Shown here piece after piece: positions 1-64,000 of a stretch of DNA of 64,000 bases. The stretch's first letter is position 1; every line of letters starts with the position of its first letter. The position numbers were made by a program, and so were the translations under genes. The notes beneath the pieces are model-generated. The model was not told the DNA's origin and ran no database searches. It saw nothing but the letters and a program-made list of their open reading frames with translations. The stretch comes from Gemmatimonadales bacterium (GTDB lineage: Bacteria; Gemmatimonadota; Gemmatimonadetes; Gemmatimonadales; GWC2-71-9): contig JBGSKF010000095.1 in assembly GCA_041741375.1 (NCBI GenBank), positions 41 through 64,040 of the forward strand, given 5' to 3'.

Positions 1-1748
1 CGCTGTCGCTCGCGGCTGCCGCCTTCGCCTGGCTGCGACCAGCCCCGGAGCCGACGCCCCACTGGCAGACCATCGTGCTCAGCGACACCCTCGAAACTGA
101 CCTGCCGGGATCACTGCTGGCGGTCTCACCGGATGGCAGCAACATCGTCTTCCGGAAGGGGATCCAGAACTCCCCGCTCTGGCTCAAGCGCGCCGACCGC
201 CTCGACGCCACCCCGATTCCGGGGACCGAACGCGGGGCATCCGCCGTCTTCTCGCCGGATGGCGAATGGATCGCCTTCACCGCCGACCGCCAACTCAAAA
301 AGGTCCGTCCGAACGGCGGCACCTCGATGCTGCTCGCCGATTCCGCGGCGTCGCAGGAGTACACCATCGCCTGGCTCGATGACGACACGATTCTCTATCC
401 GTCGCCTGACGGGACGTCGATGCGCCGCGTCAGCGCCAGCGGCGGAGGCTACACCGTGGCGCACTCCGATTCCGCCCTGCTGGGCTATGGTCTGGTCAAC
501 GCCACGGCGCTGCCCGGATCGCGTGGCGCGCTCCTGACCGTATGCACCTCCAATTGCGCCACCAGCATCTTGAGCGTACTCGACCTCCGCTCCGGCACCC
601 TGACGGAGCTGTTGCCTGACGTCCTGAAGGGGTGGTATCTGTCGAACGGCTACCTGCTCGGCATCCGGACCGACTTCACCGCGATGGTGGCGCCATTCGA
701 TCTCGACCAGTTGACAATCACCGGCCCCGCCACGACCGTGCTGGACGGCGCCATTATCCACGCCGCCTTCCGGGCGGTGCCGCTCCTGGCCGTGTCGAGG
801 AATGGCACCCTGCTCTACGCGCGCGGCACCAGTGGAAGCGGTTCCGCCGAGTTGGTCCGCGTGAACCGGCGAGGGGAGGTGTCCCGGATCGATACCAGCT
901 GGTCGGGGGCCTTCAATTCCTTCGCGCTGGCCAGGGATGGTCGGCGGATGGCGGTCGGCACCGGTACCACCGGTGGTGGGTTGTCCATCTACCTCAAGCA
1001 GCTCGACCGTGGCGCCTTCACCCGGCTCACCTTCGGCGGGCAGGATCGCCGTCCAACCTGGTCCCCCGACGGAGGCACGGTCGCCTTCATCCGTGATTCG
1101 CTGAACGGTGGTGGCGTCTACGGCATCGCCGCCGACGGCAGTGGCAACGAGCGGCTGCTGGCGCGCCTTGATCGTCCGATCCAGGAAGTCGTCTGGTCGG
1201 CCGATGGCGAGTGGCTGGTGGTCCGCACCGACAACGGCACCGCGGGCGCCGGTGATCTGGTCGGCGTGCGCACCCACGGCGACACCGCGCAGGTCCCCCT
1301 GGTCGCATCGAGGTTCACCGAGATGCATCCGGCGCTCTCGCCGGACGGTCGCTGGCTGGCCTACATCTCCGACGAATCAGGCGCCAACGAGGTCTACGTG
1401 CGCCCCTTCCCCGCCACCTCCACCGGACGCTGGCAGGTCTCGAACGGAGGGGGCGTCTCACCGGTCTGGGGCCCCAACAGCCGGGAACTCTTCTTCATTG
1501 ACACTGGCAACCGGATGGTGGCCGCCGAGCTGCGCACTGCGACCGGGTTGGAAGTGGTCGAGCTGCGCCCACTCTTCGAGGTCCGCGGCTACACCCTCGA
1601 TGTCTTTCACCAGTCGTTCGACCTGACACCCGACGGCAACAGCTTCATCTTCATGCGCCCGCAGTCGAGCGGCGCCACGGGCGCCAAACCGACGGTGGTC
1701 CTGGTGCAGCACTGGCTCACCGACCTGGCCCGGCGACTCAAGCGGTGA
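1..1748 (+). CDS. Ser/Thr protein kinase paralog, C-terminal part only (linker + TolB-like PD40 beta-propeller); 5' end lies outside the window
   Basis: Frame 3 is open from nt 3 (LSLAAAAFAWLRPAPEPTPHWQTIVLSD...). It is collinear with the post-TM region of the complete paralogs 5664..8351 and 25134..27812 (WFRPAPPEPATHRLSIALPED). Repeated SPDG(E/R)W(I/L)A(F/Y) blade motifs. C-terminal VLVQHWLTDL matches LVENWFTEL / VFNWFTEI of the paralogs. Confidence 0.85.
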   Translation, partial: LSLAAAAFAWLRPAPEPTPHWQTIVLSDTLETDLPGSLLAVSPDGSNIVFRKGIQNSPLWLKRADRLDATPIPGTERGASAVFSPDGEWIAFTADRQLKKVRPNGGTSMLLADSAASQEYTIAWLDDDTILYPSPDGTSMRRVSASGGGYTVAHSDSALLGYGLVNATALPGSRGALLTVCTSNCATSILSVLDLRSGTLTELLPDVLKGWYLSNGYLLGIRTDFTAMVAPFDLDQLTITGPATTVLDGAIIHAAFRAVPLLAVSRNGTLLYARGTSGSGSAELVRVNRRGEVSRIDTSWSGAFNSFALARDGRRMAVGTGTTGGGLSIYLKQLDRGAFTRLTFGGQDRRPTWSPDGGTVAFIRDSLNGGGVYGIAADGSGNERLLARLDRPIQEVVWSADGEWLVVRTDNGTAGAGDLVGVRTHGDTAQVPLVASRFTEMHPALSPDGRWLAYISDESGANEVYVRPFPATSTGRWQVSNGGGVSPVWGPNSRELFFIDTGNRMVAAELRTATGLEVVELRPLFEVRGYTLDVFHQSFDLTPDGNSFIFMRPQSSGATGAKPTVVLVQHWLTDLARRLKR

Positions 1749-1951
1749 GACGGGGGAGGGGCCGAAACCAACCGGTCCAAGAGACGTCTGATCATCGCCG
1801 ACGATTTTCGATGCCCCCGCGGAGCGGGAGGGATTCGAGGTGACGGGATCCGGGGCGTTTGCCCTTTCGGTTAGATCTCCCGCCCCAAGGGTGAAGGTGG
1901 GGTGTGGGAGAGGGCTAATGCGGGGTGTAGGTGAGGGCAAGAGGCGAGGAA

Positions 1952-1987
1952 TTGACACAAATATCGTGTAACACTATTTTTGTGTCA
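1952..1987 (+). promoter_or_regulatory. Putative sigma70-like promoter for a leaderless TA transcript, overlapped by a 9-bp inverted repeat (operator candidate)
   Basis: TTGACA 1952-1957, 17-nt spacer, TATTTT 1975-1980, 6 nt, ATG 1987; no Shine-Dalgarno. TGACACAAA (1953-1961) and TTTGTGTCA (1979-1987) are exact reverse complements. AT-rich island in GC-rich DNA. Confidence 0.5.
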
Positions 1988-2229
1988 TGAAGAACGTCAC
2001 ACTCTCTCTCGACGAGGACGTCGCCCGTTGGGCCAGGATCCGCGCCGCCGAGCTCGACACCAGCGTGTCCCGGCTGCTCGCCGACCAGCTCCGCGAGATG
2101 ATGGCGCGGGACGTGGCCTACCGTGCGGCGATGCAGCGGTACCTGGCAGAGCCTCCCCGGGTTCTCCACGACACCGGTCTTCCCTACCCCTCTCGCGACA
2201 CCCTGCATGGCCGCGCCGATCTTCGTTGA
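1987..2229 (+). CDS. Ribbon-helix-helix (CopG/VapB-type) antitoxin
   Basis: 80-aa ORF. MKNVTLSLDEDVARWARIRAAELDTSVSRLLADQLREMM fits the strand + two-helix RHH pattern. Overlaps the downstream PIN gene by 23 nt. Confidence 0.75.
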   Translation: MKNVTLSLDEDVARWARIRAAELDTSVSRLLADQLREMMARDVAYRAAMQRYLAEPPRVLHDTGLPYPSRDTLHGRADLR

Positions 2230-2650
2230 CACCAATGTGCTGGTCTACGCTCGAGACGCCGCGGCCGGAGACAAGCAGGTCCAGGCTGCGGAGTGGATGA
2301 CTCTGGCCTGGAGGACCGGTCGCGGTCGGGTGAGCATTCAGGTTCTGCAGGAACTTTACGTCACGCTCACTCGCAAACTCCAGCCGGGACTCAAGCCTGA
2401 GGAGGCTCGACGGGAAGTCCGCGCGCTCCTTCCCTGGCAGCCGATCCCGGTCGATCCCGGTGTTCTGGAGAGCGCCTGGAACCTCCAGGACAGGTTCACC
2501 CTCTCGTGGTGGGATGCCCTCATCGTGGGAGCAGCCCAGGCCACACAGTGCCGCTACCTCCTGACCGAGGATCTCCAGGACGGGCAGGACCTCGATGGAC
2601 TCCTTGTCGTGAACCCCTTCCGCCACGCCCCCGATTCGCTCCCCTCCTGA
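2207..2650 (+). CDS. vapC: PIN-domain toxin (VapC family)
   Basis: ATG 2207 inside ORF 2123..2650 gives MAAPIFVDTNVLVYARD... (first acidic PIN residue). Later WWDALIVGAA and LLTEDLQDG motifs are PIN-like. Coupled to the upstream antitoxin. Confidence 0.85.
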   Translation: MAAPIFVDTNVLVYARDAAAGDKQVQAAEWMTLAWRTGRGRVSIQVLQELYVTLTRKLQPGLKPEEARREVRALLPWQPIPVDPGVLESAWNLQDRFTLSWWDALIVGAAQATQCRYLLTEDLQDGQDLDGLLVVNPFRHAPDSLPS

Positions 2651-2671
2651 CACTTTCATTCGGTCCCCCAG

Positions 2672-2712
2672 TCACCTCCTTCACACTTCACACTTCCGCC
2701 TTCACACTTCCC
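2672..2712. repeat. Dispersed intergenic repeat built from TTCACACTTC-like decamers, copy 1
   Basis: CACCTCCTTCACACTTCACACTTCCGCCTTCACACTTCC. A second copy lies at 9265..9305 (CACCTCCTTCAAACTTCGAACTTCCGCCTTCAAGCTTCC). Both sit just downstream of a toxin-type gene. Confidence 0.5.
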
Positions 2713-2734
2713 CGTCTGGCCCTTCTCCCCCCGT

Positions 2735-2765
2735 GGGGCTAACTTGTGACAGTCCACTGACATCC
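2735..2765 (+). promoter_or_regulatory. Conserved kinase-gene leader motif, copy 1
   Basis: GGGGCTAACTTGTGACAGTCCACTGACATCC. Near-identical blocks occur at 3781..3811 and 25075..25105, and TAACTTGTGACA starts 52/52/55 nt before the GTG starts at 2792, 3838 and 25134. Two TGACA half-sites lie 11 nt apart. Function is not determinable from sequence. Confidence 0.45.
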
Positions 2766-2791
2766 TCGCGTCCTGCCCATCCCGGAATCCC

Positions 2792-2989
2792 GTGAACCCA
2801 CCGGAACGCCTGAGCGCCGCCCGATCGTTGGCGTGGGCAGACGGGCAGACCATCCGCGCCCTCGAGCTGGTATGGGTTGAGCGCGATGGCCGCACCACTC
2901 CGCTGGGGATCGCGCCGGACAACTACCGGTGGCCCCGCATCTCGCCGGATGGGGGACGCCTGGTCGTGGTCTCATTGGGGATTTGGTGA
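2792..2989 (+). pseudogene. Ser/Thr kinase remnant: native start fused to a piece of the propeller region, no catalytic domain
   Basis: GTG start. MNPPERLSAA matches MNPLERLSAAL at 3838, then runs directly into LVWVERDGRTTPLG...YRWPRISPDGGRLVV (blade-like). Only 65 codons. Confidence 0.6.
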
Positions 2990-2995
2990 TATGAC

Positions 2996-3030
2996 TTGAC
3001 AGGCTCTTTCAGGATGGTCATTATAGCCTG
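2996..3030 (+). promoter_or_regulatory. Putative promoter for leaderless phd-vapC transcript
   Basis: TTGACA 2996-3001, 17-nt spacer, CATTAT 3019-3024, 6 nt, ATG 3031; no SD. Inverted repeat CAGGCT (3000-3005) / AGCCTG (3025-3030). Confidence 0.5.
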
Positions 3031-3324
3031 ATGACAACTGCTTCCGTTTCCGAGGCCAAGAACCAGCTCAGTGCCCTGCTCCGCCTCGTCCAGGCTGGAC
3101 AATCCGTGCTCATCACCGACCGGGGTATCCCGGTGGCCCGGCTCGAGCCGGTGAGGCTCGGGGTCGGTATCTCGCCGGGAGTTCTCAGCCTCGCCCAACA
3201 GGGACTGGTTCAGCTCCCCGAAGGCGAGCCCAATGCCGACTGGCTCGACCTCCCTCGTCCCGCTGTGACCTCCGGGCCCTGCGGCTCCGCCCTCCTTCTG
3301 GAGGAGCGACGCGAGGGCCGATGA
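3031..3324 (+). CDS. Phd/YefM-family antitoxin
   Basis: MTTASVSEAKNQLSALLRLVQAGQSVLITDRGIPVARLEPV is the canonical Phd/YefM N-terminal fold signature. The stop overlaps the next start (ATGA). Confidence 0.85.
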   Translation: MTTASVSEAKNQLSALLRLVQAGQSVLITDRGIPVARLEPVRLGVGISPGVLSLAQQGLVQLPEGEPNADWLDLPRPAVTSGPCGSALLLEERREGR

Positions 3325-3755
3325 GGTTCTGGGATTCCTCCGCCCTCGTCCCCCTCCTGGCACCGGAGCCGGGGACCGAGCGCATGATGATCTTGATGCG
3401 CGAGGATCCGGCGGCGGCAGTCTGGTGGACCACCCCGGTCGAATGCGCTTCCGCGCTGGCGCGACTGGCTCGCGAGAAACGGATGTCGCGCGACGATGCC
3501 ACCCTGGCCACCGGGCTCCTCGCCACCGCCACGCGGGGGTGGAGCGTGGTTCCGCCCACCGACCCCGTGCGTCACCAGGCGATGCGACTGCTCCGCCTTC
3601 ATCCCCTGCGCGCAGCTGACGCGCTCCAACTCGCCGCCGCGCTGGTTCTCGCCGAGCACGACCCGCGCACCCTCCCCTTCGTCACCCTGGATGACCGGTT
3701 GGCCCTGGCCGCGGAACAGGAGGGGTTTGAAGTGATGGGAGGAACCCCGGACTGA
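3321..3755 (+). CDS. vapC: PIN-domain toxin (VapC family)
   Basis: MRFWDSSALVPLL... (acidic residue in WDSSAL), LRAADALQLAAAL and FVTLDDRL motifs. Translationally coupled to the Phd gene. Confidence 0.85.
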   Translation: MRFWDSSALVPLLAPEPGTERMMILMREDPAAAVWWTTPVECASALARLAREKRMSRDDATLATGLLATATRGWSVVPPTDPVRHQAMRLLRLHPLRAADALQLAAALVLAEHDPRTLPFVTLDDRLALAAEQEGFEVMGGTPD

Positions 3756-3780
3756 GGGCTTCTGGCCGCTCTCCTCCCGG

Positions 3781-3811
3781 CGGGGTAACTTGTGACAGTC
3801 TCCTGACAGTC
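3781..3811 (+). promoter_or_regulatory. Conserved kinase-gene leader motif, copy 2
   Basis: CGGGGTAACTTGTGACAGTCTCCTGACAGTC. Same spacing to the GTG at 3838 as copy 1 has to 2792. Confidence 0.45.
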
Positions 3812-3837
3812 GACCTCTCGTTCATGCCCGGAGCAGT

Positions 3838-4101
3838 GTGAACCCACTGGAGCGACTGAGCGCGGCCCTCGCCGACCGCTATTCACTCGTGCGCGAGCTC
3901 GGCCAGGGTGGCATGGCGACGGTCTACCTGGCCCAGGACCTCAAGCACGACGGCAAGGTCGCGCTCAAGGTCCTGAAGCCCGAGTTGGCCGCCGTGCTCG
4001 GTGCCGAACGGTTCGTGGAGCGATATGGCCGAGACTGGTTGTGCTCCATCATTGCCGGCGCTCATTCGGGCGATGGCCGGGAAGCCGGAGGGACGGGATA
4101 G
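3838..4101 (+). pseudogene. Ser/Thr kinase N-terminal stub (first ~59 codons), truncated
   Basis: MNPLERLSAALADRYSLVRELGQGGMATVYLAQDLKHDGKVALKVLKPELAAVLGAERFV is nearly identical in pattern to residues 1-59 of 5664..8351. Homology stops near nt 4015 and the ORF runs into unrelated sequence. Confidence 0.75.
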
Positions 4102-4189
4102 CGCCTGGGGGCTGGACACGGGCACGTGGTACGATAGATTGCGCCATGTATTAATAGTATTTGCTATCACCTGGCATCAGGAGGAAACG

Positions 4190-4414
4190 GTGCCCACCGT
4201 CCAGATCAATGCCCGCATCGATCCCAGGCTCAAGCAGGTCCTTGACGAGTTCTGCCGTTCGCGCGGCCTCGTGATGAACCACTTCATTCAGGAGGCGATC
4301 CTCGACCGCCTGGAGGAATTCGAGGATATCGAGGACCTCAAGGCGATCCGCCACGAACCAACCCGTCCCCTCGCCGAGGTGCTGGCGGAGCTGAAGCGCG
4401 ATGGCGCACTATAG
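4190..4414 (+). CDS. RelB/DinJ-like (RHH) antitoxin
   Basis: GTG 4190 is preceded by AGGAGGA (4179-4185). VPTVQINARIDPRLKQVLDEFCRSRGLVMNHFIQEAILDRL is RHH-like. Overlaps the RelE gene by 14 nt. The longer ORF from 4001 would run through the kinase stub. Confidence 0.7.
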   Translation: MPTVQINARIDPRLKQVLDEFCRSRGLVMNHFIQEAILDRLEEFEDIEDLKAIRHEPTRPLAEVLAELKRDGAL

Positions 4415-4661
4415 GGTCGAGGTCAGCAGGACGGCGGAAAAACAACTGCGAAAGCTCAAGGCCCTGGACCAGGGCCGGGTCGTCCATGCCCTGATGGGGT
4501 TGGCGGACGACCCCCATCCCCCCGGCTCGCGCAGGCTGAGTGGGTATTCCGACGTCTTCCGGATCCGCGTCGGCGTGTACCGGATCCTGTACAGCGTGGA
4601 GGGTCGCCGGTTGACTGTGATCATCCTCAAGATCGGACACCGCAGGGACGTGTATCGGTGA
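4401..4661 (+). CDS. relE: RelE/ParE-family toxin
   Basis: MAHYRVEVSRTAEKQLRKL...RLSGYSDVFRIRVGVYRILYSVEGRRLTVIILKIGHRRDVYR is the hallmark RelE/StbE C-terminal pattern (YR.R.G.YR..Y......v.i..i.HR..vY). Confidence 0.85.
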   Translation: MAHYRVEVSRTAEKQLRKLKALDQGRVVHALMGLADDPHPPGSRRLSGYSDVFRIRVGVYRILYSVEGRRLTVIILKIGHRRDVYR

Positions 4662-4666
4662 GCACA

Positions 4667-4850
4667 ATGCCAGACCGCCTTTCCGCCGCCCTCTCGGGCT
4701 CGCAAGTGAGGATACTCCGCCATGAAAATTGACGCCCTCGGGGCAAGCCTTTCCGACCGCGACCGGATCGAGCGCGAGCTCGATCAGGCGGGATCGCCAC
4801 GGTCTTCCTCGCGGAGGACGGGAAGCGGAAGCGCCGAGCCCCTGGCGTCT
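4667..4850 (+). pseudogene. Two further degenerate kinase 5' ends
   Basis: ATG 4667: MPDRLSAALSGSQVRILRHEN*. ATG 4722: MKIDALGASLSDRDRIERELDQ, then after a 1-nt frame change GGIATVFLAEDGKRKRR (compare LADRYRIERELGQGGMATVYLAEDLKHKRK at 5664). The DNA-level match to 5690-5790 is obvious by eye. Confidence 0.5.
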
Positions 4851-4885
4851 GGCCGAGCCTCTCCGGCGACAGTAGATTCGACACC

Positions 4886-5158
4886 ATGAACAGGGATGTG
4901 TTGCCGGGAGCCGAGTTGGTGGAGCAGGGCCTCCGCGATCTCGACGACCATGCCGAGACCGTCGAATCGCTGCTCGTCTCGCTCGGCGCTCCCGGCCTGC
5001 GCACGCTGGGACTCCACGTGCCCGAGCCATGGGCGGAGCCCGAACTCCGGCTCTACCGGCTGCTCGCGGAGAGGCACGGTGCCGGGGCCCATGCCCGGTA
5101 CAACGCCCTCCTGCGTCGGCTGGTGAGCTTCCAGCGTGCCAGCGCATGCGCGACGTAG
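4886..5158 (+). CDS. Hypothetical small protein, possible partner of the downstream nucleotidyltransferase-fold protein
   Basis: 90-aa ORF with high third-position GC. Overlaps the next gene by 13 nt. I recognise no motif. Confidence 0.5.
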   Translation: MNRDVLPGAELVEQGLRDLDDHAETVESLLVSLGAPGLRTLGLHVPEPWAEPELRLYRLLAERHGAGAHARYNALLRRLVSFQRASACAT

Positions 5159-5667
5159 CGGATCAGGCGCGGATCGAGGCCTTCCTCACGGCGCTGGCGC
5201 GCGAGGCGACGGCCGACCTCGACGTCTATCTCGTCGGCGGCACCTCGGCCGTTCTGGTGGGGTGGCGCCCGACCACGATCGACATCGACCTGGTGATGCG
5301 CCCGGAATCGGACGCCCTGCTTCGGGCGATTCCCGTACTCAAGGAGCGGCTCCGGTTGAACGTCGAGCTCGCCTCGCCCGACCAGTTCATTCCGGTGCCT
5401 CCCGGCTGGGAGCAGCGCAGCCCGGTCATCGTCCGCATCGGGAAGGTCACCTATCACCACTACGATTTCACGGCTCAGGCGCTGGCCAAGATCGAGCGCG
5501 GTCACACTCGCGACCTGGCCGACGTCGAGGCAATGCGGGCAAGGGGACTGATCACCGGCACCGAGGTGCGGCGCCAGTTCTCCCTGCTGGAGCCGCAGCT
5601 GTATCGCTTTCCCGCCATTGACCCTCCCTCGTTCCGCCGCGCCGTGGACGCGATCTTTCCGCCATGA
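5146..5667 (+). CDS. Nucleotidyltransferase-fold protein (DUF6036-like / MNT-like)
   Basis: ATG 5146 inside ORF 5029..5667. LVGGTSAVLVGWRPTTIDIDLVM resembles the G-x-x-A...T.DIDL nucleotidyltransferase core. The stop overlaps the kinase start (ATGA at 5664). Confidence 0.6.
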   Translation: MRDVADQARIEAFLTALAREATADLDVYLVGGTSAVLVGWRPTTIDIDLVMRPESDALLRAIPVLKERLRLNVELASPDQFIPVPPGWEQRSPVIVRIGKVTYHHYDFTAQALAKIERGHTRDLADVEAMRARGLITGTEVRRQFSLLEPQLYRFPAIDPPSFRRAVDAIFPP

Positions 5668-8351
5668 TCGACCGACTTGAATCGGCCCTCGCCGACCGCT
5701 ACCGGATCGAGCGCGAGCTCGGCCAGGGTGGCATGGCCACGGTCTACCTCGCGGAAGACCTCAAGCACAAGCGCAAGGTGGCCATCAAGGTCCTCAAGCC
5801 CGAACTCGCCGCCGTGCTCGGCGCCGAGCGGTTCGTGCAGGAAATCACCACCACGGCCGCGCTCCAGCACCCCCACATCCTGCCGCTGTTCGATTCCGGC
5901 ACCGCCGACGGGTTCCTGTTCTATGTCATGCCCTATATCCAGGGCGAGACTCTGCGAAGCAAGTTGGACCGCGAAACCCAGCTCAGCGTTGAGGAGGCGG
6001 TCAAGATCACGGTCGAAGTGGCCGACGCCCTCGACTACGCTCACAGCCAGGGCGTGGTACACCGCGACATCAAACCCGAGAACATCCTGCTCCACAACGG
6101 CCGCCCGATGGTGGCGGATTTCGGCATCGCCCTGGCGGTGAGCGCCGCCGCCGGTGGCCGGATGACCGAGACGGGCCTCAGTCTCGGCACGCCGCATTAC
6201 ATGAGTCCCGAGCAGGCCACCGCGGAGAAGGAGATCACCGCCCGGAGCGATATCTACTCGCTGGGCAGCGTGCTCTACGAGATGCTCACCGGCAGTCCAC
6301 CACATGTGGGGGCATCGGCGCAGCAGATCATCATGAAGATCGTGACCGAGGAGGCCGCTTCCATCACTCGGCTCCGCCGGTCGGTGCCCCCCAATGTCGT
6401 GGCCGCCGTCGCCACCTCCCTGGAAAAGCTCCCCGCGGATCGCTTCGAGAGCGCCAAGGCATTTGCCGAGGCCCTGGCCCATCCCGAGTACCGCGGCACC
6501 ACGGCCCTTTCCCCCTCGACCCGGGGCGGTCGAAGGATGGCGCTCGCGGGATGGGGTGTGGCCGGCCTGCTCTTCGTCGCCCTCGCCTCAACCTGGTTCC
6601 GTCCCGCCCCGCCGGAACCCGCCACGCACCGCCTTTCCATCGCCCTGCCCGAAGACGCAGCCTACCAGCCGAACAACGGGGCGGAGCTCGCCGTCGCTCT
6701 CGACGGGAGCCGATTCGCCTACATCGGGGGTCCCTCGCTTCGCAATGCCTCCCTGGTGGTGCAGGAACGGGATCAGATCAGTGGCCGTGTTCTTCCCGGA
6801 GCTGGGGCCGCCATGTCACCCGCTTTCTCACCCGATGGACGGCGGATCGCCTTCCGCGACATGCGTCAGGGCACCCTGAACGTCCTTTCGCTCGATGGAT
6901 CCTCCCCTGTGACCCTGCTCGAGGCGGAAGGAGGCGGCGCCTTTGGAGTGGCCTGGTCCGATGACGGGCACATCTACTACCCCTCCCGGGAGGGAACGCG
7001 CGGCATTCTCTATCGCGTGCCCCAGGATGGCGGGGCGCCCGAACCGATCACGTCGGGTGACAGCACCCTGGGCACGGTCAGCCATATCATGCCCTTCCCC
7101 CTCCCCGGCGGGCGTGGTGTTCTCTACACCGATTGGCACGGTCCAACGCGTGCCAACGACAACTGGATCGTGGCGTGGGACGCCCGGACCCGGCGCACTG
7201 TCCGGATCATCCAGGGTCTCCAGGCCTGGTATCTGACGCCGGGGTTCCTCCTCGTCCTGCGACCCAACGGATCCGCCGTGGCGCTGCCGTTCGACACCCG
7301 GAGGCTCGTCGTCACCGGCCCCGAGACCATGGTACTCGACCAGATCGCAATCAGTACCGCCGGGACCGCCAATCTCGCCGTGTCGTCCACCGGTCTGCTG
7401 ATGTATCGCTCCGGTGCCGCCCAGGCGATCCAGCGGCTCGTGCGCCCCGTCCAGGTGGCCCGATCCGGGGAGGAACGGATCCTCGATCCGGAGTGGACCT
7501 ATACTCCGGGGTACAACGGGGGCCTCAGCCTTTCCCCGGATGACACCCGCCTCGCAGTCACCATCCATGGCGACCCGGTGGGGGACATCTGGATCAAGGA
7601 TGTGGTGCGCGGTCCCCTGACCCGGGTGACCTTCGGCAATTCGATCGTGTACCGGCCCGTCTGGATGCCGGACGGCGCCTCACTGAGCTACGTGTTCGAG
7701 GAGGGAGCGGCCAGCGGGGTTCTCCGGCGCCGAGCCGATGGCGGGGGAGAAGTGGATACGATCGTCACGTCACCCCGCACCATCGCGGAAGCGGTCTGGT
7801 CGGGGGATGGCTCCTGGCTGGTCTACCGGATCACGATCCCGAGCCGCGACATCCATGCCCTCCGGCCGGGAACCGACACCGCCGGCATCCCGGTGGTGGC
7901 GACCCCCGATTTCGACGAACGGGCGCCGACTCTCTCGCCCGATGGCCGGTGGCTGGCCTACCAGTCGGATGAGTCGGGGCGGGACGAGATCTACATCCGT
8001 CCCTTTCCCGATGTCGGGGCGGGCCGCCGCCAGGTCTCCGTGGCGGGAGGCGCGGAACCCCTGTGGGCTCACAGCGGTCGCGAGTTGTTCTACCGGTCTC
8101 CCGAGGGCCGGATGGTCGTGGTGCCGGTGTCCCCTTCCCCGACTCTCACAACAGGACGGGCGCAGCCCCTCTTCGCCGACACCGCCTATCTGCGCGCCCC
8201 CAGCTACCGCGGGTACGACGTCACGAGCGATGACCGGGCCTTCGTGATGTTGCGCATGCTCCCGGAGGACACGCGCCGGTCGTCGGGCCAGCTGATCCTG
8301 GTCGAAAACTGGTTCACCGAACTCCGCAGCCGCCTGCGGGGGCGACCCTGA
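5664..8351 (+). CDS. Ser/Thr protein kinase with TM segment and C-terminal TolB-like beta-propeller
   Basis: GQGGMATVY...VAIKVL (ATP site), HRDIKPENILL (catalytic loop), ADFGIA, SPEQ. Hydrophobic GWGVAGLLFVALAS. Many SPDGRR(I/L)A blades. 895 aa. Confidence 0.92.
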   Translation: MIDRLESALADRYRIERELGQGGMATVYLAEDLKHKRKVAIKVLKPELAAVLGAERFVQEITTTAALQHPHILPLFDSGTADGFLFYVMPYIQGETLRSKLDRETQLSVEEAVKITVEVADALDYAHSQGVVHRDIKPENILLHNGRPMVADFGIALAVSAAAGGRMTETGLSLGTPHYMSPEQATAEKEITARSDIYSLGSVLYEMLTGSPPHVGASAQQIIMKIVTEEAASITRLRRSVPPNVVAAVATSLEKLPADRFESAKAFAEALAHPEYRGTTALSPSTRGGRRMALAGWGVAGLLFVALASTWFRPAPPEPATHRLSIALPEDAAYQPNNGAELAVALDGSRFAYIGGPSLRNASLVVQERDQISGRVLPGAGAAMSPAFSPDGRRIAFRDMRQGTLNVLSLDGSSPVTLLEAEGGGAFGVAWSDDGHIYYPSREGTRGILYRVPQDGGAPEPITSGDSTLGTVSHIMPFPLPGGRGVLYTDWHGPTRANDNWIVAWDARTRRTVRIIQGLQAWYLTPGFLLVLRPNGSAVALPFDTRRLVVTGPETMVLDQIAISTAGTANLAVSSTGLLMYRSGAAQAIQRLVRPVQVARSGEERILDPEWTYTPGYNGGLSLSPDDTRLAVTIHGDPVGDIWIKDVVRGPLTRVTFGNSIVYRPVWMPDGASLSYVFEEGAASGVLRRRADGGGEVDTIVTSPRTIAEAVWSGDGSWLVYRITIPSRDIHALRPGTDTAGIPVVATPDFDERAPTLSPDGRWLAYQSDESGRDEIYIRPFPDVGAGRRQVSVAGGAEPLWAHSGRELFYRSPEGRMVVVPVSPSPTLTTGRAQPLFADTAYLRAPSYRGYDVTSDDRAFVMLRMLPEDTRRSSGQLILVENWFTELRSRLRGRP

Positions 8352-8410
8352 GGCCCGCCGTGCGACGTGCCGCCGTGTCGAACCTCGCGAAATTGACGGA
8401 GAGCCCATGC

Positions 8411-8510
8411 CCGTCATTCCCGCGCACACGGGAATCCATTTTCCTCCTGCAGCCCTCATGGCCATAAATCCCCGCTCCCCGATTTCGCGGGGACAAGCTT
8501 CGCGGGGGTG
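8411..8510. repeat. REP-like hairpin cluster
   Basis: CCGTCATTCCCGCGCACACGGGAATCCATT (8411-8440) is the near reverse complement of 11270-11298. It is followed by a TCCCCG/CGGGGA hairpin and a direct repeat TTCGCGGGG at 8484-8492 and 8499-8507. Confidence 0.55.
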
Positions 8511-8544
8511 ACGTTTGGCCGGAGATTCCTTAGGTTCCACTGAT

Positions 8545-8751
8545 ATGAGCCGCCCACGCCACGACTGGCCGATCCGGATCTTCCCCCTGGGCCAGGAGCC
8601 GAGGGATGATCTATCCGCCACGACCACCATCGAGGAGCGATTGGCGCTCGTGACAATGCTTTCGGAGCGCGGGTGGAGGCTCACGGGGAGGCCCTTTCCA
8701 GCGTATTCCCGCTCCACGATGCCGGGACAGGTCATCCGGCGGCATGAATGA
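8545..8751 (+). CDS. Hypothetical small protein upstream of a nucleotidyltransferase-fold gene
   Basis: ATG 8545 in ORF 8515..8751. Coding-like GC3. Overlaps the next start by 8 nt (ATGAATGA). No recognisable motif. Confidence 0.45.
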   Translation: MSRPRHDWPIRIFPLGQEPRDDLSATTTIEERLALVTMLSERGWRLTGRPFPAYSRSTMPGQVIRRHE

Positions 8752-9204
8752 CGACTGGCGGGATCTGCTGTCCGGCTTCCGCGCTGTGGAGGCACGGTTT
8801 CTGATCATCGGTGCCCATGCCATGGCGGTGCACGGAGTCCCTCGCGGGACGCAGGACATCGACATCTGGATTGAGCCCACCGAGGAGAACGCCCAACTGA
8901 TCTGGGCGGCCCTCTCCCGGTTCGGTGCTCCTCTGGTAGACCTTGGAATCTCGCGCGAGGACCTGCGTTCCCCGGAGAAGGTGATTCAATTGGGGTTGCC
9001 ACCCCACCGCATCGATCTCCTGTCCAGCGTCTCCGGCTCCCGGATTTCGCGGAAGCCTGGGCCCACAGGGTCGAATGCGATTTCGAAGGGGTCTCCGTCG
9101 CTTTTCTGGGACGCCAGGAGCTGATCCGGAGCAAACGGGCGGCGGGCAGACTCAAGGACCTGAGCGATCTCGAGGCCCTCGGGGAACTGCCACCCGACCG
9201 GTAA
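8744..9204 (+). pseudogene. Nucleotidyltransferase-fold protein, apparent frameshift near 9038-9040
   Basis: N-terminal 98 codons: FLIIGAHAMAVHGVPRGTQDIDIWIEP...IDLLSSVSG. The expected C-terminus PDFAEAWAHRVECDFEGVSVAFLGRQELIRSKRAAGRLKDLSDLEALGELPPDR* is in another frame and ends at TAA 9202-9204. Confidence 0.65.
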
Positions 9205-9264
9205 CCCCCGTCACCAGAGTGTGACGTGGAAAGGTTCCAGGGTACAGGAAGCTCGAAGTGTGAA

Positions 9265-9305
9265 CACCTCCTTCAAACTTCGAACTTCCGCCTTCAAGCT
9301 TCCTC
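9265..9305. repeat. TTCACACTTC-type dispersed repeat, copy 2
   Basis: See 2672..2712. Preceded by GAAGTGTGAA (9256-9265), the reverse complement of the decamer. Confidence 0.5.
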
Positions 9306-9308
9306 CAT

Positions 9309-9336
9309 TGTTCATTGTTCATTGATCGTTATTCTT
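9309..9336. repeat. Tandem heptamer array (TGNTCAN), 3-4 units
   Basis: TGTTCAT TGTTCAT TGATCGT TATTCTT, ending 7 nt before the aroG start. Confidence 0.6.
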
Positions 9337-9342
9337 TCCTGA

Positions 9343-10458
<1,116 letters not shown>

Positions 10459-10521
10459 AGGTGCGGGACTCCGGGTGCGTCACTGATCACTGATCACTGA
10501 TTATTGTTCACTGTTCATGGC

Positions 10522-10556
10522 TTGGCATTGTGACCACCAATAGCCATCTTATGCCC
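10522..10556 (+). promoter_or_regulatory. Putative promoter for a leaderless phd transcript
   Basis: TTGGCA 10522-10527, 17-nt spacer, CATCTT 10545-10550, 6 nt, ATG 10557. Imperfect inverted repeat ATGGCTTGG / CCAATAGCCAT spans it. Confidence 0.4.
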
Positions 10557-10817
10557 ATGATGAAGCACCGGAAAACCGTCGGGGTCGCCGAGCTCAAGGC
10601 CCGCTTGAGTGCCTACCTTCGGGAGGCGCGGCGGGGGCGCTCGGTCACCATCTGCGACCGCGACACCCCGGTGGCCCGGCTGGTCCCCGTGGATCCTTCC
10701 ACACCCCTCATCGTGCGTGCCCGATCCTCGGCGTTTCCCTCCCTCCAGGCCGTGCCGCTGCCGCCTCCGCTCCGGCGCGGGGTGGATGCCGTGGCTCTGT
10801 TGCTCGAGGAGCGTTAG
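10557..10817 (+). CDS. Phd/YefM-family antitoxin
   Basis: MMKHRKTVGVAELKARLSAYLREARRGRSVTICDRDTPVARLVPV. The ORF is open from GTG 10530. ATG 10557 is preferred because of the promoter geometry. Confidence 0.75.
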   Translation: MMKHRKTVGVAELKARLSAYLREARRGRSVTICDRDTPVARLVPVDPSTPLIVRARSSAFPSLQAVPLPPPLRRGVDAVALLLEER

Positions 10818-11106
10818 CACCTGCTCGGTCAACCGGGGCGGCTCGCGGAGTGGGCCCATATCGAGGCGGGAGTGGCGAGCCGCCTGGTTGAGGTGGAATG
10901 CCTCCGCGTGCTCGACCGTCACCCCCGCCATCCTCGGCGCCGCATCCCAGCCACTGCCCACCGTCCTTGGGACCCTGGACGCGATTCACCTGGCCACCGC
11001 GGTGCTCTGGCGCGAATCCCGGGACCCCGGCCTGGTCATCGCCACCCACGACCGAGCCTTCGCCCTCGCCGCTCGAGCATCGGGGTTCCGCGTCATCGGC
11101 GTCTGA
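10818..11106 (+). pseudogene. Decayed PIN/VapC toxin (N-terminus missing, internal frame change near 10915-10925)
   Basis: Continues in the antitoxin frame right after its TAG: ...ASRLVEVECLRVLDR. It then switches frame to PAILGAASQPLPTVLGTLDAIHLATAVLWRESRDPGLVIATHDRAFALAARASGFRVIGV (PIN C-terminal half). No start codon and no first acidic motif. Confidence 0.55.
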
Positions 11107-11269
11107 CACCGGTGGTGCTGGCCCACTCACGGCAGAGGCGCGAGGGGGAATGGCCACAAGAGGCACAGAAGTCACAAGAGGCACGCCCCTCTGCGCGGAG
11201 AGGCCCACCAAGGGGAGGGAGAGGTGCTCCGGCTGGTCAGGAACCCATGCCAATGCCTGAGGAGTCACA

Positions 11270-11424
11270 AATGGATTCCCGCGTGCGCGGGGATGAACAG
11301 ATGGACCCCGGCGTTGGCCGGGGTGACGCTCCGTGAGGGTGAGGAACTCCGAGTACGTCGCTGACCAATGACCAATGACCAATGACCAATGATCAATGAT
11401 CATTGGTCACTGTTCATTGATTCA
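11270..11424. repeat. Composite repeat: two REP-like hairpin units plus 9-unit heptamer array
   Basis: AATGGATTCCCGCGTGCGCGGGGATGAAC + CAGATGGACCCCGGCGTTGGCCGGGGTGACGCTCCGTGA..., then TGACCAA x4, TGATCAA, TGATCAT, TGGTCAC, TGTTCAT, TGATTCA (11362-11424). The last unit contains the stop of the convergent gene. Confidence 0.75.
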
Positions 11425-12645
11425 GTCTTTCTCCATCTTCCAGAAGGCGATGCCACCCGTCTGCAGTCCCACCTCCACCGACCCCACCCGGGTCAGCGTC
11501 TGGAGGTCATACACATCGACCTTGCCGGGAGCCGCTCCCACACCCTCGTTGCTGACGAAAGCGTATCGCGAATCGGGGCTCGCCACCACGCCGTGGGTCA
11601 CGGTGGCGGAGCTCTTGAGCTGCGCCAGGCTCCGGCCGTTTCGGAGATCGAAGACCTCGAAGCCCCCGCCCTGCTTGAGGGTGACCAGCAACAACCGGCC
11701 GTCGGGAGTGGTGGTGATGTTGTACGGCCCCCGGCCGGTGGCAAACCGGCGCGTGATCGTCCAACTCGCGAAGTCCACTTCGACGATCTCATCGGCCTTG
11801 TTGCAGGCCACATAGATCTTGTCGCCGGTGACGGAGGGCTGAGCCCAGGTGGGCGAGCAACTGTTGGGCTCCATCCGGTGCCGCTCCCCCTGGTAGCCGA
11901 CGTCGGCGGGATCGACCACCGGGGCCACCCGTGGTGAAGCCGGGGCGGCGGCGTGGTCCCCATGCTGAGCCATCGCTCCCGTCGCACCCGCGTCGAGGGG
12001 ACCCTCCCGGCCCACCGCCAGTGAAAACCGGCGCGACACCTCGAAGCGCCGGGTATCGATCTCGACCAGCTGGTCGTCCATCATGCAGCCGGAGTAGTGC
12101 CAACGCCCGTCGGGGCTGATCCGGCTTCCGTGCGGCATGGTGCAGGTAATGATGCGGGTGACCTCGGTGCCCGTCGGGGTATAGACCACCGAGTGCGAGG
12201 AGGGCACCATGTCGCCATGGAGATTGAAGTTCGCGGCGATGGCGTAGAGTCCGTCCGGCGACACGTCGATCGACGCCGGGAAGTTGCCCAGCAACGTTCC
12301 GGTTCCGATCAGCGTGTCGGGTCCCAGGTGATACCGCCAGTATTTGCCATCGGGAAAGCCGTGGCCGGTGGTCAGATGGAGCGTCTGTCCGTCCCGCGAG
12401 ATCGCCAGACCATGGGGCCCCTCCATCTCGGCGGCCAATTCCCCGACCGGAATGGTCTTCTCCACGCTCGCCCCCTCCGGCCCGAACCGGATCCGGTGAA
12501 TCAGGTCACTCGACTCGGCTCCGACGTACACCCAGTAGGTGGCCCGTGGGCTCGGGGACTGGGCGGAGGCCACCGTGGAACCGCCGCCGAGGAGGAGGAG
12601 ACAGAGGCCGATGGTCTTGCGTGGAGAGGGAGGTCGCGGCATCAT
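11422..12645 (-). CDS. Secreted YncE/YVTN-like beta-propeller protein
   Basis: ATG 12645 (M51 of ORF 11422..12795) gives the signal peptide MMPRPPSPRKTIGLCLLLLGGGSTVASA. Repeats of PHG(L/S)xxSPDG and VSPDGLYA / TTTPDGRLLLVT / ASPDSRYAFVSN are typical of YVTN propellers. Confidence 0.8.
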   Translation of the reverse strand: MMPRPPSPRKTIGLCLLLLGGGSTVASAQSPSPRATYWVYVGAESSDLIHRIRFGPEGASVEKTIPVGELAAEMEGPHGLAISRDGQTLHLTTGHGFPDGKYWRYHLGPDTLIGTGTLLGNFPASIDVSPDGLYAIAANFNLHGDMVPSSHSVVYTPTGTEVTRIITCTMPHGSRISPDGRWHYSGCMMDDQLVEIDTRRFEVSRRFSLAVGREGPLDAGATGAMAQHGDHAAAPASPRVAPVVDPADVGYQGERHRMEPNSCSPTWAQPSVTGDKIYVACNKADEIVEVDFASWTITRRFATGRGPYNITTTPDGRLLLVTLKQGGGFEVFDLRNGRSLAQLKSSATVTHGVVASPDSRYAFVSNEGVGAAPGKVDVYDLQTLTRVGSVEVGLQTGGIAFWKMEKD

Positions 12646-12734
12646 TGTTGAGCCATCCAGATACAGTGTGGCTGTCGCGGAACCGGGTGCGCCGGTTTTG
12701 CCGTGGCGCCAGACCCGTTCCCAGGGCCCATCCC

Positions 12735-14759
12735 ATGAAGCTAATTCGAAATTCGATTCGTGCCATGTCCCTGCTTTCCCTCTGGGCGATGGCACTTCCC
12801 CTCGCCGCCCAGGACCCGGTGCCGGTGGCTCGGCTGGTGGCGGAACCGGCCGCGATCAGCCTCCAGGCCGGGACCGCCGCCCCGCTGCGGATCCGGGCCT
12901 TCGCCGCCAACGGCCAGGAAATCACCACTCCCGAGCTCCGCGTGTTCGGGGCCCGCCGGGCGGTCGCCTGGAGTGACGGAGAAGTTCGAGCGTTCTCGGC
13001 GGGGTCCCATACCCTCACGGCCACCGCTGCGGGGGCCGGAGGAACTCCGGTGCAGTTGGAAATTCCGGTCACGGTGACGTGGCCTCCGTTGGCCTCCCTG
13101 GACATCGCGGCCCCCGAGGGCCGGCTCTACACCGGGGTGACCCTGGCCCATTCCGTCCGCGGCGCCCACGCCGATGGCAGTCCGCGGCCCGGGCTCGACC
13201 CGGTCTGGAGGAGTTCCAACGAACAGGTCGCCTCGGTGGACCGCTTCGGCAACGTGCGGGGACTGCGGGCGGGAACCGCCACCATCACGGCCTCCGTGGA
13301 GGGACGAACCGCGACGATCACCCACACCGTGGCGGCCAATCCCGTCACCTCCCTGGAGCTCGACCTCGGTCGCGATGTCCTGAGCACCGGCGATGTCGTT
13401 CCCCTCAAGGCCACGGCGAAGCGGGCCGACGGATCGGTCGTGGACGACATCCCGCTCACCTGGAGCTACACCTACACTCCCGACGACTCCCTCGTCAACA
13501 ATGGGATCCCGGGTGGCGCCGGCATCATCCAGTTCGGACGGTTCACCGGTAATCACCCCGGACGCTACACCCTGATGGCCCGCGCCGGGAACCAGTTCGC
13601 CGAAACCACCGTCCAGGTGGTGCGCCGCGACGTCCGGCGGCGGATCGAGGTGACCAGCCGCGGATCGATCACCAACAGCCACACCTCCGATCTCTGGCCC
13701 TGGACCGGAGCCGACGGCCGCGACTACGCCCTGGTGGGCACCTGGGGCGCCGACGGTTACGCCTTCGTGTTCGACATCACCGACCTCGGCAACATTGTCA
13801 AGACCGATTCGATTCGCATCGATGCCCGCACCATCAATGACGTGACCGTGAGCCCCGATGGCCGCTACGGTGCCCTGTCCCGCGAGGGTGCCTCGAACCG
13901 GGTGAACGGCGTGGTGCTCCTCGACCTGTCCACCCCCGCTCACCCCACGATCGCCTCGACCTTCGATCAGGAGCTGACCGGGGGGGTGCACAACATGTTC
14001 GCCACCAACGATCACCTCTTCGCGGTGTCCGGGGGCGCCAAGTACGTGATCGTGGACGTGAAGGACATCTACAAGCCCCGCTATGTGAGCGAGTACCGCC
14101 ACCCCAATGCACGCCTGCACGATCTCTGGGTGCGGGACGGCATCGCCTATTCCGCCCAGGGGGGCGCCGGCACCGTCGTGGTCGATGTCGGCAACGGCAC
14201 GTACGGCGGCACGATCGAGAACCCGAAGTTGATCACCGTGTACGAGGTCAACAGTGGTCACGAGATCTACCCGTACCACCAGGAATCGTCGGGCCGGACC
14301 TATCTCTTCATCGGCGACGAGGAGATGAACCGGGCGGGCCGGGTGTGGGAGGGCACCAACTATCGCGGCGAAATGACCACCCCGGGGGGCATTCCGCAGA
14401 CCTCGGGCGGCTACGTCCACATCGTCGATTTCACCGACCCCGCCCATCCCCTGCCGGTCGGTCGTTACCACCTGGAGGACTTCGGAGCCCACGACATCAT
14501 CGTGGAGGACGACGTGCTCTATCACGCCTACTACGAGGGCGGAGTCCGGCTGGTGGACGTCTCGGGCGAGTTGCTCGGCAATCTGGCCGATCAGAATCGC
14601 GAGATCGCCGTCTTCAAGCCCTACGATCCCAAGGGATTCACGCCCAACGCCTCCTTTGTGATGAATGCGATGCCGTGGAAGGGTCACGTGCTGTTCACCG
14701 ACTTCAACAGCGGGCTCTGGGCCGCACGACTGCAACCCAGGCAGACCTTGACCCCCTGA
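12735..14759 (+). CDS. Secreted protein with Ig-like (Big_2-type) domains and LVIVD-repeat beta-propeller
   Basis: ATG 12735 gives the signal MKLIRNSIRAMSLLSLWAMALPLAAQ. Three Ig-like segments (..GTATITASVEGRTATITHTV). Then YAFVFDITD, GVVLLDLS, KYVIVDVKD, GTVVVDVGN, YVHIVDFTD, GVRLVDVSG = LVIVD repeats. Confidence 0.8.
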   Translation: MKLIRNSIRAMSLLSLWAMALPLAAQDPVPVARLVAEPAAISLQAGTAAPLRIRAFAANGQEITTPELRVFGARRAVAWSDGEVRAFSAGSHTLTATAAGAGGTPVQLEIPVTVTWPPLASLDIAAPEGRLYTGVTLAHSVRGAHADGSPRPGLDPVWRSSNEQVASVDRFGNVRGLRAGTATITASVEGRTATITHTVAANPVTSLELDLGRDVLSTGDVVPLKATAKRADGSVVDDIPLTWSYTYTPDDSLVNNGIPGGAGIIQFGRFTGNHPGRYTLMARAGNQFAETTVQVVRRDVRRRIEVTSRGSITNSHTSDLWPWTGADGRDYALVGTWGADGYAFVFDITDLGNIVKTDSIRIDARTINDVTVSPDGRYGALSREGASNRVNGVVLLDLSTPAHPTIASTFDQELTGGVHNMFATNDHLFAVSGGAKYVIVDVKDIYKPRYVSEYRHPNARLHDLWVRDGIAYSAQGGAGTVVVDVGNGTYGGTIENPKLITVYEVNSGHEIYPYHQESSGRTYLFIGDEEMNRAGRVWEGTNYRGEMTTPGGIPQTSGGYVHIVDFTDPAHPLPVGRYHLEDFGAHDIIVEDDVLYHAYYEGGVRLVDVSGELLGNLADQNREIAVFKPYDPKGFTPNASFVMNAMPWKGHVLFTDFNSGLWAARLQPRQTLTP

Positions 14760-14853
14760 CCCGGCCGTTCGCCCTTCGACACCCGCGCCCGGCAGATGCT
14801 CTCTGTCGGGCGCCGGTGCATGGCCCGCCCTCCTCCACTGGAATCATGACCCC

Positions 14854-16020
14854 ATGACGCGACGCTCCCTTTCGCTCTCGCTTGCCCTGCTGGCCTCGGT
14901 TTCCACTCTCCCGGCGCAGGATCGCTCCTTTCCGCCTCGCGGCTCGTGGGAGCACCGCGCCCCCGCCGAGCTCGGGCTCGACGCCGCGGCACTCGACTCG
15001 GCACGCGCCTTCGCCATCCGCAGCGAGTCCCGCGCCCCCCGCGATCAGGCGCTCGGCCAGCAGCAGTCGTTCGGGCGGCGGGAACCGATGGCCGACATCA
15101 TCGGCCGAATGAAGGACCGGGGGGATCCCAGCGGTCTGGTGATTTACCGCGGCACCGTGGTGGCCGAGTGGGGACCGGTGGACCGGGTCGACATGACCCA
15201 CAGCGTCACCAAGACCTTTCTCTCCACGGTGGTGGGGATCGCCTGGCGTGACGGGCTCATCCGGAGCGTCACCGATTCCGTGCGACCCTACATGCCCCCC
15301 GGAGTCGACCTCTTCGACGCTCCCCACAACCAGGGCATCACCTGGGACCACATGCTCCGGCAATCCAGCGACTGGCAGGGCACCCTCTGGGACAAGCCCG
15401 ATTGGGCCGACCGTCCCGAGGGGACCCGCGAGGAGTGGGAAAATCGGAAGCTCTCCGAGCCCGGCACCCGCTACAAGTACAACGACGTCCGGGTGAACGC
15501 GCTCGCCCTGGCCACCCTCCAGGTGCTCCGACGCCCTCTTCCCGCCGTGCTCCGGGACGAGGTCATGAACCCCATCGGGGCCTCCAGCACCTGGCGCTGG
15601 GAGGGGTATGAGAATTCCTGGGTCGAGATCGACGGGCTCCGGGTCCAGTCGGTGTCGGGCGGAGGGCACTGGGGAGGGGGGATGTTCATCAACGCGTGGG
15701 ACATGGCCCGTCTCGGCTATCTCTACCTGCGGAACGGCCGTTGGAACGACCGCCAGATCGTCCCCCTCGAGTGGATCACCATGGCAAGTACCCCGGGACC
15801 GGCCAATCCGGGGTACGGATACATGAACTGGTTCCTCAACACCGGTCAGAAGATGCTTCCTTCCGCACCGGAGCGGGCCGTCGCCTTCCTCGGCAACGGC
15901 ACCAACGCGATCTACGTGGACTGGGACAATGACCTCGTCATCGTCGTGCGGTGGCTCGGAGGGGGCAATCCTGCGCTCGATGGTGTGGTGAGCCGGGTGC
16001 TGGCCGCCCTGCCGAAGTAG
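14854..16020 (+). CDS. Serine hydrolase, beta-lactamase/PBP4-like family
   Basis: Signal peptide MTRRSLSLSLALLASVSTLPAQD. S-x-x-K motif in MTHSVTKTFLST. YKYNDVRVN (Y-x-N). Confidence 0.85.
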   Translation: MTRRSLSLSLALLASVSTLPAQDRSFPPRGSWEHRAPAELGLDAAALDSARAFAIRSESRAPRDQALGQQQSFGRREPMADIIGRMKDRGDPSGLVIYRGTVVAEWGPVDRVDMTHSVTKTFLSTVVGIAWRDGLIRSVTDSVRPYMPPGVDLFDAPHNQGITWDHMLRQSSDWQGTLWDKPDWADRPEGTREEWENRKLSEPGTRYKYNDVRVNALALATLQVLRRPLPAVLRDEVMNPIGASSTWRWEGYENSWVEIDGLRVQSVSGGGHWGGGMFINAWDMARLGYLYLRNGRWNDRQIVPLEWITMASTPGPANPGYGYMNWFLNTGQKMLPSAPERAVAFLGNGTNAIYVDWDNDLVIVVRWLGGGNPALDGVVSRVLAALPK

Positions 16021-16334
16021 GTACCATTGTCATCCCCACAAGGGGGGGCACGTGTGATGGCCTCGTCGAGTTGGTCGGGTGACCACGAGACTCCGTGGAC
16101 TCGGCCGAGAGGTCGTGGTATCATGACATCATGGAAAAGCACCGTCTTCCGATCTTCCGGGGGGAGTGCCTCCAACCGGGGGTTGACCTCGACAACACCG
16201 CGGGACTGCTCGACCTCATGGATGCGGGCGACACTCCTCCCTGACCGCGCCCTGGCGGGGAATGCGTGGATGGCCGCTCTCGCGACCGCGCGAGGAGGTG
16301 AGAGGGACCGGGTCTCGGGGTGGTATGGCGGGGG

Positions 16335-16670
16335 TCAGGTCTCCAGCACCCGCTCGAGGGCTGCCACCACCGGTTCCAGATCCTCGGTGGCCACGCGCCA
16401 CACGATGTCCGGATCCACCTCGTCGTCACCGTGCACGATCCGGTTGCGCATCCCCATCATCCCGGCCCAGGGAAACTCCGGGTGGGCCGCGCGGAAATCC
16501 GCGGGGAGTCGGCTCGCGGCCTCGCCGAGGCGCTGGATCAGGTGCAGCAGGGCGAGATGACGGATGATGTCGGCGTCGAACTCGGAGCGCGGGAGACCCT
16601 GCGCGAGACTCCGGATCTGGCACGCCGTATCGAGCATCCGCCGGAGCGTGAGGCGATCATCACGCGACAT
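16335..16670 (-). CDS. hepT: HEPN-domain toxin (DUF86 / HepT)
   Basis: R-x4-H motif in GMRNRIVHGDDEVD. Size 111 aa. Lies directly downstream of, and overlapping, the MNT gene region. Confidence 0.85.
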   Translation of the reverse strand: MSRDDRLTLRRMLDTACQIRSLAQGLPRSEFDADIIRHLALLHLIQRLGEAASRLPADFRAAHPEFPWAGMMGMRNRIVHGDDEVDPDIVWRVATEDLEPVVAALERVLET

Positions 16671-16691
16671 ACAGCGTCCGCGCCCGATCCA

Positions 16692-17159
16692 TCACCTCTT
16701 CGCGGACGCGTGGCGACATCCCCCGGCGGTGACCAGGTCCACCCGTCGGCCTCCGAAGACCTCCTCCAGGTCTGCCGCCACGGTGACGATGGCAAACCCC
16801 GGTGTCATGCCGGGCTCAAAGTCCACCGCGAGGTCCACATCACTGTCGGGGTGCGGTTTCCCCGCCGCGTGGGAACCGAACAGACCGAGCCACCGGATGT
16901 GGTGGCGCCGGCACACGGCGGCAAGTTTCCCGGGATCCACCAACTCGTGGAGAGGTGGCCCGGGCAGGTCCGGGCGGAAGGGGGCCACGGGCTCACGGAC
17001 CATCGCAGGGAAAGGAACTGCACTCTCCTCGCGAACCACAGTGTTCAGAATCGCGAGCAATTCTCCGTTGAGGCTTCGATGATTGGCCTCGGCACGGGTC
17101 CGTAGCCGTTTCAGAATGGGGTCGGGAATTCCCCTCAGGGTCAGGGTTCGGGTTTTCAT
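16692..17159 (-). CDS. mntA: MNT-type nucleotidyltransferase antitoxin fused to an N-terminal Arc/RHH DNA-binding domain; C-terminus apparently frameshifted
   Basis: N-terminus MKTRTLTLRGIPDPILKRLRTRAEANHRSLNGELLAIL (RHH). Core LFGSHAAGKPHPDSDVDLAVDFEP (GS-x10-D-x-D). The usual tail MSPRVREEVMDRARTLYVA* is in the +1 frame after a C5 run (16720-16724) and would end at 16660, overlapping the hepT start. Confidence 0.8.
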   Translation of the reverse strand: MKTRTLTLRGIPDPILKRLRTRAEANHRSLNGELLAILNTVVREESAVPFPAMVREPVAPFRPDLPGPPLHELVDPGKLAAVCRRHHIRWLGLFGSHAAGKPHPDSDVDLAVDFEPGMTPGFAIVTVAADLEEVFGGRRVDLVTAGGCRHASAKR

Positions 17160-17194
17160 AACTGCATAATGACTGCATAATGACTACACCACAA
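17160..17194 (-). promoter_or_regulatory. Putative promoter/operator for leaderless mntA-hepT transcript
   Basis: Minus strand: TTGTGG (17194-17189), 17-nt spacer, CATTAT (17171-17166), 6 nt, ATG 17159. The plus strand shows the tandem 11-mer ACTGCATAATG x2 (17161-17182) plus a partial third. Confidence 0.5.
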
Positions 17195-17346
17195 GTCCGG
17201 CGGGGTGCGCCGAGATGCGCCGCAAGCGGGCGCACCCACGAGATCGAGATCAGTCCACGGATTACCCCGCGTGGCCCGGTCTCCGAGTACCTTTCTCCAA
17301 CCGTCCCCACCCCCCACCCTCCCGACCCCGCATCCGGAGCCCTGCC

Positions 17347-18669
17347 ATGACCCTCTCGCGCCGCTCGTTCCTGGGAACGGCCGGAGTCGCCGGCCTTGCC
17401 CTCGCCTCGGCGCGCTGTGCCCCCACTCGGGACCAGTCTGACGCCTCTACTCTTCCGACGCTCGATCGTCCCACCGGTTCATCGGAAGCCGTCGCCCGGG
17501 ACGAGGCATATTGGCGGCGCGTGGCGGCCCACTACCGGGTGTCCTCCGAGTTCACCAACCTGGAGGCGGGGTATTTCGGCATGATGGCGGCACCGGTGCT
17601 GGCGGAGTATCACCGGCAGATCGACCGGGTCAACCTCGAGAGTTCCCGGTACGCCCGCGGGGCGTGGGGAGAGGAATCCGCCGGGGCCCGCGAGCGTCTG
17701 GCCGGTTTTCTCGGAGCCGCACCGGAGGAGCTGGTGTTCACCCGCAACGCGACCGAGGCGCTCCAGCGTCTCATCGTGCAGTACAACAAGCTGGCCCCCG
17801 GGGATCAGGTGATGTACGCGGACCTGGACTACGGAGCGATGCAGTTCGCCATGGATGCCCTCGCCGAGCTCCGGGGTGTCACGGTGGTGCGGATCGAGTT
17901 TCCGGAACCGGCCACCCGGGACACCGTCGTGGAGATGTACGCCGAGGCGCTCCGGACTCACCCCCGGGTTCGGCTGCTCCTCCTCACCCACCTCAACAAC
18001 AAGACCGGCCTGATCATTCCCACGCGGGAGATCGTGGCCCTGGCACGCGAGCGGGGCGCCGACACCATCGTCGACGCGGCCCACTCCTTCGGGCAGTGCG
18101 ACCTGACCCTCCGGGACATCGGCGCCGATTTCGTGGGCCTGAATCTGCACAAGTGGCTCGGCGCCCCGATCGGTGTCGGAGCGATGTACATCAAGGCCGA
18201 TCGCCTGCCGGACATCGACCGGATGCTGGGAGACGACGGCCCCCTCGACCGGATCGAGAGCCGGATGCACACCGGCACCGCCAGCTTCGCCACCTATCTG
18301 ACGGTTCCTGCGGCGCTGGATTTTCACGATTCGGTGGGGCCAGCGTACAAGGCGGCCCGGGTGCGCCACCTCCGCGACCTCTGGGTCGGGGCCGTGCGCG
18401 GAACGCCGGGCATCGACATCCTGACTCCGGACGATGCCGATCTCGTGGCCGCCATCACCTCGTTCCGGCTTCACGGCCGGACCGGGAAGGAGGAGAACCA
18501 GGCCATCGTGCGGGAGCTGTTCGAGCAGCACCGGCTCTTCACGGTCTGGCGCACCGGACTGGCCCGGGGGGATTGTGTGCGGGTGACCCCGGCCCTCTAC
18601 AACACCCCGGCGGACGCGGAGCGTCTCGCGGCCGCGCTCCGGGCGATGGCGAGCCGAGGGACGGTCTAG
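17347..18669 (+). CDS. Class V aminotransferase-fold PLP enzyme (isopenicillin-N epimerase / cysteine desulfurase-like) with twin-arginine signal
   Basis: ATG 17347 gives MTLSRRSFLGTAGVAGLALASA (Tat motif SRRxFLG). Fold-type I features: DAAHSFGQ and NLHKWLGAP (PLP lysine). Confidence 0.85.
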   Translation: MTLSRRSFLGTAGVAGLALASARCAPTRDQSDASTLPTLDRPTGSSEAVARDEAYWRRVAAHYRVSSEFTNLEAGYFGMMAAPVLAEYHRQIDRVNLESSRYARGAWGEESAGARERLAGFLGAAPEELVFTRNATEALQRLIVQYNKLAPGDQVMYADLDYGAMQFAMDALAELRGVTVVRIEFPEPATRDTVVEMYAEALRTHPRVRLLLLTHLNNKTGLIIPTREIVALARERGADTIVDAAHSFGQCDLTLRDIGADFVGLNLHKWLGAPIGVGAMYIKADRLPDIDRMLGDDGPLDRIESRMHTGTASFATYLTVPAALDFHDSVGPAYKAARVRHLRDLWVGAVRGTPGIDILTPDDADLVAAITSFRLHGRTGKEENQAIVRELFEQHRLFTVWRTGLARGDCVRVTPALYNTPADAERLAAALRAMASRGTV

Positions 18670-18676
18670 CGACAAT

Positions 18677-18688
18677 GCGATCGATCGC
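18677..18688. promoter_or_regulatory. Perfect 12-bp palindrome upstream of RHH-PIN operon (operator candidate)
   Basis: GCGATCGATCGC, 20 nt before ATG 18708. Confidence 0.35.
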
Positions 18689-18707
18689 CACTTTGCACAG
18701 GTAACAC

Positions 18708-18998
18708 ATGGCAGATGAACACCTGACCCTCCGGCTTCCCGCCCACCTCGCCCGGGCCCTGACCCGATGGGCCGACGCACGCGACCTCCCCAAGTCCCGG
18801 GTGGTTCGGGAAGCGATCGCCCGGTACCTCGACGCGCCCACCGAAGGAGACCGGGAACCAGCCGGCTTGACCGCCCGAACCCTGGGCCAACGGTGGGCGG
18901 CACTCCCGCGACTCCATCCGGACGAAGCCGCCACCTTCGCCGACGATCTCTCCGCGAGTGCCGCCGAGATGCCGCCACCGTCCCCGCCGTGGGAGTGA
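18708..18998 (+). CDS. Ribbon-helix-helix (CopG-type) antitoxin
   Basis: MADEHLTLRLPAHLARALTRWADARDLPKSRVVREAIARYL is an RHH pattern. The stop overlaps the toxin start (GTGA). Confidence 0.7.
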   Translation: MADEHLTLRLPAHLARALTRWADARDLPKSRVVREAIARYLDAPTEGDREPAGLTARTLGQRWAALPRLHPDEAATFADDLSASAAEMPPPSPPWE

Positions 18999-19405
18999 TT
19001 CTCGACACCTCGGTTCTCATCGCGGCCGAGCGAGGGGCCCTCCGCTTTGAAGCGATGATGGAAAACCTGGGAGATGTCCCGGTGGGCATGGCGGCGGTCA
19101 CAGCCTCCGAGCTGCTGCACGGTTGTCTCCGGGGCGCTACCCCTGGCGTTCGAGCTCGTCGGTTCGCCTTTGTGGAGGGTCTGCTCGACACCATCCCGGT
19201 CCTTCCCTTCAGTCTGGCGGACGCCCGGCAACATGCGCAGGTCTGGGCTCATCTGGCGCAGTCGGGAGCGTTGATCGGGGCTCACGATCTGTTGATTGCC
19301 GCCACCGCCCTGGCACGGGGGCACCGGGTGGCCACCCTCAACCGGGACCAGTTCGGCCGGGTTCCCGGCCTGCACCTGGTCCCGCTGGGGCCTTTTCTTT
19401 CCTGA
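18995..19405 (+). CDS. vapC: PIN-domain toxin (VapC family)
   Basis: GTG 18995 (alternative GTG 18989) gives (M)ILDTSVLIAAERG... AHDLLIAATALARGHRVATLNRDQFGRVPGL is the PIN C-terminal motif. Confidence 0.85.
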   Translation: MILDTSVLIAAERGALRFEAMMENLGDVPVGMAAVTASELLHGCLRGATPGVRARRFAFVEGLLDTIPVLPFSLADARQHAQVWAHLAQSGALIGAHDLLIAATALARGHRVATLNRDQFGRVPGLHLVPLGPFLS

Positions 19406-19474
19406 TCCTTGCCATCGTTCGGCGAGGGACGATACGTTCATTCACCTGTCCGGTTCTCCCTTCTGGAGCCACGC

Positions 19475-21136
19475 ATGCGCCTGTCCCATCTGATCCTCCC
19501 CCTCCTCGTTGCCGCCTGTTCCCCCCAGGGTCCTGACGAGGGAACCCGATCCGACGACAGCGCCGAGAACCTCCTCGCCGCCTACACCACGGTCCGCCTC
19601 GATGCCGACCTGAGCGGGCTCACCGATTCGGCCCGACGCATGCTTCCGCTCCTGATCGAGGCCGCGCGGGAGATGGATGAGATCTACTGGCTCGAGGTGT
19701 CCGGACCTTCGGACAGCGTGCTCTCCGCCATGCCCACGCCGACCCTGCGGCGGTTCGCCGAGATCAATTACGGCCCCTGGGACCGGCTCAACGGCAACCA
19801 GCCCTTCGTGTCCGAGGTCGGAGCCATGCCCCTCGGCGCCAACTTCTACCCCCACGACATCACCACGGCGGAATTCGATTCCGCGGCACGCGCCGCTCCC
19901 GATGGCGGGGCTGCCTTGCGCAGTCTGTACACTCTGGTCCGCCGGGACGGCCAGGGACGTCTGACCGCGGTGCCCTACCGGGTGGCGTTTCGCCCCCAGG
20001 TGGAGCGGGCGGCGGCTCGGCTGCGCGAGGCCGCGGCCCTGGCTCAGGATGCCGGCCTCCGACGCTACCTCGAGCTTCGCGCCGAGGCCCTGCTGAGCGA
20101 TGACTATCAGCCCAGTGACCTGGCGTGGATGGACATGAAGACGAACCCGATCGATGTCGTCATCGGCCCGATCGAGACCTACGACGACCAGTTGTACGGG
20201 GCCAAGGCGGCGCATGAGGCGTACGTGCTGGTCAAGGACCAGGCCTGGAGCGATCGGTTGAGCCGGTATGCCGCGCTGCTTCCGTCGCTGCAGCGCGGGC
20301 TCCCCGTGCCGGACGCCTACAAGCGGGAGACGCCGGGAACCGATTCCGATCTCAACGCCTACGACGTGCTCTATTATGCCGGCCAGGCCAACGCCGGATC
20401 GAAGACGATCGCCATCAACCTCCCCAACGACGAGGAGGTTCAGCTGGCCAAGGGGGCCCGCCGGCTCCAGCTCAAGAACGCGGTGCGGGCCAAGTTCGAC
20501 CGCATCCTCCTGCCGATCGCGGATCTGCTCATCGCGCCCGACCAGCGGGAGTACCTCTCGTTCGACGCCTTTTTCGAGAACACGATGTTCCACGAGGTGG
20601 CCCACGGGCTCGGAATCAAGAACACCGTGACCGGCGGGCGCACGGTGCGGGAGGCACTGCAGGAGCAGGCCTCGTCGCTCGAGGAGGGGAAGGCCGACGT
20701 CCTGGGCCTCTACATGATCACCGCCCTGACGGACCGGGGCGAGCTGGGGGAGAAGGACATCCGGACCAACCAGGTCACCTTTCTGGCCAGCATCTTCCGG
20801 TCGGTCCGGTTCGGCGCCGCGAGCGCGCACGGCCGGGCCAACGTGGCTCGGTTCAACTACTTCGAGGAGATGGGCGCCTTTACCCGCGATTCCACCACCG
20901 GAACCTACCGAGTGGACTTCGATCGAATGCGCGTTGCCACCGATTCGCTGTCGGCCAGGATCCTGCGGTTTCAGGGGGACGGGGACCTCGACGGAGTGCG
21001 GGCGTGGATGGACTCGGTCGGAGCCATCCGGCCCACCCTCCAAGCCGATCTCGACCGCCTCGCCACGGCGGGGATCCCGGTGGACATCGTCTTCGAGCAG
21101 GGGCCCGAGGTCCTGGGGCTCCCGGCGGCCCGCTGA
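19475..21136 (+). CDS. Zinc metallopeptidase lipoprotein, M49 (DPP III)-like family
   Basis: ATG 19475 gives MRLSHLILPLLVAACS (lipobox). HExxH in MFHEVAHGLG and a second metal motif in EEGKADVLG. Confidence 0.75.
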   Translation: MRLSHLILPLLVAACSPQGPDEGTRSDDSAENLLAAYTTVRLDADLSGLTDSARRMLPLLIEAAREMDEIYWLEVSGPSDSVLSAMPTPTLRRFAEINYGPWDRLNGNQPFVSEVGAMPLGANFYPHDITTAEFDSAARAAPDGGAALRSLYTLVRRDGQGRLTAVPYRVAFRPQVERAAARLREAAALAQDAGLRRYLELRAEALLSDDYQPSDLAWMDMKTNPIDVVIGPIETYDDQLYGAKAAHEAYVLVKDQAWSDRLSRYAALLPSLQRGLPVPDAYKRETPGTDSDLNAYDVLYYAGQANAGSKTIAINLPNDEEVQLAKGARRLQLKNAVRAKFDRILLPIADLLIAPDQREYLSFDAFFENTMFHEVAHGLGIKNTVTGGRTVREALQEQASSLEEGKADVLGLYMITALTDRGELGEKDIRTNQVTFLASIFRSVRFGAASAHGRANVARFNYFEEMGAFTRDSTTGTYRVDFDRMRVATDSLSARILRFQGDGDLDGVRAWMDSVGAIRPTLQADLDRLATAGIPVDIVFEQGPEVLGLPAAR

Positions 21137-21182
21137 ATCCGAGTCCGCATCGGCCGTCGACCTCCGCGTACGGCCTCCGCCC

Positions 21183-21941
21183 ATGGTGACGCTCGTCCTC
21201 CTGGCCTTTGTCGCCTCGATGGCGGGGAGCGCCATCAACAGCATCGCGGGGGGTGGCACGCTCGTCACCTTTCCGGCCATCGTGGCGCTCGGACTTCCCC
21301 CCCTCACCGCCAACGCCACCAGCACGGTGGGGCTCTGGCCCGGGGCGGTGGGAAGCATGTGGGGATACCGTTCCCACCTCACGCAGTCCAGACCCTGGCT
21401 GGTCGGCCTCACCCTGCCGAGCCTCCTCGGCGGGGGCATCGGAGCGGTCCTGCTCCTCAGTACCGGCGAGGATCGCTTTGCCCGGATCGTTCCGTTCCTG
21501 GTGCTCGTGGCCACGATTCTTTTCACGTTCCAGGGTCCCCTGCTCCGCTGGTTGGGACATACGCCGCGGCAGGCGGGGGCTCGGCCGGGCGGCGCCTTCC
21601 TCGCAGCGCAATTCGCGGTGGGGATCTATGGAGGGTACTTCGGCGCGGGGATCGGCATCCTGATGCTGGCCGCCCTGGAGTGGATGGGACACCGGCACAT
21701 CCATGTCATGAACGGACTCAAGAACTGGGGGGGGCTCTGCATCAACGCGGTGGCCGCGGGGTTGTTCATCGCCGGGGGGATCGTCCATTGGCCGGTGGCG
21801 ATCGCGATGGCGGGGGGAGGATTGGTCGGGGGCTACGCGGGTGCCAGGGCGGCGCAGCGCGTCGAACAGGCGACGGTGCGACGGGCCGTGGTGTTGATCG
21901 GGTTCGCGGCGTTCGTCTGGCTGCTGTTTCGGCCGCTCTGA
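21183..21941 (+). CDS. TauE/SafE (DUF81) family anion exporter
   Basis: ATG 21183. Polytopic, glycine-rich helices: SAINSIAGGGTLVTFPAIVALGLPPLTANATS and the internal repeat GIYGGYFGAGIGILMLA. Confidence 0.85.
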   Translation: MVTLVLLAFVASMAGSAINSIAGGGTLVTFPAIVALGLPPLTANATSTVGLWPGAVGSMWGYRSHLTQSRPWLVGLTLPSLLGGGIGAVLLLSTGEDRFARIVPFLVLVATILFTFQGPLLRWLGHTPRQAGARPGGAFLAAQFAVGIYGGYFGAGIGILMLAALEWMGHRHIHVMNGLKNWGGLCINAVAAGLFIAGGIVHWPVAIAMAGGGLVGGYAGARAAQRVEQATVRRAVVLIGFAAFVWLLFRPL

Positions 21942-21995
21942 AGGCGGCCTTGGCAGCTCTTTGCGCCTTGGCGGTGTCAAACCCTTTCTTCAAGA

Positions 21996-22403
21996 CTATC
22001 TCCGCATCCGGTCCACCAACTGACGAGGGAGCAGCACGGGAACCGACAGGGACCCGGGCTTCGGCTGGAAGTGCCTGGTATTTCCGGTAATGATCGCATC
22101 GGCCCTTCCCGCGATTGCCACCTCGACGAAGAGACGATCGTCGGGATCGGGGAGGGTCAGCTCCAGGGGATAGGCCACCATCGGTTCCGCGATCCGCTCC
22201 AGGAGATCGAGAAGAATCCTCCGCTCGCGGGGGTCGAATCGAAACGCCGGACGCGCGGTCACCTCATCGTACTCCGCGAAGATCCTGGAGTCGGCAAGGA
22301 GGGTCGCGGCGCCCTGGAGCACGAGGTGAAGGACCTGGTCCGGCGTTCCCCCTCCGGCGAGCATCGCGGACACCAGGACGTTGGTGTCGAGAACGATCCG
22401 CAC
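21996..22403 (-). CDS. PIN-domain toxin (PIN_3-type)
   Basis: MRIVLDTNVLVSAML..., PDPDDRLFVEVAIAGRADAIITGNTRHF. Confidence 0.85.
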   Translation of the reverse strand: MRIVLDTNVLVSAMLAGGGTPDQVLHLVLQGAATLLADSRIFAEYDEVTARPAFRFDPRERRILLDLLERIAEPMVAYPLELTLPDPDDRLFVEVAIAGRADAIITGNTRHFQPKPGSLSVPVLLPRQLVDRMRR

Positions 22404-22413
22404 CGCGAGACTC

Positions 22414-22722
22414 CTACTGGTCGGTTTCGCGGGCCCGACGGGCCCGGCGCGACGACCGGATTTCGCTGGTGATCGCCCCCTGCGTCAACACCGCAGTGCC
22501 GTCCCGCCGCGCCTCACCCTGGAGACGAGACAGCGCCAGCAGCGCCCGTCCCCTCCGCCAGGCGTCGAGCACCGTGGTGGCATCACCCTCCTCCACCGGA
22601 ATGAGCAACGCCTTGGTGGTTCCATCGGACATCAACGAGAGTGGTTCGCCCTCGGCGAGACGCTCGAAGACGCGCCCTGGAGTGTTGCGCAGTTCGCGAT
22701 AGGTGATCGGTTTGCTCGTCAT
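22414..22722 (-). CDS. Phd/YefM-like antitoxin partner of the PIN_3 toxin
   Basis: MTSKPITYRELRNTPGRVFERLAEGEPLSLMSDGTTKALLIPV. SD GGGAGGTG upstream. 10-nt gap to the toxin. Confidence 0.7.
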   Translation of the reverse strand: MTSKPITYRELRNTPGRVFERLAEGEPLSLMSDGTTKALLIPVEEGDATTVLDAWRRGRALLALSRLQGEARRDGTAVLTQGAITSEIRSSRRARRARETDQ

Positions 22723-22734
22723 GACACCTCCCGT

Positions 22735-22764
22735 GTAGCGTTTGTGGCTACATTCAGGCTACAT
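22735..22764 (-). promoter_or_regulatory. Operator-like repeats upstream of the antitoxin
   Basis: Plus strand: TGTAGC (22735-22740), then GGCTACAT at 22746 and 22757 (direct repeats 11 bp apart, inverted relative to the first). Confidence 0.4.
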
Positions 22765-22880
22765 GATTGAACCCCGGCACACAAGTCCTCGCCTCGGCCT
22801 CCCGGACCGGAGATTCGTGTCTGATCCTGACGCTCGGAAGGCCCTTCGCCAGAGGGGTGCCGACTGGACTCACATCCTGA

Positions 22881-23135
22881 CAGATTACCATCTCGCGGAC
22901 AGGGTTCCCACATGAAGACGACACGCCCTCTCCCACGGCCCGCCCCAACCTCCCGACCTTTGACAGCGGCGGAGCACTTGTGGACGTCGCGGATCGCGAG
23001 TCGCTCTCCTGCGCGATGGAGGGGCGGTGAGTGCTGATGCGGAAACATGGGATTCACCGTATCTGCACCCGGGACAGCGATTTTCACCGGTTCCCCTTCC
23101 TGGAACCGGTGGATCCGATGGTGGCGGAACCGTAG
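22881..23135 (+). pseudogene. Decayed PIN-toxin remnant with in-frame TGA
   Basis: One frame reads ...NLPTFDSGGALVDVADRESLSCAMEGR*VLMRKHGIHRICTRDSDFHRFPFLEPVDPMVAEP*. The tail (hg..l.T.D.DF.RFp.l) is a typical PIN C-terminus. No proper start, and a stop at 23028-23030. Confidence 0.4.
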
Positions 23136-23146
23136 AGAGAGGTGCG

Positions 23147-23809
23147 ATGGAGACCCTCACGTCGCGAGCGAAGGGAGCCGATTGCCGAGGCGCCATGGCG
23201 CTCCTGGGTCGATCCCTCCTCTTCGTGACTTTGAGCGGGTGCGCCTCGGGAGGGCACGGCCGAGCCCCCGGTCTTCCCACGCCAGTGACCAATGGTTGGA
23301 TGGAGGAAGGAGTCGCCTCCTGGTACGGGGAGCCCTTCCATGGGCGCCGCACCGCCTCCGGGGAAGTCTACGACATGCATGCGCCCACGGCGGCGCATCG
23401 GACCCTCCCCTTCGGAACCCTGGTGCGGGTCGATAATCTGACCAACGGCCGATCCGCCACGCTGCGCATCACCGACCGAGGCCCGTTCGCGAAGAACCGG
23501 ATCCTGGACGTGTCCCGGTGGGGTGCCGAGGAACTTCGTCTCCTCGGACCCGGGGTGGCGCGGGTCAGGATCACGGTGATCGATGCCCCGGCATCCCAGG
23601 AATGCTGGGAGGTCCAAGCGGGGTCCTTCGCCGATAGCGCGAATGCAGAGCGTCTCCGTGCTCGACTCCTCGATGACCAGCTCCCGGCTCGGGTCGACGC
23701 CGGGCCAGACGGCCTCCATCGGGTGCGGGTGGGGCCGTTCGAAGACCGAGGGGCAGCGGAGCGTGCCGCGGGGAGAGTGGGTGGGCTCTTGCTGGGGTGC
23801 GGCGCGTAG
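23147..23809 (+). CDS. rlpA: Septal ring lytic transglycosylase RlpA (DPBB + SPOR domains)
   Basis: GVASWYGEPFHGRRTASGEVYDMHAPTAAHRTLPFGTLVRVDNLTNGRSATLRITDRGPF (DPBB). C-terminal WEVQAGSFADSANAERLRARL...HRVRVGPF (SPOR). Lipobox LSGC. ATG 23147 is preceded by GAGAGAGG; alternative start 23195. Confidence 0.88.
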   Translation: METLTSRAKGADCRGAMALLGRSLLFVTLSGCASGGHGRAPGLPTPVTNGWMEEGVASWYGEPFHGRRTASGEVYDMHAPTAAHRTLPFGTLVRVDNLTNGRSATLRITDRGPFAKNRILDVSRWGAEELRLLGPGVARVRITVIDAPASQECWEVQAGSFADSANAERLRARLLDDQLPARVDAGPDGLHRVRVGPFEDRGAAERAAGRVGGLLLGCGA

Positions 23810-23843
23810 ATCGGACCGGGTGACCGGCCTGGACCATATGACG

Positions 23844-23878
23844 TTGCATGGTCTGACTAGTCTGACTAAACTTCCATG
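23844..23878 (+). promoter_or_regulatory. Putative promoter for leaderless phd-vapC transcript with tandem 9-mer
   Basis: TTGCAT 23844-23849, 17-nt spacer, TAAACT 23867-23872, 6 nt to the second ATG (23879). The spacer consists of GTCTGACTA x2 (23851-23868). Confidence 0.45.
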
Positions 23879-24166
23879 ATGTCCGAAGAGTACTCTCTTT
23901 ACGACGCCAAGGCCAAGCTCTCTGCCCTGGTTCGCCAGGTCCGGGAGGGAAAGAGCGTGGTCATCACGGTTCATGGCGAGCCGGTGGCAGAGCTCCGCCC
24001 CTATCAGAAGCCCGAAAAGAAGCAGACGCTGGAGGAACGTGTCGCCGAGTTGACGGCACTGGGTTTGATCACTCCGGCGAGAATGAGGCCGTCGGATCCG
24101 AAGGCATTCCCCGTGGGAAAGCGCGTTCCCGGAGCCTTGAAGCGCTTCCTGGAAGACCGGGAATGA
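23879..24166 (+). CDS. Phd/YefM-family antitoxin
   Basis: (M)MSEEYSLYDAKAKLSALVRQVREGKSVVITVHGEPVAELRP. The ORF opens at ATG 23876. The stop overlaps the next start (ATGA). Confidence 0.85.
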   Translation: MSEEYSLYDAKAKLSALVRQVREGKSVVITVHGEPVAELRPYQKPEKKQTLEERVAELTALGLITPARMRPSDPKAFPVGKRVPGALKRFLEDRE

Positions 24167-24558
24167 CGGGGGCGTACCTGGACAGTTCCATCGTCACCGC
24201 GATTGCCTTCGTCGAGCCGGGGGCGGGCGACCTGCGGGCGCGTCTCCAACAGTACGCGCAGCTTTATTCCGCCCCCCTGCTGGAGGCGGAGGTACGATCC
24301 GCCGCCAGGCGCGAAGGAATGCCCGTCACTGAGGGATGGTTCAATGCCATCACGTTCGTCGCCCCGGAACTTTCCCTCCGGCCGGAGATCATCCGGGTGC
24401 TGGACACGGGTTACGTGCGCGGCGCAGACTGCTGGCATCTGGCCACGGCGCTGTACCTCTCGCCGGAGCCGGAGCAGCTGATGTTCCTCACCCTCGATCA
24501 GCGCCAGCGCGACGTGGCCGGCAAACTGGGGTTCGCGCTGGAGAAGTTCACCCCATAA
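24163..24558 (+). CDS. vapC: PIN-domain toxin (VapC family)
   Basis: MTGAYLDSSIVTAIAF..., GADCWHLATALYL, FLTLDQRQ. Confidence 0.85.
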   Translation: MTGAYLDSSIVTAIAFVEPGAGDLRARLQQYAQLYSAPLLEAEVRSAARREGMPVTEGWFNAITFVAPELSLRPEIIRVLDTGYVRGADCWHLATALYLSPEPEQLMFLTLDQRQRDVAGKLGFALEKFTP

Positions 24559-24804
24559 GCAGCGCTCACCCCGGCTGGGCCCCTCTCCCGCACGCGGGAG
24601 GGGGGAACCCACCGCGACTTGCCTGTAGAGATCCTAAGCCGGCAGAGCCGGAACCCCCTTGGGTGTCTTCCGGCTCGGCATGGGTTCATGTTCAGCTGGA
24701 GCGCCCCTCCCTACTTCCGGACAGCCCACCCCAAAAAGCACAAAAAACAAAACCGCCACCCCGAACGTCCACGCGCCACACCGCGCCCCCGGAAGCAGAC
24801 CGCG

Positions 24805-24888
24805 GATGACACAGATGACTCAGAGGAGTCCTCCCCAGACCGGTCCCGCGTCGAGTCGGCGGGGGGGCTCCGTGTCATCTGCGTCATC
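24805..24888. repeat. 84-nt imperfect inverted repeat / long hairpin
   Basis: Arms GATGACACAGATGAC (24805-24819) and GTCATCTGCGTCATC (24874-24888) match at 14 of 15 positions. The inner sequence has further complementarity (GGAG/CTCC, CCCC/GGGG). Confidence 0.5.
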
Positions 24889-25074
24889 GGTGGTTCCGCC
24901 CCTTTCGCGACGCGGGTTCTCGGGCATCGCCCAAGAAATTGTTGCCGTTTTGTGTTCGAATTTTGTCCGTAAGGGACTAGAGTGGGGGAGTCGGTGCGGG
25001 TCGCGGGGCTCACTCGTTGTTCATTTGCATCGATCATCGATTGGGGCGAGGCGTCTGGCCATTCACCCCCGGGC

Positions 25075-25105
25075 GGGCTAACTTGTGACACATCGCTGAC
25101 ACATC
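25075..25105 (+). promoter_or_regulatory. Conserved kinase-gene leader motif, copy 3
   Basis: GGGCTAACTTGTGACACATCGCTGACACATC, 55 nt before GTG 25134. Confidence 0.45.
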
Positions 25106-25133
25106 ATTTCCCGGCCTCCCCCCAGGGAATCCC

Positions 25134-27812
25134 GTGACCACTCTGGACCGCCTGCGCGCCGCCCTGGACGACCGCTACACCCTCGAGCGGGAACTTGGCG
25201 CGGGCGGCATGGCCACGGTCTATCTGGCCCGGGACCTCAAGCATGACCGCCAGGTGGCCCTCAAGGTGCTGCGACCGGAACTCGCCGCCGTGATTGGCGC
25301 CGAGCGCTTCCTCAGCGAGATCAAGACCACGGCGAACCTCCAGCACCCCCACATCCTCCCCCTGTTCGACTCCGGCACCGCCGATGGCACCGTCTTCTAT
25401 GCGATGCCGTTCGTCGAGGGGGAGAGTCTCCGCGATCGGATCCAGCGGGAAAAGCAGCTCCCCGTGGCGGACGCCCTGCGCATCACGACCGAGGTGGCCA
25501 GTGCCCTCGACTACGCGCACCGGAAGGGGATCGTCCACCGCGACATCAAGCCCGAGAACATCCTGCTGCACGATGGTCAGGCCCTCGTGGCGGACTTCGG
25601 CATCGCGCTGGCCGCCAGCCGGTCGGAGGGGGGGAGCCGGCTCACCGAAACCGGGATGTCGCTCGGGACACCGTATTACATGAGCCCCGAGCAGGCGATG
25701 GGAGAGCGGGAGATCGACGGCCGGACCGACATCTACGCCCTGGGCTGCGTGCTGTACGAGATGCTCACGGGAGAGCCCCCGTTCACCGGTCCCACCGCCC
25801 AGGCGATCGTCGCGCGGGTGATGACCGAGTCCCCCCGCGGTGTCTCGATCCAGCGCCACACCGTCCCTCTCCATGTGGAGCAGGCGATTGTGAGGGCGCT
25901 GGAGAAGCTCCCGGCCGACCGGTTCGCCACCGCCGCCGACTTCACGACGGCCCTCACCACACCGGGGTCGGGCACGGTATCCGCGCCGGGGCCGAGCGCT
26001 CTCCCCCGAGTGCGCCGTCGCCAGCGTGCCGTTCTCCTCGCGGCCGGAGCCGGATTGCTGGTGACGGGGACACTGCTCGGAGCCCTGTTCCGCCGAGGCG
26101 ACGCCCCCGACCCAACCGTCACCCGTCTCACCATGCTCCTCCCCGACACCCTCGGCATCCTCCCCATCGCCACCCACCGCCTGGCGATCTCGCCGGATGG
26201 ACGGCGGATCGCCTGGATCGGAGGCCCGGGCGGCCAGCCCGGCATCGTGGTCCAGGATTTCGAGCAGGCCGACCCCCGGTATCTCCCGGGAACCGAGGGA
26301 GCGAATGCGCCGTTCTTTTCCCCGGATGGCGCCACGATCGGGTTCTTCATCGGGAGAGGAGGATCCGGCAGCCTGAAGACCATTCCGGCTGCGGGCGGCG
26401 CGGCCCAGACGGTGGTGGCCAGGGGTGCCGAACCGTGGGGCGGCGATTGGTCCGCGGACGGGATGATCTACTACACGGGAACCGAGTCCCGGCTCTTCAA
26501 GGTACCCGCCACCGGCGGCGCGGCGTCCCCGGTCTCGACGATCGATTCCACCCAGCCCGGTGTGACCGAGCACGACTTCGTGGACGTCCTTCCCAACGGC
26601 AAGGGAGCAGTGGTACAGCTGTGGAAGGGCGGCGTCGGGATCAACGAGATCGGCGTCGTCTCCTTCGCAACCGGCCGGGTCACCTCCCTGGTCCGGGGCA
26701 CCTACCCAAGGTATCTGACGACGGGTCATGTCCTGTTCGGAACCTCGGACGGTCGGCTCCATCTCCTCCCCTTCGATCAGGACCGGCTGGAGGCCACGGG
26801 ACAACCAGCCGTGGTTCTCGAGGGAGTGCCGGTGGACGGCTTCACCGGGACAATGCAGTTCGCCATCTCCGACAATGGAACGTTGATCCATCAAACCCGC
26901 GAGGGAATGGGGCGCTTCATGCCATCCTGGATCGGCCGGGATGGTTCCGCCACGGTGATTGATTCCACCTGGGAGGTGTCCGGTCTGGAGGGGATCGCCC
27001 TCTCCCCGGAGGGATCCCGGGTTGCGGTCACCCAGTCCGCGACCGATGGCTCGCAGATCTGGGTCAAGACCCTCCCACGAGGGCCCTTCACCCGGCTCAC
27101 CTTCGCCGGCCCCGATACCGACCGCCCGGTCTGGTCTCCGGATGGTCGCGAAGTGGGTTTTTTGAGCCGGGTTGGCACGAATCCCCGGCTGGCCTGGGCC
27201 CAACGCGCCGATGGGAGCGGCAACGCCAGGATCGTGGCTTTTCATGCGGAAGGCATGGACGAGTTTGACTGGTCCCGAGACGGACGCTGGTTCATCGGGA
27301 GAACTTTCGGCTCCGGGGCCGGCAGCAGGCGGATCCTGGCACGGGAGGCCGGCCCCGACACCACCATGCGGGTTCTGATGGAAGGCCCCAGCGACCTGTA
27401 CACCCCCGCCCTCTCTCCCGACAGCCGGTGGCTCGCCTACGTCTCGGATGAGTCGGGGCGGGCGGAGGTGTATGTGAGGCCCTTTCCCAATGTGGAGACC
27501 GCGCGGTGGCAGGTGTCGGTGGATGGAGGGCTGGAGCCCCTCTGGAGCCGGACCGGAGATGAGTTGTTCTATCGGACGGAGCGCGGCGAGATGATGGCCG
27601 TCCAGGTGACGGCGGACGAGGCCTTCGCCAGTCAGTCCCCCGTCACGTTGTTCAACGATCCCACGGCCCTGACGAGCCCCTATCACCGCCAGTACGATAT
27701 CGCTCCGGACGGCCGGTTCCTCATGATCCGATCACTGGCCGGGAACTCGAGCCAACTCAAGGTTGTCTTCAACTGGTTCACGGAGATCCGGGAGAGATTC
27801 GGAGGCCGTTGA
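25134..27812 (+). CDS. Ser/Thr protein kinase with TM segment and C-terminal TolB-like beta-propeller
   Basis: GAGGMATVY, VALKVL, HRDIKPENILL, ADFGIA, SPEQ. Hydrophobic AVLLAAGAGLLVTGTLLGALF. SPDGRRIAW / SPDGREVGF / SPDSRWLAYVSDESGRAEVYVRPFP. Confidence 0.92.
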   Translation: MTTLDRLRAALDDRYTLERELGAGGMATVYLARDLKHDRQVALKVLRPELAAVIGAERFLSEIKTTANLQHPHILPLFDSGTADGTVFYAMPFVEGESLRDRIQREKQLPVADALRITTEVASALDYAHRKGIVHRDIKPENILLHDGQALVADFGIALAASRSEGGSRLTETGMSLGTPYYMSPEQAMGEREIDGRTDIYALGCVLYEMLTGEPPFTGPTAQAIVARVMTESPRGVSIQRHTVPLHVEQAIVRALEKLPADRFATAADFTTALTTPGSGTVSAPGPSALPRVRRRQRAVLLAAGAGLLVTGTLLGALFRRGDAPDPTVTRLTMLLPDTLGILPIATHRLAISPDGRRIAWIGGPGGQPGIVVQDFEQADPRYLPGTEGANAPFFSPDGATIGFFIGRGGSGSLKTIPAAGGAAQTVVARGAEPWGGDWSADGMIYYTGTESRLFKVPATGGAASPVSTIDSTQPGVTEHDFVDVLPNGKGAVVQLWKGGVGINEIGVVSFATGRVTSLVRGTYPRYLTTGHVLFGTSDGRLHLLPFDQDRLEATGQPAVVLEGVPVDGFTGTMQFAISDNGTLIHQTREGMGRFMPSWIGRDGSATVIDSTWEVSGLEGIALSPEGSRVAVTQSATDGSQIWVKTLPRGPFTRLTFAGPDTDRPVWSPDGREVGFLSRVGTNPRLAWAQRADGSGNARIVAFHAEGMDEFDWSRDGRWFIGRTFGSGAGSRRILAREAGPDTTMRVLMEGPSDLYTPALSPDSRWLAYVSDESGRAEVYVRPFPNVETARWQVSVDGGLEPLWSRTGDELFYRTERGEMMAVQVTADEAFASQSPVTLFNDPTALTSPYHRQYDIAPDGRFLMIRSLAGNSSQLKVVFNWFTEIRERFGGR

Positions 27813-28038
27813 GCGGTCCTGAGACTGGTCGGTCCGTGCCACGTGATCATGGCGATGCCGGAGCCCGAACGGGGGCACGCAAAGGGGCGTCGGGCACACG
27901 GGCTCGATGTGCTCGGTCGTGACAGGTGATTCCGGGGGCTGACGCCCCTTGCTCGGCCATGTGAGGTGGCTCACGCCACCCTAGGTGGCTGCCACCCGGA
28001 GCAGGATGGCGTTCAGGGGGTGATCATTGGTCAGGAGT

Positions 28039-30948
28039 TCATGACCCTCCCGGGGTGCTTAGCAAGTCAGTGATCCGGGGCAGCAGCAGCTTGACCACCC
28101 GCACCGGCAGGCCACTGGTGAAGCGGAACCGTTCCGCGTCGGCCCCCTCGACGTAGGCCGTGGCGACCCCGTAGAACCGGTCCCCGATGTAGAACACGAA
28201 GGTCGCCGTCCTATTCCCGTCGTTCTGGCCGGTGCCGGTCTTTCCCCCCATCACCACCACCGAGCTGTCCGCCGCCCGCACCGAGCCCCGCAGCAGTGAC
28301 GCGGTGCCCGATTCGACCACGTCGGCCATGGCCATCCGGGCCACCGCGGCCACCTCCGGGGGGAGCACCCTCGTTCCCGGAAGGGTGGTGCTTCGCAACA
28401 CCACCTCGTAGGGCGTTCCCATCGCAAAGTGCAGTTCCTGTACCCTGACGACCGGATTCCGGATCCCATCCGCCACCAATATCCCGACCAGCTCGGCGAG
28501 CGCACCGGGCCGGTCACCCGAGCTCCCGATGGCGCTTGCGAGCGAGGGGACCATGTCCGAATAGGGATACCCGAGGCGCTGCCAGGCCGTGCGAATCGGC
28601 GCGAAGGCGTGCCGTTCCAGAATGATCCGCAGGGCGCGATCCTGCGCTCGTCGCACCGCGGTCGTGTTCCGAAACAGCCACGCGTAGGCTTCCCGCCTCG
28701 CTTGCGCTCCCGCAGTCTGAATCTGATCCAGGGTAGCCTCCGGCGCTTCCCGGAGCTGCGATACCACCCAGAGTTCAAGAGGATTGACGCCGGTCACGAA
28801 CGCACGGTCCGCCAGGCCGAGTCCCTCCGGGAGTGCCCGGCGAATCCGCTGCGCCTCGGCCGTCGAGAGGGTGTCGGAGCCAAATCGTCCGGCCATCTCA
28901 GCCCCCAGTGCTCCTGCGGAGGTGGCGGGCGCCACCGCCAGAACCATGCGGGCCCAGCGCTGGGGAGTGACACGACCACCCAGCATCAGGGTGAAACTGG
29001 AATCCCCACCGATGGTCCGGTGCTTCCGGTAGTATTGCGCCACCAGAGTCCGGCCTTCCGCCTCGGCATACTGTTCCAGAAACACCCGGCGCGCGGGATG
29101 CCCCGGATCCTCCAGAAGGCCCGTGCCGTATTGCGGCAGCCGGTGCTCATGGTAGCTCACCATGTCCCGCATCAATCGGATGAAGACCAGGTTTATTGAG
29201 TGCCGGAGACCCTCCAGCACGGTCGGTGACTGGTGGTCAAAGACCCGATCAAAATTTCCGAAGACGTGGACCCCACCGCCGGTGAAGAAGCGCTCCACGG
29301 GATTCGCCGAATACCGCCGCTGCATCGCGGCCTCCAGGGTCGCGCGGAGGTCCGCCTCGGGGTGGGCCTCCCGGAACTCGCGGGCCCACCGACTGATCGG
29401 ATCCTGTGCGGTCCGAGCCCGGGAGGTCGAGTCACGGCCGGTTGTGTCGGAGAGTTCCGCATGCAATTCTGCGACGATCTCGAGATAGGTCACCAGGGTG
29501 CGGAGCTTTGCGGTGGACCCCAACTCGAGCCGTGCCCCGGTGTTGAGGTCGAACGGCCGATCGAGGTTGTCCACCTGCACCCGGATCGCGTTGCCGCGAG
29601 GTGTCCGTTCATAGAGAACGAGGCTGTAGGCCACCTGGCTCAGATCGGAGCGGCCCAGCTGGCGCTCGGTGTCCAGACCCGACGTCCGCACGAAGTCCGG
29701 ATCGCCCATCTGGCGGATCAGGCCGGTGGCTGCCCGCTGAGCTGACTCATCGATGGTGATGCGGGCCGTCAGATCAAACCGATCCAATTCATACAGACTG
29801 CGGGCTCCGAGGAGGGCCCGGAGGCGGGAGCGGGTGGCGTTGATCGCCTTGCGTTCCACAAACGGGGCCGGGGGTGACGGGGGTGCGGTCGCACGGACAT
29901 CGACCGTCACCCCCGAGGCCCTCCGGGTCAGTGCCTGCGGTACGGCCCCGGCGCCCCCGAGCAACCGGAGGTGCGAGTCGGTGATCGCGGCCAGAGCCCT
30001 TCGCCCCTCCGCGGTCTGGAGGTAGTAGGTCGGGCGGCGCTGGGCGATCAACAACATGACGACCGCGCGATAGGCCTCGGCGGTCTCCGCCGAGACGACG
30101 CCGGACATGGCCGCGTGCATTCGCGCATCGGCCGAATCGGCATTGAGCCCGAACCAGACCCGGAGGCCATCCCGGAGTCCGATCACCTCGCCATAGCCGG
30201 GAAAGGCTCCTATCGGCAGGGCGTTCAGGTAGTCGGTGAGGATGACCCGTCGGACCTCGGTGGTCCGCGTTCCTTCCAGGTACGACCGAAGGGTGGCCGA
30301 CGCCATCTGCCGCGCCTTGTCACCCGGGGTGCGGGTAATGCCACCCGGGGCATGGCGGAGCTTTTCGAGCTGCGTCGCCAGTGTGCTGGCACCGAAGCGA
30401 CCACCACCACCCAGCAACTTGCCTCCGGCGAAGCTTGCCACCGCCGCGACAAACCTGTCCCACTCGATCGCGGGGTTTTGGAAGGGAGACCGGTCATCGA
30501 ACAGTTCCCGGTTCTCAAGGAAAAGAAGGGTTTCGCGGACCGGCCCCGGAACTTCGTCGAAGGAGGCATAGACGTGTTCGGGAAAGTCGTTCACCGAGAT
30601 CCGGGTGCCGTCTCGGCCCGTCAGCCGCAGTCCCGCCTGGGTCTTCTCGCGATACGGAGGGTAGAGTCCCCAGCCGGCGATCTGGTTGAAGCGATCGGAT
30701 ATCCTCGCCTGGGATGCGACCACGAATCCACGGGACTCCAGTCGGTCGATCAGATCCGGGAGGGCCCGGTACCCCAGGCGAATGTCGAATGGACCGTTCG
30801 GGGCACGGGCGGGGTTCGGGCTGGGTCCGGGCTCGAGGGCGTAGGAGATCCCCTGGACATACCGGGCGAGGAGCCGGGCACAGGTCCAGGCCGCCGCCTC
30901 GGAATAGACCACGACGAGCACCACGGACACCGAGACGAGTGCCCGCAC
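28039..30948 (-). CDS. Class A penicillin-binding protein-like (GT51 transglycosylase + transpeptidase motifs), N-terminal TM anchor
   Basis: GT51-like ENRELFDDRSPFQNPAIEWDRF...GASTLATQLEKL. Transpeptidase motifs STAK (LGSTAKLRT), SIN (RHSINLVF), KTG (GGKTGTGQ). GTG start. Confidence 0.8.
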   Translation of the reverse strand: MRALVSVSVVLVVVYSEAAAWTCARLLARYVQGISYALEPGPSPNPARAPNGPFDIRLGYRALPDLIDRLESRGFVVASQARISDRFNQIAGWGLYPPYREKTQAGLRLTGRDGTRISVNDFPEHVYASFDEVPGPVRETLLFLENRELFDDRSPFQNPAIEWDRFVAAVASFAGGKLLGGGGRFGASTLATQLEKLRHAPGGITRTPGDKARQMASATLRSYLEGTRTTEVRRVILTDYLNALPIGAFPGYGEVIGLRDGLRVWFGLNADSADARMHAAMSGVVSAETAEAYRAVVMLLIAQRRPTYYLQTAEGRRALAAITDSHLRLLGGAGAVPQALTRRASGVTVDVRATAPPSPPAPFVERKAINATRSRLRALLGARSLYELDRFDLTARITIDESAQRAATGLIRQMGDPDFVRTSGLDTERQLGRSDLSQVAYSLVLYERTPRGNAIRVQVDNLDRPFDLNTGARLELGSTAKLRTLVTYLEIVAELHAELSDTTGRDSTSRARTAQDPISRWAREFREAHPEADLRATLEAAMQRRYSANPVERFFTGGGVHVFGNFDRVFDHQSPTVLEGLRHSINLVFIRLMRDMVSYHEHRLPQYGTGLLEDPGHPARRVFLEQYAEAEGRTLVAQYYRKHRTIGGDSSFTLMLGGRVTPQRWARMVLAVAPATSAGALGAEMAGRFGSDTLSTAEAQRIRRALPEGLGLADRAFVTGVNPLELWVVSQLREAPEATLDQIQTAGAQARREAYAWLFRNTTAVRRAQDRALRIILERHAFAPIRTAWQRLGYPYSDMVPSLASAIGSSGDRPGALAELVGILVADGIRNPVVRVQELHFAMGTPYEVVLRSTTLPGTRVLPPEVAAVARMAMADVVESGTASLLRGSVRAADSSVVVMGGKTGTGQNDGNRTATFVFYIGDRFYGVATAYVEGADAERFRFTSGLPVRVVKLLLPRITDLLSTPGGS

Positions 30949-31279
30949 GACCCATTTTCGCCATCGAGCAAAGCGGGAGGGCGTAATGGTCCCGGGTGGG
31001 GTGGTCGGCTCCAGCGCAGCACTCTCCGTGTGACAATCCTGAGGAGGAATCTAGTCGGAAGTCTGCCGCCCTCACCGTTCCTGTCGCCAATCTGACGAAG
31101 GCCGCTCGCGCTGATCGTGGCCGCGGGGCGATGACTCACGATGGGTTCGCGTGACAAGCCCCCTCCCTGCGGGACCGCCTCACACCAAGGGGATCCCCCC
31201 TGATCGGGTGGGAAGGTGCGGCGCCGGGTCGCTCCTCCGGGCACTGGCGGGACGTGCGTTGGTCTTCCGGGGCCGCACC

Positions 31280-32185
31280 TCAGGGGCGGATGAACGTCCC
31301 CTCACGAAGCTCGGAGATTGCCTGCTGGATCTCGTTCCGGGTGTTCATCACGATGGGGCCATGCCACGCCACCGGTTCCTCGATCGGCCGCCCCGAAACG
31401 AGCAGGAACCGGACCCCCTCCTCCCCGGCCCGCACCACGATCTCATCGCCGTCCCCGAACACGATCAGGGACCGGTTCCCCGCCCTTTCCCTGCGGACCG
31501 AGTCGTCATCCCCGGCGAACTGCTCCGTGAGAACGCCGAACGGCTCCGAGGCATCCCTAAAGGTGGCGCTCCCCTCGAAGATGTAGGCGAAGGCGCGGCG
31601 CCTGGTGTCCACCGGGAGCCGACGGCGGGTCCCGGGGGGTACCCACACGTCCAGGTAGCCGGGATCGGCAGCGATCCCCTCGACCGGTCCCCGCCGACCC
31701 CAGAATTCACCGCAGATGACCCGCACCCGGGTGCCATCATCCTCGGTCACCTCGGGAATGTCCCGTGAGGCCACGTCCTGGTATCGGGGAGCCGTCATCT
31801 TGAGGGAGGAGGGGAGATTGGCCCAGAGCTGGAATCCATGCATCCGCCCTGTCGGATCCCCCATGGGCATTTCGTGGTGAAGGATGCCACGACCGGCGGT
31901 CATCCACTGGACATCCCCCCCGCCCAGCACGCCACTGTTGCCGAGACTGTCGGCATGCTCGACCGCACCGGCCAGCACATATGTGATGGTCTCGATGCCG
32001 CGATGCGGATGCCAGGGGAAGCCGGCGCGATAGTCGTCGGGCTGTTCGTTCCGGAAATCGTCGAAGAGGAGGAAGGGATCGGTCTCGGCGGTGTCCCCAA
32101 AGCCGAAGGCGCGCCGGAGGCGGACTCCGGCCCCCTCGACAGTGGGTCGAGCCTGTGCGAGTCGCTGAACGGGACGGATGGACAT
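31280..32185 (-). CDS. Pirin-family protein
   Basis: ATG 32185 with GGAGG 6 nt upstream. FPWHPHRGIETITYVLAGAVEHADSLGNSGVLGGGDVQWMTAGRGILHHEMP is the pirin cupin signature. Confidence 0.92.
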   Translation of the reverse strand: MSIRPVQRLAQARPTVEGAGVRLRRAFGFGDTAETDPFLLFDDFRNEQPDDYRAGFPWHPHRGIETITYVLAGAVEHADSLGNSGVLGGGDVQWMTAGRGILHHEMPMGDPTGRMHGFQLWANLPSSLKMTAPRYQDVASRDIPEVTEDDGTRVRVICGEFWGRRGPVEGIAADPGYLDVWVPPGTRRRLPVDTRRRAFAYIFEGSATFRDASEPFGVLTEQFAGDDDSVRRERAGNRSLIVFGDGDEIVVRAGEEGVRFLLVSGRPIEEPVAWHGPIVMNTRNEIQQAISELREGTFIRP

Positions 32186-32367
32186 CGGAACCTCCGGTGA
32201 ATTATCACTCCGGTGTCCCCCGGCCACGACGGCGGCCGGCCGGAGACGATGGGATCGACCACCTCACCCGTCTACATTCACTCGCCCTCGGGAAAATGGC
32301 AAGCTGGCGGTGCGGGGCACGGTTCTCCATCTTCCTCCCATTCGAACCCCGCTCCCGGATTGATGTG

Positions 32368-33365
32368 ATGACACCTGCTCTCGCCCGCACCCTCCGTTCC
32401 GGCCGTTTCCTCCTTGGGCTCACCGCTCTGGCCGGGTGCGCCCCCGACCAGCCCCCGCCCGACGTGCCCTTCGGGGGCCCCTCGCCCTGGCCCTCCATCC
32501 GGGAAACACAAGTGCGTGAGCTCCTCCCCGCCGCGATGACGACCGCCGGTGTCGACGCCTGGATCGTCCTCGTGCGCGAGAACGCCAACGATCCCCTGGC
32601 CCTTCATGTGGGAGGAGAGAACGCGGGTGCCCCCTCCGCCATTCTCTTCTTCCGGCAGGGCAACGAGGTGCGGTCAACCGTGTTGAGCGGATTTGGCGAG
32701 GCCGTCGCCCACAGAGGGTCTCGAGCGTGAGGCCTACGCCACGGTCGTCCCCGGCACCACCACCGATGCCGACCTGGCGCGTTTTCTCAAGCGACGCATG
32801 CGGGAACTCGGCGTGGAGGACGGGTGGTCCCCGGCGCAGAACCCGAATGTCAACTCGGGGCCCGACCGCGGGCATTCCCATGCCACCGAACGCGTCATCC
32901 AGCCCGGCGACCTCATCCAGACCGACTTCGGCATCCGGGTGCACGGCGTCTGGGTGACCGACATCCAGCGCTTCGCCAATGTGCTTCGCCCGGGGGAAAC
33001 GGCCCCACCCGAGGAGGTCCAGCGGCGATGGGAAGCGGCACTCGCCGCGGGACGAGCCGCGTTCGAGGCGATGGGGCCCGGACACCGGATCCCTCGCCGT
33101 TCCCTGGGGCACCGGTCACCCGGTCGGGTACTGGGCCCACGATGCGGGGACGGGACTGAACCGGCGGGAGACCCGTCCCCTTGTGGAGGGGCAGGTGCTG
33201 GCCTTCGACAGTCTCCACGCATGGGCCCTCGACGGGAGCACCACCGCAGCGTGGGGTGATGGCACCAAGAGCTTCTCATCCGAGGAGATGGCGGTCATCA
33301 CGGCGAACGGCGCCGAGTACCTTGTGGCACCCCAGCAGAAGTTGATTCTGAGCAGAAGCCGGTAG
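32368..33365 (+). pseudogene. M24-family metallopeptidase (Xaa-Pro aminopeptidase-like) lipoprotein split over three frames
   Basis: Frame a: MTPALARTLRSGRFLLGLTALAGCA...VDAWIVLVRENANDP...FGEAVA. Frame b from about 32714: EGLEREAYATVVPGTTTDADLARFLKRRMRELG...IQTDFGIRVHGVWVTDIQR...FEAMGPG. Frame c from about 33080: LAVPWGTGHPVGYWAHDAG...SSEEMAVITANGAEYL. Two frame changes are needed. Confidence 0.65.
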
Positions 33366-33394
33366 AGCGACCGGAGGGAGGACAGCCAGGGTGG

Positions 33395-33958
33395 CTACTC
33401 GCCCCACACGGCACGGAAATATGCCGAGAGATCGATGCGGAGCGGAGAGACCGCATTTTCCGGCTGCCAGGCGAGTTCCTGATCGGCGATGGCGGGATGG
33501 TCCGCCCCGGGGGTCCAGACCTCCACCAGCCGGGCATCAAGATCCACGATCCAGTACGTCGGGACGCCAGTGCGTTGATAGAGCCGACGCTTGGTGACCC
33601 GGTCATGCCGTGCGGTAGAGGGAGACAACACCTCTGCGACCAGAAGCGGGATACCATACTCGTCCCATTCGCGGGGGGGCCGTCCCTCCACCATGCGACC
33701 CACAAAGAGATCGGGCTGGAGCATTTGGCCGGCGTGGAAGTCGAGGTCGGCGGGAGAGATGCAGAGGCCCCCGATCCGGTGTGCGCGGACATACGGAGCG
33801 ATCCGGAGCAGGAGCTCCACCACGCCGTACTGGTGGAGCGCGCGTGGGCTCGGGCTCACGAGGAGCTCGCCATCCACGAGCTCGTAGCGGTTTCCGTCGT
33901 CGGGGAGGGCGAGCACCTCCTCCCGAGTCCAGTGGCGGGCCACAGCAGGCATGCCCAT
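33395..33958 (-). CDS. Uma2-family (DUF820) putative endonuclease, tandem copy 1
   Basis: MGMPAVARHWTREEVLALPDDGNRYELVDGELLVSPSP...QPDLFV...PLLVAEVLSPSTARHDRVTKRRLYQRTGVPTYWIVD is the PD-(D/E)xK Uma2 pattern. Confidence 0.85.
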   Translation of the reverse strand: MGMPAVARHWTREEVLALPDDGNRYELVDGELLVSPSPRALHQYGVVELLLRIAPYVRAHRIGGLCISPADLDFHAGQMLQPDLFVGRMVEGRPPREWDEYGIPLLVAEVLSPSTARHDRVTKRRLYQRTGVPTYWIVDLDARLVEVWTPGADHPAIADQELAWQPENAVSPLRIDLSAYFRAVWGE

Positions 33959-34056
33959 ACGTTACGCTCGGCGAAAGTGGGGAGGCAAGGGGGCGGCATG
34001 ATCCCAACCTCGCCACCCTTCCCCCGGGCCCGACAACCCGAAAGATGCGGGCCGGA

Positions 34057-34631
34057 TCAATCGATCGGGGTATCCCCCAGGATCCTTCCGAACAGCTCAG
34101 GCAGGTCAATCTGGAGCGGTGTGATGGCGGGCTCCGGATGCCAGACGAGGAAATCCTCGGCGATGACAGGTCGGTCGGCCCCGGGGGTCCAGACCTCCAC
34201 CAGCCGGGCATCGAGGTCCACAATCCAGTAGGTCGGGACCCCGGTGCGTTGATAGAGCCGACGCTTGGTGACCCGGTCATGCCGTGCGGTAGAGGGAGAC
34301 AACACCTCTGCGACCAGAAGCGGGATACCATACTCGTCCCATTCGCGAGGGGGCCGTCCCTCCACCATGCGACCCACAAAGAGATCGGGCTGGAGCAGTT
34401 GTCCAGGTGGAAGTCGAGGTCGGCGGGAGCGATACACAGGTCCCCGATCCGGTGGACGCGGACATACGGAGCGATCCGGAGCAGGAGCTCCACCACCCCG
34501 CGCTGGTGAAGCGGCCGCGGGCTCGGGCTCACGAGGAGCTCTCCGTCCACGAGCTCGTAGCGGTTTCCGTCGTCGGGGAGGGCGAGCACCTCCTCGCGGG
34601 TCCAGTGGCGGGCCACGGCAGGCATACCCAT
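34057..34631 (-). pseudogene. Uma2-family endonuclease, tandem copy 2, 1-nt deletion frameshift near 34400-34410
   Basis: The N-terminal 75 codons are in one frame (to ...PADLDFH) and the rest (QLLQPDLFVGRMVEGRPPREWDEYGIPLLVAEVLSPS...GDTPID*) is in another. Copy 1 has TTTGGCCGGCGTGG where copy 2 has GTTGTCCAGGTGG. Confidence 0.75.
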
Positions 34632-34729
34632 ACGTTACGCTCGGCGAGTGAGAGGAGGCAAGGGGGCGGCATGTCCCCGAACTTCGCCCTCCCTCGCGGG
34701 GACGGATAACCCCAACGACGCGGGCCGGA

Positions 34730-35305
34730 TCAGTCGATCGGGGGGTCTCCCCAGATCCGCCGGAACAGCGCGGGCAGGTCAATCTCCAGCGGCGTGACTG
34801 CAGGCTCGGGACGCCAGACCAGGATGCCCTCAGCGATGACGGGCCGACTGGACCCGGGGGTCCAGACCTCCACCAGCCGGGCATCGAGGTCCACGACCCA
34901 GTACGTCGGGACGCCGGAGCGTTGATAGAGCCGTCTTTTGGTGACCCGGTCATACCGGGCCGTGGAGGGGGAGAGGACCTCGACCACCAGAAGGGGAATG
35001 TGCACATCCGACCATTCCCTGAGCGGAGTGCCCTCCCGTCGCGTCACCACGAACAGATCGGGTTGCACCAGGTGTCCAGCGTCCAGGTCAAGGTCCGCAG
35101 GGGAGAACAGCACCTCGCCCAGTCGATGTACCGCCAGCCATGACCCAATCAGCAGGTGGAACTGACCCACAACCCTCTGATGGGACCATCGTGGGGCCGG
35201 GCTCACCAGGAGCTCGCCGTCCACGAGTTCGTAGCGGTTTCCGTCGTCGGGGAGGGCGAGCACCTCCTCGCGGGTCCAGTGGCGGGCCACGGCAGGCATA
35301 CCCAT
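34730..35305 (-). CDS. Uma2-family endonuclease, tandem copy 3
   Basis: Same first 36 residues as copies 1-2, a divergent middle (RWSHQRVVGQFHLLIGSWLAVHRLGEVLFSP), and conserved LLVVEVLSPSTARYDRVTKRRLYQRSGVPTYWVVD. Confidence 0.85.
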   Translation of the reverse strand: MGMPAVARHWTREEVLALPDDGNRYELVDGELLVSPAPRWSHQRVVGQFHLLIGSWLAVHRLGEVLFSPADLDLDAGHLVQPDLFVVTRREGTPLREWSDVHIPLLVVEVLSPSTARYDRVTKRRLYQRSGVPTYWVVDLDARLVEVWTPGSSRPVIAEGILVWRPEPAVTPLEIDLPALFRRIWGDPPID

Positions 35306-35530
35306 ACGTTACGCTCGGCGAGTGAGAGGAGGCAAGGAGGCGGCATGTCCCCAACCTCGCCACCCTTCCCCAGGGCCCGATAACCCGGAAGATGCGGGCC
35401 GGATCAATCGATCGGGGTCCTGGGGTCAGTCCCACCCACCGGAGAGGGTGGCGCGCTCCCCCTGTCTCCCACATTCTTCTGTCCCGGACACCCATGTCCC
35501 GCTCACCAACCAGAGAACCCGGCAGCCCGC

Positions 35531-37615
35531 ATGGTCACATTTCCACCCCACCCCATCTACAGCGACACCGACGCCGAGGCCATGCTCTCCCGGTGGTCAC
35601 CCCGATGGGGCGAGGACCTGGTTCTACGGGTCTACACCTCACGACTCCTGGGTGGTGACCCTTCCCTGGTGCTCCATGGCGGCGGCAACACGTCCGTCAA
35701 GACCGTCGTGCGGGACCTGGCGGGGGAACCGGTCGACGTGTTGTACGTCAAGGGCAGCGGGTCGGACCTGTCGGCCATCGGCCCCGAGGGCTTTCCGGCC
35801 TGCCGTCTCGGTCCCCTCCTCCGGTATTGCCAGCTTTCCTCCCTGACCGACGAGGAGATGGTGGCGGGCCTGAGGAGCCAGATGCTCGACCCGGGAAGCC
35901 CGACCCCCAGTGTCGAGGCCCTGCTGCACGCGCTCCTCCCCGGCCGGTTCGTCGACCACACGCACGCGGATGCGGTCCTGGCGGTGCAGGATCAACCGAA
36001 CGCCCGGGACCTGGCGGAGGAGATCTGGGGGCCGTCCTTTCTCTTCATCCCCTACGTCATGCCCGGCTTCGTACTGGCGCGGCGCGTGGCGGACCTCGCC
36101 TCATCCTTCGACGGGATCCAGGGACTGATTCTGGAGCAACATGGGATCTTCACGTGGGGTAGCACCGCGCGCGAGAGCTACGAGCGGATGCTCGCGGGAG
36201 TCGTGGCCGCGGAGAAATGGCGCGCTGCTTCGCGTCCCCCCACGGTCATGCCGACCACCACCGCCCCCGATCCTGCGGCACGACACGCGACCCAACGGCA
36301 TCTTGCCCTCCTGGTCCGGGGAGTGCTGGCCGCCCATGCCCAGGGAAGGCATTTCATCACGTCATGGCGGGATGACCCTGCGATCCTGGCTCTGACCGGT
36401 CGACCGGATGGCCCGGACCTTACGGCGCGAGGCACCGTCACTCCGGACCATGTGATCCGCACCAAGCCTCGCCCCCTCTGGCTTCCTCCCCCCGAGGGCG
36501 GCACCGCATACCCTCGGAACCTCGTCGAGCAGGCCGTGGCCGGGTATGCCGATTGGTATGGGGAGTACTTTGCCCGCGGCGTGTCGCGGGCAGGACGCCC
36601 GCTCACGGCGCTCGATCCCCTTCCGCGAGTGATTCTGGTGCCCGGGCTCGGCGCCCTGACCGTCGGGCGCACGATCACCGATGCCGTGGTGGCCGGAGAC
36701 ATCGTCGCCCGCGCGGCCGCCGTGGTGCAGGAGGCCGAGACCGTCGGGCGCTATCGCCCGGTGAGTGAGGCCGACCTCTTCGACGTGGAATACTGGAGTC
36801 TGGAACAGGCCAAGCTGGCCCGGGGAGGACGCGAGGGACCGTTGGCGGGACGCATCGCCCTGGTGACGGGTGCCGCCGGCGGAATCGGACGTGCGACCGC
36901 TCTGCACCTCCTCGACCTCGGGGCCCACGTGCTGCTGACCGACAGGGACCCGGCCCCGCTGTCGGACACGGCGGACGCGCTCCGAGGCCGGCATGGTCGC
37001 CGAGTGTCCACAGCACCGTGCGACGTCACCGATACCGGCTCCGTGTCCCGTGCCGTGGAGATCGCGATCGAGACCTTCGGCGGAGTGGACCTCCTCGTCT
37101 CCAATGCGGGGACTGCTCCCTCCGGGTTGCTCCACACGCCACCGGGGGAGACGGCGCTCGAACACTCGCTGGACATCAATCTCCTGGGCCACCAACGGGT
37201 GGCGCATGCCGTGGCTCGTGTGCTGCTCGCCCAGGGGTGCGGAGGCTGCCTCCTCTTCAACGCGTCGAAGAGTGCCGTCAACCCTGGTCCCGAGTTCGGG
37301 CCCTATGCGATTCCGAAGGCGGGAGTGCTGGCCCTCATGCGGCAATATGCGGTTGATCTGGGGTCCCATGGAATCCGATCCAACGCCGTCAACGCCGATC
37401 GGATCCGGACCGGTCTCTTTGGAGACGGGGTGCTCGAGGCGCGGGCCCGGGCTCGGGGCGTGTCCCCCGAGGACTACTTCCAGCAGAATCTCCTCCGCCG
37501 CGAGACCACCGCGCGCGATGTGGCCGAGGCGTTTGGATGGCTTGCCACGGCGGAGGCCACGACGGGGTGTTTTGTGACGGTGGACGGGGGCAACGCGGCG
37601 GCCTTTCCGCGGTGA
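35531..37615 (+). CDS. Bifunctional class II aldolase / short-chain dehydrogenase (rhamnulose-1-phosphate aldolase/SDR-like)
   Basis: N-terminal HGGGNTSVK...VKGSGSDL (aldolase-type). C-terminal TGAAGGIGRATA (Rossmann), NASKSA...YAIPKA (SDR S...YxxxK). 694 aa. Confidence 0.88.
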   Translation: MVTFPPHPIYSDTDAEAMLSRWSPRWGEDLVLRVYTSRLLGGDPSLVLHGGGNTSVKTVVRDLAGEPVDVLYVKGSGSDLSAIGPEGFPACRLGPLLRYCQLSSLTDEEMVAGLRSQMLDPGSPTPSVEALLHALLPGRFVDHTHADAVLAVQDQPNARDLAEEIWGPSFLFIPYVMPGFVLARRVADLASSFDGIQGLILEQHGIFTWGSTARESYERMLAGVVAAEKWRAASRPPTVMPTTTAPDPAARHATQRHLALLVRGVLAAHAQGRHFITSWRDDPAILALTGRPDGPDLTARGTVTPDHVIRTKPRPLWLPPPEGGTAYPRNLVEQAVAGYADWYGEYFARGVSRAGRPLTALDPLPRVILVPGLGALTVGRTITDAVVAGDIVARAAAVVQEAETVGRYRPVSEADLFDVEYWSLEQAKLARGGREGPLAGRIALVTGAAGGIGRATALHLLDLGAHVLLTDRDPAPLSDTADALRGRHGRRVSTAPCDVTDTGSVSRAVEIAIETFGGVDLLVSNAGTAPSGLLHTPPGETALEHSLDINLLGHQRVAHAVARVLLAQGCGGCLLFNASKSAVNPGPEFGPYAIPKAGVLALMRQYAVDLGSHGIRSNAVNADRIRTGLFGDGVLEARARARGVSPEDYFQQNLLRRETTARDVAEAFGWLATAEATTGCFVTVDGGNAAAFPR

Positions 37616-37642
37616 CCTTGGCGATTCGTGTCCGGCGCGGCC

Positions 37643-38368
37643 TCATTGCCACCGGAGTCCATAGATCGTGAAGCCCGGCACCAGCACCACGCGGCGCGGA
37701 AAGGAAGCGAACCCCGGGCGCACCAGAAACACGCCGAGTTCCGGAGCCACGCCTCGGTCCATGCCCCCCAGGCGCACCCCCAGAAACGCGCCGACCGCCT
37801 GCATCGTGCGGGCCTCTCGCGTCACCCCCGAAAGCACCTGCTGCAGGCCCAAGGGTCTGTCGCCCGCACCGGTGAGCAGAGCCCGCGCTCCCCCATAGGG
37901 GGTCACCCGTCCCGTTTCAGACCCCGACACCGTGACGGTGGCCCCGGCGTGAGGCTTTCCCTCGAACGTGAGACCCACGGCTCCCTCCACGGCCGCGGCA
38001 AGGCCCTGGATGCCTTCCCCGATCACCTGCCGGCGCAGCGAGACGATCAGGGCGGACGGAAGGCGAACCCCGACGTCGGTCCGGGCATCGATCGGCCAAC
38101 GCACGGCCGCATCCGGCCATGGGAGGGGGATCGCGATGCTGTCCCTCAGGAAGGCTCCCGGCCATACGGTGGAGATGGTGATGCTGCGTTGGATTGTCCC
38201 TTGTGGAACTGGCCGTGCCGTGAGGCCCGAGGTGTAGGGCATGCACCCCGTACCCGCCAGCAGACAGAGAAGCCACCAGGCCCGTGTCCCTCGACCGGAC
38301 AGGTGGATTGAGCGCCATCGGATCCGGGCTCCCCGCCGTGTTCCCGGCTTCCTGGCAATGGACTCCAT
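37643..38368 (-). CDS. Hypothetical lipoprotein (beta-rich)
   Basis: Lipobox in WWLLCLLAGTGC. Coding-like GC3. The opposite-strand ORF is an R/P/G-rich artefact. No recognisable family. Confidence 0.55.
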   Translation of the reverse strand: MESIARKPGTRRGARIRWRSIHLSGRGTRAWWLLCLLAGTGCMPYTSGLTARPVPQGTIQRSITISTVWPGAFLRDSIAIPLPWPDAAVRWPIDARTDVGVRLPSALIVSLRRQVIGEGIQGLAAAVEGAVGLTFEGKPHAGATVTVSGSETGRVTPYGGARALLTGAGDRPLGLQQVLSGVTREARTMQAVGAFLGVRLGGMDRGVAPELGVFLVRPGFASFPRRVVLVPGFTIYGLRWQ

Positions 38369-38444
38369 GCCCCAAGCTGGGGGTCATCCCCTCCCCGGTC
38401 GGTGACGCACGTCACGTACCGCGAGGAGTGCCCCTGCCAGTGGC

Positions 38445-39764
38445 TCAGTCTTCGGTCGGGCGCCGACGGAGACGGTAGATCACCGCACCGATCACCAGCG
38501 CGATCCCTCCCGCCACCAGGTTGTCCCCGGTGGTGCTCAACAGAAAGGTGAGACTGACCAGGAGGGCGGCCACCGGGATGGTGGGGCCGCCGGGAAGTCG
38601 CAGAGCCCCCGGGCGGTGCCCGAATCGCTTCCGCAGGACCGGCACCGCCGCGGCGGTCCCGATATAGGTGGTGAGCCGGGCGATGATGGAGAGCATGGCG
38701 AGTTGAACGAAGGAGCCGGACAGGGCCAGGGCCAGGGCGATTCCGGTCTGGGCAATGATGGCGTTGGCCGGCGTGCGATAGCGCGGATGCACGGAGGCGA
38801 AGAGCCGGGGCCCATATCCGTCGGTGGCCAGAGCGAAGAGATACCGCGGACCGATCAGGATGGTGTTGCTGATGTTGCCCAGGATGGAGATCACCGCCCC
38901 CACCGTGAGGAAGAGCGCGGCCCAGCTCCCGGCAAACTGCCCTGCCGACTCGGCGAGGGGCGAGGGGGACTCCGCCAGACCCGGCAACGTGCCGAGCGCC
39001 ACCACCTGCACCAGGGTGTAGAGCACCGTGATGATGACAATCATCGTGAGCATGGCGAACGGCACGTCCCGCCGGGGGTTCCGGTATTCACCCGCCGCTG
39101 CGGGGGCGTTCTCGAAGCCGGCATAGGCGAAGAGCAGGAGGAGTGCTGCCTCGCCAAGGACTCCGGGCCGGGGAGCCTCCACAGCCGTGACCAGCGACCA
39201 ATCGACGAAGAAGAGCCCCACCACGACGAAGAACACCAGGGGGACCATCTTGATGACCACCAGGGCCACCGCGGTGCGAGCCCCGGAGCGGACCCCCACC
39301 ACGTTGATCCACGCCAGCAGCGCCAGCGACCCTGTGATCAGGACGACCCGGAGGATCCCCTCATCCGCGGCGGGCCAGAGAAAGGCGAGCGCCAGTGAGA
39401 ATCCGTTGGCCAGGGACGCCACCGATGCGATGCGCGCCAGCCAGGTCATCCACCCGACTTCGAATCCGACGAACGCCCCGAACGCCTCGCGGGTGTAGAG
39501 GTACGCCCCCCCCGGCTGGTCGAAGTGGCTGGCAACCTCGGCGAAACAGAGCACCAGAAGCGCCACAGCGAGGCCGGCCAGGATGACCGCCCAGGTGCTC
39601 GCGGCGCCCAGAAGCAACGCGGCGGCGGCGGGCAGGAGATAGACGCCGCTCCCGATCACGTCGTTGATCGAGAGCCCCACGAGCTGCCGTCGGGACACGG
39701 CCCTGATCAATTGGGGTGGCGATGCCCCCGGATCTGCATTCGTCTGGTCCATTCCCGGATTCAC
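38445..39764 (-). CDS. APC-superfamily amino acid permease
   Basis: 12 hydrophobic segments. N-terminal LVGLSINDVIGSGVYLLPAAAA (the G-S-G motif of APC TM1). Confidence 0.85.
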   Translation of the reverse strand: MNPGMDQTNADPGASPPQLIRAVSRRQLVGLSINDVIGSGVYLLPAAAALLLGAASTWAVILAGLAVALLVLCFAEVASHFDQPGGAYLYTREAFGAFVGFEVGWMTWLARIASVASLANGFSLALAFLWPAADEGILRVVLITGSLALLAWINVVGVRSGARTAVALVVIKMVPLVFFVVVGLFFVDWSLVTAVEAPRPGVLGEAALLLLFAYAGFENAPAAAGEYRNPRRDVPFAMLTMIVIITVLYTLVQVVALGTLPGLAESPSPLAESAGQFAGSWAALFLTVGAVISILGNISNTILIGPRYLFALATDGYGPRLFASVHPRYRTPANAIIAQTGIALALALSGSFVQLAMLSIIARLTTYIGTAAAVPVLRKRFGHRPGALRLPGGPTIPVAALLVSLTFLLSTTGDNLVAGGIALVIGAVIYRLRRRPTED

Positions 39765-39868
39765 GATTCGACCTCACAGGCGCGGGGGAAGCACGGGGGG
39801 CACACAGGGAGGGCCCCGGAAGGGAGATGAGCCACGGCGCCCACCTGCCAAGTGGACAAGGGGTCCGG

Positions 39869-40354
39869 CTATTCGGCCCAGACGGCGCGGAAGTACCGGG
39901 GCAGGTCGATCACCAGGGGTGGTATCCCGATATCGGACTGCCAGAGAAGCCTGTGTTTCGTGGTCACAGGAGCGCGGTCCCCCGGACTCCAGACCTCGAC
40001 GCTTCTCAGGTCCAGGTCGATGATCCAGTACACCGGCACCCCTGCGCGCTGGTAGTACTGGCGTTTCGTCACCCGGTCATGATGCGCCGTGGAGGGGGAG
40101 AGGGAAAGATCGGGCTGCAGGAGTTGCCCGGACCGGAAATCGAGGTCAGCCGGGGAAAAACACACGCGGCCCATCCTGTGCGCACGTACATAGGGATCCA
40201 CGAGTCTGAAGAGTTCCGCAACCCCCGCCTGATGCGCACCCCGGGGGCTGGGACTCACCAGGAGTTTCCCGTCCACCAGTTCATAACGATTTCCATCCTC
40301 GGGAAGCGCGAGGACGGAATCACGGGTCCAGAATCCAGCCGCGGGCATGCCCAT
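39869..40354 (-). CDS. Uma2-family endonuclease paralog lacking the catalytic-core segment (probably inactive)
   Basis: MGMPAAGFWTRDSVLALPEDGNRYELVDGKLLVSPSP...LQPDLSLSPSTAHHDRVTK. About 26 residues (FVGR...PLLVAEV) present in copies 1-3 are absent. Confidence 0.7.
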   Translation of the reverse strand: MGMPAAGFWTRDSVLALPEDGNRYELVDGKLLVSPSPRGAHQAGVAELFRLVDPYVRAHRMGRVCFSPADLDFRSGQLLQPDLSLSPSTAHHDRVTKRQYYQRAGVPVYWIIDLDLRSVEVWSPGDRAPVTTKHRLLWQSDIGIPPLVIDLPRYFRAVWAE

Positions 40355-40465
40355 ACGCTACGCTCGGCAAACGGGGAAAGGCAAGGGGTCCCTTCACGAG
40401 ACGCTCACGTTCTCCTCATCAACGGGGGCCTATTCTACGGATTCCCCTACCCCCGGAGAAGAGGA

Positions 40466-41854
40466 ATGTCCCGCCGAAGCTGGGCTGAACCGTGGAAGAT
40501 CAAGATGGTGGAACCGATCCGACTCACGTCGCGGGAGGAACGGGAGCGAGCCATCGCGGAGGCGGGGTACAACACCTTTCTCCTCCGCTCCGAGGACGTC
40601 TACATCGACCTCCTGACCGACTCCGGCACAAGTGCCATGTCGGACCGCCAGTGGGCCGGGATGATGTTGGGGGACGAGGCCTACGCCGGGTCTCGCAACT
40701 ACTACCGGCTGGAAGAGGCGGTGCGCCGTCATTACGGATTCGAGCACCTGATCCCGACCCACCAGGGTCGCGGGGCTGAGCACCTTCTGTCCCGCATTCT
40801 GATCCATCCCGGGGACCACATCCCGGGGAACATGTATTTCACCACGACCCGGCTGCACCAGGAACTGGCAGGGGGAAGCTTCCACGACGTGATCATCGAC
40901 GAAGCGCACGACCCCCGGTCCGAGCACCCGTTCAAGGGCAACATCGACCTGGCAAAACTCGACCGGCTGGTGGCGACGGTCGGGGCCGATCGGATCCCCT
41001 ACGTATGCGTGGCAGCCACCGTCAACCTGGCAGGCGGACAGCCGATCAGCCTGGCCAATCTCCGGGAGGTTCGCGCCTGGGCCGCGGCACACGGCATCCG
41101 CATCATCCTCGACGCGACGCGGGCGGTGGAGAACGCGTGGTTTATCCAGCAGCGCGAGCCGGGGCAGTCGGGCCGCCTGGTTGCCGACATTCTGCTCGAT
41201 CTCTGCGCCTTGTCCGACGGGGCGACGATGTCGGGGAAGAAGGACAGTCTGGTGAACATCGGGGGATGGCTGGGGCTCCGGGATCCCGACCTGGCGGAAG
41301 AAGCGCGGAATCTGGTGGTGGTCTACGAGGGGCTCCACACCTATGGCGGACTGGCGGGACGGGACCTGGAGGCGATGGCGATCGGCATCGAGGAGTCGGT
41401 GCAGGAGGATCACATCCGGACCCGGATCGGACAGGTGCTCTATCTGGGGGAGAATCTGCGCGCAGCCGGCGTCCCCATCGTCCTTCCGATCGGGGGCCAC
41501 GCCGTGTTCCTCGACGCCGCGGCGATTCTGGACCATCTCCCCCGCGACCAGTTCCCGGCCCAGGCCCTCGCGGCGGCGCTCTATCTCGAATCGGGAATCC
41601 GGGCGATGGAACGGGGAGCAGTGTCGGCGGGACGGGATCCCGTCACCGGCGAGAACCGGTTCCCTCGACTGGAACTGGTCCGGCTCACGATTCCCCGGCG
41701 GGTATACACCCAGGCGCACATGGATGTGACCGCCGAGGCGGTGGAGGCGGTGATGGCGAAGCGGGGAGAGGTCCCGGGGCTTCGGTTCGTGTCGGAACCC
41801 AAGTATCTCCGGTTCTTCCAGGCCCGATTCGAGCCCCTCATCATGAACCACTGA
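40466..41854 (+). CDS. tpl: Beta-eliminating lyase, tyrosine phenol-lyase-like (TPL/tryptophanase family)
   Basis: ATG 40466 after GGAGAAGAGGA. AGYNTFLLRSEDVYIDLLTDSGTSAMSDRQWAGMMLGDEAYAGS, THQGRGAE, GNMYFTTTR, TVNLAGGQP, MSGKKD (PLP lysine), VVVYEGLHTYGGLAGRD. As I recall them, the motif variants are those of TPL rather than E. coli TnaA. Confidence 0.88.
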   Translation: MSRRSWAEPWKIKMVEPIRLTSREERERAIAEAGYNTFLLRSEDVYIDLLTDSGTSAMSDRQWAGMMLGDEAYAGSRNYYRLEEAVRRHYGFEHLIPTHQGRGAEHLLSRILIHPGDHIPGNMYFTTTRLHQELAGGSFHDVIIDEAHDPRSEHPFKGNIDLAKLDRLVATVGADRIPYVCVAATVNLAGGQPISLANLREVRAWAAAHGIRIILDATRAVENAWFIQQREPGQSGRLVADILLDLCALSDGATMSGKKDSLVNIGGWLGLRDPDLAEEARNLVVVYEGLHTYGGLAGRDLEAMAIGIEESVQEDHIRTRIGQVLYLGENLRAAGVPIVLPIGGHAVFLDAAAILDHLPRDQFPAQALAAALYLESGIRAMERGAVSAGRDPVTGENRFPRLELVRLTIPRRVYTQAHMDVTAEAVEAVMAKRGEVPGLRFVSEPKYLRFFQARFEPLIMNH

Positions 41855-41941
41855 GACCTTTCTTGCTTCACCCGACCCAAGTCGCGACATTGAATGTCAT
41901 CCAGCCGACATCTCGGGTGAGTCCTGCTCCGGAGGGTCCTC

Positions 41942-43945
41942 GTGGTTCGCGTCCTGGAAGTCCTGTCGAGCCTGGTGTACCTCCTGATTTTCCTCACGCT
42001 GGGCGTTCGAGCACAGACCCTCGGAGGCCTTGACATTCCTCGCCTGGGAGTCGTCCCTCCCCTGGTCGTCATCCCGGCGCTCACGATTCTGGCCCTCACG
42101 GTCGTGGGGGTCACGTGGCTCCGAGTCAAGCAACGTGCCCCCGGGGGACTCTTCACCACGCTCCTCGTTCTTCCCCTCCTGACGGGGGTCTTCGCGGGCG
42201 GGTGGGCAAATGGCCGGAGCGTCCTGCGAAACTTGAAAATGGAGGACGGTGACGAGGAGTTCTGGTTCACCCGCGCCATGTCCGAACAGGAAGCCCACGC
42301 GTTCGCCCTGAGACTCCTTGCCACGGCCCTCTCGGACCGGACGCAGAGTGGACACGTGCCGGTGTCCAGGGCAACCAGCTTGCAGGTCCCCGAAGACTGG
42401 CCCTTGCCGGAGGGATTCGGGTTTGCCCTCGTGCCCGAAGAGAAGGGAGCCCTTGCGCTCTGGTCACGGCACAACGAGCAGACCTGCCGGATCCTCCTCA
42501 CCCCGGACTGGCGGACGGCGGATCCTGATCGCGGATTCACCTGCGACCCTGCGGGCCCCGTCCCCACCTCCTGGGAACCCGTCGACCGCCGACCGGCCGT
42601 GGCGCCACTGATACCAGCACCCGTCGATTCCCCGTTCACCCCCTGGCCGCAGTATCGCCTCGATCCGTTGCGAACCGCCACAGTCAGGGACACCGCCGTC
42701 GACTCCACGGCGCCATTCTGGTACGCGACCATCGGCGGTCCCTCACGGGCATCAGTCAGTGTGTCGGGCCCCCTCGTCCTCATCGGCACCCATGGCACCG
42801 CAATGCTGGAGGCTCGCGACCGGCGGACCGGGCGCCTGGTGTGGCGGACCCGGGAGCCCAACTGGATTCACCAGGACGCCGTCACCGATGGTCGTCTGGT
42901 CTTCGTTGGGTTTGGAGACAACGACAAATCGTTCCAGGGAGTGGCCCCATCCGGAGTGGCCGCGCACGACCTCCGGACCGGGCAACGGATCTGGACCCGA
43001 TTCCTCGACAACTCCACCATGACCTCCCCCGTGGTGCTCGACTCCCTGGTGGTGTTCGGAACCTCCAAGGGCGACCTCACCGGCGCGGACAAGAACACCG
43101 GAGAGACTCGGTGGGAGCGGCATCTCCCGGGCAATCTCGTCATGGGTCCCCCGCTCCTCTCGGGCAACACCGTGATCGTCCCTCTTGATCCACGCGGCAT
43201 GTGTGCCCTGGATGGAAGAGACGGCACAGTGCACTGGTGCACCCGGCTCCCACCTCACGCCGGAGGCGTCGGGCACATCTCGCCCACGCTCCTCGGTGGC
43301 CAGGTGTACGGAAGCCTCAATTCATTCCCGCCGAGTCCGCTGGGGCTGGTGCAGGACTTCGGGATCGAGGCCCTGCCCCTGCTCTGGACCTGGGCCACCA
43401 CCGGGGAGAATCCGATCCCGGTGCACCAGAAGGTGTTCGCGATTTCCCTGGCCACCGGCTCGCTGCGCTGGGAATCAGATCTCGACGGGGGTGACTGTTG
43501 CGGGAGCCCGGGCCAGCAGGGCCACATGTCGGGAACTCCGGTCATCGTGCCGGAGGACAGCTCCCTCGTTGTGGTTTCGCCCTTCTCCGACCGAGTCTAC
43601 CGGTTGGACGAGGAGACCGGCGCCATCCTGGCCCGGAGCGGCCCGATCCCCGTTTTCCCGCGTGGCCCCGCCCTCGTGGTGGACACGACCGTCATCGCGG
43701 TCGATCGTCACGGGGTCATACATGTGCTGTCCGTGGACGACCTGCGGGAACGCTGCTCCCTCCCGACCGGAGAGCCCGCGGATCGCGCGGGACCTGCGCT
43801 CGCGGGTGGAGCGCTGCTTCACGCCGGCCGGGAGGGGGGGCTCTATTCCATTCCCGTGAGCGAGGTGCTGCGCTGCAATCCGACGCTTGCTGGTGGGATC
43901 ACGGAAAGGAAGCGTGGCGGGGGCGTTCCCTCGCCTCCCCGTTGA
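41942..43945 (+). CDS. Membrane-anchored PQQ-like (BamB-type) beta-propeller protein, uncharacterised family, paralog 1
   Basis: GTG start after GGAGGG. Three N-terminal hydrophobic helices. Repeats ARDRRTGRLVW, AHDLRTGQRIW, GADKNTGETRW, ALDGRDGTVHW, AISLATGSLRW. Vicinal Cys-Cys at 43496-43501. Confidence 0.75.
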   Translation: MVRVLEVLSSLVYLLIFLTLGVRAQTLGGLDIPRLGVVPPLVVIPALTILALTVVGVTWLRVKQRAPGGLFTTLLVLPLLTGVFAGGWANGRSVLRNLKMEDGDEEFWFTRAMSEQEAHAFALRLLATALSDRTQSGHVPVSRATSLQVPEDWPLPEGFGFALVPEEKGALALWSRHNEQTCRILLTPDWRTADPDRGFTCDPAGPVPTSWEPVDRRPAVAPLIPAPVDSPFTPWPQYRLDPLRTATVRDTAVDSTAPFWYATIGGPSRASVSVSGPLVLIGTHGTAMLEARDRRTGRLVWRTREPNWIHQDAVTDGRLVFVGFGDNDKSFQGVAPSGVAAHDLRTGQRIWTRFLDNSTMTSPVVLDSLVVFGTSKGDLTGADKNTGETRWERHLPGNLVMGPPLLSGNTVIVPLDPRGMCALDGRDGTVHWCTRLPPHAGGVGHISPTLLGGQVYGSLNSFPPSPLGLVQDFGIEALPLLWTWATTGENPIPVHQKVFAISLATGSLRWESDLDGGDCCGSPGQQGHMSGTPVIVPEDSSLVVVSPFSDRVYRLDEETGAILARSGPIPVFPRGPALVVDTTVIAVDRHGVIHVLSVDDLRERCSLPTGEPADRAGPALAGGALLHAGREGGLYSIPVSEVLRCNPTLAGGITERKRGGGVPSPPR

Positions 43946-44071
43946 CATCGGGTGGGGATCCATTGGTAGCCGCCCGTCGCGCACGTCAAAACGCTACTGG
44001 CCCTTCTGCCCGATCGGTTCGATATTGGCCCTTCGGTGCTTGACCCGATCCGACTGTTCCGGGAAAGCCAT

Positions 44072-46058
44072 ATGGTTCGCCTTCTGGAAGCGCTGTCGAG
44101 TCTTGCCCTTCTCATTGTCCTCCTCACGCTTGGTCGGCGGGCGCAACACACCGGATCGCTCCAGATCCCTGGCCTGGGACACCTACCCGCCACCCTGGTT
44201 TTTGTGGGGATCGGTATCGTGCTGCTTAGTGTGGCCGTGATTCTCTGGCATCGAATCCGGACCGGCGCGCGGTCACTCTGGACGACTCTGCTTCTTCTCC
44301 TCCCCCTTCTGCTCCTGCTCACCACCGTGGTACGGCAGATCGGCGGCGCGACCTTGAGCCGGATCCGGTCGGATGACGGCGCCCATGATTACTTTTACCG
44401 GGAACGGACTCTTGCAGAACGGGACGCTCACGCCTTCGTTCTGCGACTGCTCGCGTCCAGCCTTTCTGCCCGCGTGGATGGACGCACCGAAGTGCGCCCG
44501 ACTCCCGTGGTCGGAACTTGGTTCGTGCCCGAAGGGTTCCAGTTCCACATTGCCCCCCTGACCACGACCACGGCGCACCTGTTCAGTCGACGAAACGGCC
44601 TCATCTGCCGGGCCACCCTGAGTGAGGACTGGCGGCTCATGGGGAGTCAATACGGATTTACCTGTGTGGAAAGCGAATATGCCCCGCGCGGGCCATGGTC
44701 GGAGATCGAACTCATCCAGTCGATCCCTCTGCTGTCCAAGGCGGAGACGCACACTGTCTCGCCATGGCCTCAGTACCGGCGTGTGGGGACCAAGACCGGC
44801 AGTGTGGGATCGAGCGGGGCGTATGCCACGGCACCCTTCTGGTACACAACCATTCAGGGGCAGGCCCGGGCCACTCCAAGCCTCGTGAGCGATGTCGTGC
44901 TGATTGGAACGCATGGCAATGGCGTACTCGAGGCCCGGGACCGGAGAACTGGCCTGCTGCTCTGGCGGCAGCGTGAGCCGAATTGGATCCATCAGGATGC
45001 GGTGTCCGATGGCCGGACCGTCTATGTCGGGTTTGGCGACAATAACCGTTCCTTCAAGGGGGCCGCTCCGTCCGGTGTGGCGGCCCATGACCTTGAAACC
45101 GGAGAGCGACGCTGGGTACGGTTCGCCGACAACTCCGTCATGACCTCCCCGGTGCTCTGGCAGCATCTCGTGGTCTTCGGCGATGCGTCCGGAGCCGTGC
45201 AGGCCGTGAACACGATGGATGGCACGGTGGCCTGCCTGGGAGCACCAGCTTCCCGGCAACCACATCATGGGCCCCCCGGCGGTTGGAGGAGATACCGTCT
45301 TCATCCCTCTCGACCCCAGAGGGCTCTGTGCACTCGACGTGAAAACGGGATACAGGCACTGGTGCATCAAGCTCCCACCCAACGCGGCGCGGGTGGGTCA
45401 TGTGGCTCCCACCTTGACCGGCACTCAAGTCACGGGCAGCGCGACAATACACGTGGAGGATTCGGGGGAACTTCTGTTCGCATTCCGTCTCAGGGCTCTG
45501 CCTCTGCTGTGGTCGTGGTGGACGACGGGAACAAACCCCGTAGCTCCCCGCCAAGCTGTGTATTCCATCTCGAGAGCGAGCGGACGACTCACCTGGTGGC
45601 AGAAACTTGATGAGGGTACGTGCTGCGGACCGGGGAGGTCGGGCCACATGTCCGGCACCCCGGTCATCGTGCCGCACGACAGTTCCCTGGTCGTCGTCTC
45701 CCCCTACGCCGATCGGGTCTACCGCCTCGACGAGGACACCGGCGTCATTCTGGCGCGGAGCGAGCCGACCCCCGTTTTTCCGCGCGGCCCCGCCCTCGTC
45801 GTGGATTCGACTGTCATCGCGGCGGACCGGCAGGGGGTGATTCATGTCCTCGCGACGGATGATTTGCACGAGCGCTGCGCCATCCCGCTCGGTGAGCCGG
45901 TGGACCGGGCCGGCCCCACCCTGGCCGAGGGGGCCTTGCTCATCGCCGGACGGGAGGGGGGACTCTATTCCATCCCCTTGGCCGACGTGCTGCGCTGCAA
46001 CCCGACCCTGTCCAACCGCATCGCCCGGTTGAAGGAGACACCGGCCGAAGGTGGCTGA
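44072..46058 (+). pseudogene. Paralog 2 of the membrane PQQ-like propeller protein, frameshifted by a 4-bp tandem duplication
   Basis: Collinear with paralog 1 through ...AVNTMDGTVA (ORF 44036..45610), then continues in ORF 45219..46058 (WEHQLPGNHIMGPP...). CCTGCCTG at 45231-45238; removing one CCTG restores GTVAWEHQLPG (compare GETRWERHLPG). Confidence 0.7.
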
Positions 46059-46197
46059 TCCGCCCCAGATCGACGCCTGGGCGCCCGCGTTCGGAGCTCC
46101 ACACCTCTGGGAAACCGCCCGTTCCGTTTCCTGCCATTTTGGCACTTTTCTTGGGTACAGCCGTTGCTTGAAGGATCAACGGATGTGCTGCGGGTGG

Positions 46198-46226
46198 TTG
46201 GCAGTTGTGGATGCTGGTGTTATAAC
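46198..46226 (+). promoter_or_regulatory. Putative sigma70-like promoter of dnaK
   Basis: TTGGCA 46198-46203, 17-nt spacer, TATAAC 46221-46226. ATG 46256 is preceded by GAGAGAGA. Confidence 0.45.
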
Positions 46227-46255
46227 TACTTACATTTCAACGAATTGAGAGAGAA

Positions 46256-48178
46256 ATGGCCTCCAAAATCATCGGTATCGACCTGGGTACCACCAACTCG
46301 GTCGTCGCGGTCATGGAGGGCGGGGACCCGGTTGTCATCCCGAATGCGGAGGGAGGCCGGACCACCCCGTCCGTCGTGGCGTTCACCAAGGACGGGGAGC
46401 GCCTCGTGGGCCAGGTGGCCAAGCGTCAGGCCGTCACCAACCCGACGCAGACGATCTTTTCCATCAAGCGGTTCATGGGTCGCATGATGGGGGAGATCAC
46501 CCAGGAAGTGAGCCGGGTGCCCTACAAGGTGAGCACGGGGAAGAACAGCCTCGCCGCCGTGGAGATTGCCGGCAAGTCGTACACGCCCCCCGAGATCTCC
46601 GCGATGATCCTGCAGAAGATGAAGCAGACGGCGGAGGACTATCTCGGCACGACGGTGGACAAGGCGGTCATCACCGTTCCGGCGTATTTCAACGACGCCC
46701 AGCGCCAGGCCACGAAGGATGCCGGAAAGATAGCGGGACTCGAGGTGCTCCGGATCATCAACGAGCCGACCGCCGCGGCCCTGGCCTATGGCCTGGATCG
46801 CAAGAAGGAGGAGAAGATCGCGGTGTTCGACCTCGGGGGCGGCACCTATGACATCTCGATCCTGGAACTCGCCGAGGGGGTGTTCGAGGTGAAGAGCACC
46901 AATGGCGATACCCACCTCGGGGGAGACGATTTCGACCAGCGCCTCATCGACTGGCTGGTGGCCGAGTTCAAGAAGGACCAGGGGATCGATCTCTCCAAGG
47001 ATGCCATGGCCCTGCAGCGACTGAAGGAAGCGGCCGAAAAGGCGAAGATGGAGCTGTCGAGCACCCAGCAGACCGATGTCAACCTCCCCTTCATCACGGC
47101 CGATCAGTCGGGACCGAAGCACCTGAACCTGACCCTCACCCGGGCCAAGTTCGAGCAACTGGTCGAGGATCTGGTCCAGCGGACCATCCCGCCGATGGAG
47201 AAGGCGCTCAAGGATGCGGGGCTCAAGACCAGCGACATCGACGAAGTGATCCTGGTCGGTGGCTCCACCCGGATTCCAAAGATCCAGGAGATCGTCAAGA
47301 CCTTCTTCGGGAAGGAGCCGAATCGCTCGGTGAACCCCGACGAAGTCGTGGCCATTGGCGCCGCCATCCAGGGGGGCGTGTTGGGTGGAGAGGTGAAGGA
47401 CGTGCTGTTGCTCGACGTGACCCCGCTTTCCCTGGGCATCGAGACCCTGGGAGGGGTGACCACCGTTCTGATTCCTCGGAACACCACGATTCCGACCAAG
47501 AAGTCGGAAACGTTCTCGACTGCGGAGGACAACCAGACCACGGTGGAGATCCACGTCCTCCAGGGTGAGCGCCAAATGGCGGTGGACAACCGGACCATCG
47601 GCAAGTTCCAGCTCACCGGCATTCCACCCGCCCCGCGCGGGATGCCGCAGGTGGAGGTGACGTTCGACCTCGATGCCAACGGCATCCTGCACGTGTCCGC
47701 CAAGGACAAGGCAACGTCCAAGGAGCAGAAGATCCGAATCGAGGCCTCCAGCGGGCTTTCCGACGCCGACATCGACAAGATGGTGAAGACGGCGGAGGCG
47801 AACCAGGCCGAGGACAAGGAGCGCCGGGACCAGATCGAAGCGCGCAACCAGCTCGATGGCCTGGTGTACCGGGTGGAGAAGGACAGCAAGGAGTGGGTGG
47901 AGCGCCTGACTCCGGAAGTGAAGGGTCGCCTCGATGGGGCGCTCGAGAGTGGCAAGAGCGCGCTCCGGACCGGGGAGATCGCCGGGATCCGGACCGCCCT
48001 GGACGAACTGAACGCGGCCTACTCCGCTGCGGGAGCGTCGCTGTACGAGGCCTCGACTGCGACCGGGGGTGACGGGGAGGCTCCCTCGGCGAACGCGGGC
48101 CCCGCCGGGGGCGAGGCACCCGCGGAGGATGTCGTCGAGGCGGATTACGAGATCGTGGACGAGAAGAAGCCGTCCTGA
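46256..48178 (+). CDS. dnaK: Molecular chaperone DnaK (Hsp70)
   Basis: [42 protein letters not shown] and the full-length Hsp70 architecture. Confidence 0.98.
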
Positions 48179-48317
48179 CGCACCAGCCGAGGCGACGCTT
48201 GCCGGTCGCCGGGCATCTGAAGTCCGGGAACAACCTCCGGCCCGAATCCTTCCCCGGGGGTTGTTCGTCAGGGTACTATTGTGAGGGATCGTGGTCTTCC
48301 TTCAGCAGGCAGGTACT

Positions 48318-49892
48318 ATGTCCGTTCGTTCACGCAATTGGCTCAAGTTCGGTGGGCTGGTGGGGCTGGCGTTCGCCCTGGGATTGCTCTTCGCGGGGCT
48401 GCTGGACCTCCCGAGCTCGGGAGTTGCCCAGCAGCAGGCCACTCCGGTGCTCCCCGCGAGGGGGGACCTCCGCTCTTCCCCGATCGATGGCACGCAGCCC
48501 CTCACCACACTCAGCGATGCCTTTGCCGCCGTGGTGGAGCATGTCCGGCCCAGCGTGGTGTACATCACCTCCATGCGGACCGGCACGACCACGGCTCGAC
48601 GGGTTCCCCCCGGGTTCGAGCAGTTCTTCCAGAGACAGGAGCCCCAGGTGGAACGGGGGAGCGGATCGGGTTTCATCGTCTCCAATGATGGCTACATCCT
48701 GACCAACAACCATGTCGTGGAAAATGCCGAGCGGGTTCAGGTCCGGCTGCTCGACCGCCGCGAATTCACGGCCAAGGTGATCGGCTCCGATCCAACGACC
48801 GATGTGGCCGTCCTGAAGATCGACGCCACGGGACTCACCCCCGCGACGCTCGGCCAGAGCGAGTCGGCCCGGGTGGGCGAATGGGTTCTGGCCATCGGCA
48901 ATCCGCTGGGTGAGGGACTCACCTTCACCGTGACCAGCGGGATCGTCAGCGCCAAGGGACGGGGAGCCCTGGGGCTCGGCAACAACGCGGGCCTCGGGAT
49001 CCAGGATTTCATCCAGACCGACGCCGCGATCAACCCGGGCAACTCGGGAGGGCCGCTCGTCAATGTGCGCGGCGAGGTGATCGGGATCAACTCGGCGATC
49101 GCCAGCCAGACCGGCTACAACGTGGGCTACGGATTCGCCATCCCGATCGACCTGGCGAACAACGTCATGTCCCAATTGATCGCCACCGGCAAGGTGCAGC
49201 GGTCGGTGCTCGGAGTGAGCGTCCAGGATGTGACGGAGGAAGCGGCGGAGTATGCCGGTCTCGACCGTATCCATGGCGTGATCGTCCAAGGATTTACCGG
49301 CACCAACTCTCCGGCCGAGCGGGCCGGTCTGGAGCGGGGAGACATCATCGTGTCGGTGGACGGGCAGCCGGTGGACTACATCGCCCAGCTGCAGCAGATG
49401 GTCGGGTTCCGCAAGCCCGGCGAGGTGGTCCGGGTCGAGGTGGCGCGCCGGAATGGCGCCCGGAAAACCTACCAGATCCGGCTCACCGCCCAGGATCCCG
49501 AGGAGCTTGCCTCGGGTGCCCAACCGGCCGAGGACCGTGGGTCACCCTCCCGGGACGGGAGCGAACTGAGCCGTCTGGGGATCCGGATGGAGTCGCTCAC
49601 GCCGGAATGGACCCGCAACCTGCGGCTGCCGGCGTCCGTCCGGGCGGGAGTGGTGGTGACCTCGATCACGCCCGGGGGACCCGCCGAGCGGGCACGTCTG
49701 ATCCCCGCTGACAGAGGTGTGACCCCGGACATCATCACCGAGGTGGATGGATCGCCGGTTCGGAACGAGGCCGAACTGCGCGCGGCCCTGCAGAACGCGA
49801 GCGGGATCGTGGCCCTCACCGTGTACAACCGGGGCGCCAACGAGGGCTTGGGAGAGTCCCGGGTGGCCTACATCCGCCTCGACCCGAAGTAA
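48318..49892 (+). CDS. htrA: HtrA/DegP-family serine protease with two PDZ domains
   Basis: ATG 48318 gives an N-terminal TM/signal. Catalytic TNNHVV (His), DVAVLKI (Asp), GNSGGPL (Ser). Two PDZ-like segments. Confidence 0.92.
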   Translation: MSVRSRNWLKFGGLVGLAFALGLLFAGLLDLPSSGVAQQQATPVLPARGDLRSSPIDGTQPLTTLSDAFAAVVEHVRPSVVYITSMRTGTTTARRVPPGFEQFFQRQEPQVERGSGSGFIVSNDGYILTNNHVVENAERVQVRLLDRREFTAKVIGSDPTTDVAVLKIDATGLTPATLGQSESARVGEWVLAIGNPLGEGLTFTVTSGIVSAKGRGALGLGNNAGLGIQDFIQTDAAINPGNSGGPLVNVRGEVIGINSAIASQTGYNVGYGFAIPIDLANNVMSQLIATGKVQRSVLGVSVQDVTEEAAEYAGLDRIHGVIVQGFTGTNSPAERAGLERGDIIVSVDGQPVDYIAQLQQMVGFRKPGEVVRVEVARRNGARKTYQIRLTAQDPEELASGAQPAEDRGSPSRDGSELSRLGIRMESLTPEWTRNLRLPASVRAGVVVTSITPGGPAERARLIPADRGVTPDIITEVDGSPVRNEAELRAALQNASGIVALTVYNRGANEGLGESRVAYIRLDPK

Positions 49893-49899
49893 CGGGTAC

Positions 49900-50241
49900 C
49901 TACTTCTTGGGAGGGACCTCTATGCCGTTGGCCGAGGCCACCGAATCCCAGGCGGACCATCCCCAGCCTGTGAGCTGGCCATCCACCACCACGAGAGGGG
50001 TCAGGGACCGTGGGGCGGACTCGGCCAGCTCCTGGGCGGATTGCCCCTCCCGGGCGTACAGCAACGCTTCGATGTAGTGTCCGTTGACGAGGTAGGGAAG
50101 TTCGTGGGGCTGGGCGGCGCCCATGACCGCCTGGGCGCTATCTTTGGTGATCCCGACCGTCAGCGCACCGGTGCGGGGATCGGACGAGGAACAGGCGGCA
50201 GTGACCAGCAGGGCTGCGGCACAGAATGTGGAGCGTGACAC
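49900..50241 (-). CDS. Small lipoprotein, weakly BamE/SmpA-OmlA-like
   Basis: GTG 50241 (GGAG 9 nt upstream) gives (M)SRSTFCAAALLVTAACSS. GITKDSAQAVMGAAQP resembles the BamE motif. The ORF could also start at TTG 50280. Confidence 0.5.
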   Translation of the reverse strand: MSRSTFCAAALLVTAACSSSDPRTGALTVGITKDSAQAVMGAAQPHELPYLVNGHYIEALLYAREGQSAQELAESAPRSLTPLVVVDGQLTGWGWSAWDSVASANGIEVPPKK

Positions 50242-50352
50242 GGTGTACTCCGGGGACAAAGGGTCATGGCACCGGGGCAACCGGCAGGCCGCCCCGAGGG
50301 AAACCTAATCGCGGGGGGAAGTGAACGGCGTCCCGGCGACCTCAACCAGGAA

Positions 50353-50745
50353 ATGGCGACCCACGTGCCAGGCGAACCTCCCGACCGGGATGAGGTCCTC
50401 GATCCCTCCATCCTGGAAAGCTACCGTCTGCTTCAAGAAGACGGCGAACCGGACCTGATCACCGAGTTGGTCGATGCCTTCCTGGCAGACCTCGAGGAGC
50501 GGATCCAGGTCATCCGCCATGCGATCGCCCGGGGAGATCCTGCCGCGCTTCGATCCGCGGCCCACGCCCTCAAGGGAAGCGCCGGGACCGTGGGGGCCAC
50601 AGGGCTCGCCTTGCGCTGCGGGGAGCTGGAGGCTGCGGGGCGCGAGTGCCGCCTGGAAGGGGCAGATTGTCTCCTGAAAGAACTCGCCGAGCTGATCCCG
50701 GGCGTCATGGTGGCGCTCACCGGCCTTCGGAAAACCGACCCCTGA
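50353..50745 (+). CDS. Hpt (histidine phosphotransfer) domain protein
   Basis: AAHALKGSAGTVGA contains the phosphorylatable His in the canonical HxxKG context. 130 aa four-helix-bundle size. Confidence 0.8.
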   Translation: MATHVPGEPPDRDEVLDPSILESYRLLQEDGEPDLITELVDAFLADLEERIQVIRHAIARGDPAALRSAAHALKGSAGTVGATGLALRCGELEAAGRECRLEGADCLLKELAELIPGVMVALTGLRKTDP

Positions 50746-50807
50746 GGGAGCCGCGCGGAGCCCGGGCAACCTCCCGCCGGAACCGATGTAGTTTTCATTC
50801 CGCGCAG

Positions 50808-50889
50808 GCGAACGTGGCGAAACTGGCAGACGCGCAGGACTTAGGATCCTGTGGGGCAACCCATCCGGGTTCGACTCCCGGCGTTCGCA
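50808..50889 (+). tRNA. tRNA-Leu (anticodon UAG), type II with long variable arm, no encoded CCA
   Basis: GCGAACG/CGTTCGC acceptor, D-arm GCG-AAACTGGCAGA-CGC, anticodon stem CAGGA/TCCTG with loop CTTAGGA, variable arm TGGGGCAACCCAT, T-arm CCGGG-TTCGACT-CCCGG, discriminator A. Confidence 0.92.
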
Positions 50890-51342
50890 TCAGGAGGTTC
50901 GGTCGGTCCGGGAGCTCGAGGGTGGAGCGGATCGGTGAATGGCCAGGCGCACCGAGTCGATGAGCAACTCCAGATCATCCAGCTTGGAGTGGAGCGGAGC
51001 ATCGAGCTTCTCCGCCATCTGCTGCACCACACCCTCCTCGGCCACTCCGGTGAAGAACACGAGACGACCCCGCAAATCGGGTCGAATCTCGAGTAGGAGA
51101 GGGTGCAAGTGCTCGCCTCCGAGGGAGGTGGGCATGAGGATATCGAGAATCACGGCGTCTATCGGTCCGGACTCCCGGGCGATGGCCAGGGCCTCGTCTC
51201 CGCCCGATGCCTCGACCACGTGGAAACCGGCGCGTTCCAGCGTGCGACGGACCACCGACCGCACTGCGGGCTCATCATCCACGAGGAGAACCGTCGGTGG
51301 AGAACCTTTCCCGCGGGTTCCGGGTGTCCGGGAGAGTGGCAT
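50890..51342 (-). CDS. Single-domain response regulator (receiver)
   Basis: VLLVDDEPAVR (acidic pocket), AVILDILMP (phospho-accepting Asp), FFTG. The stop codon abuts the 3' end of the tRNA. Confidence 0.8.
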   Translation of the reverse strand: MPLSRTPGTRGKGSPPTVLLVDDEPAVRSVVRRTLERAGFHVVEASGGDEALAIARESGPIDAVILDILMPTSLGGEHLHPLLLEIRPDLRGRLVFFTGVAEEGVVQQMAEKLDAPLHSKLDDLELLIDSVRLAIHRSAPPSSSRTDRTS

Positions 51343-51427
51343 GTGTCAGTAAAGCTACGCCAATTCCTCCCCGGGCGAAACTGGCAAATTGACCCCCTTC
51401 GTGGGAACCGGGTAGATTTGTTCCCCT

Positions 51428-52681
51428 ATGACTGATATCCAGGTTCAGAAGACCGGTGAAGACCTCGCGTCCCGCTCGTTGCAGATCACGATCCCCGTGG
51501 ACCGCGTTGCCGCCGCCGAGGCCCACGCTGTGCAGCAGTACACCCGCCGGGCCCGTATCCCGGGTTTTCGACCGGGAAAGGCCCCCGAGGCCGTCATCCG
51601 CAAGCGGTTCAGCTCCGAGATCCGGGAATCGGCCCTGCAGGAGGTTCTGCGGGCCGGCTGGGAACGGGCCAAGGAATCCGAGTCTCTTGCTCCAATAGCC
51701 GACCCCTCGATCCGGAACCTCAAGTATGAGGACGGTCAGCCGGTGGAGTTCGAACTGCTGGTCGAGGTTCAGCCGAAGCTGACTCTCGGGACAACGGGCG
51801 GATTCACGGTCACCCGCACCCTCCCCACTGTCAGTGATGACCAGGTTGGGGAGCAGATCGAGAAGATTCGGGAAGAGAAGGCGGCCTGGATCCCGGTGGA
51901 GGGAGAGCGCCCCGGTCCGGGGCACATGGTCCGGGTTGAGGTTGCTCCCCTCGAGGAGGGCACGGCCCACGAGGCCAAGCCCTACACGATGGTCCTCGGC
52001 TCGGGGCAGGCAATTCCCGACCTGGAGGAGAAGATCATGCACCTCCTCCCCGGGGAGCAGGTGGAGACCGAGGTCCGCTTTCCGGATGATTTTGCGGATG
52101 AAACGCGCCGGGGCCAGACCCGACGGGTACGAATCGTGCTGCACGACGTGAAGCGGCAGGAACTTCCTCCCCTGGACGACTCGTTCGCCCGGGAACTGGG
52201 GGAGTTTGACTCCCTGGAGGCCGTACGGGCCGCGGTCCGCGCCGACCTGGAGGCTGAGGCCTCCCGGAGTGCGGATGCCGAGGTCCGGGCCCAGTTGATC
52301 CGGCAGATTGCGGAGACGAACCGGGTCGAGGCACCGCGAGCCATGGTGGAGCGGGTTCTGGGGGCCTTTGCCCGGGCCTACGAGGTTCCGGAGGACCGGT
52401 TCGAGACCTTTGCGCAACAGTTCGCTCCCATCGCGTCGGAGCGGGTGGTCCGCGACCTGATCCTCGGAGCGGTGGCGGAAGCGGAATCCCTGAGGGCCAC
52501 GGAGGAGGATATCGATGCCCGGGTGGCTCACATCGCGGAGGGTCGGGGTGTCCCGGCGGGCCAGGTCTATGCCTCGCTCCAGAAGGCCAACCGTTTGGCC
52601 GAAATAGAAATGTCCGTGACGGAAGAGAAGGTCTTCGCCTTCCTCCTGTCCACGTCCACCGTGACCGAGGTCGCTTCGTGA
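51428..52681 (+). CDS. tig: Trigger factor
   Basis: N-terminal ribosome-binding signature [10 protein letters not shown]; 417 aa; followed by clpP-clpX. Confidence 0.95.
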
Positions 52682-53301
52682 CGACGTCCGCCCTGTATCC
52701 GCCCTACATCATCGAACGGTCGAGCCGGGGAGAGCGCACCTACGACATCTTCTCGCGCCTCCTGATGGATCGGATCGTGTTCCTCGGCGCGCCGATCAAC
52801 GACGACGTGGCGAACATCATCATCGCCCAGTTGCTCTTTCTCGATGCGGACAACGCGGAGAAGGACATCTACCTCTACATCAACTCCCCCGGGGGTGTGG
52901 TGTCGAGCGGGATGGCGATCTACGACACCATGCAGCACCTGCGGGCTCCGATCAACACGATCTGCATGGGGATGGCCGCCTCGATGGGGTCCTTCCTCCT
53001 GGCAGCCGGGCGGGCGGGCAAGCGCAGCGCCCTGCCCCACGCTCGGCTCATGATCCACCAGCCGTCGGGCGGCACCCAGGGAACCGCGGCGGACATCGAG
53101 ATCCAGGCACGGGAAATTCTCTACCTTCGGCGCCGGATCAACGAGCTCTACGCTCACCACACGGGGCAGACGGTGGAGACGATCGAGAAGGACATGGACC
53201 GGGACCGGTTCATGAGCGCGGAAGAGGCGAAGGACTACGGCCTCATCGACACCGTGTTCACACCCCGGGCCGCGCCGGCATCCGGAGGCAAGACACCTTG
53301 A
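52678..53301 (+). CDS. clpP: ATP-dependent Clp protease proteolytic subunit
   Basis: [38 protein letters not shown] (Ser), MIHQPSGG (His). Confidence 0.98.
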
Positions 53302-53362
53302 CGGGACGGCGGGAGTGGCAGCACCTTCCGGCACCCCTCAGTGATTGGCGGCGGTGACCTCC

Positions 53363-54610
53363 ATGTCCACCGACAAGCATCTGCGCTGCTCCTTCTGCGG
53401 AAAGTCCAAGGACTCGGTCCGGAAATTCATCTCGGGGCCGTCCGTGTACATCTGCAACGAGTGCATCACGCTCTGCAACGAGATCCTGGCGGAGGACGAG
53501 GAGCGGGAGGTCATTGACCGGATCACCCAGGTCCCGATCCCCGCGGAGATCAAGGCCACTCTCGATGAGTATGTGGTGGGACAGGAACGGGCCAAGCGCA
53601 CGCTGGCCGTGGCCGTCTACAATCACTACAAGCGGATCAACGCGGCCGGCAACCGGGATGGCGGCGTCGAGCTCGACAAGTCCAACATCCTTCTCATCGG
53701 CCCCACCGGGGTGGGCAAGACCCTCCTGGCCCAGACCCTCGCCCGCATCCTCGACGTGCCCTTCACCATCGCCGACGCCACGACGCTGACCGAGGCGGGC
53801 TATGTCGGGGAGGACGTGGAGAACATCCTGGTCCGGTTGCTCCAGGCCGGGGAGTTCAACGTGTCCGAGTGCGAACGCGGCATCGTCTACATCGACGAGA
53901 TCGACAAGATCGCGCGGAAGAGCGAGAACCCGAGCATCACGCGCGACGTGAGCGGCGAGGGAGTCCAGCAGGCGCTTCTGAAGATCCTGGAGGGCACGGT
54001 GGCCTCCGTTCCGCCGCAGGGCGGGCGCAAGCATCCCCAGCAGGAATACATCCAGATCAACACGAAGGACATCCTGTTCATCTGTGGCGGAGCCTTCGAT
54101 GGCTTGGAGAAGATCATCGAGGCCCGGCTCGGTCGGCAGCAGATCGGGTTTGCCACCGGTGCCGACGCCGACGTGGTCGAGTTCGACGCGGGGACTCCGT
54201 ACGCCAACGTCGAGCCGGACGATCTCCTCCATTTCGGTCTCATCCCGGAGCTGGTGGGCCGCCTCCCGGTGCTGGTGGCGCTGGATTCGCTCGACGAGGA
54301 CGCCCTGGTGCAGATCCTGCTCGAGCCGAAGAACGCGCTCACCAAGCAATACACCAAGCTCTTCGACATGGAGAAGGTCGGGCTGACCTTCGCCCCCGAG
54401 GCGCTGCGGGCCCTGGCGCGTCTCGCGATCAAGCGACGGACCGGGGCGCGCGGCCTTCGCGCCATCCTGGAAACGGTCATGACGGACATCATGTTCGATC
54501 TCCCGTCGCGGGACGATGTGCGCGAGGTGGTCATCACACCGGAGTCGATCACGGAGCGAACCACGCCCCTGATCATCACGGAACGGCCGCGCGCCAAGCG
54601 CGAGGCCTGA
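53363..54610 (+). CDS. clpX: ATP-dependent Clp protease ATP-binding subunit ClpX
   Basis: Zinc-binding CSFCGK...CNEC, Walker [26 protein letters not shown] 53363 preferred over TTG 53345. Confidence 0.98.
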
Positions 54611-54621
54611 ACCTCGCCGAC

Positions 54622-55251
54622 GTGGCCTTTCCTCCCTCCCGGCTGACAACCCAGGCAGTCACCTTTCGGGGCAGTTTTGCCGATCCCCGGCAGGCTCTCG
54701 ACCCGGTACTTCCGGAGGTGGCCTTCGTGGGGCGGTCCAACGTGGGCAAGTCGAGCCTGCTGAATGCCCTGGTCGGCCGGAAGCAGTTGGCCCGGGTGAG
54801 CGGCACCCCGGGCAAGACCCAGCTGATGAACGTGTTCCACCTCCCCGGACTGTATCTGGTCGACCTTCCGGGCTACGGCTATGCGCGTGCGTCCCGCGAC
54901 GCCCGGGCCGAGTTTCGGCGGCTGGTCGACGCGTACCTGAGGACGCGGGAGACTCTGGCCGGGGTCGTGTGGCTGCTCGATGTGAGGCACCCACCTTCCG
55001 CCGAGGACCGGGCCATGCAGGAGCTGCTGATCGAGGCGGAACGGCCGATCCTCGCCGCGCTCACCAAGATCGACAAGTTCGCTCCCCGGCGGCGGCGGGA
55101 GGCGATCCTGGAGCGCAGCACGGAGCTCGGCCTCCCGCCGTCGGAAGTGCTCCCGGTGAGCAGCGAGACGGGCGAAGGCATCGCCGATCTGGGGGAGAGT
55201 CTCCTGGCGCTGGCGGATCAGTCGGTGGGAGAGGTCACCGACCCATCGTGA
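54622..55251 (+). CDS. engB: Ribosome-biogenesis GTPase YihA/EngB
   Basis: GRSNVGKSSLLNAL (G1), SGTPGKTQ, DLPGYGYA (G3), TKIDK (G4). The GTG 54622 start is inferred, as there is no in-frame ATG. Confidence 0.85.
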   Translation: MAFPPSRLTTQAVTFRGSFADPRQALDPVLPEVAFVGRSNVGKSSLLNALVGRKQLARVSGTPGKTQLMNVFHLPGLYLVDLPGYGYARASRDARAEFRRLVDAYLRTRETLAGVVWLLDVRHPPSAEDRAMQELLIEAERPILAALTKIDKFAPRRRREAILERSTELGLPPSEVLPVSSETGEGIADLGESLLALADQSVGEVTDPS

Positions 55252-55403
55252 TGCCTCCCCGACGTGGAGAGGCCGCGATCTCAGGATGGGACCGTCGCCC
55301 GGTCAGAACCGGGACAGACGCGAGGGACGGTCGGGATCTCCGTGCTTGCACTCACCGCATGGCGGGGTAGGTTTCCGGCATCTTTCACCGGTGCCGTGTC
55401 TCG

Positions 55404-56240
55404 ATGCCCCTTCGCCCCCTTCGCACCATTGCCCTCCCCGCCCCGGTCCAGGCCGTTCACGACCAGTGGATCGGTGATCTGGAGAGTGCCCTCTCGGCGC
55501 CGGATGCCGACTGGAACCTCATCGTTCGTGACACACTGCGCGCCCTCTGGTACCCCGGTCTGTCCGATGTCCAGGGGCTGCTGGACGATCCCGCAACCCC
55601 GATTCCCACGCGGGCATCCCTCCTGGCGCTCGATCCCCGCCACGTCACCCTGGAGCCGGAGTATTACGCGGACGTCGACCTGGAGAGGTTCCGGCGGGTC
55701 AAGCCCCTGCTCTGGCTCTGGTACAGCTTCGATCGCAGTCCCCTCGGCGGGCAGAATGTCGACCTCGGAGTCCGGCTCCGGCGCACCCTGGCTCCGCGGA
55801 TCTTTGCGCGCTGCGGGCGGAACTTCAAGTGCTTCCAGCACACCGAGTTCTCGTTCGGATACAATCTGGAGGTGGGGGACGACGTGGTGGTGCACCGCCA
55901 CGTCCTGCTCGACGACCGCGGTGGCATCGTCCTGGGGGACCGGGTGAGCATCGCGGACTATGCCAACGTCTACAGCCACACCCACAGCATCGTGGATCAA
56001 AAGGATGTCACGACGCTGCGAACCGTCCTGGAGGCGGACGTGCGGATCACCTACCATGCCACCGTGCTGGCCGGAGTGCGGGTCGGGGAGAACGGGATGG
56101 TGGGCGCGGGAGCGATGGCGACGAAGAGCGTGCGGGCCTACCATGTGAACGTCGGGGTCCCCGCCAAGTCGGTCATGATCAAGCCCAATGCCCCCCCCTC
56201 GGCCCGCACCACGGAGCGTGTCCCTCCCCGGGATGCCTGA
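55404..56240 (+). CDS. Acyltransferase with left-handed beta-helix (hexapeptide repeat) domain
   Basis: C-terminal hexapeptide-type repeats: GDDVVVHRHVLLDDRGGIVLGDRVSIADYANVYS...VRITYHATVLAGVRVGENGMVGAGAMA. Confidence 0.75.
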   Translation: MPLRPLRTIALPAPVQAVHDQWIGDLESALSAPDADWNLIVRDTLRALWYPGLSDVQGLLDDPATPIPTRASLLALDPRHVTLEPEYYADVDLERFRRVKPLLWLWYSFDRSPLGGQNVDLGVRLRRTLAPRIFARCGRNFKCFQHTEFSFGYNLEVGDDVVVHRHVLLDDRGGIVLGDRVSIADYANVYSHTHSIVDQKDVTTLRTVLEADVRITYHATVLAGVRVGENGMVGAGAMATKSVRAYHVNVGVPAKSVMIKPNAPPSARTTERVPPRDA

Positions 56241-56388
56241 GAGCCGGGGCGGGGTGCGGTTCACCCGTACGTGACACAGTCGTTGCACAGGCGTTGACCC
56301 TTCGACACGGAGTCCGTGGATCTTTGCGGTCTCCGGTCGCCCCCTGTGACCGGGAGACCACCATTCCCCGATCGCTCGAGGGCGCCCC

Positions 56389-59178
56389 ATGTCCGCAATC
56401 GTTCGCCTGCTCCTCCTGACCCTGTGCGCCTCGATCGTCGTCGCGCTTCCGTCACACGCCCAGAGCACCGGCCGCCTGGCCGGTCGGGTGGTCGATGCGG
56501 CTCGGGGCACCCCGCTCGCCGGTGCCCTTGTCGAGGTCGTGGGGCCAGGCCCCGAGGTCAACCGCGCCCTCACGGGTGTGGATGGACGGTACGTGCTCTT
56601 GAACATCTCCCCCGGGGTCGTTTCGCTGCGCGTCCGGATGCTGGGATACCGCCCGAAGGTCGTGACCGACGTGGCGGTTCGGGAAGGGGGCGTCACCACC
56701 CAAGACATCACGCTGGACGCGGAGTCGGTCCAGCTGGAGGACATCACGGTTTCCGCCGCCACCGAGCGGGGAAGCGTGGCGAGCGCCTTGAACGAGCAGC
56801 GGGTCTCGGTCAATGTGGTGAATGCCGTCACCGCGGAGGAGATCGCGCGGAGTCCCGACGGGGACGCCGCCACGGCGATGCAACGGGTAAGCGGAGTGTC
56901 GGTGCAGGACGGACGGTATGTCTCGGTGCGTGGCCTGGGGCAGCGCTACACGGTGGCGTCCTTGAACGGCACTCGTCTTCCCTCCATGGAGCCGGAGCGA
57001 AAGGTCGTGCCGCTGGATCTGTACCCCGCGAGCATGATCGAGGGGATCACGACGGCCAAGACCTTCACCCCCGACCGGTCGGGCGATTTCAGTGGCGGCG
57101 AGGTCAACATCGTGACCCGGAGTTTCCCGGCGGAGCGGCGGTTTTCCGTGAGTGTCGGCAGTGGGGTCAACAGCCGCGCCACGGGCCAACTGCTCCCGCG
57201 AGCCCGTCGAACCGGCCGGGAATGGCTGGCCTTCGGGTCGGATCAGCGCTCCCTGCCCTCGATCGTGCGCGATGCGGGAAGCTTCAGCACCCAGCCCTCC
57301 CAGGAAGCGATCAACCAGATGGTGGGTTCCTTCCGGAACTCCTGGTCTCCCCGGCGCGACCGCGGCGAGCCGGCCGCATCCTTCGGGGTGTCCCTGGGAG
57401 GCAAGGACCCGGTGTTTGGACAGGATGTCGGGTACCTGGCGTCCTTTTCCTACAATCGCACGCATGAGATCGAGGACGGGCAGATCCGCGCCAACGCCAT
57501 CGTGGGAGACACACCGGGCACCCAGCGCGAGGTCGACATGTTCGAGGGTGTCACCGGGCGGGAGAGTGTCCTCTGGGGAGGACTGGTGACCCTCAGCACG
57601 GACGTGGCCCCCGGCTCCCGCCTCTCCCTCAACGCGACCTACAACCGGTCGGCGGACAGCGAGGGCCGGAGAGAAATTGGAGAAAGCGAGAATCTCGGAG
57701 GGCGCTTCGAGGTGCTGCGCCAGCGGTATGTGGAGCGCTCGACCCTGTCCGGCCAGTTGGGTGGCGAGCACCGATTCGGCCTGCGCCATCAACTCGACTG
57801 GAAGGTCACCGCCTCCCGGGTGACCCGGGACGAGCCTGATCGCAGCGAATTCGTGTTCCAGCTCGACACCGATCCCTTCGGCAGCCCGCTTCCCCCGGCC
57901 TGGTTCAGCATCTCCAACGAGGGGGCGGTGCGGACCTTCGCGGAATTGGCTGAGGAGAGCGTTCAGGCCGCGGTGGATTACAGGGTGGTTTTCGGCCCCC
58001 TCGATCGTCCCCATGCACTCAAGGTGGGGGGTCTGGTTCGCCGGACCACGCGGGATGCCGACAACCGGGTCTTCAGTCTGTCCGCTTCCCTGGACCGCGC
58101 CAGTCGCGAGCTCTCGCCCGAGGAGATCTTCGACGGACGGTTTTCCCAGCCGGGAAGCTCCGTGTTCCGTATCACTCCGCTGAGCCAGGGTGGATCCTAC
58201 TCCGCGGAGGATGATCTCTTCGCCGGTTATGCCATGGTTCAGCTCTTCCCGTCGGAGCGGGTGGAGATCGTGGGCGGGGCTCGCTTCGAACGTTCCGAAG
58301 TGTCCGTGACGACACAGCCGACCGTCGGCGAAAATGTCACAACCCGTCCCACCTTCACGGACGTGCTGCCCGGCGTGGCGGTGAACATCAGTCTCGACGA
58401 TCGCCAGGTGCTGCGCCTCGCGGGATCACAGACTCTTTCCCGCCCCGAATACCGGGAATTGGCGCCGGTTCAATTCCGGGAGGTCCTGGGAGGGGACAAC
58501 ATCCTGGGGAACCCCGATCTCGTCCGGACCCTGATCCGGAATGCCGACATCCGGTGGGAGTTCTATCCCCGGCCGACGGAGGTGATCAGCATCGCGGCCT
58601 TCGGCAAGTGGTTCGACGACCCGATCGAGCAGGTCTTCCTCGGCACGTCCGGGACACGGATCATCAGCTTCCTGAATGCCAAATCGGCCCGGAACTTCGG
58701 GGTGGAGTTGGAACTGAGGAAGAATCTCGATCTCCTGGGTGAGTCCTTCCGCCCCTGGTCGTTCTTCGGCAATGCGACGTTCATGAACAGCCGGGTGACG
58801 GTGGCGGGGAGCCAGGGTCTGGCGGCGTTGCTCAACGACGACCGGGCGATGGTGGGTCAGGCCCCCTACGTGGTCAATGCCGGCCTGACGTGGACATCCC
58901 CCTCGTCGCAGTGGGCGGGCTCGGTTCTCTACAACGTCGTGGGCCGTCGCATCTTCAGCGTCGGAGAGAGCCCCCTTCCCAACGTGTTCGAGGAAGCCCG
59001 CAACGTGGTGGATGTGTCACTCCGCTTTCCCATGCCGGGGGCCTTGAGCGGCCGGATCGACACGAAGAACCTGCTCGATGCCTCGGCTCAGCTCACCCAG
59101 GGGTCCGTGACCAAGCAGTTCAGCCGGAGCGGGCGCCAGTTCTCCGTGGGGTTCAGCTGGGTTCCCTCCGGCTCGTGA
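56389..59178 (+). CDS. TonB-dependent receptor with N-terminal carboxypeptidase-regulatory-like domain
   Basis: Signal peptide, then GRLAGRVVDAARGTPLAGALVEV (CarbopepD_reg-like), plug region (VNVVNAVTAEEIARSPD), and a long beta-barrel ending ...FSVGFSWVPSGS. Confidence 0.9.
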   Translation: MSAIVRLLLLTLCASIVVALPSHAQSTGRLAGRVVDAARGTPLAGALVEVVGPGPEVNRALTGVDGRYVLLNISPGVVSLRVRMLGYRPKVVTDVAVREGGVTTQDITLDAESVQLEDITVSAATERGSVASALNEQRVSVNVVNAVTAEEIARSPDGDAATAMQRVSGVSVQDGRYVSVRGLGQRYTVASLNGTRLPSMEPERKVVPLDLYPASMIEGITTAKTFTPDRSGDFSGGEVNIVTRSFPAERRFSVSVGSGVNSRATGQLLPRARRTGREWLAFGSDQRSLPSIVRDAGSFSTQPSQEAINQMVGSFRNSWSPRRDRGEPAASFGVSLGGKDPVFGQDVGYLASFSYNRTHEIEDGQIRANAIVGDTPGTQREVDMFEGVTGRESVLWGGLVTLSTDVAPGSRLSLNATYNRSADSEGRREIGESENLGGRFEVLRQRYVERSTLSGQLGGEHRFGLRHQLDWKVTASRVTRDEPDRSEFVFQLDTDPFGSPLPPAWFSISNEGAVRTFAELAEESVQAAVDYRVVFGPLDRPHALKVGGLVRRTTRDADNRVFSLSASLDRASRELSPEEIFDGRFSQPGSSVFRITPLSQGGSYSAEDDLFAGYAMVQLFPSERVEIVGGARFERSEVSVTTQPTVGENVTTRPTFTDVLPGVAVNISLDDRQVLRLAGSQTLSRPEYRELAPVQFREVLGGDNILGNPDLVRTLIRNADIRWEFYPRPTEVISIAAFGKWFDDPIEQVFLGTSGTRIISFLNAKSARNFGVELELRKNLDLLGESFRPWSFFGNATFMNSRVTVAGSQGLAALLNDDRAMVGQAPYVVNAGLTWTSPSSQWAGSVLYNVVGRRIFSVGESPLPNVFEEARNVVDVSLRFPMPGALSGRIDTKNLLDASAQLTQGSVTKQFSRSGRQFSVGFSWVPSGS

Positions 59179-59313
59179 CCGAGGTGTGACAGGAGTGACG
59201 CCGGGGTGTCGCCCGGGGTGCCGAAGTTTCGGGTGCCTCGGGCGACGTGTCCTGAGGACGGGACGCCCGAGACTCACCCGTTCACCGACTTCAGCTCAAA
59301 GGACCCTGGTACA

Positions 59314-61029
59314 ATGTTGCAGACCCTCTTCCGCACGACCCGCTGGATCCCCGCCGGCCTGGTGGTCCTGGTGGCCGCCTGCAGTGACGATGACGGGCCG
59401 GGGACCAACCCGACACCTCCCCCCCCCGCGATTCCCCTCGTGGCCCCCTCCGGAGTGAACGCCACCGCGGCGTCGGCCACCGCGATCACCGTCTCTTTCA
59501 CTCCCTCGGCGGGCGCCACGACCCATCGGGTGGAGCGGGCCCAGGGCGCCGGTGGCACATTTGCTCAGGCGGGCACGACCACGGCCAGCCCCTTCAACGA
59601 TACGGGCCTGACTCCCACCACCCTGTATCGCTACAGGGTGGTGGCTGTACGGGGAACCGAGGAGGCGGCGTCCGGCGAGGTGCAGGCCACCACCCAGGCA
59701 CTGCAACCGGGCTCGGGCACCGTGGAGGTCTCGACCGACATCACCACCAACACGACGTGGACGGCCACCAACACCTATCTCCTGAAGGGATTCATTCACG
59801 TGGCCAACGGCGCCACGCTCACGATTGAGCCGGGCACGGTCATTCAGGGTGATTTCAACACCCTGGGATCCTCGTTGTTTGTGTTGCGTGGATCGAAGAT
59901 CATCGCCAACGGCACGGCCACTCAGCCCATCGTCTTCACGAGCTCGCAGCCGGTGGGGCAGCGGCAGGCCGGAGACTGGGGGGGACTGATCCTCGTGGGG
60001 AACGGAATCATCAATCGCGCCGCGCCGGTCATTCTCGAAGGGACGGGAACCAATGCCAGCAACTTCGCGATCGACTATGCGGGAGGGACGGACAACACGG
60101 ACACCAGCGGAAGCCTCCGCTTCGTGCGGGTGGAATTCGCCGGATTCGGACCCGCGCCGGACGCCGAGCTCAACACCTTCACCTTCGCCGCGGTCGGGTC
60201 GGGAACGGTGCTGGAGAATCTTCAGTCTTTGAACGGCCTGGATGATTCGTTTGAGTTCTTCGGGGGCGCGGTCGACGGGAAGAACCTGGTGAGCTACAAC
60301 TCCGGTGACGACCACTTCGACATGTCGGAAGGATATGTGGGGCGCCTCCAGTTCCTGATCGCCTACCAAACCCGCACGGTGATCCCCCGACCCACGGCGG
60401 GAAACATCTCCAGCGATCCGCAGGGCATCGAGAACGACGGCTGCGCCGGCGCCAACTGCACCGACGGCCAGAACTCCTTGCCACTGAATGCTCCCCTGGT
60501 GGCGAATTTTACCCTGGTCGGTCCCCCGAGCACCGTCACCAGCTCCTCGGGCGGGATTGGCATGATGCTCCGCCGCGGGACGGCCGGAGTCTACATCAAC
60601 GGGGTCACCGCCCGCTGGAGCCGGGCCGGGATCAGTCTCCGGGACCAGAGCACCCTGGATCGGATCGCCTCGGGTGAGCTCCGGCTGTCGAACGTGGCCG
60701 TGGCCGAATCCCCGGTGATCTTCCAGCCCCAGACGGGTACCACCGTACAGGGCACGGTGAACACCGGCACCAACAGCATCGAAGATCTTCTGACAACCCC
60801 AGCGAGAACGCTCTTCACCGCCTTGCCTGACGCGGAACCCGCGGGACCGGCCGGCCTCGACTGGAGTCCGGCCGCGGGGAGCCCCCTTACGACCGGTGGT
60901 CTTTCCATCTTCACGGGGCCGCTCGCCACCAAGGCCGGGGCGTTCGTCCAACCCACGAGCTACCGGGGCGCTGCGGGCCCGGGGCAGCCGAAGTGGTGGT
61001 CGGGATGGACCAACTTCGCGGTCAATTGA
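59314..61029 (+). CDS. Lipoprotein with fibronectin type III domain, partner of the TonB-dependent receptor
   Basis: ATG 59314 gives MLQTLFRTTRWIPAGLVVLVAACS (lipobox). FN3-like SGVNATAASATAITVSFTPSAGATTHRVER...YRYRVVAV. Confidence 0.7.
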   Translation: MLQTLFRTTRWIPAGLVVLVAACSDDDGPGTNPTPPPPAIPLVAPSGVNATAASATAITVSFTPSAGATTHRVERAQGAGGTFAQAGTTTASPFNDTGLTPTTLYRYRVVAVRGTEEAASGEVQATTQALQPGSGTVEVSTDITTNTTWTATNTYLLKGFIHVANGATLTIEPGTVIQGDFNTLGSSLFVLRGSKIIANGTATQPIVFTSSQPVGQRQAGDWGGLILVGNGIINRAAPVILEGTGTNASNFAIDYAGGTDNTDTSGSLRFVRVEFAGFGPAPDAELNTFTFAAVGSGTVLENLQSLNGLDDSFEFFGGAVDGKNLVSYNSGDDHFDMSEGYVGRLQFLIAYQTRTVIPRPTAGNISSDPQGIENDGCAGANCTDGQNSLPLNAPLVANFTLVGPPSTVTSSSGGIGMMLRRGTAGVYINGVTARWSRAGISLRDQSTLDRIASGELRLSNVAVAESPVIFQPQTGTTVQGTVNTGTNSIEDLLTTPARTLFTALPDAEPAGPAGLDWSPAAGSPLTTGGLSIFTGPLATKAGAFVQPTSYRGAAGPGQPKWWSGWTNFAVN

Positions 61030-61058
61030 GACTTTCGCTTCCTGCCCGCCCACTGCCG

Positions 61059-61715
61059 GTGTCCCCTTCGGGGGGCGCCGGCAGTGTCGCGTGCCGATCA
61101 CTCGGATCAGGAGCGGGAACCGCCCTGCTGGCACTGATTCTGGTCGCGGCATGCCATCCTGCTCCTCACGCCTCAGAGGACGCGCGGGATGGGCGGGAGA
61201 CCGTGTCGCCCGCCAGGGTCATAGACAGCATCCTCCCGCTGGAGGAGGAGATCAGACGGTTCGCGGCCCTCTCCCCCCCTCAGTCGTCCTTGTCCCACGG
61301 AGCTCACAGCCGCGAGGAGCTCGTGTTCCAGTGGGCCGCGGCGGTCGCGGCACGGGACTCGGCGTCTCTGGCCCGGCTGCACATCACTCCCGGTGAATTC
61401 ATCGGCATCTACTATCCGAACTCTGTTTATACGTCTCCCCCCTACCGACAGAGTCCTTCGCTAGTCTGGTTCCGCATGGTGAACTCGTCGAGTCGGGGGT
61501 CCACGAGAGTGATGCGGCGCCATGGGGGGCAGTCCTTCTCTCTTCGCGGGCTCCGGTGCGAGGAAGCCCCGATGTCCCTCGGCCCCATCCGGGTCTGGTC
61601 CCCCTGCCTGGTTCAACGAGAAGGGGATTCCCCGGTGCGGGAGCAGCGCCTCTTCGGCCCGATTCTCGAGCACGAGGGCCGATTCAAGTTCCTGACCTAC
61701 GACTCGGAGTACTGA
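61059..61715 (+). CDS. Hypothetical lipoprotein
   Basis: Lipobox LALILVAAC. The start is uncertain (GTG 61059 or TTG 61026 overlapping the previous stop). No recognisable family. Confidence 0.5.
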   Translation: MSPSGGAGSVACRSLGSGAGTALLALILVAACHPAPHASEDARDGRETVSPARVIDSILPLEEEIRRFAALSPPQSSLSHGAHSREELVFQWAAAVAARDSASLARLHITPGEFIGIYYPNSVYTSPPYRQSPSLVWFRMVNSSSRGSTRVMRRHGGQSFSLRGLRCEEAPMSLGPIRVWSPCLVQREGDSPVREQRLFGPILEHEGRFKFLTYDSEY

Positions 61716-62407
61716 GCAGGAACGGAGGACGCCCTCCCCTCGGAACCCTCCTTGTGCACGACCCAGGTGGTCATGCTCCGCCGCTGGTCGACGAGAGTGG
61801 TCTTGAGGGGGTCGAGGAGGCGCCCCCCGAGAGCGGCCGTCGCGTCGTGCAGGAAAGGGGCGTCGACCAGAAAGCGAGTGGATCCATCCGGGAGGCGAAA
61901 CCAGCGACCTCCCAGGGGATCGAGCTGGTCCCCCATGCCGATGGTCGACGCCAACCGGCAGAACAGCATCCCTCCCGGTCGCAGGGTCCTCCAGAGATCT
62001 TCGGTCGCGCGGTGAAAGGCGTCCTCATCCCGGGAAAAGTGCAGGACCGCATTCGCGACGACCACGTCAAAGCTCCGGTCCGGAAAGGGGACGCTCTCGA
62101 TGGAGGCGCATTGGAAGTTCTCCGGGGAAAGGGCCGGAGCGAACCTTGCCGCCAGGGCCCGCACCACTCGCACGGATTCCTCCGACGTGTCCACACCCCA
62201 GGCGACGTATCCCGCTCTCAGAAAGTATTCCAGGTTCCGCCCCGTGCCCATTCCCGCGTCGAGCAGGCTCATGCCCGGCGTGATCCGCCCCCGCAGCAGT
62301 TGATCGAGGAGGTAGATGTCGACGCGCCCCAGGGTGAGGAGCCATCCCCCTGGATCGGGGTGGACCGGATTTTCCCCAGGCGCGGGGGCGCTATCCCTTC
62401 CTGGCAT
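61697..62407 (-). CDS. Class I SAM-dependent methyltransferase
   Basis: ATG 62407 (M30 of the ORF). Motif I LLDAGMGTGRN, then VVVANAVLHF and LRPGGMLF. Confidence 0.8.
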   Translation of the reverse strand: MPGRDSAPAPGENPVHPDPGGWLLTLGRVDIYLLDQLLRGRITPGMSLLDAGMGTGRNLEYFLRAGYVAWGVDTSEESVRVVRALAARFAPALSPENFQCASIESVPFPDRSFDVVVANAVLHFSRDEDAFHRATEDLWRTLRPGGMLFCRLASTIGMGDQLDPLGGRWFRLPDGSTRFLVDAPFLHDATAALGGRLLDPLKTTLVDQRRSMTTWVVHKEGSEGRASSVPAQYSES

Positions 62408-63308
62408 GCGAGTCCGCGTGAGGTACGGTGACCGGAGGAACCCCGACGAGTTCGACCGTCGTGGAGCCGAGCTGTACCCGTCCCGCCGTGTCATCGATCG
62501 CGTTCAGCACGGCCTCAAACAACTGATCCTTCGTCACGCGGCGGCGGCGGTAGTCGACGGGGTACCGGATCGTGTAGGACAACCAGTTGTCGGTGGCCAC
62601 CAGAGTCACGAAGGGAACCAGCCGTGCCTGCTCAATCCGATACCGCGTGACCAACTCGGCCCAGGCACCCGCGGCCGACTCGGCATAGGCCCCCGTCACC
62701 GCACTCGCCGTCTCCTACAGAATGCTCCTGGCGAGCACACGATCCGAACGATAGCTGATGGGTAGAACAATCTCGTCCCAGAGAAAGGGGAAATCCGCGC
62801 TGTAGTTGAAGACTGGCTCCTTGAACACGAAGCTGTTGGCAACCCGGACGATCCGCCCGTTGTACAGATCACCATCGACCCAATCCCCGCACTCCATGAG
62901 GGTGGTGCGAAGGATGCCAACGTCGATGACGTCCCCCCGGATGCCCCCAAGCCGGACGCGATCCCCCACGCGGAAGAAACCACCCGCCAGCACGGCCACC
63001 CACCCCGCGACGCTCGCGATCACCTCTTGCAGGGCAAAGGCCACACCAGCCCCGGCCACCCCAAATGCGACGGTCAGTCCTCCCAATCGATCACTGAACC
63101 CCTCGGCGATGTAGACGGCCGCCACCGCATACCCGAGAAGGATCACGAGCTTTCTGGTTCGATATCGTCCATCCACGTCATGGATTCGCGGGGTCAGGCG
63201 GCGAGTGACCACCCACACGGCGGTGTAGATGACCATCAGGCCGATCAGGATGCGCAGCAGTCGCAAGCTCAGCGGATTGGTCAGCCAGGGAGGCAGTCCA
63301 TCAAGCAT
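62391..63308 (-). pseudogene. MscS-family mechanosensitive channel interrupted by an in-frame TAG (62715-62717)
   Basis: ORF 62715..63308 holds the TM region and beta domain (GGFFRVGDRVRLGGIRGDVIDVGILRTTL). The same frame continues after the stop as ETASAVTGAYAES...LVPFVTLVATDNWLSYTIRYPV (MscS C-terminal domain). Confidence 0.65.
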
Positions 63309-63317
63309 CAGGAAACC

Positions 63318-64000
63318 TCATCCCGTTCCCCGCGGCAGGAGGTTTGCCGCCTGAATCCGATCCAGAACGACGTGACGCATCACGGAGCGAACCCGATAGG
63401 CCACTCCCGGGACCACGCGGACCCCGGCCTCGACACGATCAGTCTCCTGGGTGCTCTCGGCCAGGCGGGGCTCCAGAAGGCGCAGCGCCAACAGGTGTTC
63501 CAGGGATTGCCGGGCTCGCTCCTCGCTGAGGCGGAAGATGGCCGCGTGCTCTGCCACCGTCAGCGTCCCGTGCATGAGCAGCGCCCGGAGGGTCATCGTA
63601 CTCACCAGGGGGAGGGAGTCGAGAAAGCGATAGTCGAGCCGGTCAATCGGCCGGAGCATCACTCGGCCCCCCGGCTGCCCCTCTCCGCCTCCTTCCTCAA
63701 ACCTGGCGGAGCGGAGCCAATACAGAAGGGCCTGCCCGATGTCCCCTTCGGTGGCCCGGGCCATCCGATCGATGTAGAGTGAGCGCAGGAGACGATCACG
63801 GGCCTCCGCCGTTCGCACCCGGGCCAGCCTCTGCCGCAGAAGGAACCCCTGGAGGTCGGGAGGAAGCACCTGAAGCGCGAGTCCGCTCCATTCATGGCGT
63901 GTCAGGAGGGCTTGTTCCAACTCCCCCCGGCCCAGGGGGTCGAGGCGAAGGTGGCGGAACGCACGCAGCGCCTCGGCGAGCTCGGCACGCACGACCGGCC
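63318..64000 (-). CDS. Hypothetical protein, C-terminal part (5' end outside window)
   Basis: The frame is open to the window edge with coding-like GC3. A winged-helix-like C-terminus (TLTVAEHAAIFRLSEERARQSLEHLLALRLLE) is only a guess. Confidence 0.45.
   Translation of the reverse strand, partial: PVVRAELAEALRAFRHLRLDPLGRGELEQALLTRHEWSGLALQVLPPDLQGFLLRQRLARVRTAEARDRLLRSLYIDRMARATEGDIGQALLYWLRSARFEEGGGEGQPGGRVMLRPIDRLDYRFLDSLPLVSTMTLRALLMHGTLTVAEHAAIFRLSEERARQSLEHLLALRLLEPRLAESTQETDRVEAGVRVVPGVAYRVRSVMRHVVLDRIQAANLLPRGTG

Follow-up and report, generated by a model that had tools for sequence, protein, structure and literature searches.

Four intact toxin-antitoxin-type gene pairs set among remnants of four receptor-kinase genes in the genome of a hot-spring Gemmatimonadales bacterium

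Small toxin-antitoxin (TA) modules set among fragments of larger genes have parallels in several described systems. Birth-and-death paralog arrays contain co-directional paralogs together with frameshifted, internally deleted and chimeric copies, and they change by direct-repeat deletions, short gene-conversion tracts and unequal or ectopic homologous recombination. The TA cassettes of sedentary chromosomal integrons, which have reportedly been proposed to hinder large deletions, are small same-strand modules that vary among close relatives and stay while neighboring DNA goes. Orphan toxin-immunity modules 3′ of rhs and cdiA are small toxin and antidote pairs flanked by fragments of a conserved gene, and recombination with the full-length gene can use the homology of these fragments. 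In CIME/ICE accretion with duplicated att sites, direct repeats at gene ends bracket small inserted units. These traits recur in the locus described here, in which four small TA-type gene pairs, all intact, lie among what remains of four deleted receptor-kinase genes.

The window analyzed is a 64,000-nt stretch of the genome of a Gemmatimonadales bacterium (GCA_041741375.1 JBGSKF010000095.1:41-64040); features are on its plus strand unless stated otherwise. Between the end of one kinase gene at 1748 and an intact kinase gene at 5664-8351, modules encoding RHH-PIN, Phd-PIN, RelB-ParE and a small ORF plus DUF6036 nucleotidyltransferase are interleaved with the 5′ relics of four kinases (10, 60, 9 and 38 codons). 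This alternation, described in an initial annotation made from the sequence alone, was borne out by Pfam matches for the modules and tblastn matches for the relics, and the observation is confirmed as real. The upstream kinase, K0, runs off the start of the window; its 3′ part, comprising the propeller domain (75-1748), was detected by tblastn, with 36% identity to kinase residues 302-892 (E = 1e-84). The downstream gene, K5, encodes an intact Ser/Thr kinase (Pkinase, E = 1e-48) with a PD40/TolB-like propeller (PD40, E = 3e-26) and a hydrophobic segment that probably spans the membrane. Orthologs of K5 were found at 93%, 88% and ~70% identity.

Modules 1 to 3 have the architecture of type II TA systems, in which an overlapping same-strand pair (overlaps of 23, 4 and 14 nt, respectively) places a DNA-binding antitoxin before a toxin domain, the RHH matches being weak and below cut-offs, and they are predicted to be VapBC-like, Phd-VapC and RelB-ParE pairs. 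The module 1 antitoxin gene (1987-2229; RHH-like, DUF6364/CcdA-like, with a weak match of E = 5e-4 below the curated cut-off) overlaps a gene for a VapC-like PIN-domain toxin (2207-2650; PF01850, E = 3e-13). Module 2 pairs a Phd/YefM antitoxin (3031-3324; PF02604, E = 2e-9; TIGR01552) with a PIN-domain toxin (3321-3755; PF01850, E = 1e-6) that shares 96% amino acid identity with its counterpart in a relative, locus L001. Module 3 consists of a RelB-like RHH antitoxin (4190-4414; NF048017, E = 1e-5, below cut-off, with weak RHH matches besides) and a ParE/RelE toxin (4401-4661; PF05016, E = 2.5e-11), for which 787 homologs were found at up to 95% identity. The small partner ORF of module 4 (4886-5158) belongs to no family and precedes a DUF6036 nucleotidyltransferase (5146-5667; PF19502, E = 3e-6) whose stop codon does overlap the ATG of K5 at 5664 (ATGA), as first noted. 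No NCBIfam or PADLOC family matched this pair. The small ORF adjoins the nucleotidyltransferase in 73 of 80 metagenome loci, the remaining seven having missing upstream DNA or, as in L066, a truncated nucleotidyltransferase; in one relative the partner is HTH_3 rather than the small ORF. Sigma-70-like promoters precede module 1 (1952-1980; TTGACA-17-TATTTT, a pattern match only, 7 nt 5′ of the start codon), module 2 (2996-3024; pattern match) and module 3 (4113-4140; pattern match, conserved in L091 and L095). Four such sites occur in 1700-5800 against 0.4 expected, the fourth being on the minus strand. For module 4 a candidate promoter-like site (4849-4878; CTGGCC-N18-TAGATT) ends 7 nt 5′ of the ATG, and its -10-like box is kept in relatives. 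These sites agree with the earlier proposal that each cassette has its own promoter.

The first two relics follow kinase leaders located by motif search and alignment. Leader 1 (2713-2791; GTCTGGCC-N18-TAACTTGTGACA-N5-CTGACA) has 93% nucleotide identity to the leader of an intact kinase in L001 (282-2915), and leader 2 (3760-3837; repeat D9) is 83% identical to leader 1. The leader motif GGGSTAACTTGTGACA is confined to this lineage and occurs at 2736, 3782 and 25075 (chance expectation 0), the copy at 25075 preceding an intact kinase gene. Just before leader 1 lies a short dispersed intergenic repeat (2673-2711), with a second copy at 9265-9303 and more on other metagenome contigs. Relic K1-delta (2792-2989) joins kinase codons 1-10 (2792-2821), identical to those that open an intact kinase gene in a 93%-identical relative, to a propeller fragment corresponding to about residues 590-650 (2822-2989; E = 3e-9). 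Of the 65-codon kinase stub formerly placed, together with its leader motif, at 2735-2989, the kinase start therefore stands over 10 codons, the rest being this propeller piece and not 5′ sequence. The 147-nt propeller piece has no close match in L001, so a single simple deletion would not account for how the window and L001 differ there, a point against erosion.

The 5′ part of K2-delta comprises kinase codons 1-60 (3838-4020; tblastn and nucleotide repeat comparison). The stub of about 59 codons reported after a leader at 3781 was thus confirmed, 3847-4020 having 79% amino acid identity to kinase residues 2-59 (tblastn, E = 7e-22) and 82% nucleotide identity over 171 nt. Its 3′ part (4027-4090) preserves the ~20 codons at the end of the same gene, in which there is a 1-nt frameshift and the stop codon has become GAG; it aligns to the 3′ terminus, stop included, of the L091 kinase at 6062-7690. 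K2-delta retains both ends of the gene. From the last ~20 codons and stop of that L091 kinase to codon 9 of the next, the two loci form a block of 88.5% nucleotide identity (window 4027-4693, L091 7626-8293). K3-delta, a 9-codon kinase start (MPDRLSAAL; 4667-4693) located 5 nt 3′ of the ParE stop, is marginal alone; in L091 and L095, too, ParE is followed by this relic, and an intact kinase begins at this position in L092. K4-delta (4722-4837) holds codons 1-38, 4728-4837 matching kinase residues 2-38 by tblastn with a frameshift near 4790, and is orthologous to the start of the L002 kinase at 10001. Both later kinase starts of the initial annotation, at 4667 and, frameshifted, at 4722, were recovered in this form.

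K5 is a member of a Pkinase plus PD40/TolB-propeller family that forms tandem arrays in Gemmatimonadales relatives. Arrays of 3 to 6 kinases were found in L008-L010, L091 and L092. The ~70% orthologs belong to runs of this size, in which the paralogs share one strand and their stop and start codons adjoin or overlap. The same module types occur there between full-length kinases, the toxin stop often overlapping the kinase start. One contig carries RelB-ParE twice (95% and 84% amino acid identity to the query), one copy with its ParE stop overlapping the start of an intact kinase and the other after a full-length but frameshifted kinase. An intact kinase begins 6-18 nt after the small ORF-DUF6036 pair in seven metagenome loci and at a distance of up to ~240 nt in three others; in L013, L024, L025 and L027 a kinase also precedes the pair. 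Relics keeping both ends were found in L013 (~17 first and ~12 last codons) and L010 (22 and 15 codons); two-ended or short relics occur elsewhere, some beside an amino-acid permease, an IS200-type transposase or a PALP gene. The kinase at 2909 in L002 is chimeric, its first 800 nt being K5-like. The earlier view that kinase bodies were replaced while their 5′ ends were kept was not supported, given these full-length kinases with the same modules between them and the deletion-derived relics of the window, relic 2 with its terminal codons and relic 1 with its propeller piece.

We consider it likely that the locus reflects decay of a tandem gene array, with recombination between the repeated starts of its kinases, rather than new machinery for moving cassettes. 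The region would be the eroded end of a co-directional array, of a type that appears typical of this lineage, whose units were a two-gene TA-type module plus a receptor Ser/Thr kinase. The ancestral order may have been K0, RHH-PIN, K1 (and at least one more kinase), Phd-PIN, K2, RelB-ParE, K3, K4, small ORF-DUF6036, K5. Internal, mostly illegitimate deletions would have removed nearly all coding sequence of K1 to K4, leaving short 5′ relics, with 3′ or internal pieces where detectable, and the four modules untouched. Relics and intact genes form direct repeats because the first ~60 kinase codons are ~83% identical in nucleotide sequence among paralogs, and homologous recombination between such repeats would delete the intervening module and pass short conversion patches between relic and intact kinase. 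The persistence of modules may be due to selection against losing a TA pair, or to the small target that these short intact genes offer to deletions; truncated kinases that are long and retain the catalytic domain may be selected against. A dedicated recombinase would not be needed.

Traces of such recombination were found in two relatives. L001 lacks RelB-ParE and has a single relic composed of the 5′ part of K2-delta and the 3′ part of K4-delta, which, as read from the aligned sequences, shows loss of the module via crossover between relics 2 and 4. In the K5 gene of L002, a K5 body is joined to the upstream region of K3-delta/K4 together with its first ~12 codons, and there is no DUF6036 module; a crossover of relic 4 with the intact kinase appears to have removed it. 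Over a 12-nt stretch that has 7 differences, the K2-delta of the window and K5 of L001 both read tattcactcgtg, whereas K5 of the window and of L002 have taccgRatcgag; we read this patch as gene conversion linking relic and intact kinase. L002 further has a relic-to-relic junction, codon 44 joined to codon 3, that we take to be illegitimate and not homologous. Relic breakpoints fall at codons 9, 10, 21, 22, 26, 27, 38, 44, 48, 49 and 60 and are scattered, so no single site was used; a common crossover core with a fixed breakpoint was not found among these ends. Among 13 paralogs, nucleotide identity is 83% in codons 18-58 versus 40-50% at the 3′ end, so 3′ relics are hard to detect, and the impression that only 5′ ends survive arises mostly because the ~60 5′ codons are the first highly conserved block. 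Some findings count against erosion: about 20 short relics all end within the first 60 of ~890 codons, and every module seen lies directly 5′ of a kinase start on the same strand, which erosion does not predict. The short relic ends would reflect detection bias together with selection against longer truncations.

A rival reading, which we regard as rather unlikely, is recombination-guided cassette exchange, in which the conserved kinase 5′ ends serve as portable homology arms, resembling an integrase-free att site. Either a kinase 5′ end-module-kinase 5′ end segment or a circle excised between two relics would enter any array of the family or replace its units, so that modules truly move among kinases and relics are scars. 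Consistent with this, both mappable module gains or losses end inside kinase 5′ repeats, conversion between relic and intact gene was seen, and the L024 relic 5′ of small ORF-DUF6036 resembles the kinase downstream of the module. The interval between the K2-delta and K5 orthologs holds three different module sets in three genomes, and cassette content does vary among close relatives, for which the initial annotation had proposed a check. RelB-ParE with its 9-codon kinase tag occurs in the window, L091 and L095 with differing downstream sequence, which also counts against erosion; the two could move together. Upstream of that same 9-codon relic L002 has a different module (a 74-aa ORF plus a nucleotidyltransferase-like gene), so deletion alone is insufficient there. 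Against exchange, both mapped events are simpler as deletions, the 3′ end of K2-delta reflects an internal deletion and not an insertion, and the codon 44/codon 3 junction is illegitimate. In no genome was a near-identical module found at more than one kinase, the two same-contig RelB-ParE copies being old given their 95% and 84% identity to the query.

Less probable still is that modules and kinases are functional operons, a co-transcribed and translationally coupled three-part system or a sensor/defense island with fast turnover, of which relics would be by-products. ATGA overlaps of a toxin or nucleotidyltransferase with the kinase occur in the window, L001 and L092, tight module-kinase spacing is kept in the seven metagenome loci, and modules are all co-oriented with kinases. 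The K5 kinase domain also matches PADLOC PD-T4-6 models (E = 2e-89), but this match is confined to residues 5-275, the generic Hanks kinase domain, and leaves the propeller unmatched. A specific partnership is disfavored because four unrelated module types precede one kinase family. Moreover, the same arrangement is seen with non-TA genes next to kinase starts (those for an amino-acid permease, an amidohydrolase and a beta-lactamase), and RelB-ParE also occurs in a kinase-free context (L093, 83% amino acid identity) and beside amidase and beta-lactamase genes (L095, 81%).

Integron-like or integrase-driven accretion, with modules as cassettes or decayed integrative elements inserted site-specifically in kinase 5′ ends, is very improbable. 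The small, co-oriented, variable TA modules do resemble sedentary chromosomal integron cassettes, and the gene-end direct repeats look like att duplications. However, an inverted-repeat search of 1900-5700 returned no attC-like sites between modules, only two chance-level long-range pairs, and integrase or transposase families were absent among called genes of the syntenic loci L001 (~8 kb on the upstream and 10 kb on the downstream side of the kinase) and L002 (10 kb on each side), as the initial annotation had reported for the array. With modules carrying their own promoters as well, we rejected an integron/CALIN array for the sequence searched. Accretion of site-specific integrative elements was likewise rejected, the relic ends being spread over codons 9-60, and the leader motif is lineage-restricted. 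An assembly chimera arising from the repeated kinase 5′ ends is scarcely credible: although 80-90% identical repeats can mislead assemblers and contigs break at 5712-6128, in the conserved kinase domain, single Logan contigs from two independent runs (X1, 19-5712; X2, 1-5712) show 0 differences at an even depth of ~44x, two further runs cover the region in pieces, and the separately assembled L001 shares junctions 2970-3939 and 4753-8754. Independent metagenome contigs cross all junctions, and hence the array is not chimeric.

The preferred reading, erosion of a tandem array, sets the locus apart from each system named at the outset. Integron/CALIN cassettes are mostly promoterless, whereas three modules here have sigma-70-like promoters; and unlike sedentary integrons, the locus has no detected attC or IntI, it is bounded by host-gene-family relics whose breakpoints are scattered, and loss would proceed through ordinary homologous recombination. 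The rhs/cdiA fragments are 3′ toxin-encoding tips, functionally part of the gene that they flank, whereas the fragments here are 5′ ends of kinases that are not known to be linked to the TA pairs. In contrast to CIME/ICE accretion, no integrase or common core was found, repeat lengths vary, and at least one "repeat" proved to be an internally deleted whole gene. Birth-and-death arrays differ in that here a TA-type two-gene module stands at nearly every inter-kinase position and, in this window, modules have lasted longer than paralogs.

The region from 1952 to 5667 carries four two-gene modules, all on the plus strand, in a window of 66.6% G+C whose nearest public relatives are Gemmatimonadales MAGs; near-identical sequence is contained in hot-spring and biofilm metagenomes. 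Pfam searches identified RHH and PIN genes (module 1; 1987-2229 and 2207-2650), Phd and PIN genes (module 2; 3031-3324 and 3321-3755), RelB-like and ParE/RelE genes (module 3; 4190-4414 and 4401-4661), and a DUF6036 nucleotidyltransferase preceded by a small ORF (module 4; 5146-5667 and 4886-5158, respectively). Toxin-side matches were significant and RHH matches weak, and PADLOC gave zero matches for all module proteins. By pattern matching, a sigma-70-like promoter lies 7 nt upstream of the start codon in modules 1 and 2 and about 50 nt upstream in module 3; these are three of the four sigma-70-like sites in the region (0.4 expected). Module 4 has a -10-like TAGAYT box 7 nt 5′ of its ATG that is conserved in many relatives. 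A general CTGGCC-N17/18-TARAYT promoter class was rejected, as it had a single match in the window. Phd/YefM-like antitoxin genes were also seen at 10572-10800 and about 23894-24007, and further PIN genes are listed in the related genome L001 (GCA_039794085.1); the source genome seems rich in TA modules. An additional two-gene module, consisting of a ~75-aa ORF and a 126-147-aa nucleotidyltransferase-like protein with weak similarity to DUF6036, recurs beside kinases in several genomes (window 8515-8751 and 8744-9124; L002 9258-9945; L009 1449-2110; L092 14896-15485), and its window copy (8515-9124) had no Pfam, NCBIfam or PADLOC family.

The stop codon of the module 4 nucleotidyltransferase overlaps the ATG of K5 (5664-8351), an intact Hanks-type Ser/Thr kinase with a hydrophobic segment and a PD40/TolB-like propeller after the kinase domain. 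Read by eye from the sequence, the segment is probably membrane-spanning. K5 orthologs share 93% identity in L001 and 88% in a second relative, L002 (GCA_017973855.1); an exact-protein look-up of K5 found nothing on record, and PADLOC returned only generic kinase-domain models (PD-T4-6). Just past the K5 stop (8402-8507) is a short element with hairpin TCATTCCCGCGCACACGGGAATC and an inverted copy at 11269-11296. Its word depth in metagenome contigs was about 1300x, compared with about 45x in the flanks, so the element is very high-copy (REP- or MITE-like, or common to many organisms). A 39-nt intergenic repeat, CACCTCCTTCACACTTCACACTTCCGCCTTCACACTTCC, occurs at 2673-2711 and 9265-9303 (87% between copies), and several further contigs of that metagenome carry it too. 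Heptamer-like repeats (CACTGAT/CAATGAC...) together with a 101-nt direct repeat lie on either side of the DAHP synthase gene at 9343-10458 (repeats at 9306-9348, 10417-10523 and 11295-11422), and a palindrome was found at 11373-11419.

The junctions between modules and kinase fragments are not chimeric. Single Logan contigs from two independent runs span 19-5712 (X1) and 1-5712 (X2) with no differences and an even depth of ~44x, and contigs break only within the conserved kinase domain. Contig joints such as 2818 to 5685 and 3881 to 5683 were rejected as deletion variants or excision products: the contigs on 2779-2822, among them the source of the 2818-to-5685 joint, proved to be short fragments from other paralogs, differing by 3 mismatches over about 44 nt, and a closer contig lay-out revealed a dispersed 36-nt repeat at 2676-2711. 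By analogy, the 3881-to-5683 joint can be read the same way, as coming from other paralogs or the repeat.

The initial annotation had described TA modules alternating with 5′ stubs of a kinase gene family, and the kinase fragments proved to be genuine relics. With intact kinase as the tblastn query, relic 2 (K2-delta, starting at 3838) matched residues 2-59 at 3847-4020 with 79% identity (E 7e-22), and relic 4 (K4-delta, starting at 4722) matched residues 2-38 at 4728-4837 in frameshifted form; at the DNA level, 3850-4020 and 5670-5840 are 82% identical. For relic 1 (K1-delta, starting at 2792), the leader (93% nt) and the first 10 codons recur in an intact kinase of L001. The remainder of the relic's ORF does not bear out the description as 5′ sequence, being a propeller fragment; it matches several kinases near residues 590-650, with E values as low as 3e-9. 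Descent of this piece from the degraded kinase of L001 was rejected, there being no nucleotide match. The 9-codon start at 4667 (K3-delta) is too short to be judged alone; it also lies directly behind ParE in two other genomes, and in a third an intact kinase begins exactly there. We propose annotating as pseudogene relics the short "kinase" ORFs that begin at 2792, 3838 and 4722.

A conserved leader of ~80 nt, GTCTGGCC-N18-TAACTTGTGACA-N5-CTGACA, accompanies some of these kinase starts. Copies containing GGGSTAACTTGTGACA precede K1-delta, K2-delta and an intact kinase at 25134 (chance expectation 0), at 2713-2791, 3760-3837 and 25055-25133, respectively; others lie at L001 190-281 and L007 6525-6620. 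When 185,579 species genomes were scanned, the L001 genome alone had the exact motif, apart from two chance matches, and the motif is thus lineage-restricted. Because Rfam returned tRNA-Leu as the sole match in the whole window, the leader is not a known RNA family; it may be a promoter or operator specific to the lineage. In L001 (7018-7458), a 38-codon kinase relic is fused in frame with the DUF6036 small partner ORF, so that a kinase leader is followed by one ORF of 146 aa.

The structure of K2-delta was clarified by comparison with L091, where 7626-8293 is 88.5% identical to window 4027-4693. This block opens in the 3′ end of a kinase, its final ~20 codons and stop (...RPRLVVLQNWPALFREMAGKP* in L091); the window copy of that end has a 1-nt frameshift and GAG in place of TAG. 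From there the block continues through the promoter, RelB and ParE to stop 9 codons inside the next kinase. K2-delta therefore comprises codons 1-60 of one gene together with its final ~20 codons. Relics retaining both ends also occur in L013 (about 17 + 12 codons) and L010 (22 + 15), one kinase of L001 is broken down to five pieces, and non-TA genes too have short 5′ relics beside them. Relic breakpoints are scattered over codons 9-60, indicating that no specific site is used. Among 13 paralogs, nucleotide identity is 83% in codons 18-58 and 40-50% in the C-terminal half, which would make 5′ relics easy and 3′ relics hard to recognize.

Orthologs of K5 at about 70% identity belong to arrays in which 3 to 6 kinase paralogs follow one another on the same strand, the stop codon of one adjoining or overlapping the start of the next. 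The window's module types are found within such arrays as well, immediately 5′ of kinases. RelB-ParE (95%, 84% aa) is present twice on one contig, once with the ParE stop overlapping an intact kinase start and once behind a full-length, frameshifted kinase. The small ORF and DUF6036 gene form a conserved unit: of 80 metagenome loci, 73 have them side by side (for the remainder, the upstream DNA is outside the locus). Members of the 72-84% identity group lie 6-18 nt 5′ of an intact kinase in seven loci and within about 240 nt in three more; four of these loci have the pair between two kinases. The modules are thus long-term residents beside full-length kinases, and the proposal that they repeatedly replaced kinase bodies is not supported. 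Within kinase arrays, the ends of non-TA genes (amino-acid permease, amidohydrolase, beta-lactamase) likewise overlap the start codon of the kinase that follows (L009 3664-3671 and 10001-10008; L095 6380-6383), and operon-style coupling may extend throughout the arrays. The sole RNA run with related words was set aside, coming from a different habitat with 12% of words shared. The RelB-ParE pair has a counterpart 86% identical in nucleotide sequence at L093 5777-6263 among RND efflux and glycoside hydrolase genes, an unrelated context, and shows 80% aa identity to P0141, a protein labelled as from a Gammaproteobacteria MAG; this suggests that the module spread horizontally.

Traces of recombination were mapped between genomes 86-93% identical. 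In L001, a single relic stands in place of K2-delta, RelB-ParE, K3-delta and K4-delta; its 5′ part matches K2-delta and its 3′ part K4-delta, with the switch inside CTCGCCGACCGCTA...GAGCGCGAGCTCGG. As K2-delta reaches 22 codons past the L001 relic, the simpler reading is that L001 underwent the deletion. In L002, the DUF6036 module is absent before K5, and the K3-delta relic, a spacer and the first ~12 K4 codons are fused to the K5 body (79.5% over 122 nt), which suggests a second, independent deletion between K4 and K5. Over one stretch of 12 nt with 7 differences, window K2-delta is identical to L001 K5, and the alternative form is common to window K5 and L002 K5; this patch represents a short tract of conversion between relic and intact gene. 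Another L002 kinase, at 2909, is chimeric, with a first 800 nt 83% K5-like and a whole protein only 47% identical to K5.

The best explanation is an eroded tandem array of TA modules and kinases, in which internal deletions in the kinases, together with homologous recombination and gene conversion among their conserved 5′ ends, would have shaped the region. The arrangement first described stands and its interpretation is supported in part, with erosion favored over replacement. The analysis shows what the parts are, that the assembly is sound, that relatives carry the arrays, that K2-delta is two-ended, and that L001 underwent the crossover and the conversion patch exists; the gene order of the ancestor, which way the events ran and why modules and short 5′ relics persisted are inferred. 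Five points left over by erosion keep two other models alive, of which recombination-guided cassette exchange is unlikely and functional coupling of module and kinase very unlikely: every short relic ends within 60 codons; all modules point the same way as a kinase and closely adjoin its start; a different module lies upstream of the same 9-codon relic in L002; this tag stays with RelB-ParE in three genomes with differing downstream DNA; and the K1-delta propeller piece has no counterpart in L001. An integron or integrase-driven model fails on attC (1900-5700 has no inverted repeats except two long-range pairs at chance level), on integrase (none among genes called about 8 kb upstream and 10 kb downstream of the kinase in L001 and 10 kb to each side in L002), and on promoters and breakpoints.

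The region does not reveal a new recombination machine; it clearly illustrates, in a natural setting, two processes of general kind: the persistence of modules, and recombination at the conserved ends of paralogs. The four TA-type modules all remain intact, whereas roughly 10 kb of adjoining kinase genes would have been deleted, as in selfish or stabilizing persistence. It also documents, in uncultured Gemmatimonadales, TA modules interleaved with receptor-kinase paralogs in tandem, where the stop codon of one gene often overlaps the start of the next, an arrangement of which the literature searched held no description. It is doubtful, but conceivable, that the first ~60 kinase codons are a family-wide, integrase-free docking sequence at which modules are exchanged, lost and regained by homologous recombination. 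If so, modules flanked by kinase 5′ ends would move between array positions and between strains, the relics would double as gene-conversion donors for kinase N-termini, and the arrays would form an integron-like reservoir of TA/defence modules coupled to fast-diversifying receptor kinases.

Follow-up and report, generated by a model that had tools for sequence, protein, structure and literature searches.

Concerted evolution of duplicated bacterial paralogues, by gene conversion and unequal crossing-over, is known from the tuf genes and the rRNA operons. In HsdS of type I restriction-modification (R-M) systems, conserved and variable segments alternate, and recombination in the conserved parts makes new combinations. 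For the COG4636/Uma2/DUF820 family itself, lineage-specific proliferation with tandem duplications and no fixed gene neighbourhood has been described (Feder and Bujnicki, 2005; PMC551604). Four consecutive family genes were found in Crocosphaera watsonii, and Uma2/COG4636 accounts for more than 2% of the genes of Gloeobacter violaceus (PMC551604). The family carries a PD-EXX-K site and a conserved His, represented in all3650 by H43, D83, E111 and K127 (PMC551604). Uma2/COG4636 is among the largest bacterial nuclease-fold families without a known function, and no biochemical characterization of any member was found in the literature searched. The locus described here is like the family of Feder and Bujnicki in sequence, fold and PD-EXX-K site with conserved His, but its host belongs to the Gemmatimonadales, whereas theirs are Cyanobacteria or Thermus. 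Here a single array is traced through its history segment by segment (pair, chimera, conversion tracts, allele exchange and promoter motif), which goes beyond that paper.

The window, a stretch of 64,000 nucleotides, comes from a metagenome-assembled contig of a hot-spring Gemmatimonadales bacterium. Three Uma2 (PF05685) units lie head-to-tail on its minus strand at 33395–35403, with periods of 673 and 674 bp in a direct-repeat search. Their stops are at 34730 (copy 3), 34057 (copy 2) and 33395 (copy 1); direct repeats and open reading frames (ORFs) agree on this layout, which a first-pass annotation of the sequence had already proposed. Tandem Repeats Finder, for which the longest period covered is 500, gave no report for the array, and the repeats were defined by direct-repeat search and our own alignments. 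The neighbouring genes encode a PBP, a pirin, an M24 peptidase, an aldolase/SDR, an amino-acid permease and a beta-eliminating lyase. The features are as follows.

34730–35305, minus strand: copy 3, an intact A-type Uma2 gene of 191 aa (ORF, Pfam 124 bits, active-site residues)
34057–34631, minus strand: copy 2, a pseudogene and a chimera of B-type core (codons 37–150) and A-type tail (codons 151–191)
33395–33958, minus strand: copy 1, an intact B-type Uma2 gene of 187 aa, ending FRAVWGE* (ORF, Pfam, active-site residues)
35404–35417, minus strand: the 'stub' CCCCGATCGATTGA, alignable with copies 3 and 2 at their 3' ends
35306–35403, minus strand: spacer before copy 3, with a promoter-like −35 (TTGCCT, 35335–35330) and −10 (TAACGT, 35311–35306)
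34632–34729, minus strand: copy 3/copy 2 spacer, −35 at 34661–34656 and −10 at 34637–34632
33959–34056, minus strand: copy 2/copy 1 spacer, −35 at 33988–33983 and −10 at 33964–33959
35198–35305 (copy 3), 34524–34631 (copy 2) and 33851–33958 (copy 1), minus strand: homogenised 5' tract, codons 1–36
34964–35197 (copy 3), 34291–34523 (copy 2) and 33617–33850 (copy 1), minus strand: hypervariable core, codons 37–114 (helix 40–60, loop 89–105)
34856–34963 (copy 3), 34183–34290 (copy 2) and 33509–33616 (copy 1), minus strand: second conserved tract, codons 115–150, the likely crossover site
34057–34182, minus strand: A-type tail of copy 2, codons 151–191
39869–40384, minus strand: d4, a distant fourth Uma2 copy (39869–40354) of 161 aa with a promoter-like leader (ORF, Pfam, leader motif)

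All four copies matched the Pfam Uma2 model at 81–124 bits, as compared with a cut-off of 27. Copies 1 and 3, like the read-through of copy 2, have H42, P82-D83, E109-V-L-S and K123. The solved structures 6okh, 9y1l, 3ot2 and 1wdj are matches, and a structure model with a pLDDT of 86 has the restriction-endonuclease-like fold (Foldseek E = 7e-15 for 6okh, 1.6e-10 for 1wdj and 2.4e-10 for 3ot2). Copies 1 and 3 are probably metal-dependent nucleases, and are predicted to be active. The C-terminus of copy 1 had been likened to that of the distant copy, which indeed ends FRAVWAE*. Exact-sequence look-ups of copies 1 and 3 returned no record.

The array had been taken for a triplication of one gene. 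Comparison with relatives leads to a different view, that of an old A/B pair with deep divergence (dS in the variable parts ranging from ∼0.8 to saturation) and one extra chimeric unit. Two genes, of 191 and 187 aa, occupy the same site in L001, L002–L004 and L086–L088, flanked by aldolase/SDR and M24-peptidase genes. In L090/L091 and L089, a single fusion of an A-type core to a B-type tail lies between the same flanking genes, and would be the expected reciprocal product of the copy 2 chimera. Copy-number comparison across related genomes, which the first-pass annotation had called for, thus gave states of 1, 2 and 3 at this site when the window is included. A scan of genome contigs for the neighbouring aldolase yielded only one close relative, along with distant Gemmatimonadota loci lacking an adjacent Uma2 gene. 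Sequence at 35404–35425 had been annotated as the remnant of a fourth copy; the part at 35404–35417 exists, but it also precedes the first gene in every relative examined, L001, L002 and L090 among them, whether 1, 2 or 3 copies follow, and is not a fourth copy. In the best reading it belongs to the original upstream sequence and marks the edge of the ancestral duplicated segment, an origin that would explain the four extra residues (..WGD-PPID*) of the A-type proteins.

Copy 2 combines parts of both types. Its codons 78–114 match copy 1 at 98% identity, while its tail is 74.5–86% identical to A types as compared with 58–61% to B types. The nearest tails are those of L088_A (86%) and L002_A (82%); that of copy 3 reaches only 74.5%. 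Because of this low identity to copy 3, and because the internal spacers differ, a single crossover is insufficient to account for the unit. A one-step crossover of the resident A and B genes was accordingly rejected as the whole story, the copy 2 tail and the spacer that follows it being of different allelic type; extra conversion or foreign donor DNA would be needed besides a simple A × B crossover. One base is missing from copy 2 after coding position 225, between 34407 and 34406, which shifts the frame before D83. This 1-nt deletion, noted in the first reading of the middle copy, is carried by independent read-derived contigs: a 119-nt contig with the deletion and copy-2-specific SNPs was present in five runs at single-copy depth. 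No other lesion was found in copy 2, and its dN/dS is not relaxed. Programmed frameshifting in copy 2 was considered and rejected; the TTCCAC/CTGGAC context is not slippery-looking, and the deletion lies 5' of all the catalytic residues.

Divergence along the units is far from uniform. Site patterns fall into 64 runs, as compared with 113 ± 5.9 after shuffling (0 of 100,000 shuffles as low, P<1e-5); uniform divergence, named in the first-pass annotation as the observation that would speak against its account, was not what we found. Along the unit the odd one out in the tree is first copy 2, then copy 3 and then copy 1; the last of these switches, from copy 3 to copy 1, falls within codons 115–150. 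Codons 1–36 of the window copies have 94–97.5% nucleotide identity (97.5% for copies 2 and 3), with dN = 0 and paralogue dS of 0.13–0.33, as compared with dS >2 in the next segment. In codons 115–150 paralogue dS is 0.24–0.47, and across the two conserved tracts together it spans 0.00–0.47. In the variable parts, comparison of A with B in the relatives gives dS of 0.83–3.18 or saturation, comparison of copy 3 with copies 1 and 2 gives 0.90–3.51, and the values for paralogues overall are roughly 0.8–3.9 or saturated. Copies 3 and 2 have an exact run of 109 nt in common at the 5' tract, and copies 1 and 2 have exact runs of 104, 50, 49 and 40 nt; runs of ∼100 identical nt had originally been reported in the middle of these units. 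The strong divergence reported for the middle of copy 3 was measured as 55–60% identity to the other two copies. Near-identity had been claimed for codons 1–36 and the upstream spacer alike; it holds for the codons, but extends only to the promoter-proximal ∼45 nt of the spacers, the distal part being 71–88% identical, with copy 1 nearest copy 3.

In L002, A and B do not differ at all over ∼205 aligned nt, from the spacer to the end of codon 36, and have lineage-specific changes in common. Within defined tracts, paralogues of one genome are more alike than orthologues, as is seen in concerted evolution. Orthologue dS in codons 1–36 reaches 0.47 (copy 1 versus L001_B), above the flank baseline of 0.16–0.25, so no extra nucleotide-level constraint is evident there. 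The change of tree topology along the unit, with its runs test, indicates that gene conversion at the array is real. Together with 1, 2 and 3 copies among relatives, identical 5' tracts within genomes and trees that are discordant between segments, this supports and reinforces the unequal crossing-over and patchy conversion initially suggested. As in the tuf genes and rRNA operons, low-dS homogenised tracts lie beside old diverged ones, and copy number rises and falls through recombination in conserved tracts, with hybrids at the crossover point. The array differs from those cases in that homogenisation is partial, core and tail staying distinct, and in that some tracts appear to come from other lineages. 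It is a clear but ordinary, textbook case of tandem gene-family evolution, not new in kind. Its value is that of a well-resolved natural series at one site, with 1, 2 and 3 copies, reciprocal hybrids and sharp-edged conversion tracts.

Several segments match particular relatives. The distal 84–85 aligned positions of the copy 2/copy 1 spacer are 100% identical to the A–B spacer of L088, to which flank dS is 0.43–0.83, and the copy 3/copy 2 spacer is 97.6% identical to the A–B spacer of L001. Copy 3 has a dS of 0.00 to L088_A in codons 78–114; in codons 37–77 its dS to L001_A is 2.2, with a flank dS to L001 of ∼0.2. This pattern suggests that some alleles were exchanged between related lineages. 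The dN/dS ratio is <1 in every segment (∼0.17 for copy 3 versus its L088 orthologue and ∼0.15 for copy 1 versus L001_B), and we infer purifying selection on copies 1 and 3. The term 'diversifying array' used in the first-pass annotation is only weakly supported: diversity is present, but the added copy is dead and dN/dS is nowhere above 1, and the diversity would stem from imported or exchanged segments, not from point-mutational positive selection.

Taken as a whole, the locus is likely to be an old A/B pair joined by a third, chimeric and broken copy through recombination between copies, with conversion and allele exchange. The pair would have arisen by tandem duplication with its junction at the last codon, so that a copy of the upstream stub supplies the A-type genes with four additional codons and their stop. 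In this lineage, unequal homologous recombination within the second conserved tract, codons 115–150, would have added the extra unit, giving a middle gene with a B core and an A tail, and loss of one base, afterwards or simultaneously, would have made it a pseudogene. Repeated conversion probably keeps the promoter region and codons 1–36, as well as codons 115–150, alike between paralogues, and the converted tracts would in turn serve as the substrate for recombination. The segments between them would be old, some having been replaced by alleles from related lineages.

Read support was assessed piece by piece in k=31 contigs, which do not link the units across their exact repeats, of 109 nt for copies 3 and 2 and of 104 nt for copies 2 and 1. 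Contigs of five public runs hold almost all unique array pieces, the frameshifted piece included, at approximately flank depth. Runs X1 and X2 (Logan contigs) contain all unique array pieces at a depth of 33–71x, with the flanks at 38–50x (49–53x for flanks when contigs were matched at 97% likeness), and the common 5' tract reached 143–159x, about three times the flanks. Given unique pieces near flank depth and a 5' tract at approximately threefold depth, the three-unit array is real and is not an assembly duplication, a concern raised in the first-pass annotation. Related strains (<90% identity) in the runs reach at most ∼13x, as compared with ∼48x for the genome of the array, and so cannot be the source of the array pieces. 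The piece at 34679–34847 was not found in the contigs of runs X18 and X3, which reflects either bubble popping or a second array haplotype.

Two other histories were considered. If two co-occurring two-copy strains had been joined by a chimeric or duplicated path through the repeat, the array would be an artefact. The metagenomic assembly of the contig, exact repeats of up to 109 nt between units, the resemblance of segments variously to L001 and L088, and the piece absent from X18 and X3 would all suit such an origin. A mixture of two strains predicts, however, that strain-specific pieces sum to flank depth, whereas in X1 and X2 each of the three different spacers, and likewise each of the three different 3' ends, has roughly the depth of the flanks. 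The 5' tract has approximately threefold that depth, other Gemmatimonadales strains are at ∼13x or less against ∼48x, and every linear path that uses each unique piece once contains three units; we consider an artefact highly improbable. The three-copy state could also be ancestral, the two-copy relatives having arisen by separate deletions of one unit, between 5' tracts in L001 and in codons 115–150 in L088. L001 does resemble the window array minus one unit between 5' tracts, L088_A resembles the core of copy 3 with a tail like that of copy 2 and then the copy 2/copy 1 spacer, and the single-copy fusions show that deletions occur. Yet the closest relative (L001) and the outgroups L002 and L088 have two copies, so that three independent losses would be required; the L088_B core shares features with copy 2, not copy 1, which simple deletion does not predict; and a middle copy with one lesion and no relaxed dN/dS looks young. 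An ancestral triplet is therefore unlikely, and the addition of a chimeric unit to an A/B pair remains our preferred reading.

All units, dead copy 2 included, and d4 carry the same leader motif (4 occurrences, 0.06 expected), which is conserved before 21 subfamily genes from 12 sources. GCCGAGCG is a block of this 45-nt motif. A scan of metagenomes with the motif gave only six loci, each with a single gene, and a scan for sigma-70 and terminator consensus sequences gave no sites. The promoter reading is based on conservation across the 21 genes and does not rest on the sigma-70 scan. The motif may be a promoter with a possibly leaderless start, in which case copies 1 and 3 would be expressed independently; the predicted transcription start is the A of the second ATG (35299, 34625 and 33952). 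Its presence throughout the subfamily points to possible co-regulation of the family. We rejected a riboswitch or sRNA as an explanation, as Rfam has no family in the array and the folding of the spacers did not surpass that of shuffled sequences (z-scores −1.0, +0.6 and 0.0).

As to cellular role, copies 1 and 3 match the PADLOC PDC-S03 models (E = 9e-25 and 1.4e-28), and a defence role is a speculative candidate. The PDC set consists of guilt-by-embedding candidates, defined inside BREX, DISARM or type I RM loci (bioRxiv 10.1101/2024.01.29.577857). The array shares the PDC-S03 profile match, but sits among metabolic and cell-wall/housekeeping genes, with no defence system beside it. No methyltransferase domain was detected among the called neighbours in L001–L004, no inverted repeats at 32500–41000 and no recombinase among the neighbours. 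We rank a defence/DNA-policing or a selfish recombinogenic role ahead of housekeeping.

That these are selfish recombinogenic nuclease genes, whose own cleavage near the locus drives duplications, deletions and conversions, follows a view proposed by Feder and Bujnicki (PMC551604). The family proliferates, with tandem duplicates in many genomes (PMC551604), it may have a self-contained promoter, and both of its sites here vary, with 1, 2 or 3 copies at the array and a second site that is present, internally deleted or absent. We nonetheless regard this role as unlikely: the A/B pair is old and syntenic, and purifying selection seems to act on it in several lineages, as would be fitting for a host function; a search for a target site, mobile-element boundaries or a transposition signature revealed none; and ordinary RecA-dependent recombination between repeats suffices for the pattern. 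On the analogy of HsdS swaps, the conserved tracts could instead be handles that reshuffle variable specificity segments of a defence nuclease, in a selected diversity system. Recombination in the constant tracts, within the genome and with DNA of related lineages, would then reassort helix/loop and tail modules, and arrays with a shared promoter/operator would generate nuclease diversity, a scheme to which we give little credence. The segments proposed as variable are helix 40–60, loop 89–105 and the C-terminal tail. The constant–variable–constant–variable layout is found again in L092, where a separate, independent array has at least 3 genes, A-type cores differ between otherwise close genomes (dS 2.2 versus a baseline of 0.2), natural new combinations exist (copy 2, P0003 and P0011), and the proteins match candidate PDC-S03 (E = 1e-28). 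The alternating layout is like that of HsdS as an analogy only; the array has no inverted repeats, recombinase, methylase or restriction partners, and a role of the variable segments in specificity is conjecture. The sole new combination in the window genome is broken, dN/dS is <1 in all segments, no defence genes lie nearby, and the PDC systems are themselves candidates only (bioRxiv 10.1101/2024.01.29.577857). In our reading of the consensus, positions of the variable helix show a rough three-to-four-residue periodicity, which would fit a weakly constrained exposed face. A selected diversity system is thus improbable; if the variable modules did set nucleic-acid or partner specificity, such arrays would diversify, through recombination, a nuclease with a defence or self/non-self function. 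Genes A and B, a repaired chimera and the natural A/B fusion are concrete constructs for a first functional test.

The distant copy d4 has a 75-nt in-frame deletion that takes out the strand with E109, and for this reason it is probably inactive. No mobile-element ends were found for the d4 gene. Among genomes, its site holds the gene, an internally deleted form or no gene; in L002 the gene is absent and the promoter motif is still there, which fits deletion as well as insertion.

Four Uma2-family ORFs lie in the window, three of them in a head-to-tail array; all four far surpassed the Pfam PF05685 cut-off, and tblastn across the window found no further copy. A leader motif lies 5' of each.

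34730-35305, minus strand: copy 3, A-type Uma2-family ORF, 191 aa
34057-34631, minus strand: copy 2, Uma2-family ORF with B-type core and A-type tail, frame-shifted
33395-33958, minus strand: copy 1, B-type Uma2-family ORF, 187 aa
39869-40354, minus strand: d4, distant Uma2-family ORF, 161 aa
35306-35335, 34632-34661, 33959-33988 and 40355-40384, minus strand: leader motif (also in loci L001, L002, L088, L090 and L092-L098)

A repeat finder placed the starts of the tandem units 673 and 674 nt apart, a period to which Tandem Repeats Finder is blind. The G+C content of the window is 66-68%, its proteins had their best matches in Gemmatimonadales metagenome bins, and the runs containing its sequence are hot-spring and biofilm metagenomes. 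The sole Rfam hit in the window was a tRNA gene (50808-50889, plus strand).

The first-pass annotation described the array as a mosaic shaped by unequal crossing-over and gene conversion. Its main line was correct, and the array can now be described precisely. The first 36 codons and the promoter-proximal part of the spacer were 94-97.5% identical across units; the near-identity claimed for the spacer does not extend to its distal part, where identity was only 71-88%. As reported, copies 1 and 2 have long stretches in common (identical over 104, 50, 49 and 40 nt), the middle of copy 3 is diverged (55-60% identity to the other two over codons 37-114), copy 1 ends in FRAVWGE*, resembling d4, and copy 2 carries a 1-nt deletion that follows coding position 225 and falls between 34407 and 34406, the only lesion found in that copy. 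In a runs test on variable sites singling out one copy, 64 runs were observed as compared with 113 ± 5.9 in shuffles, and 0 of 100,000 shuffles gave a value as low. The mosaic far exceeds chance.

Whether the array is real was assessed in Logan k=31 contigs, rather than reads, of five public sequencing runs from one study. Flank depth in runs X1 and X2 was 38-50x.

Depth of array pieces in contigs of X1 and X2
Copy-3 core: 49x and 50x
Copy-3 tail and spacer: 49x and 51x
Copy-2-specific 119-nt piece bearing the deletion: 33x and 55x
Copy-2 tail, spacer and copy-1 start: 57x and 45x
Copy-1-specific piece: 62x and 65x
Shared 5' tract: 143x and 159x

Because the spacers and the 3' ends are each of three kinds, all at single-copy depth, three units are required. 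An origin from two mixed strains with two copies apiece was rejected, as the strain-specific depths should then sum to the flank depth and do not; other related strains in the same samples reached about 13x at most. The copy-2 frameshift was present in contigs of all five runs. We take the array to be real as to its number of units on the evidence of contig depths, not of contigs that span the exact repeats of 104-109 nt. The piece 34679-34847 (copy-3 tail and following spacer) was present in X1, X2 and X4 and missing from contigs of X18 (about 53x) and X3, in both of which the flank contig extends further into copy 3. Contigs demonstrate presence, not absence, and the gap is explained either by removal of a bubble or by a second haplotype of the array. 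At position 34348 the window and X3 have A, and contigs of X1, X2 and X4 have G, as copy 1 does; the difference reflects a polymorphism or, alternatively, bubble popping.

The same site, flanked by an aldolase/short-chain-dehydrogenase gene on one side and an M24 peptidase gene on the other, holds one, two or three copies across related genomes. A pair of genes, A (191 aa) and B (187 aa), was found in L001, the closest relative (flank dS 0.16-0.25), in L002-L004 and in L086-L088. A single gene joining an A-type core to a B-type tail was found in L090 (2448-3011), with the aldolase gene on one side and the M24 gene on the other, in L089 (195-758), whose contig stops upstream of the gene and shows the M24 side alone, and in L091, whose contig is too short for either flank. 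Because L091 is a k=141 assembly, a k-mer artefact is an unlikely source of its fusion. The hybrids are reciprocal: A-core/B-tail in the one-copy state, and B-core/A-tail as the middle gene of the three-copy state. The copy series together with these hybrids is the expected product of unequal recombination between tandem paralogues, and the recombination that yields three copies has the single hybrid genes as its reciprocal product, by deletion. L086-L088 lack, between the B gene and pirin, the M24 peptidase gene that the window, L001 and L002 have after the array, and they have a pair of PIN-domain genes downstream of the PBP gene.

The A and B paralogues are old: their dS in relatives is 0.99-3.18 or saturated in the variable segments (codons 37-77, 78-114 and 151-186). 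Over the same segments copy 3 differs from copies 1 and 2 by a dS of 0.90-3.51. Paralogue dS was 0.00-0.34 in codons 1-36, with dN = 0, and 0.24-0.47 in codons 115-150. We read these low values as gene conversion, rather than constraint at the DNA level, because orthologue dS in codons 1-36 rises to 0.47 (copy 1 against L001_B), which exceeds the flank baseline of 0.16-0.25. In L002, no difference separates A from B across the spacer and codons 1-36, some 205 aligned nt, and the two have changes there in common that are absent from every other lineage.

One clean event was rejected as the history of the array, as tail, spacer and core affinities point to different lineages. The copy-2 core is B-type (98% identical to copy 1 over codons 78-114) and switches to an A-type tail within the conserved tract of codons 115-150; that tail is 86% identical to L088_A, 82% to L002_A and only 74.5% to copy 3. 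The spacer after copy 2 is 100% identical to its L088 counterpart over its distal 84-85 positions, as compared with L088 flanks about 15% different (dS 0.43-0.83). The copy-3 tail is 95.5% identical to L001_A and the spacer after it 97.6% identical to that of L001; its core is of the L088 type (dS 0.00 in codons 78-114), with a dS of 2.2 to L001_A in codons 37-77. These affinities show that segments passed between lineages and that conversion acted during or after gain of the third unit.

The sequence at 35404-35417, part of what the annotation took for the stub of a fourth copy (35404-35425), is best explained otherwise. In the window, L001, L002 and L090 alike, CCCCGATCGATTGA and then TCCGGCCCGC stand 5' of the first gene, regardless of copy number. 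A-type genes end in WGD-PPID*, reading into a copy of this stub, and B-type genes end in WGE*. On the simplest reading, the ancestral duplicated segment ran from the upstream stub point to the last codon, and the stub is thus original sequence. L002 (about 9790-9870) and L090 (about 2265-2330) carry an inserted perfect hairpin of roughly 60 nt (GGGGTCAGGTCTTG...CAAGACCTGACCCC), possibly a REP- or MITE-like element, immediately 5' of the stub; the window retains only CTGACCCC of it, at 35430-35437.

The leader (CTTGCC, about 11 variable nt, then GCCGAGCGTA(A/G)C(G/C)TATGGG(C/T)ATG) was found 5' of every gene of this Uma2 subfamily, 21 genes from 12 sources, one of them only 39% identical in protein sequence. 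It reads as a putative promoter, with -35 TTGCCT, an 18-nt spacer, -10 TA(A/G)C(G/C)T and 6 nt to the second ATG; a generic promoter scan made no call there. The methionine of the second ATG (M3) is invariant and M1 is not, and we infer a leaderless transcript that would start at the second ATG. An operator role is possible for the invariant GCCGAGCG block.

A structure model (pLDDT 86) matched, at E <= 0.001, only four structural-genomics Uma2 structures and 3ijm, a restriction-endonuclease-like-fold protein; none of the five is functionally characterised. H42, D83, E109 and K123 match the PD-EXX-K site that Feder and Bujnicki predicted for the family (PMC551604). Helix 40-60, loop 89-105 and the tail hold the variable positions. 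For copies 1 and 3, dN/dS against orthologues is about 0.15-0.17, and copy 2 loses its frame upstream of D83. In d4 (39869-40384 with leader, minus strand), a 75-nt in-frame deletion has removed 25 codons including the strand of catalytic E109; its orthologue in L001 (4340-5023) is intact at 186 aa, and in L002 (5304-5449) the ORF is absent and the promoter-like motif remains directly 5' of an amino-acid permease gene.

Proliferation and tandem duplication of Uma2 genes, including four in a row, were described by Feder and Bujnicki (2005), who proposed selfish, recombinogenic nucleases or a component of a restriction barrier (PMC551604). Expansions are on record in Thermus and Thermosynechococcus, and PADLOC lists Uma2-like proteins as PDC-S03, with candidate status only. 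The array adds a well-documented example to those already described and is not a new kind. An independent array, of at least three head-to-tail Uma2 genes with a period of 691, lies at 3874-5848 of L092, a Gemmatimonadales-type contig, adjoins a 2-hydroxyacid dehydrogenase gene and is cut by the contig end. Its units have the same constant-variable-constant pattern, with ends 82-100% and cores 50-66% identical.

Follow-up and report, generated by a model that had tools for sequence, protein, structure and literature searches.

Membrane-anchored PQQ_2-type propeller proteins of Gemmatimonadota encoded behind a tyrosine phenol-lyase gene: resemblance to tetrathionate hydrolase and a tentative link to sulfur oxyanions

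The stretch of DNA analysed here, referred to as the window, comprises 64,000 nucleotides of a contig (JBGSKF010000095.1) from a Gemmatimonadales bacterium. It raises the question of what is done by a tandem pair of propeller proteins encoded behind a lyase gene. An initial annotation made from the letters alone put forward the speculative idea that they sense or oxidize the phenol released by the lyase, and drew an analogy between their adjacent cysteines and the vicinal disulfide of PQQ-dependent alcohol and methanol dehydrogenases. The analysis described below points to a different family of proteins, whose closest match in fold is tetrathionate hydrolase (TTH).

The upstream neighbour is indeed a phenol-producing lyase, with a score of 738.5 bits against the tyrosine phenol-lyase model TIGR02618 (cutoff 720.7). 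The gap of 87 nt between its stop (41854) and the start of paralog 1 on the same strand was also read correctly, and a consensus scan predicted no terminator between the two genes. Paralog 1 starts with a GTG codon that has GGAGG 6 nt upstream. The two propeller genes are a tandem paralog pair as claimed, being 53% identical and having the same three-part architecture. However, the description of two proteins of about 660 aa holds for paralog 1 (667 aa) only, as paralog 2 is frameshifted and does not form one open reading frame. Of the two family genes in the window, one is working and the other has recently been frameshifted.

Paralog 2 is split between frame 2 (44036/44072 to 45610) and frame 3 (45219 to 46058), and the ATG at 44072 agrees with the N-termini of homologs. 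The frame of homology to paralog 1 switches at GTG GCC TGCC TGG, where GCCTGCCT resembles a 4-nt tandem duplication. Removal of the four nucleotides (Table 1) yields a product of 672 aa, with 53% identity to paralog 1 across 639 aa. All family-invariant residues are kept in both paralogs, including the repaired paralog 2. Three Logan assemblies (SRR28170468, SRR28170473 and SRR28170474) carry the frameshift sequence with 100% identity. Its presence in three independent assemblies indicates a property of the population and not an error in the window. No slippery site for programmed frameshifting was found at the break, and the copy is therefore read, from its sequence, as a probable recent pseudogene. 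The weak hairpin behind it comes from a scan in which fewer such sites were counted than expected from shuffling.

Table 1. Coordinates of the features discussed, in positions of the window.
Feature	Position	Strand	Basis
Tyrosine phenol-lyase gene, upstream neighbour	40454..41854	+	TIGR02618, PF01212
Paralog 1, intact gene, membrane-anchored periplasmic propeller protein, 667 aa	41942..43945	+	ORF
N-terminal anchor of paralog 1, three TM helices (residues 1-95)	41942..42226	+	hydropathy, AF2
'Stalk' domain (residues ~96-235), one helix and 4-stranded sheet	42227..42646	+	AF2
Eight-bladed propeller (residues ~236-645), helical insertion 466-487 in blade 5	42647..43876	+	DSSP strand pattern
His445 codon (GVGHISP), aligned with catalytic Asp325 (GIGDVSP) of TTH	43274..43276	+	HMMER alignment to 7cqy
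Vicinal Cys519-Cys520, paralog 1, insertion in blade 5-blade 6 loop	43496..43501	+	87-member alignment
Paralog 2, frameshifted copy, probable recent pseudogene	44072..46058	+	two ORFs that overlap in different frames
4-nt insertion, GCCT tandem duplication within GCCTGCCTGG, breaks frame of paralog 2	45233..45236	+	sequence, three-frame translation
Vicinal Cys-Cys codons, paralog 2, 3' of the frameshift, in frame of the 45219..46058 ORF	45621..45626	+	sequence
Terminator-like hairpin, weak, between paralog 2 and dnaK	46132..46144	+	consensus scan only

Each protein has an inner-membrane anchor of three helices, followed by a small domain in which two cysteines are invariant and by an eight-bladed PQQ_2-type propeller that faces the periplasm. 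The BamB/PQQ-type repeats noted earlier were recovered as matches to the Pfam family PQQ_2 (E 1.4e-32 for paralog 1, about 1e-32 in both copies), and the AF2 model of paralog 1 reached a pLDDT of 92.3 and a pTM of 0.92. Both hydropathy (segments 1-25, 32-62 and 66-89) and the model (helices 2-27, 40-64 and 70-101) agree with the annotated three N-terminal TM helices, of which the second and third are joined by a basic loop (RVKQRAP). The predicted topology places the N-terminus inside and the C-terminal domains in the periplasm. Six cysteines in the extracytoplasmic part are conserved across an alignment of 87 family members, which fits this location. The region behind the anchor, described as unrecognised, indeed lacks a Pfam match over about 140 aa. 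A Foldseek search of this stalk domain against the PDB gave nothing better than E 0.8; modelled alone, the domain reached a pLDDT of 87, and its C182 and C201 are invariant (87/87 sequences). In the propeller, the conserved residues are R239, R269, H284, N307, H310, M360, M401, H445, H528, T532, R574, D614 and R615. The Arg, His, Met and Asp residues stand directly before the innermost strand (A) of successive blades or in B-C loops, and, judged from the strand topology of the model, the conserved polar residues would cluster on one face around the channel.

No curated family covers these proteins. Relatives, where they are named at all, carry the automatic name 'BamB' (JGI). BamB (YfgL), an outer-membrane assembly lipoprotein, shares the Pfam family PQQ_2 and the eight blades, but it was rejected on its scores (for TIGR03300, 72.5 bits where the cutoff is 285; for NF008351, 46 where it is 423). 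It carries a lipoprotein signal with a lipobox Cys, which the window proteins lack, and it is a propeller of about 380 aa only, whereas the window proteins are some 300 residues longer, with three TM helices and the domain of about 140 aa. Unlike BamB, the family is multi-copy and fast-diverging, and its conserved residues ring the channel mouth. The automatic label is therefore wrong for these proteins. The PQQ-dependent methanol and alcohol dehydrogenases are likewise eight-bladed, with Trp-docking repeats. These were rejected as well, since the score for TIGR03075 was 22 bits (cutoff 480), with only a repeat of about 60 residues matched; PQQ dehydrogenase matches were weak, limited to single repeats and gave no reliable residue-level alignment on which PQQ or Ca/Ln ligands could be placed.

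The top Foldseek match of the paralog 1 model was TTH (6l8a; E 8e-29, target TM 0.73-0.79, rmsd 3.4-4.2 Å), and BamB was weaker (E 2e-23, rmsd 5.5-10 Å). By contrast, a sequence-profile search of the PDB placed BamB at the top (E 8e-18) and TTH below it (E 1.4e-14), and the identity to TTH is about 16%. TTH (Af-Tth/TetH, PDB 6L8A and 7CQY) is a PQQ_2 propeller enzyme that needs no cofactor and comes from acidophilic sulfur oxidisers. It is the sole tetrathionate-oxidising enzyme that has been characterised molecularly in bacteria, and only in acidophiles (10.1101/708438). Common to TTH and the window proteins are the eight-bladed PQQ_2 propeller, the match in fold, insertions in the propeller and the motif G-x-G-[D/H]-[VI]-S-P at the catalytic residue. 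This residue, Asp325, is chain residue 296, as checked by comparing the wild type with the D325N mutant. It is absent from the window proteins, which share the rest of the motif and both have His at this position. Across the family, His is found there in 73 of 87 sequences (84%) and Asp in six (7%). TTH is a soluble, secreted homodimer that works at acid pH only, whereas the window proteins have a three-helix anchor and an extra domain and come from a non-acidophile phylum. Moreover, TTH has one, non-essential, cysteine, compared with the six conserved cysteines of the family and a clade-specific Cys-Cys pair.

The family comprises about 85-100 full-length clusters at 50% identity. All 17 organism-labelled genome loci that carry it belong to Gemmatimonadota, the only phylum from which it is known so far. 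Across some 20 loci outside the window lineage, its neighbours include TsdA, a Tat-exported single-Cys protein, SorAB-like genes and glycosyltransferases. A TsdA homolog adjoins family genes in six distinct loci (about 6 of 20, in a search made for tsdA). It matches 4wq7 with E 2e-49 and has a Cys aligned with the CFERSL motif of TsdA. The Tat-exported protein of about 210 aa is adjacent in 11 loci, often overlapping; its label 'DsrE-like' comes from JGI names only and found no support in Pfam, NCBIfam or PDB sequence searches. A SorA-like Mo enzyme with a cytochrome c was found in loci L032/33 and L031. TsdA is no more frequent among the neighbours than glycosyltransferase genes.

Overall, we tentatively propose that the propeller works as an enzyme on sulfur oxyanions in the periplasm, a plausible reading that may well prove wrong. 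It would act without a cofactor on an anionic inorganic sulfur compound, for example tetrathionate, another polythionate or thiosulfate, or would at least bind such a compound. Its predicted pocket, where the central channel opens, would be lined by Arg 239/269/574/615, His 284/310/445/528, Asp614 and Met 360/401. His445 stands in place of the general acid Asp325 of TTH and might serve in that role at neutral pH. In most lineages, genes related to sulfur adjoin those of the family. TsdA is a thiosulfate dehydrogenase that makes tetrathionate, the substrate of TTH, and relatives of the window proteins adjoin it; the Tat-exported partner, with its single invariant Cys, may serve as a sulfur acceptor, and a SorAB/SoxCD-like sulfite dehydrogenase is an occasional neighbour. 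The window clade, which shares only about 30% identity with members beside TsdA, may have another substrate.

How neutrophiles process the tetrathionate made by TsdA is largely an open question. There is a precedent in Advenella, whose XoxF-like thiol dehydrotransferase ThdT, another PQQ-type propeller, splits tetrathionate with a thiol as co-substrate; in neutrophiles it acts together with TsdA and SorAB (10.1101/708438). Orphan soxCD genes, so far unexplained, have been described in Gemmatimonadetes MAGs (PMC6704655). The present family, TTH-like, membrane-tethered, with His at the acid position and TsdA, single-Cys and SorAB/SoxCD-like neighbours, is a concrete candidate for this step in a phylum that is widespread in soils and sediments. 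If this is true, the orphan soxCD genes of Gemmatimonadetes genomes would gain a role (PMC6704655). In a broader and less likely version, the family could process tetrathionate in neutrophilic bacteria with TsdA and orphan SoxCD/SorAB genes generally.

It is also conceivable, if somewhat doubtful, that the protein is an enzyme or receptor for a non-sulfur ligand, such as another oxyanion, a metal or an envelope-derived sugar phosphate, and that both the fold likeness to TTH and the adjacency to TsdA are incidental. The partners are heterogeneous: beside the minority of loci with TsdA, there are peptidases and an amidase in L034, and several loci have none of these. The conserved His and Met residues could form a metal site. 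Furthermore, no TsdA or other sulfur-related gene was found in the 64-kb window. On the other hand, the motif match at the catalytic residue of TTH is specific, and separate lineages repeatedly combine TsdA with SorAB-like genes and the single-Cys partner.

An alternative that we consider unlikely is a non-catalytic periplasmic scaffold for envelope glycan assembly, similar to Rv3035 or BamB, which would bridge the small partner and GT-C/GT4 glycosyltransferases. The model for this is the mycobacterial protein Rv3035, an eight-bladed propeller in the periplasm. It links FecB to the arabinofuranosyltransferase AftB (GT-C), and its structural homologs include TTH (PMC13041763). The likeness extends to membrane tethering, disulfides, a small periplasmic partner and the association with a GT-C-type envelope glycosyltransferase, but Rv3035 is a lipoprotein of ordinary size, and it is absent among the 50 best Foldseek matches listed. 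Outside the window lineage, the usual neighbours are GT4 glycosyltransferases, NAD-epimerases and PMT_2/GT-C-like membrane proteins, with UbiA once. The tight coupling of the small periplasmic partner gene to the family genes, the rank of BamB as best sequence-level match and the tandem, fast-diverging copies would all suit such a surface or interaction module. However, conservation peaks in the Arg/His/Asp/Met residues that ring the channel mouth, as is usual for propeller enzymes, and the catalytic motif of TTH is common to the family. The glycosyltransferases in L006 and L007 are divergent or convergent and not in the same operon, and in the window neither glycosyltransferase genes nor a FecB-like gene were found.

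It remains to place the lyase and the cysteine pair. The lyase-propeller arrangement is conserved in all clade members, but these form one narrow genus-level Gemmatimonadales lineage with syntenic flanks (DNA 83-95% identical), which amounts to a single phylogenetic event, and none of the approximately 20 other loci has the lyase. Within it, the propeller array varies from one to three copies that are 46-64% identical between strains whose lyases are 94-96% identical. Variable copy number, fast divergence and one broken copy are a poor fit to an obligate partner of the lyase. We read the adjacency as a lineage-specific juxtaposition and not as evidence of a shared pathway, and see the lyase as functionally separate from the propeller system; its position gives no basis for inferring propeller function.

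The adjacent cysteines lie where the initial annotation placed them, within D(G/E)G.CCG..G..GHMSGTPVIVP in both paralogs, and Cys519-Cys520 stands 8 residues before the conserved GH528..GT. They belong to an insertion loop of 4-6 residues that is present in seven of the 87 aligned sequences, all from the lyase-linked clade. None of the other 80 has it, so the pair is no hallmark of the family (it is missing from 92%) and is not conserved beyond the clade, an outcome of the kind that the initial annotation itself had named as refuting its idea. Within the clade it is kept in 7/7 sequences at 46-64% overall identity, on the pocket face, although this block is the least confident part of the AF2 model (pLDDT 66). 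PQQ dehydrogenases also carry a Cys-Cys on the active-site face, but elsewhere in the fold. A quinoprotein-like protein that depends on PQQ or a metal and oxidizes or senses lyase-released phenol, with the pair acting as in those enzymes, could draw on the gene order, this retention and the repeat-level matches, but it is highly improbable given the failed profile score, the restriction of both pair and linkage to one clade, the turnover of copies beside a stable lyase and a pocket rich in Arg and His, which suits anions over phenol.

Returning to the sulfur oxyanion reading, the window clade appears to have lost its sulfur neighbours and gained the Cys-Cys loop on the pocket face. This could mean that it is a self-contained, neutral-pH, thiol-dependent enzyme that cleaves polythionates or sulfane sulfur, with His445 replacing Asp325 and the Cys519-Cys520 loop taking over the sulfur-acceptor role of the single-Cys partner; we regard this specific version as distinctly unlikely. 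Beta-eliminating lyases of the family found here also release sulfide from cysteine. If the clade were such a sulfur-cleaving enzyme, the position behind a lyase of this kind could matter after all.

Two homologous genes lie in tandem in the window, and their coordinates are collected in the table with those of the neighbouring features. GGAGG stands 6 nt upstream of the GTG of copy 1, which begins 87 nt past the stop of the preceding gene; the assignment of the latter as a tyrosine phenol-lyase was correct. The second copy is not a single open reading frame. Its homology to copy 1 runs in frame 2 from its start and in frame 3 from about 45233, and the frame changes at GTG GCC TGCC TGG, where GCCTGCCT resembles a tandem duplication of 4 nt. 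Without 45233-45236, a protein of 672 aa is obtained that shares 53% identity with copy 1 over 639 residues. The initial annotation described two tandem paralogs; both homologous copies are there, but the second is broken. The frameshift sequence was found to be exactly identical in three Logan assemblies, made from separate sequencing runs, which rules out an assembly error and indicates that the frameshift is real in the population. A programmed frameshift was also ruled out, since GCC TGC CTG G offers neither a slippery heptamer nor a site for a +1 shift and the second ORF would be without an export signal. Because the family-invariant residues downstream of the frameshift are all retained, we read copy 2 as a recent pseudogene. 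Three independent Logan contigs (L026, L027, L028) end at one and the same base inside copy 2, which is probably a break in the assembly graph due to paralog similarity or strain variation.

Coordinates of the propeller genes, their neighbours in the window and the gene set that recurs at other loci
Feature	Location	Strand	Remarks
Tandem propeller gene pair	window 41942-46058	+	
Copy 1	window 41942-43945	+	intact ORF, 667 codons, GTG start
Copy 2	window 44072-46058	+	frameshifted
Cys-Cys codons, copy 1	window 43496-43501	+	
Cys-Cys codons, copy 2	window 45621-45626	+	
Shared end of three Logan contigs	window ~45409		inside copy 2
Mosaic island	window 41868-45780		relative to L001 and L002
Tyrosine phenol-lyase	window 40454-41854	+	
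APC-family amino-acid permease	window 38445-39764	-	divergent from the lyase
Uma2-family (PF05685) gene	window 39869-40354	-	endonuclease-like
Uma2-family (PF05685) genes	window about 33393-35417		endonuclease-like
Aldolase/dehydrogenase fusion	window 35531-37615	+	694 aa
Recurring gene set	L032 2683-12718		
Recurring gene set	L031 4910-8585		
Recurring gene set	L007, L010, L011, L016, L017		

Built from a family alignment of 86 sequences, the AlphaFold2 model of the copy 1 protein has high confidence (pLDDT 92.3, pTM 0.92). At its N-terminus are three long helices (2-27, 40-64 and 70-101). Next come a small domain made of a helix plus a sheet at about residues 96-235 (the stalk) and an eight-bladed propeller at about residues 236-645, of which blade 5 holds a helical insertion (466-487). 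The three transmembrane helices, the motif-less domain, the PQQ_2 repeats and the Cys-Cys codons that had been recognized from the sequence were all borne out. The C-terminal domains are predicted to be periplasmic because a basic loop separates TM2 and TM3, and six Cys conserved family-wide (182, 201, 421, 433, 605 and 645) point to the same location; we infer that these pair into three disulfides. The stalk alone also folds confidently (AlphaFold2, pLDDT 87), and Pfam has no match for it, nor does the PDB have a significant one (best E 0.8). A pilin-like fold, suggested by the helix and four strands with conserved Cys and by AQE.YR-like motifs in distant members, was unsupported (best pilin match E 1.6, TM 0.3).

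Of the 182 proteins that a profile search among 1.84 billion representatives returned below 1e-30, about 85-100 span the whole profile and are full-length (560-720 aa); generic multi-repeat propellers make up the remainder. Scanning one genome per GTDB species gave 17 loci, all in Gemmatimonadota, and running the 86-sequence profile against a set of 5.8 billion proteins, with candidates limited by a word index, returned the same 9 proteins again. No source holds a curated name for the family, the sole names being the automatic 'BamB' labels of JGI, and the BamB cutoff is far from reached (72.5 vs 285 bits). The view that this architecture is undescribed stands.

The family protein is a new variation on propellers of the tetrathionate hydrolase/BamB type: its anchor and stalk are novel, it has His for Asp in the catalytic motif and, in the clade of the window, it gains a Cys-Cys loop. 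Structurally, the model is matched best by tetrathionate hydrolase (TTH) of Acidithiobacillus ferrooxidans, all twelve chains of which rank first (E 8e-29 to 8e-26; rmsd 3.4-4.2 A, target TM 0.73-0.79). BamB comes next (E 2e-23 or weaker, rmsd 5.5-10 A). HMMER pairs '...PPHAG-GVGHISPTLLGG' of copy 1 with '...GASNTGIGNVSPAAADG' of the TTH D325N mutant. A comparison of wild-type and mutant TTH chains revealed that the mutant N is residue 325 (GIGDVSP in the wild type), so that His445 of the family sits at the position of the catalytic general acid of TTH. A TTH review puts Asp325 no more than 4 A from the sulfur density, describes D325N as inactive and states that TTH is active at acid pH only (PMC10859504). 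We infer that a His at 445 is the residue to be expected if this chemistry were to run at neutral pH. Among 87 family members, position 445 is His in 73 and Asp in 6. The Asp members (G-D-x-[ST]-P, e.g. the proteins P0052, P0062, P0069 and P0070), some of which also carry Asn in place of His528, may form a subgroup with chemistry nearer to that of TTH. Strong conservation also marks the polar residues R239, R269, H284, N307, H310, H528, T532, R574, D614 and R615, along with M360 and M401. All of them stand directly before the innermost strand of a blade or in a B-C loop, which by propeller topology puts them on one face round the channel mouth. Such an Arg/His-rich site would suit oxyanions.

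At 11 loci elsewhere, the propeller genes adjoin, often with overlap, a gene for a protein of ~210 aa that bears a twin-arginine signal and one invariant Cys (LACRN), here called the partner. The DsrE/DsrF-like label given by JGI to some partner copies was not confirmed by sequence searches of Pfam, NCBIfam and the PDB. A clear homolog of the thiosulfate dehydrogenase TsdA is adjacent at 6 loci (E 2e-49 against 4wq7), and a Cys of this homolog, aligned with the CFERSL motif of TsdA, is taken to be the heme ligand. A SorA/SoxC-like molybdoenzyme and its cytochrome c are adjacent in loci L032/33, and in L031 such an enzyme lies beside the partner gene alone. In other Gemmatimonadota, a set of TsdA, the SorA/SoxC-like enzyme with cytochrome c, the partner and one to three propeller genes recurs; it may account for the orphan soxCD genes that have been described in this phylum (PMC6704655).

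On the established ground of architecture, periplasmic orientation, fold, family range, motif correspondence with TTH and gene neighbourhoods, we tentatively propose that the propeller acts on a sulfur oxyanion. It would bind and cleave a polythionate or related sulfur oxyanion in the channel-mouth pocket with His445 as the general acid. Tetrathionate would be supplied by TsdA, the sulfane sulfur accepted by the partner and the released sulfite oxidised by SorAB/SoxCD-like enzymes. The scheme runs parallel to that reported for Advenella, where tetrathionate oxidation involves a propeller of PQQ type (ThdT) with a thiol, TsdA and SorAB/SoxBCD (10.1101/708438). In the clade of the window, the pocket is retained, the Cys-Cys loop is added and sulfur-related neighbours are absent within 64 kb; it is speculation that the loop stands in for the missing partner. 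Some other, different ligand is conceivable, if rather improbable. It is unlikely that the protein is a glycan-assembly scaffold resembling Rv3035 (PMC13041763). GT4, GT-C-like and epimerase genes are frequent neighbours too, arranged on opposite strands rather than the same strand in annotated loci. The window has no homolog of the partner, TsdA or the SorA-like enzyme, nor of the GT4, PMT_2-like or epimerase genes. The phenol-related quinoprotein function put forward by the initial annotation is very improbable, as the score for PQQ alcohol/methanol dehydrogenase falls far short of the cutoff (22 vs 480 bits), and its functional interpretation is unsupported overall.

The interest of the family rests on its likely link to neutral-pH tetrathionate metabolism, not on the lyase. 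Each gene of the Cys-Cys clade sits between a phenol-lyase gene and dnaK (the window and loci L001/L009, L002-L005 and L008). These loci are syntenic over >20 kb with flanks 83-95% identical in DNA; they thus represent one narrow lineage, and the linkage is a single evolutionary event. No lyase was found at about 20 other loci with family members. The array holds 1, 2 or 3 propeller genes in close relatives. Between the window and L001, DNA identity is 92-95% in the flanks, falls to about 67% just past the lyase stop (41867) and is back at 94.6% from 45780, within the final ~280 nt of copy 2. The anchor and stalk vary most (mean identity 38%), the propeller less (63%). Compared with L001 and L002, the array forms a hypervariable mosaic island amid highly conserved genes. 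Such variation points to unequal recombination as the process that sorted old paralogs, and not to a fixed enzymatic partnership with the lyase. With the linkage a single event and an array that varies unlike its neighbours, a function tied to the lyase or its phenol product finds no support. A role in defence, suggested by the hypervariable array near Uma2 genes, was rejected, as PADLOC has no match for the propeller.

The alignment of 87 members places the vicinal Cys519-Cys520 of copy 1 within a 4-6-residue insertion in the loop between blades 5 and 6, 8 residues ahead of the conserved GH528..GT532. Only the lyase-linked clade carries the insertion (7/87: both window copies and P0002-P0006), and it is missing in 80/80 remaining members. 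The pair is therefore a clade-specific acquisition and not a defining trait of the fold or family. When JGI metagenome contigs were scanned for further clade members, 2 loci came up, neither in the clade. Within the clade, the pair is invariant despite just 46-64% protein identity and is probably functional.

The permease and the divergent lyase gene look like a module for tyrosine uptake and degradation. The lyase is barely above the TIGR02618 cutoff (738.5 vs 720.7), which leaves its preferred substrate in some doubt. Several small Uma2-family genes are repeated nearby; one, between the permease and the lyase, has a PADLOC match to PDC-S03, a candidate defence family (E 8e-18). A protein that joins a class II aldolase domain to a short-chain dehydrogenase is kept in related genomes at 83-92% amino-acid identity.
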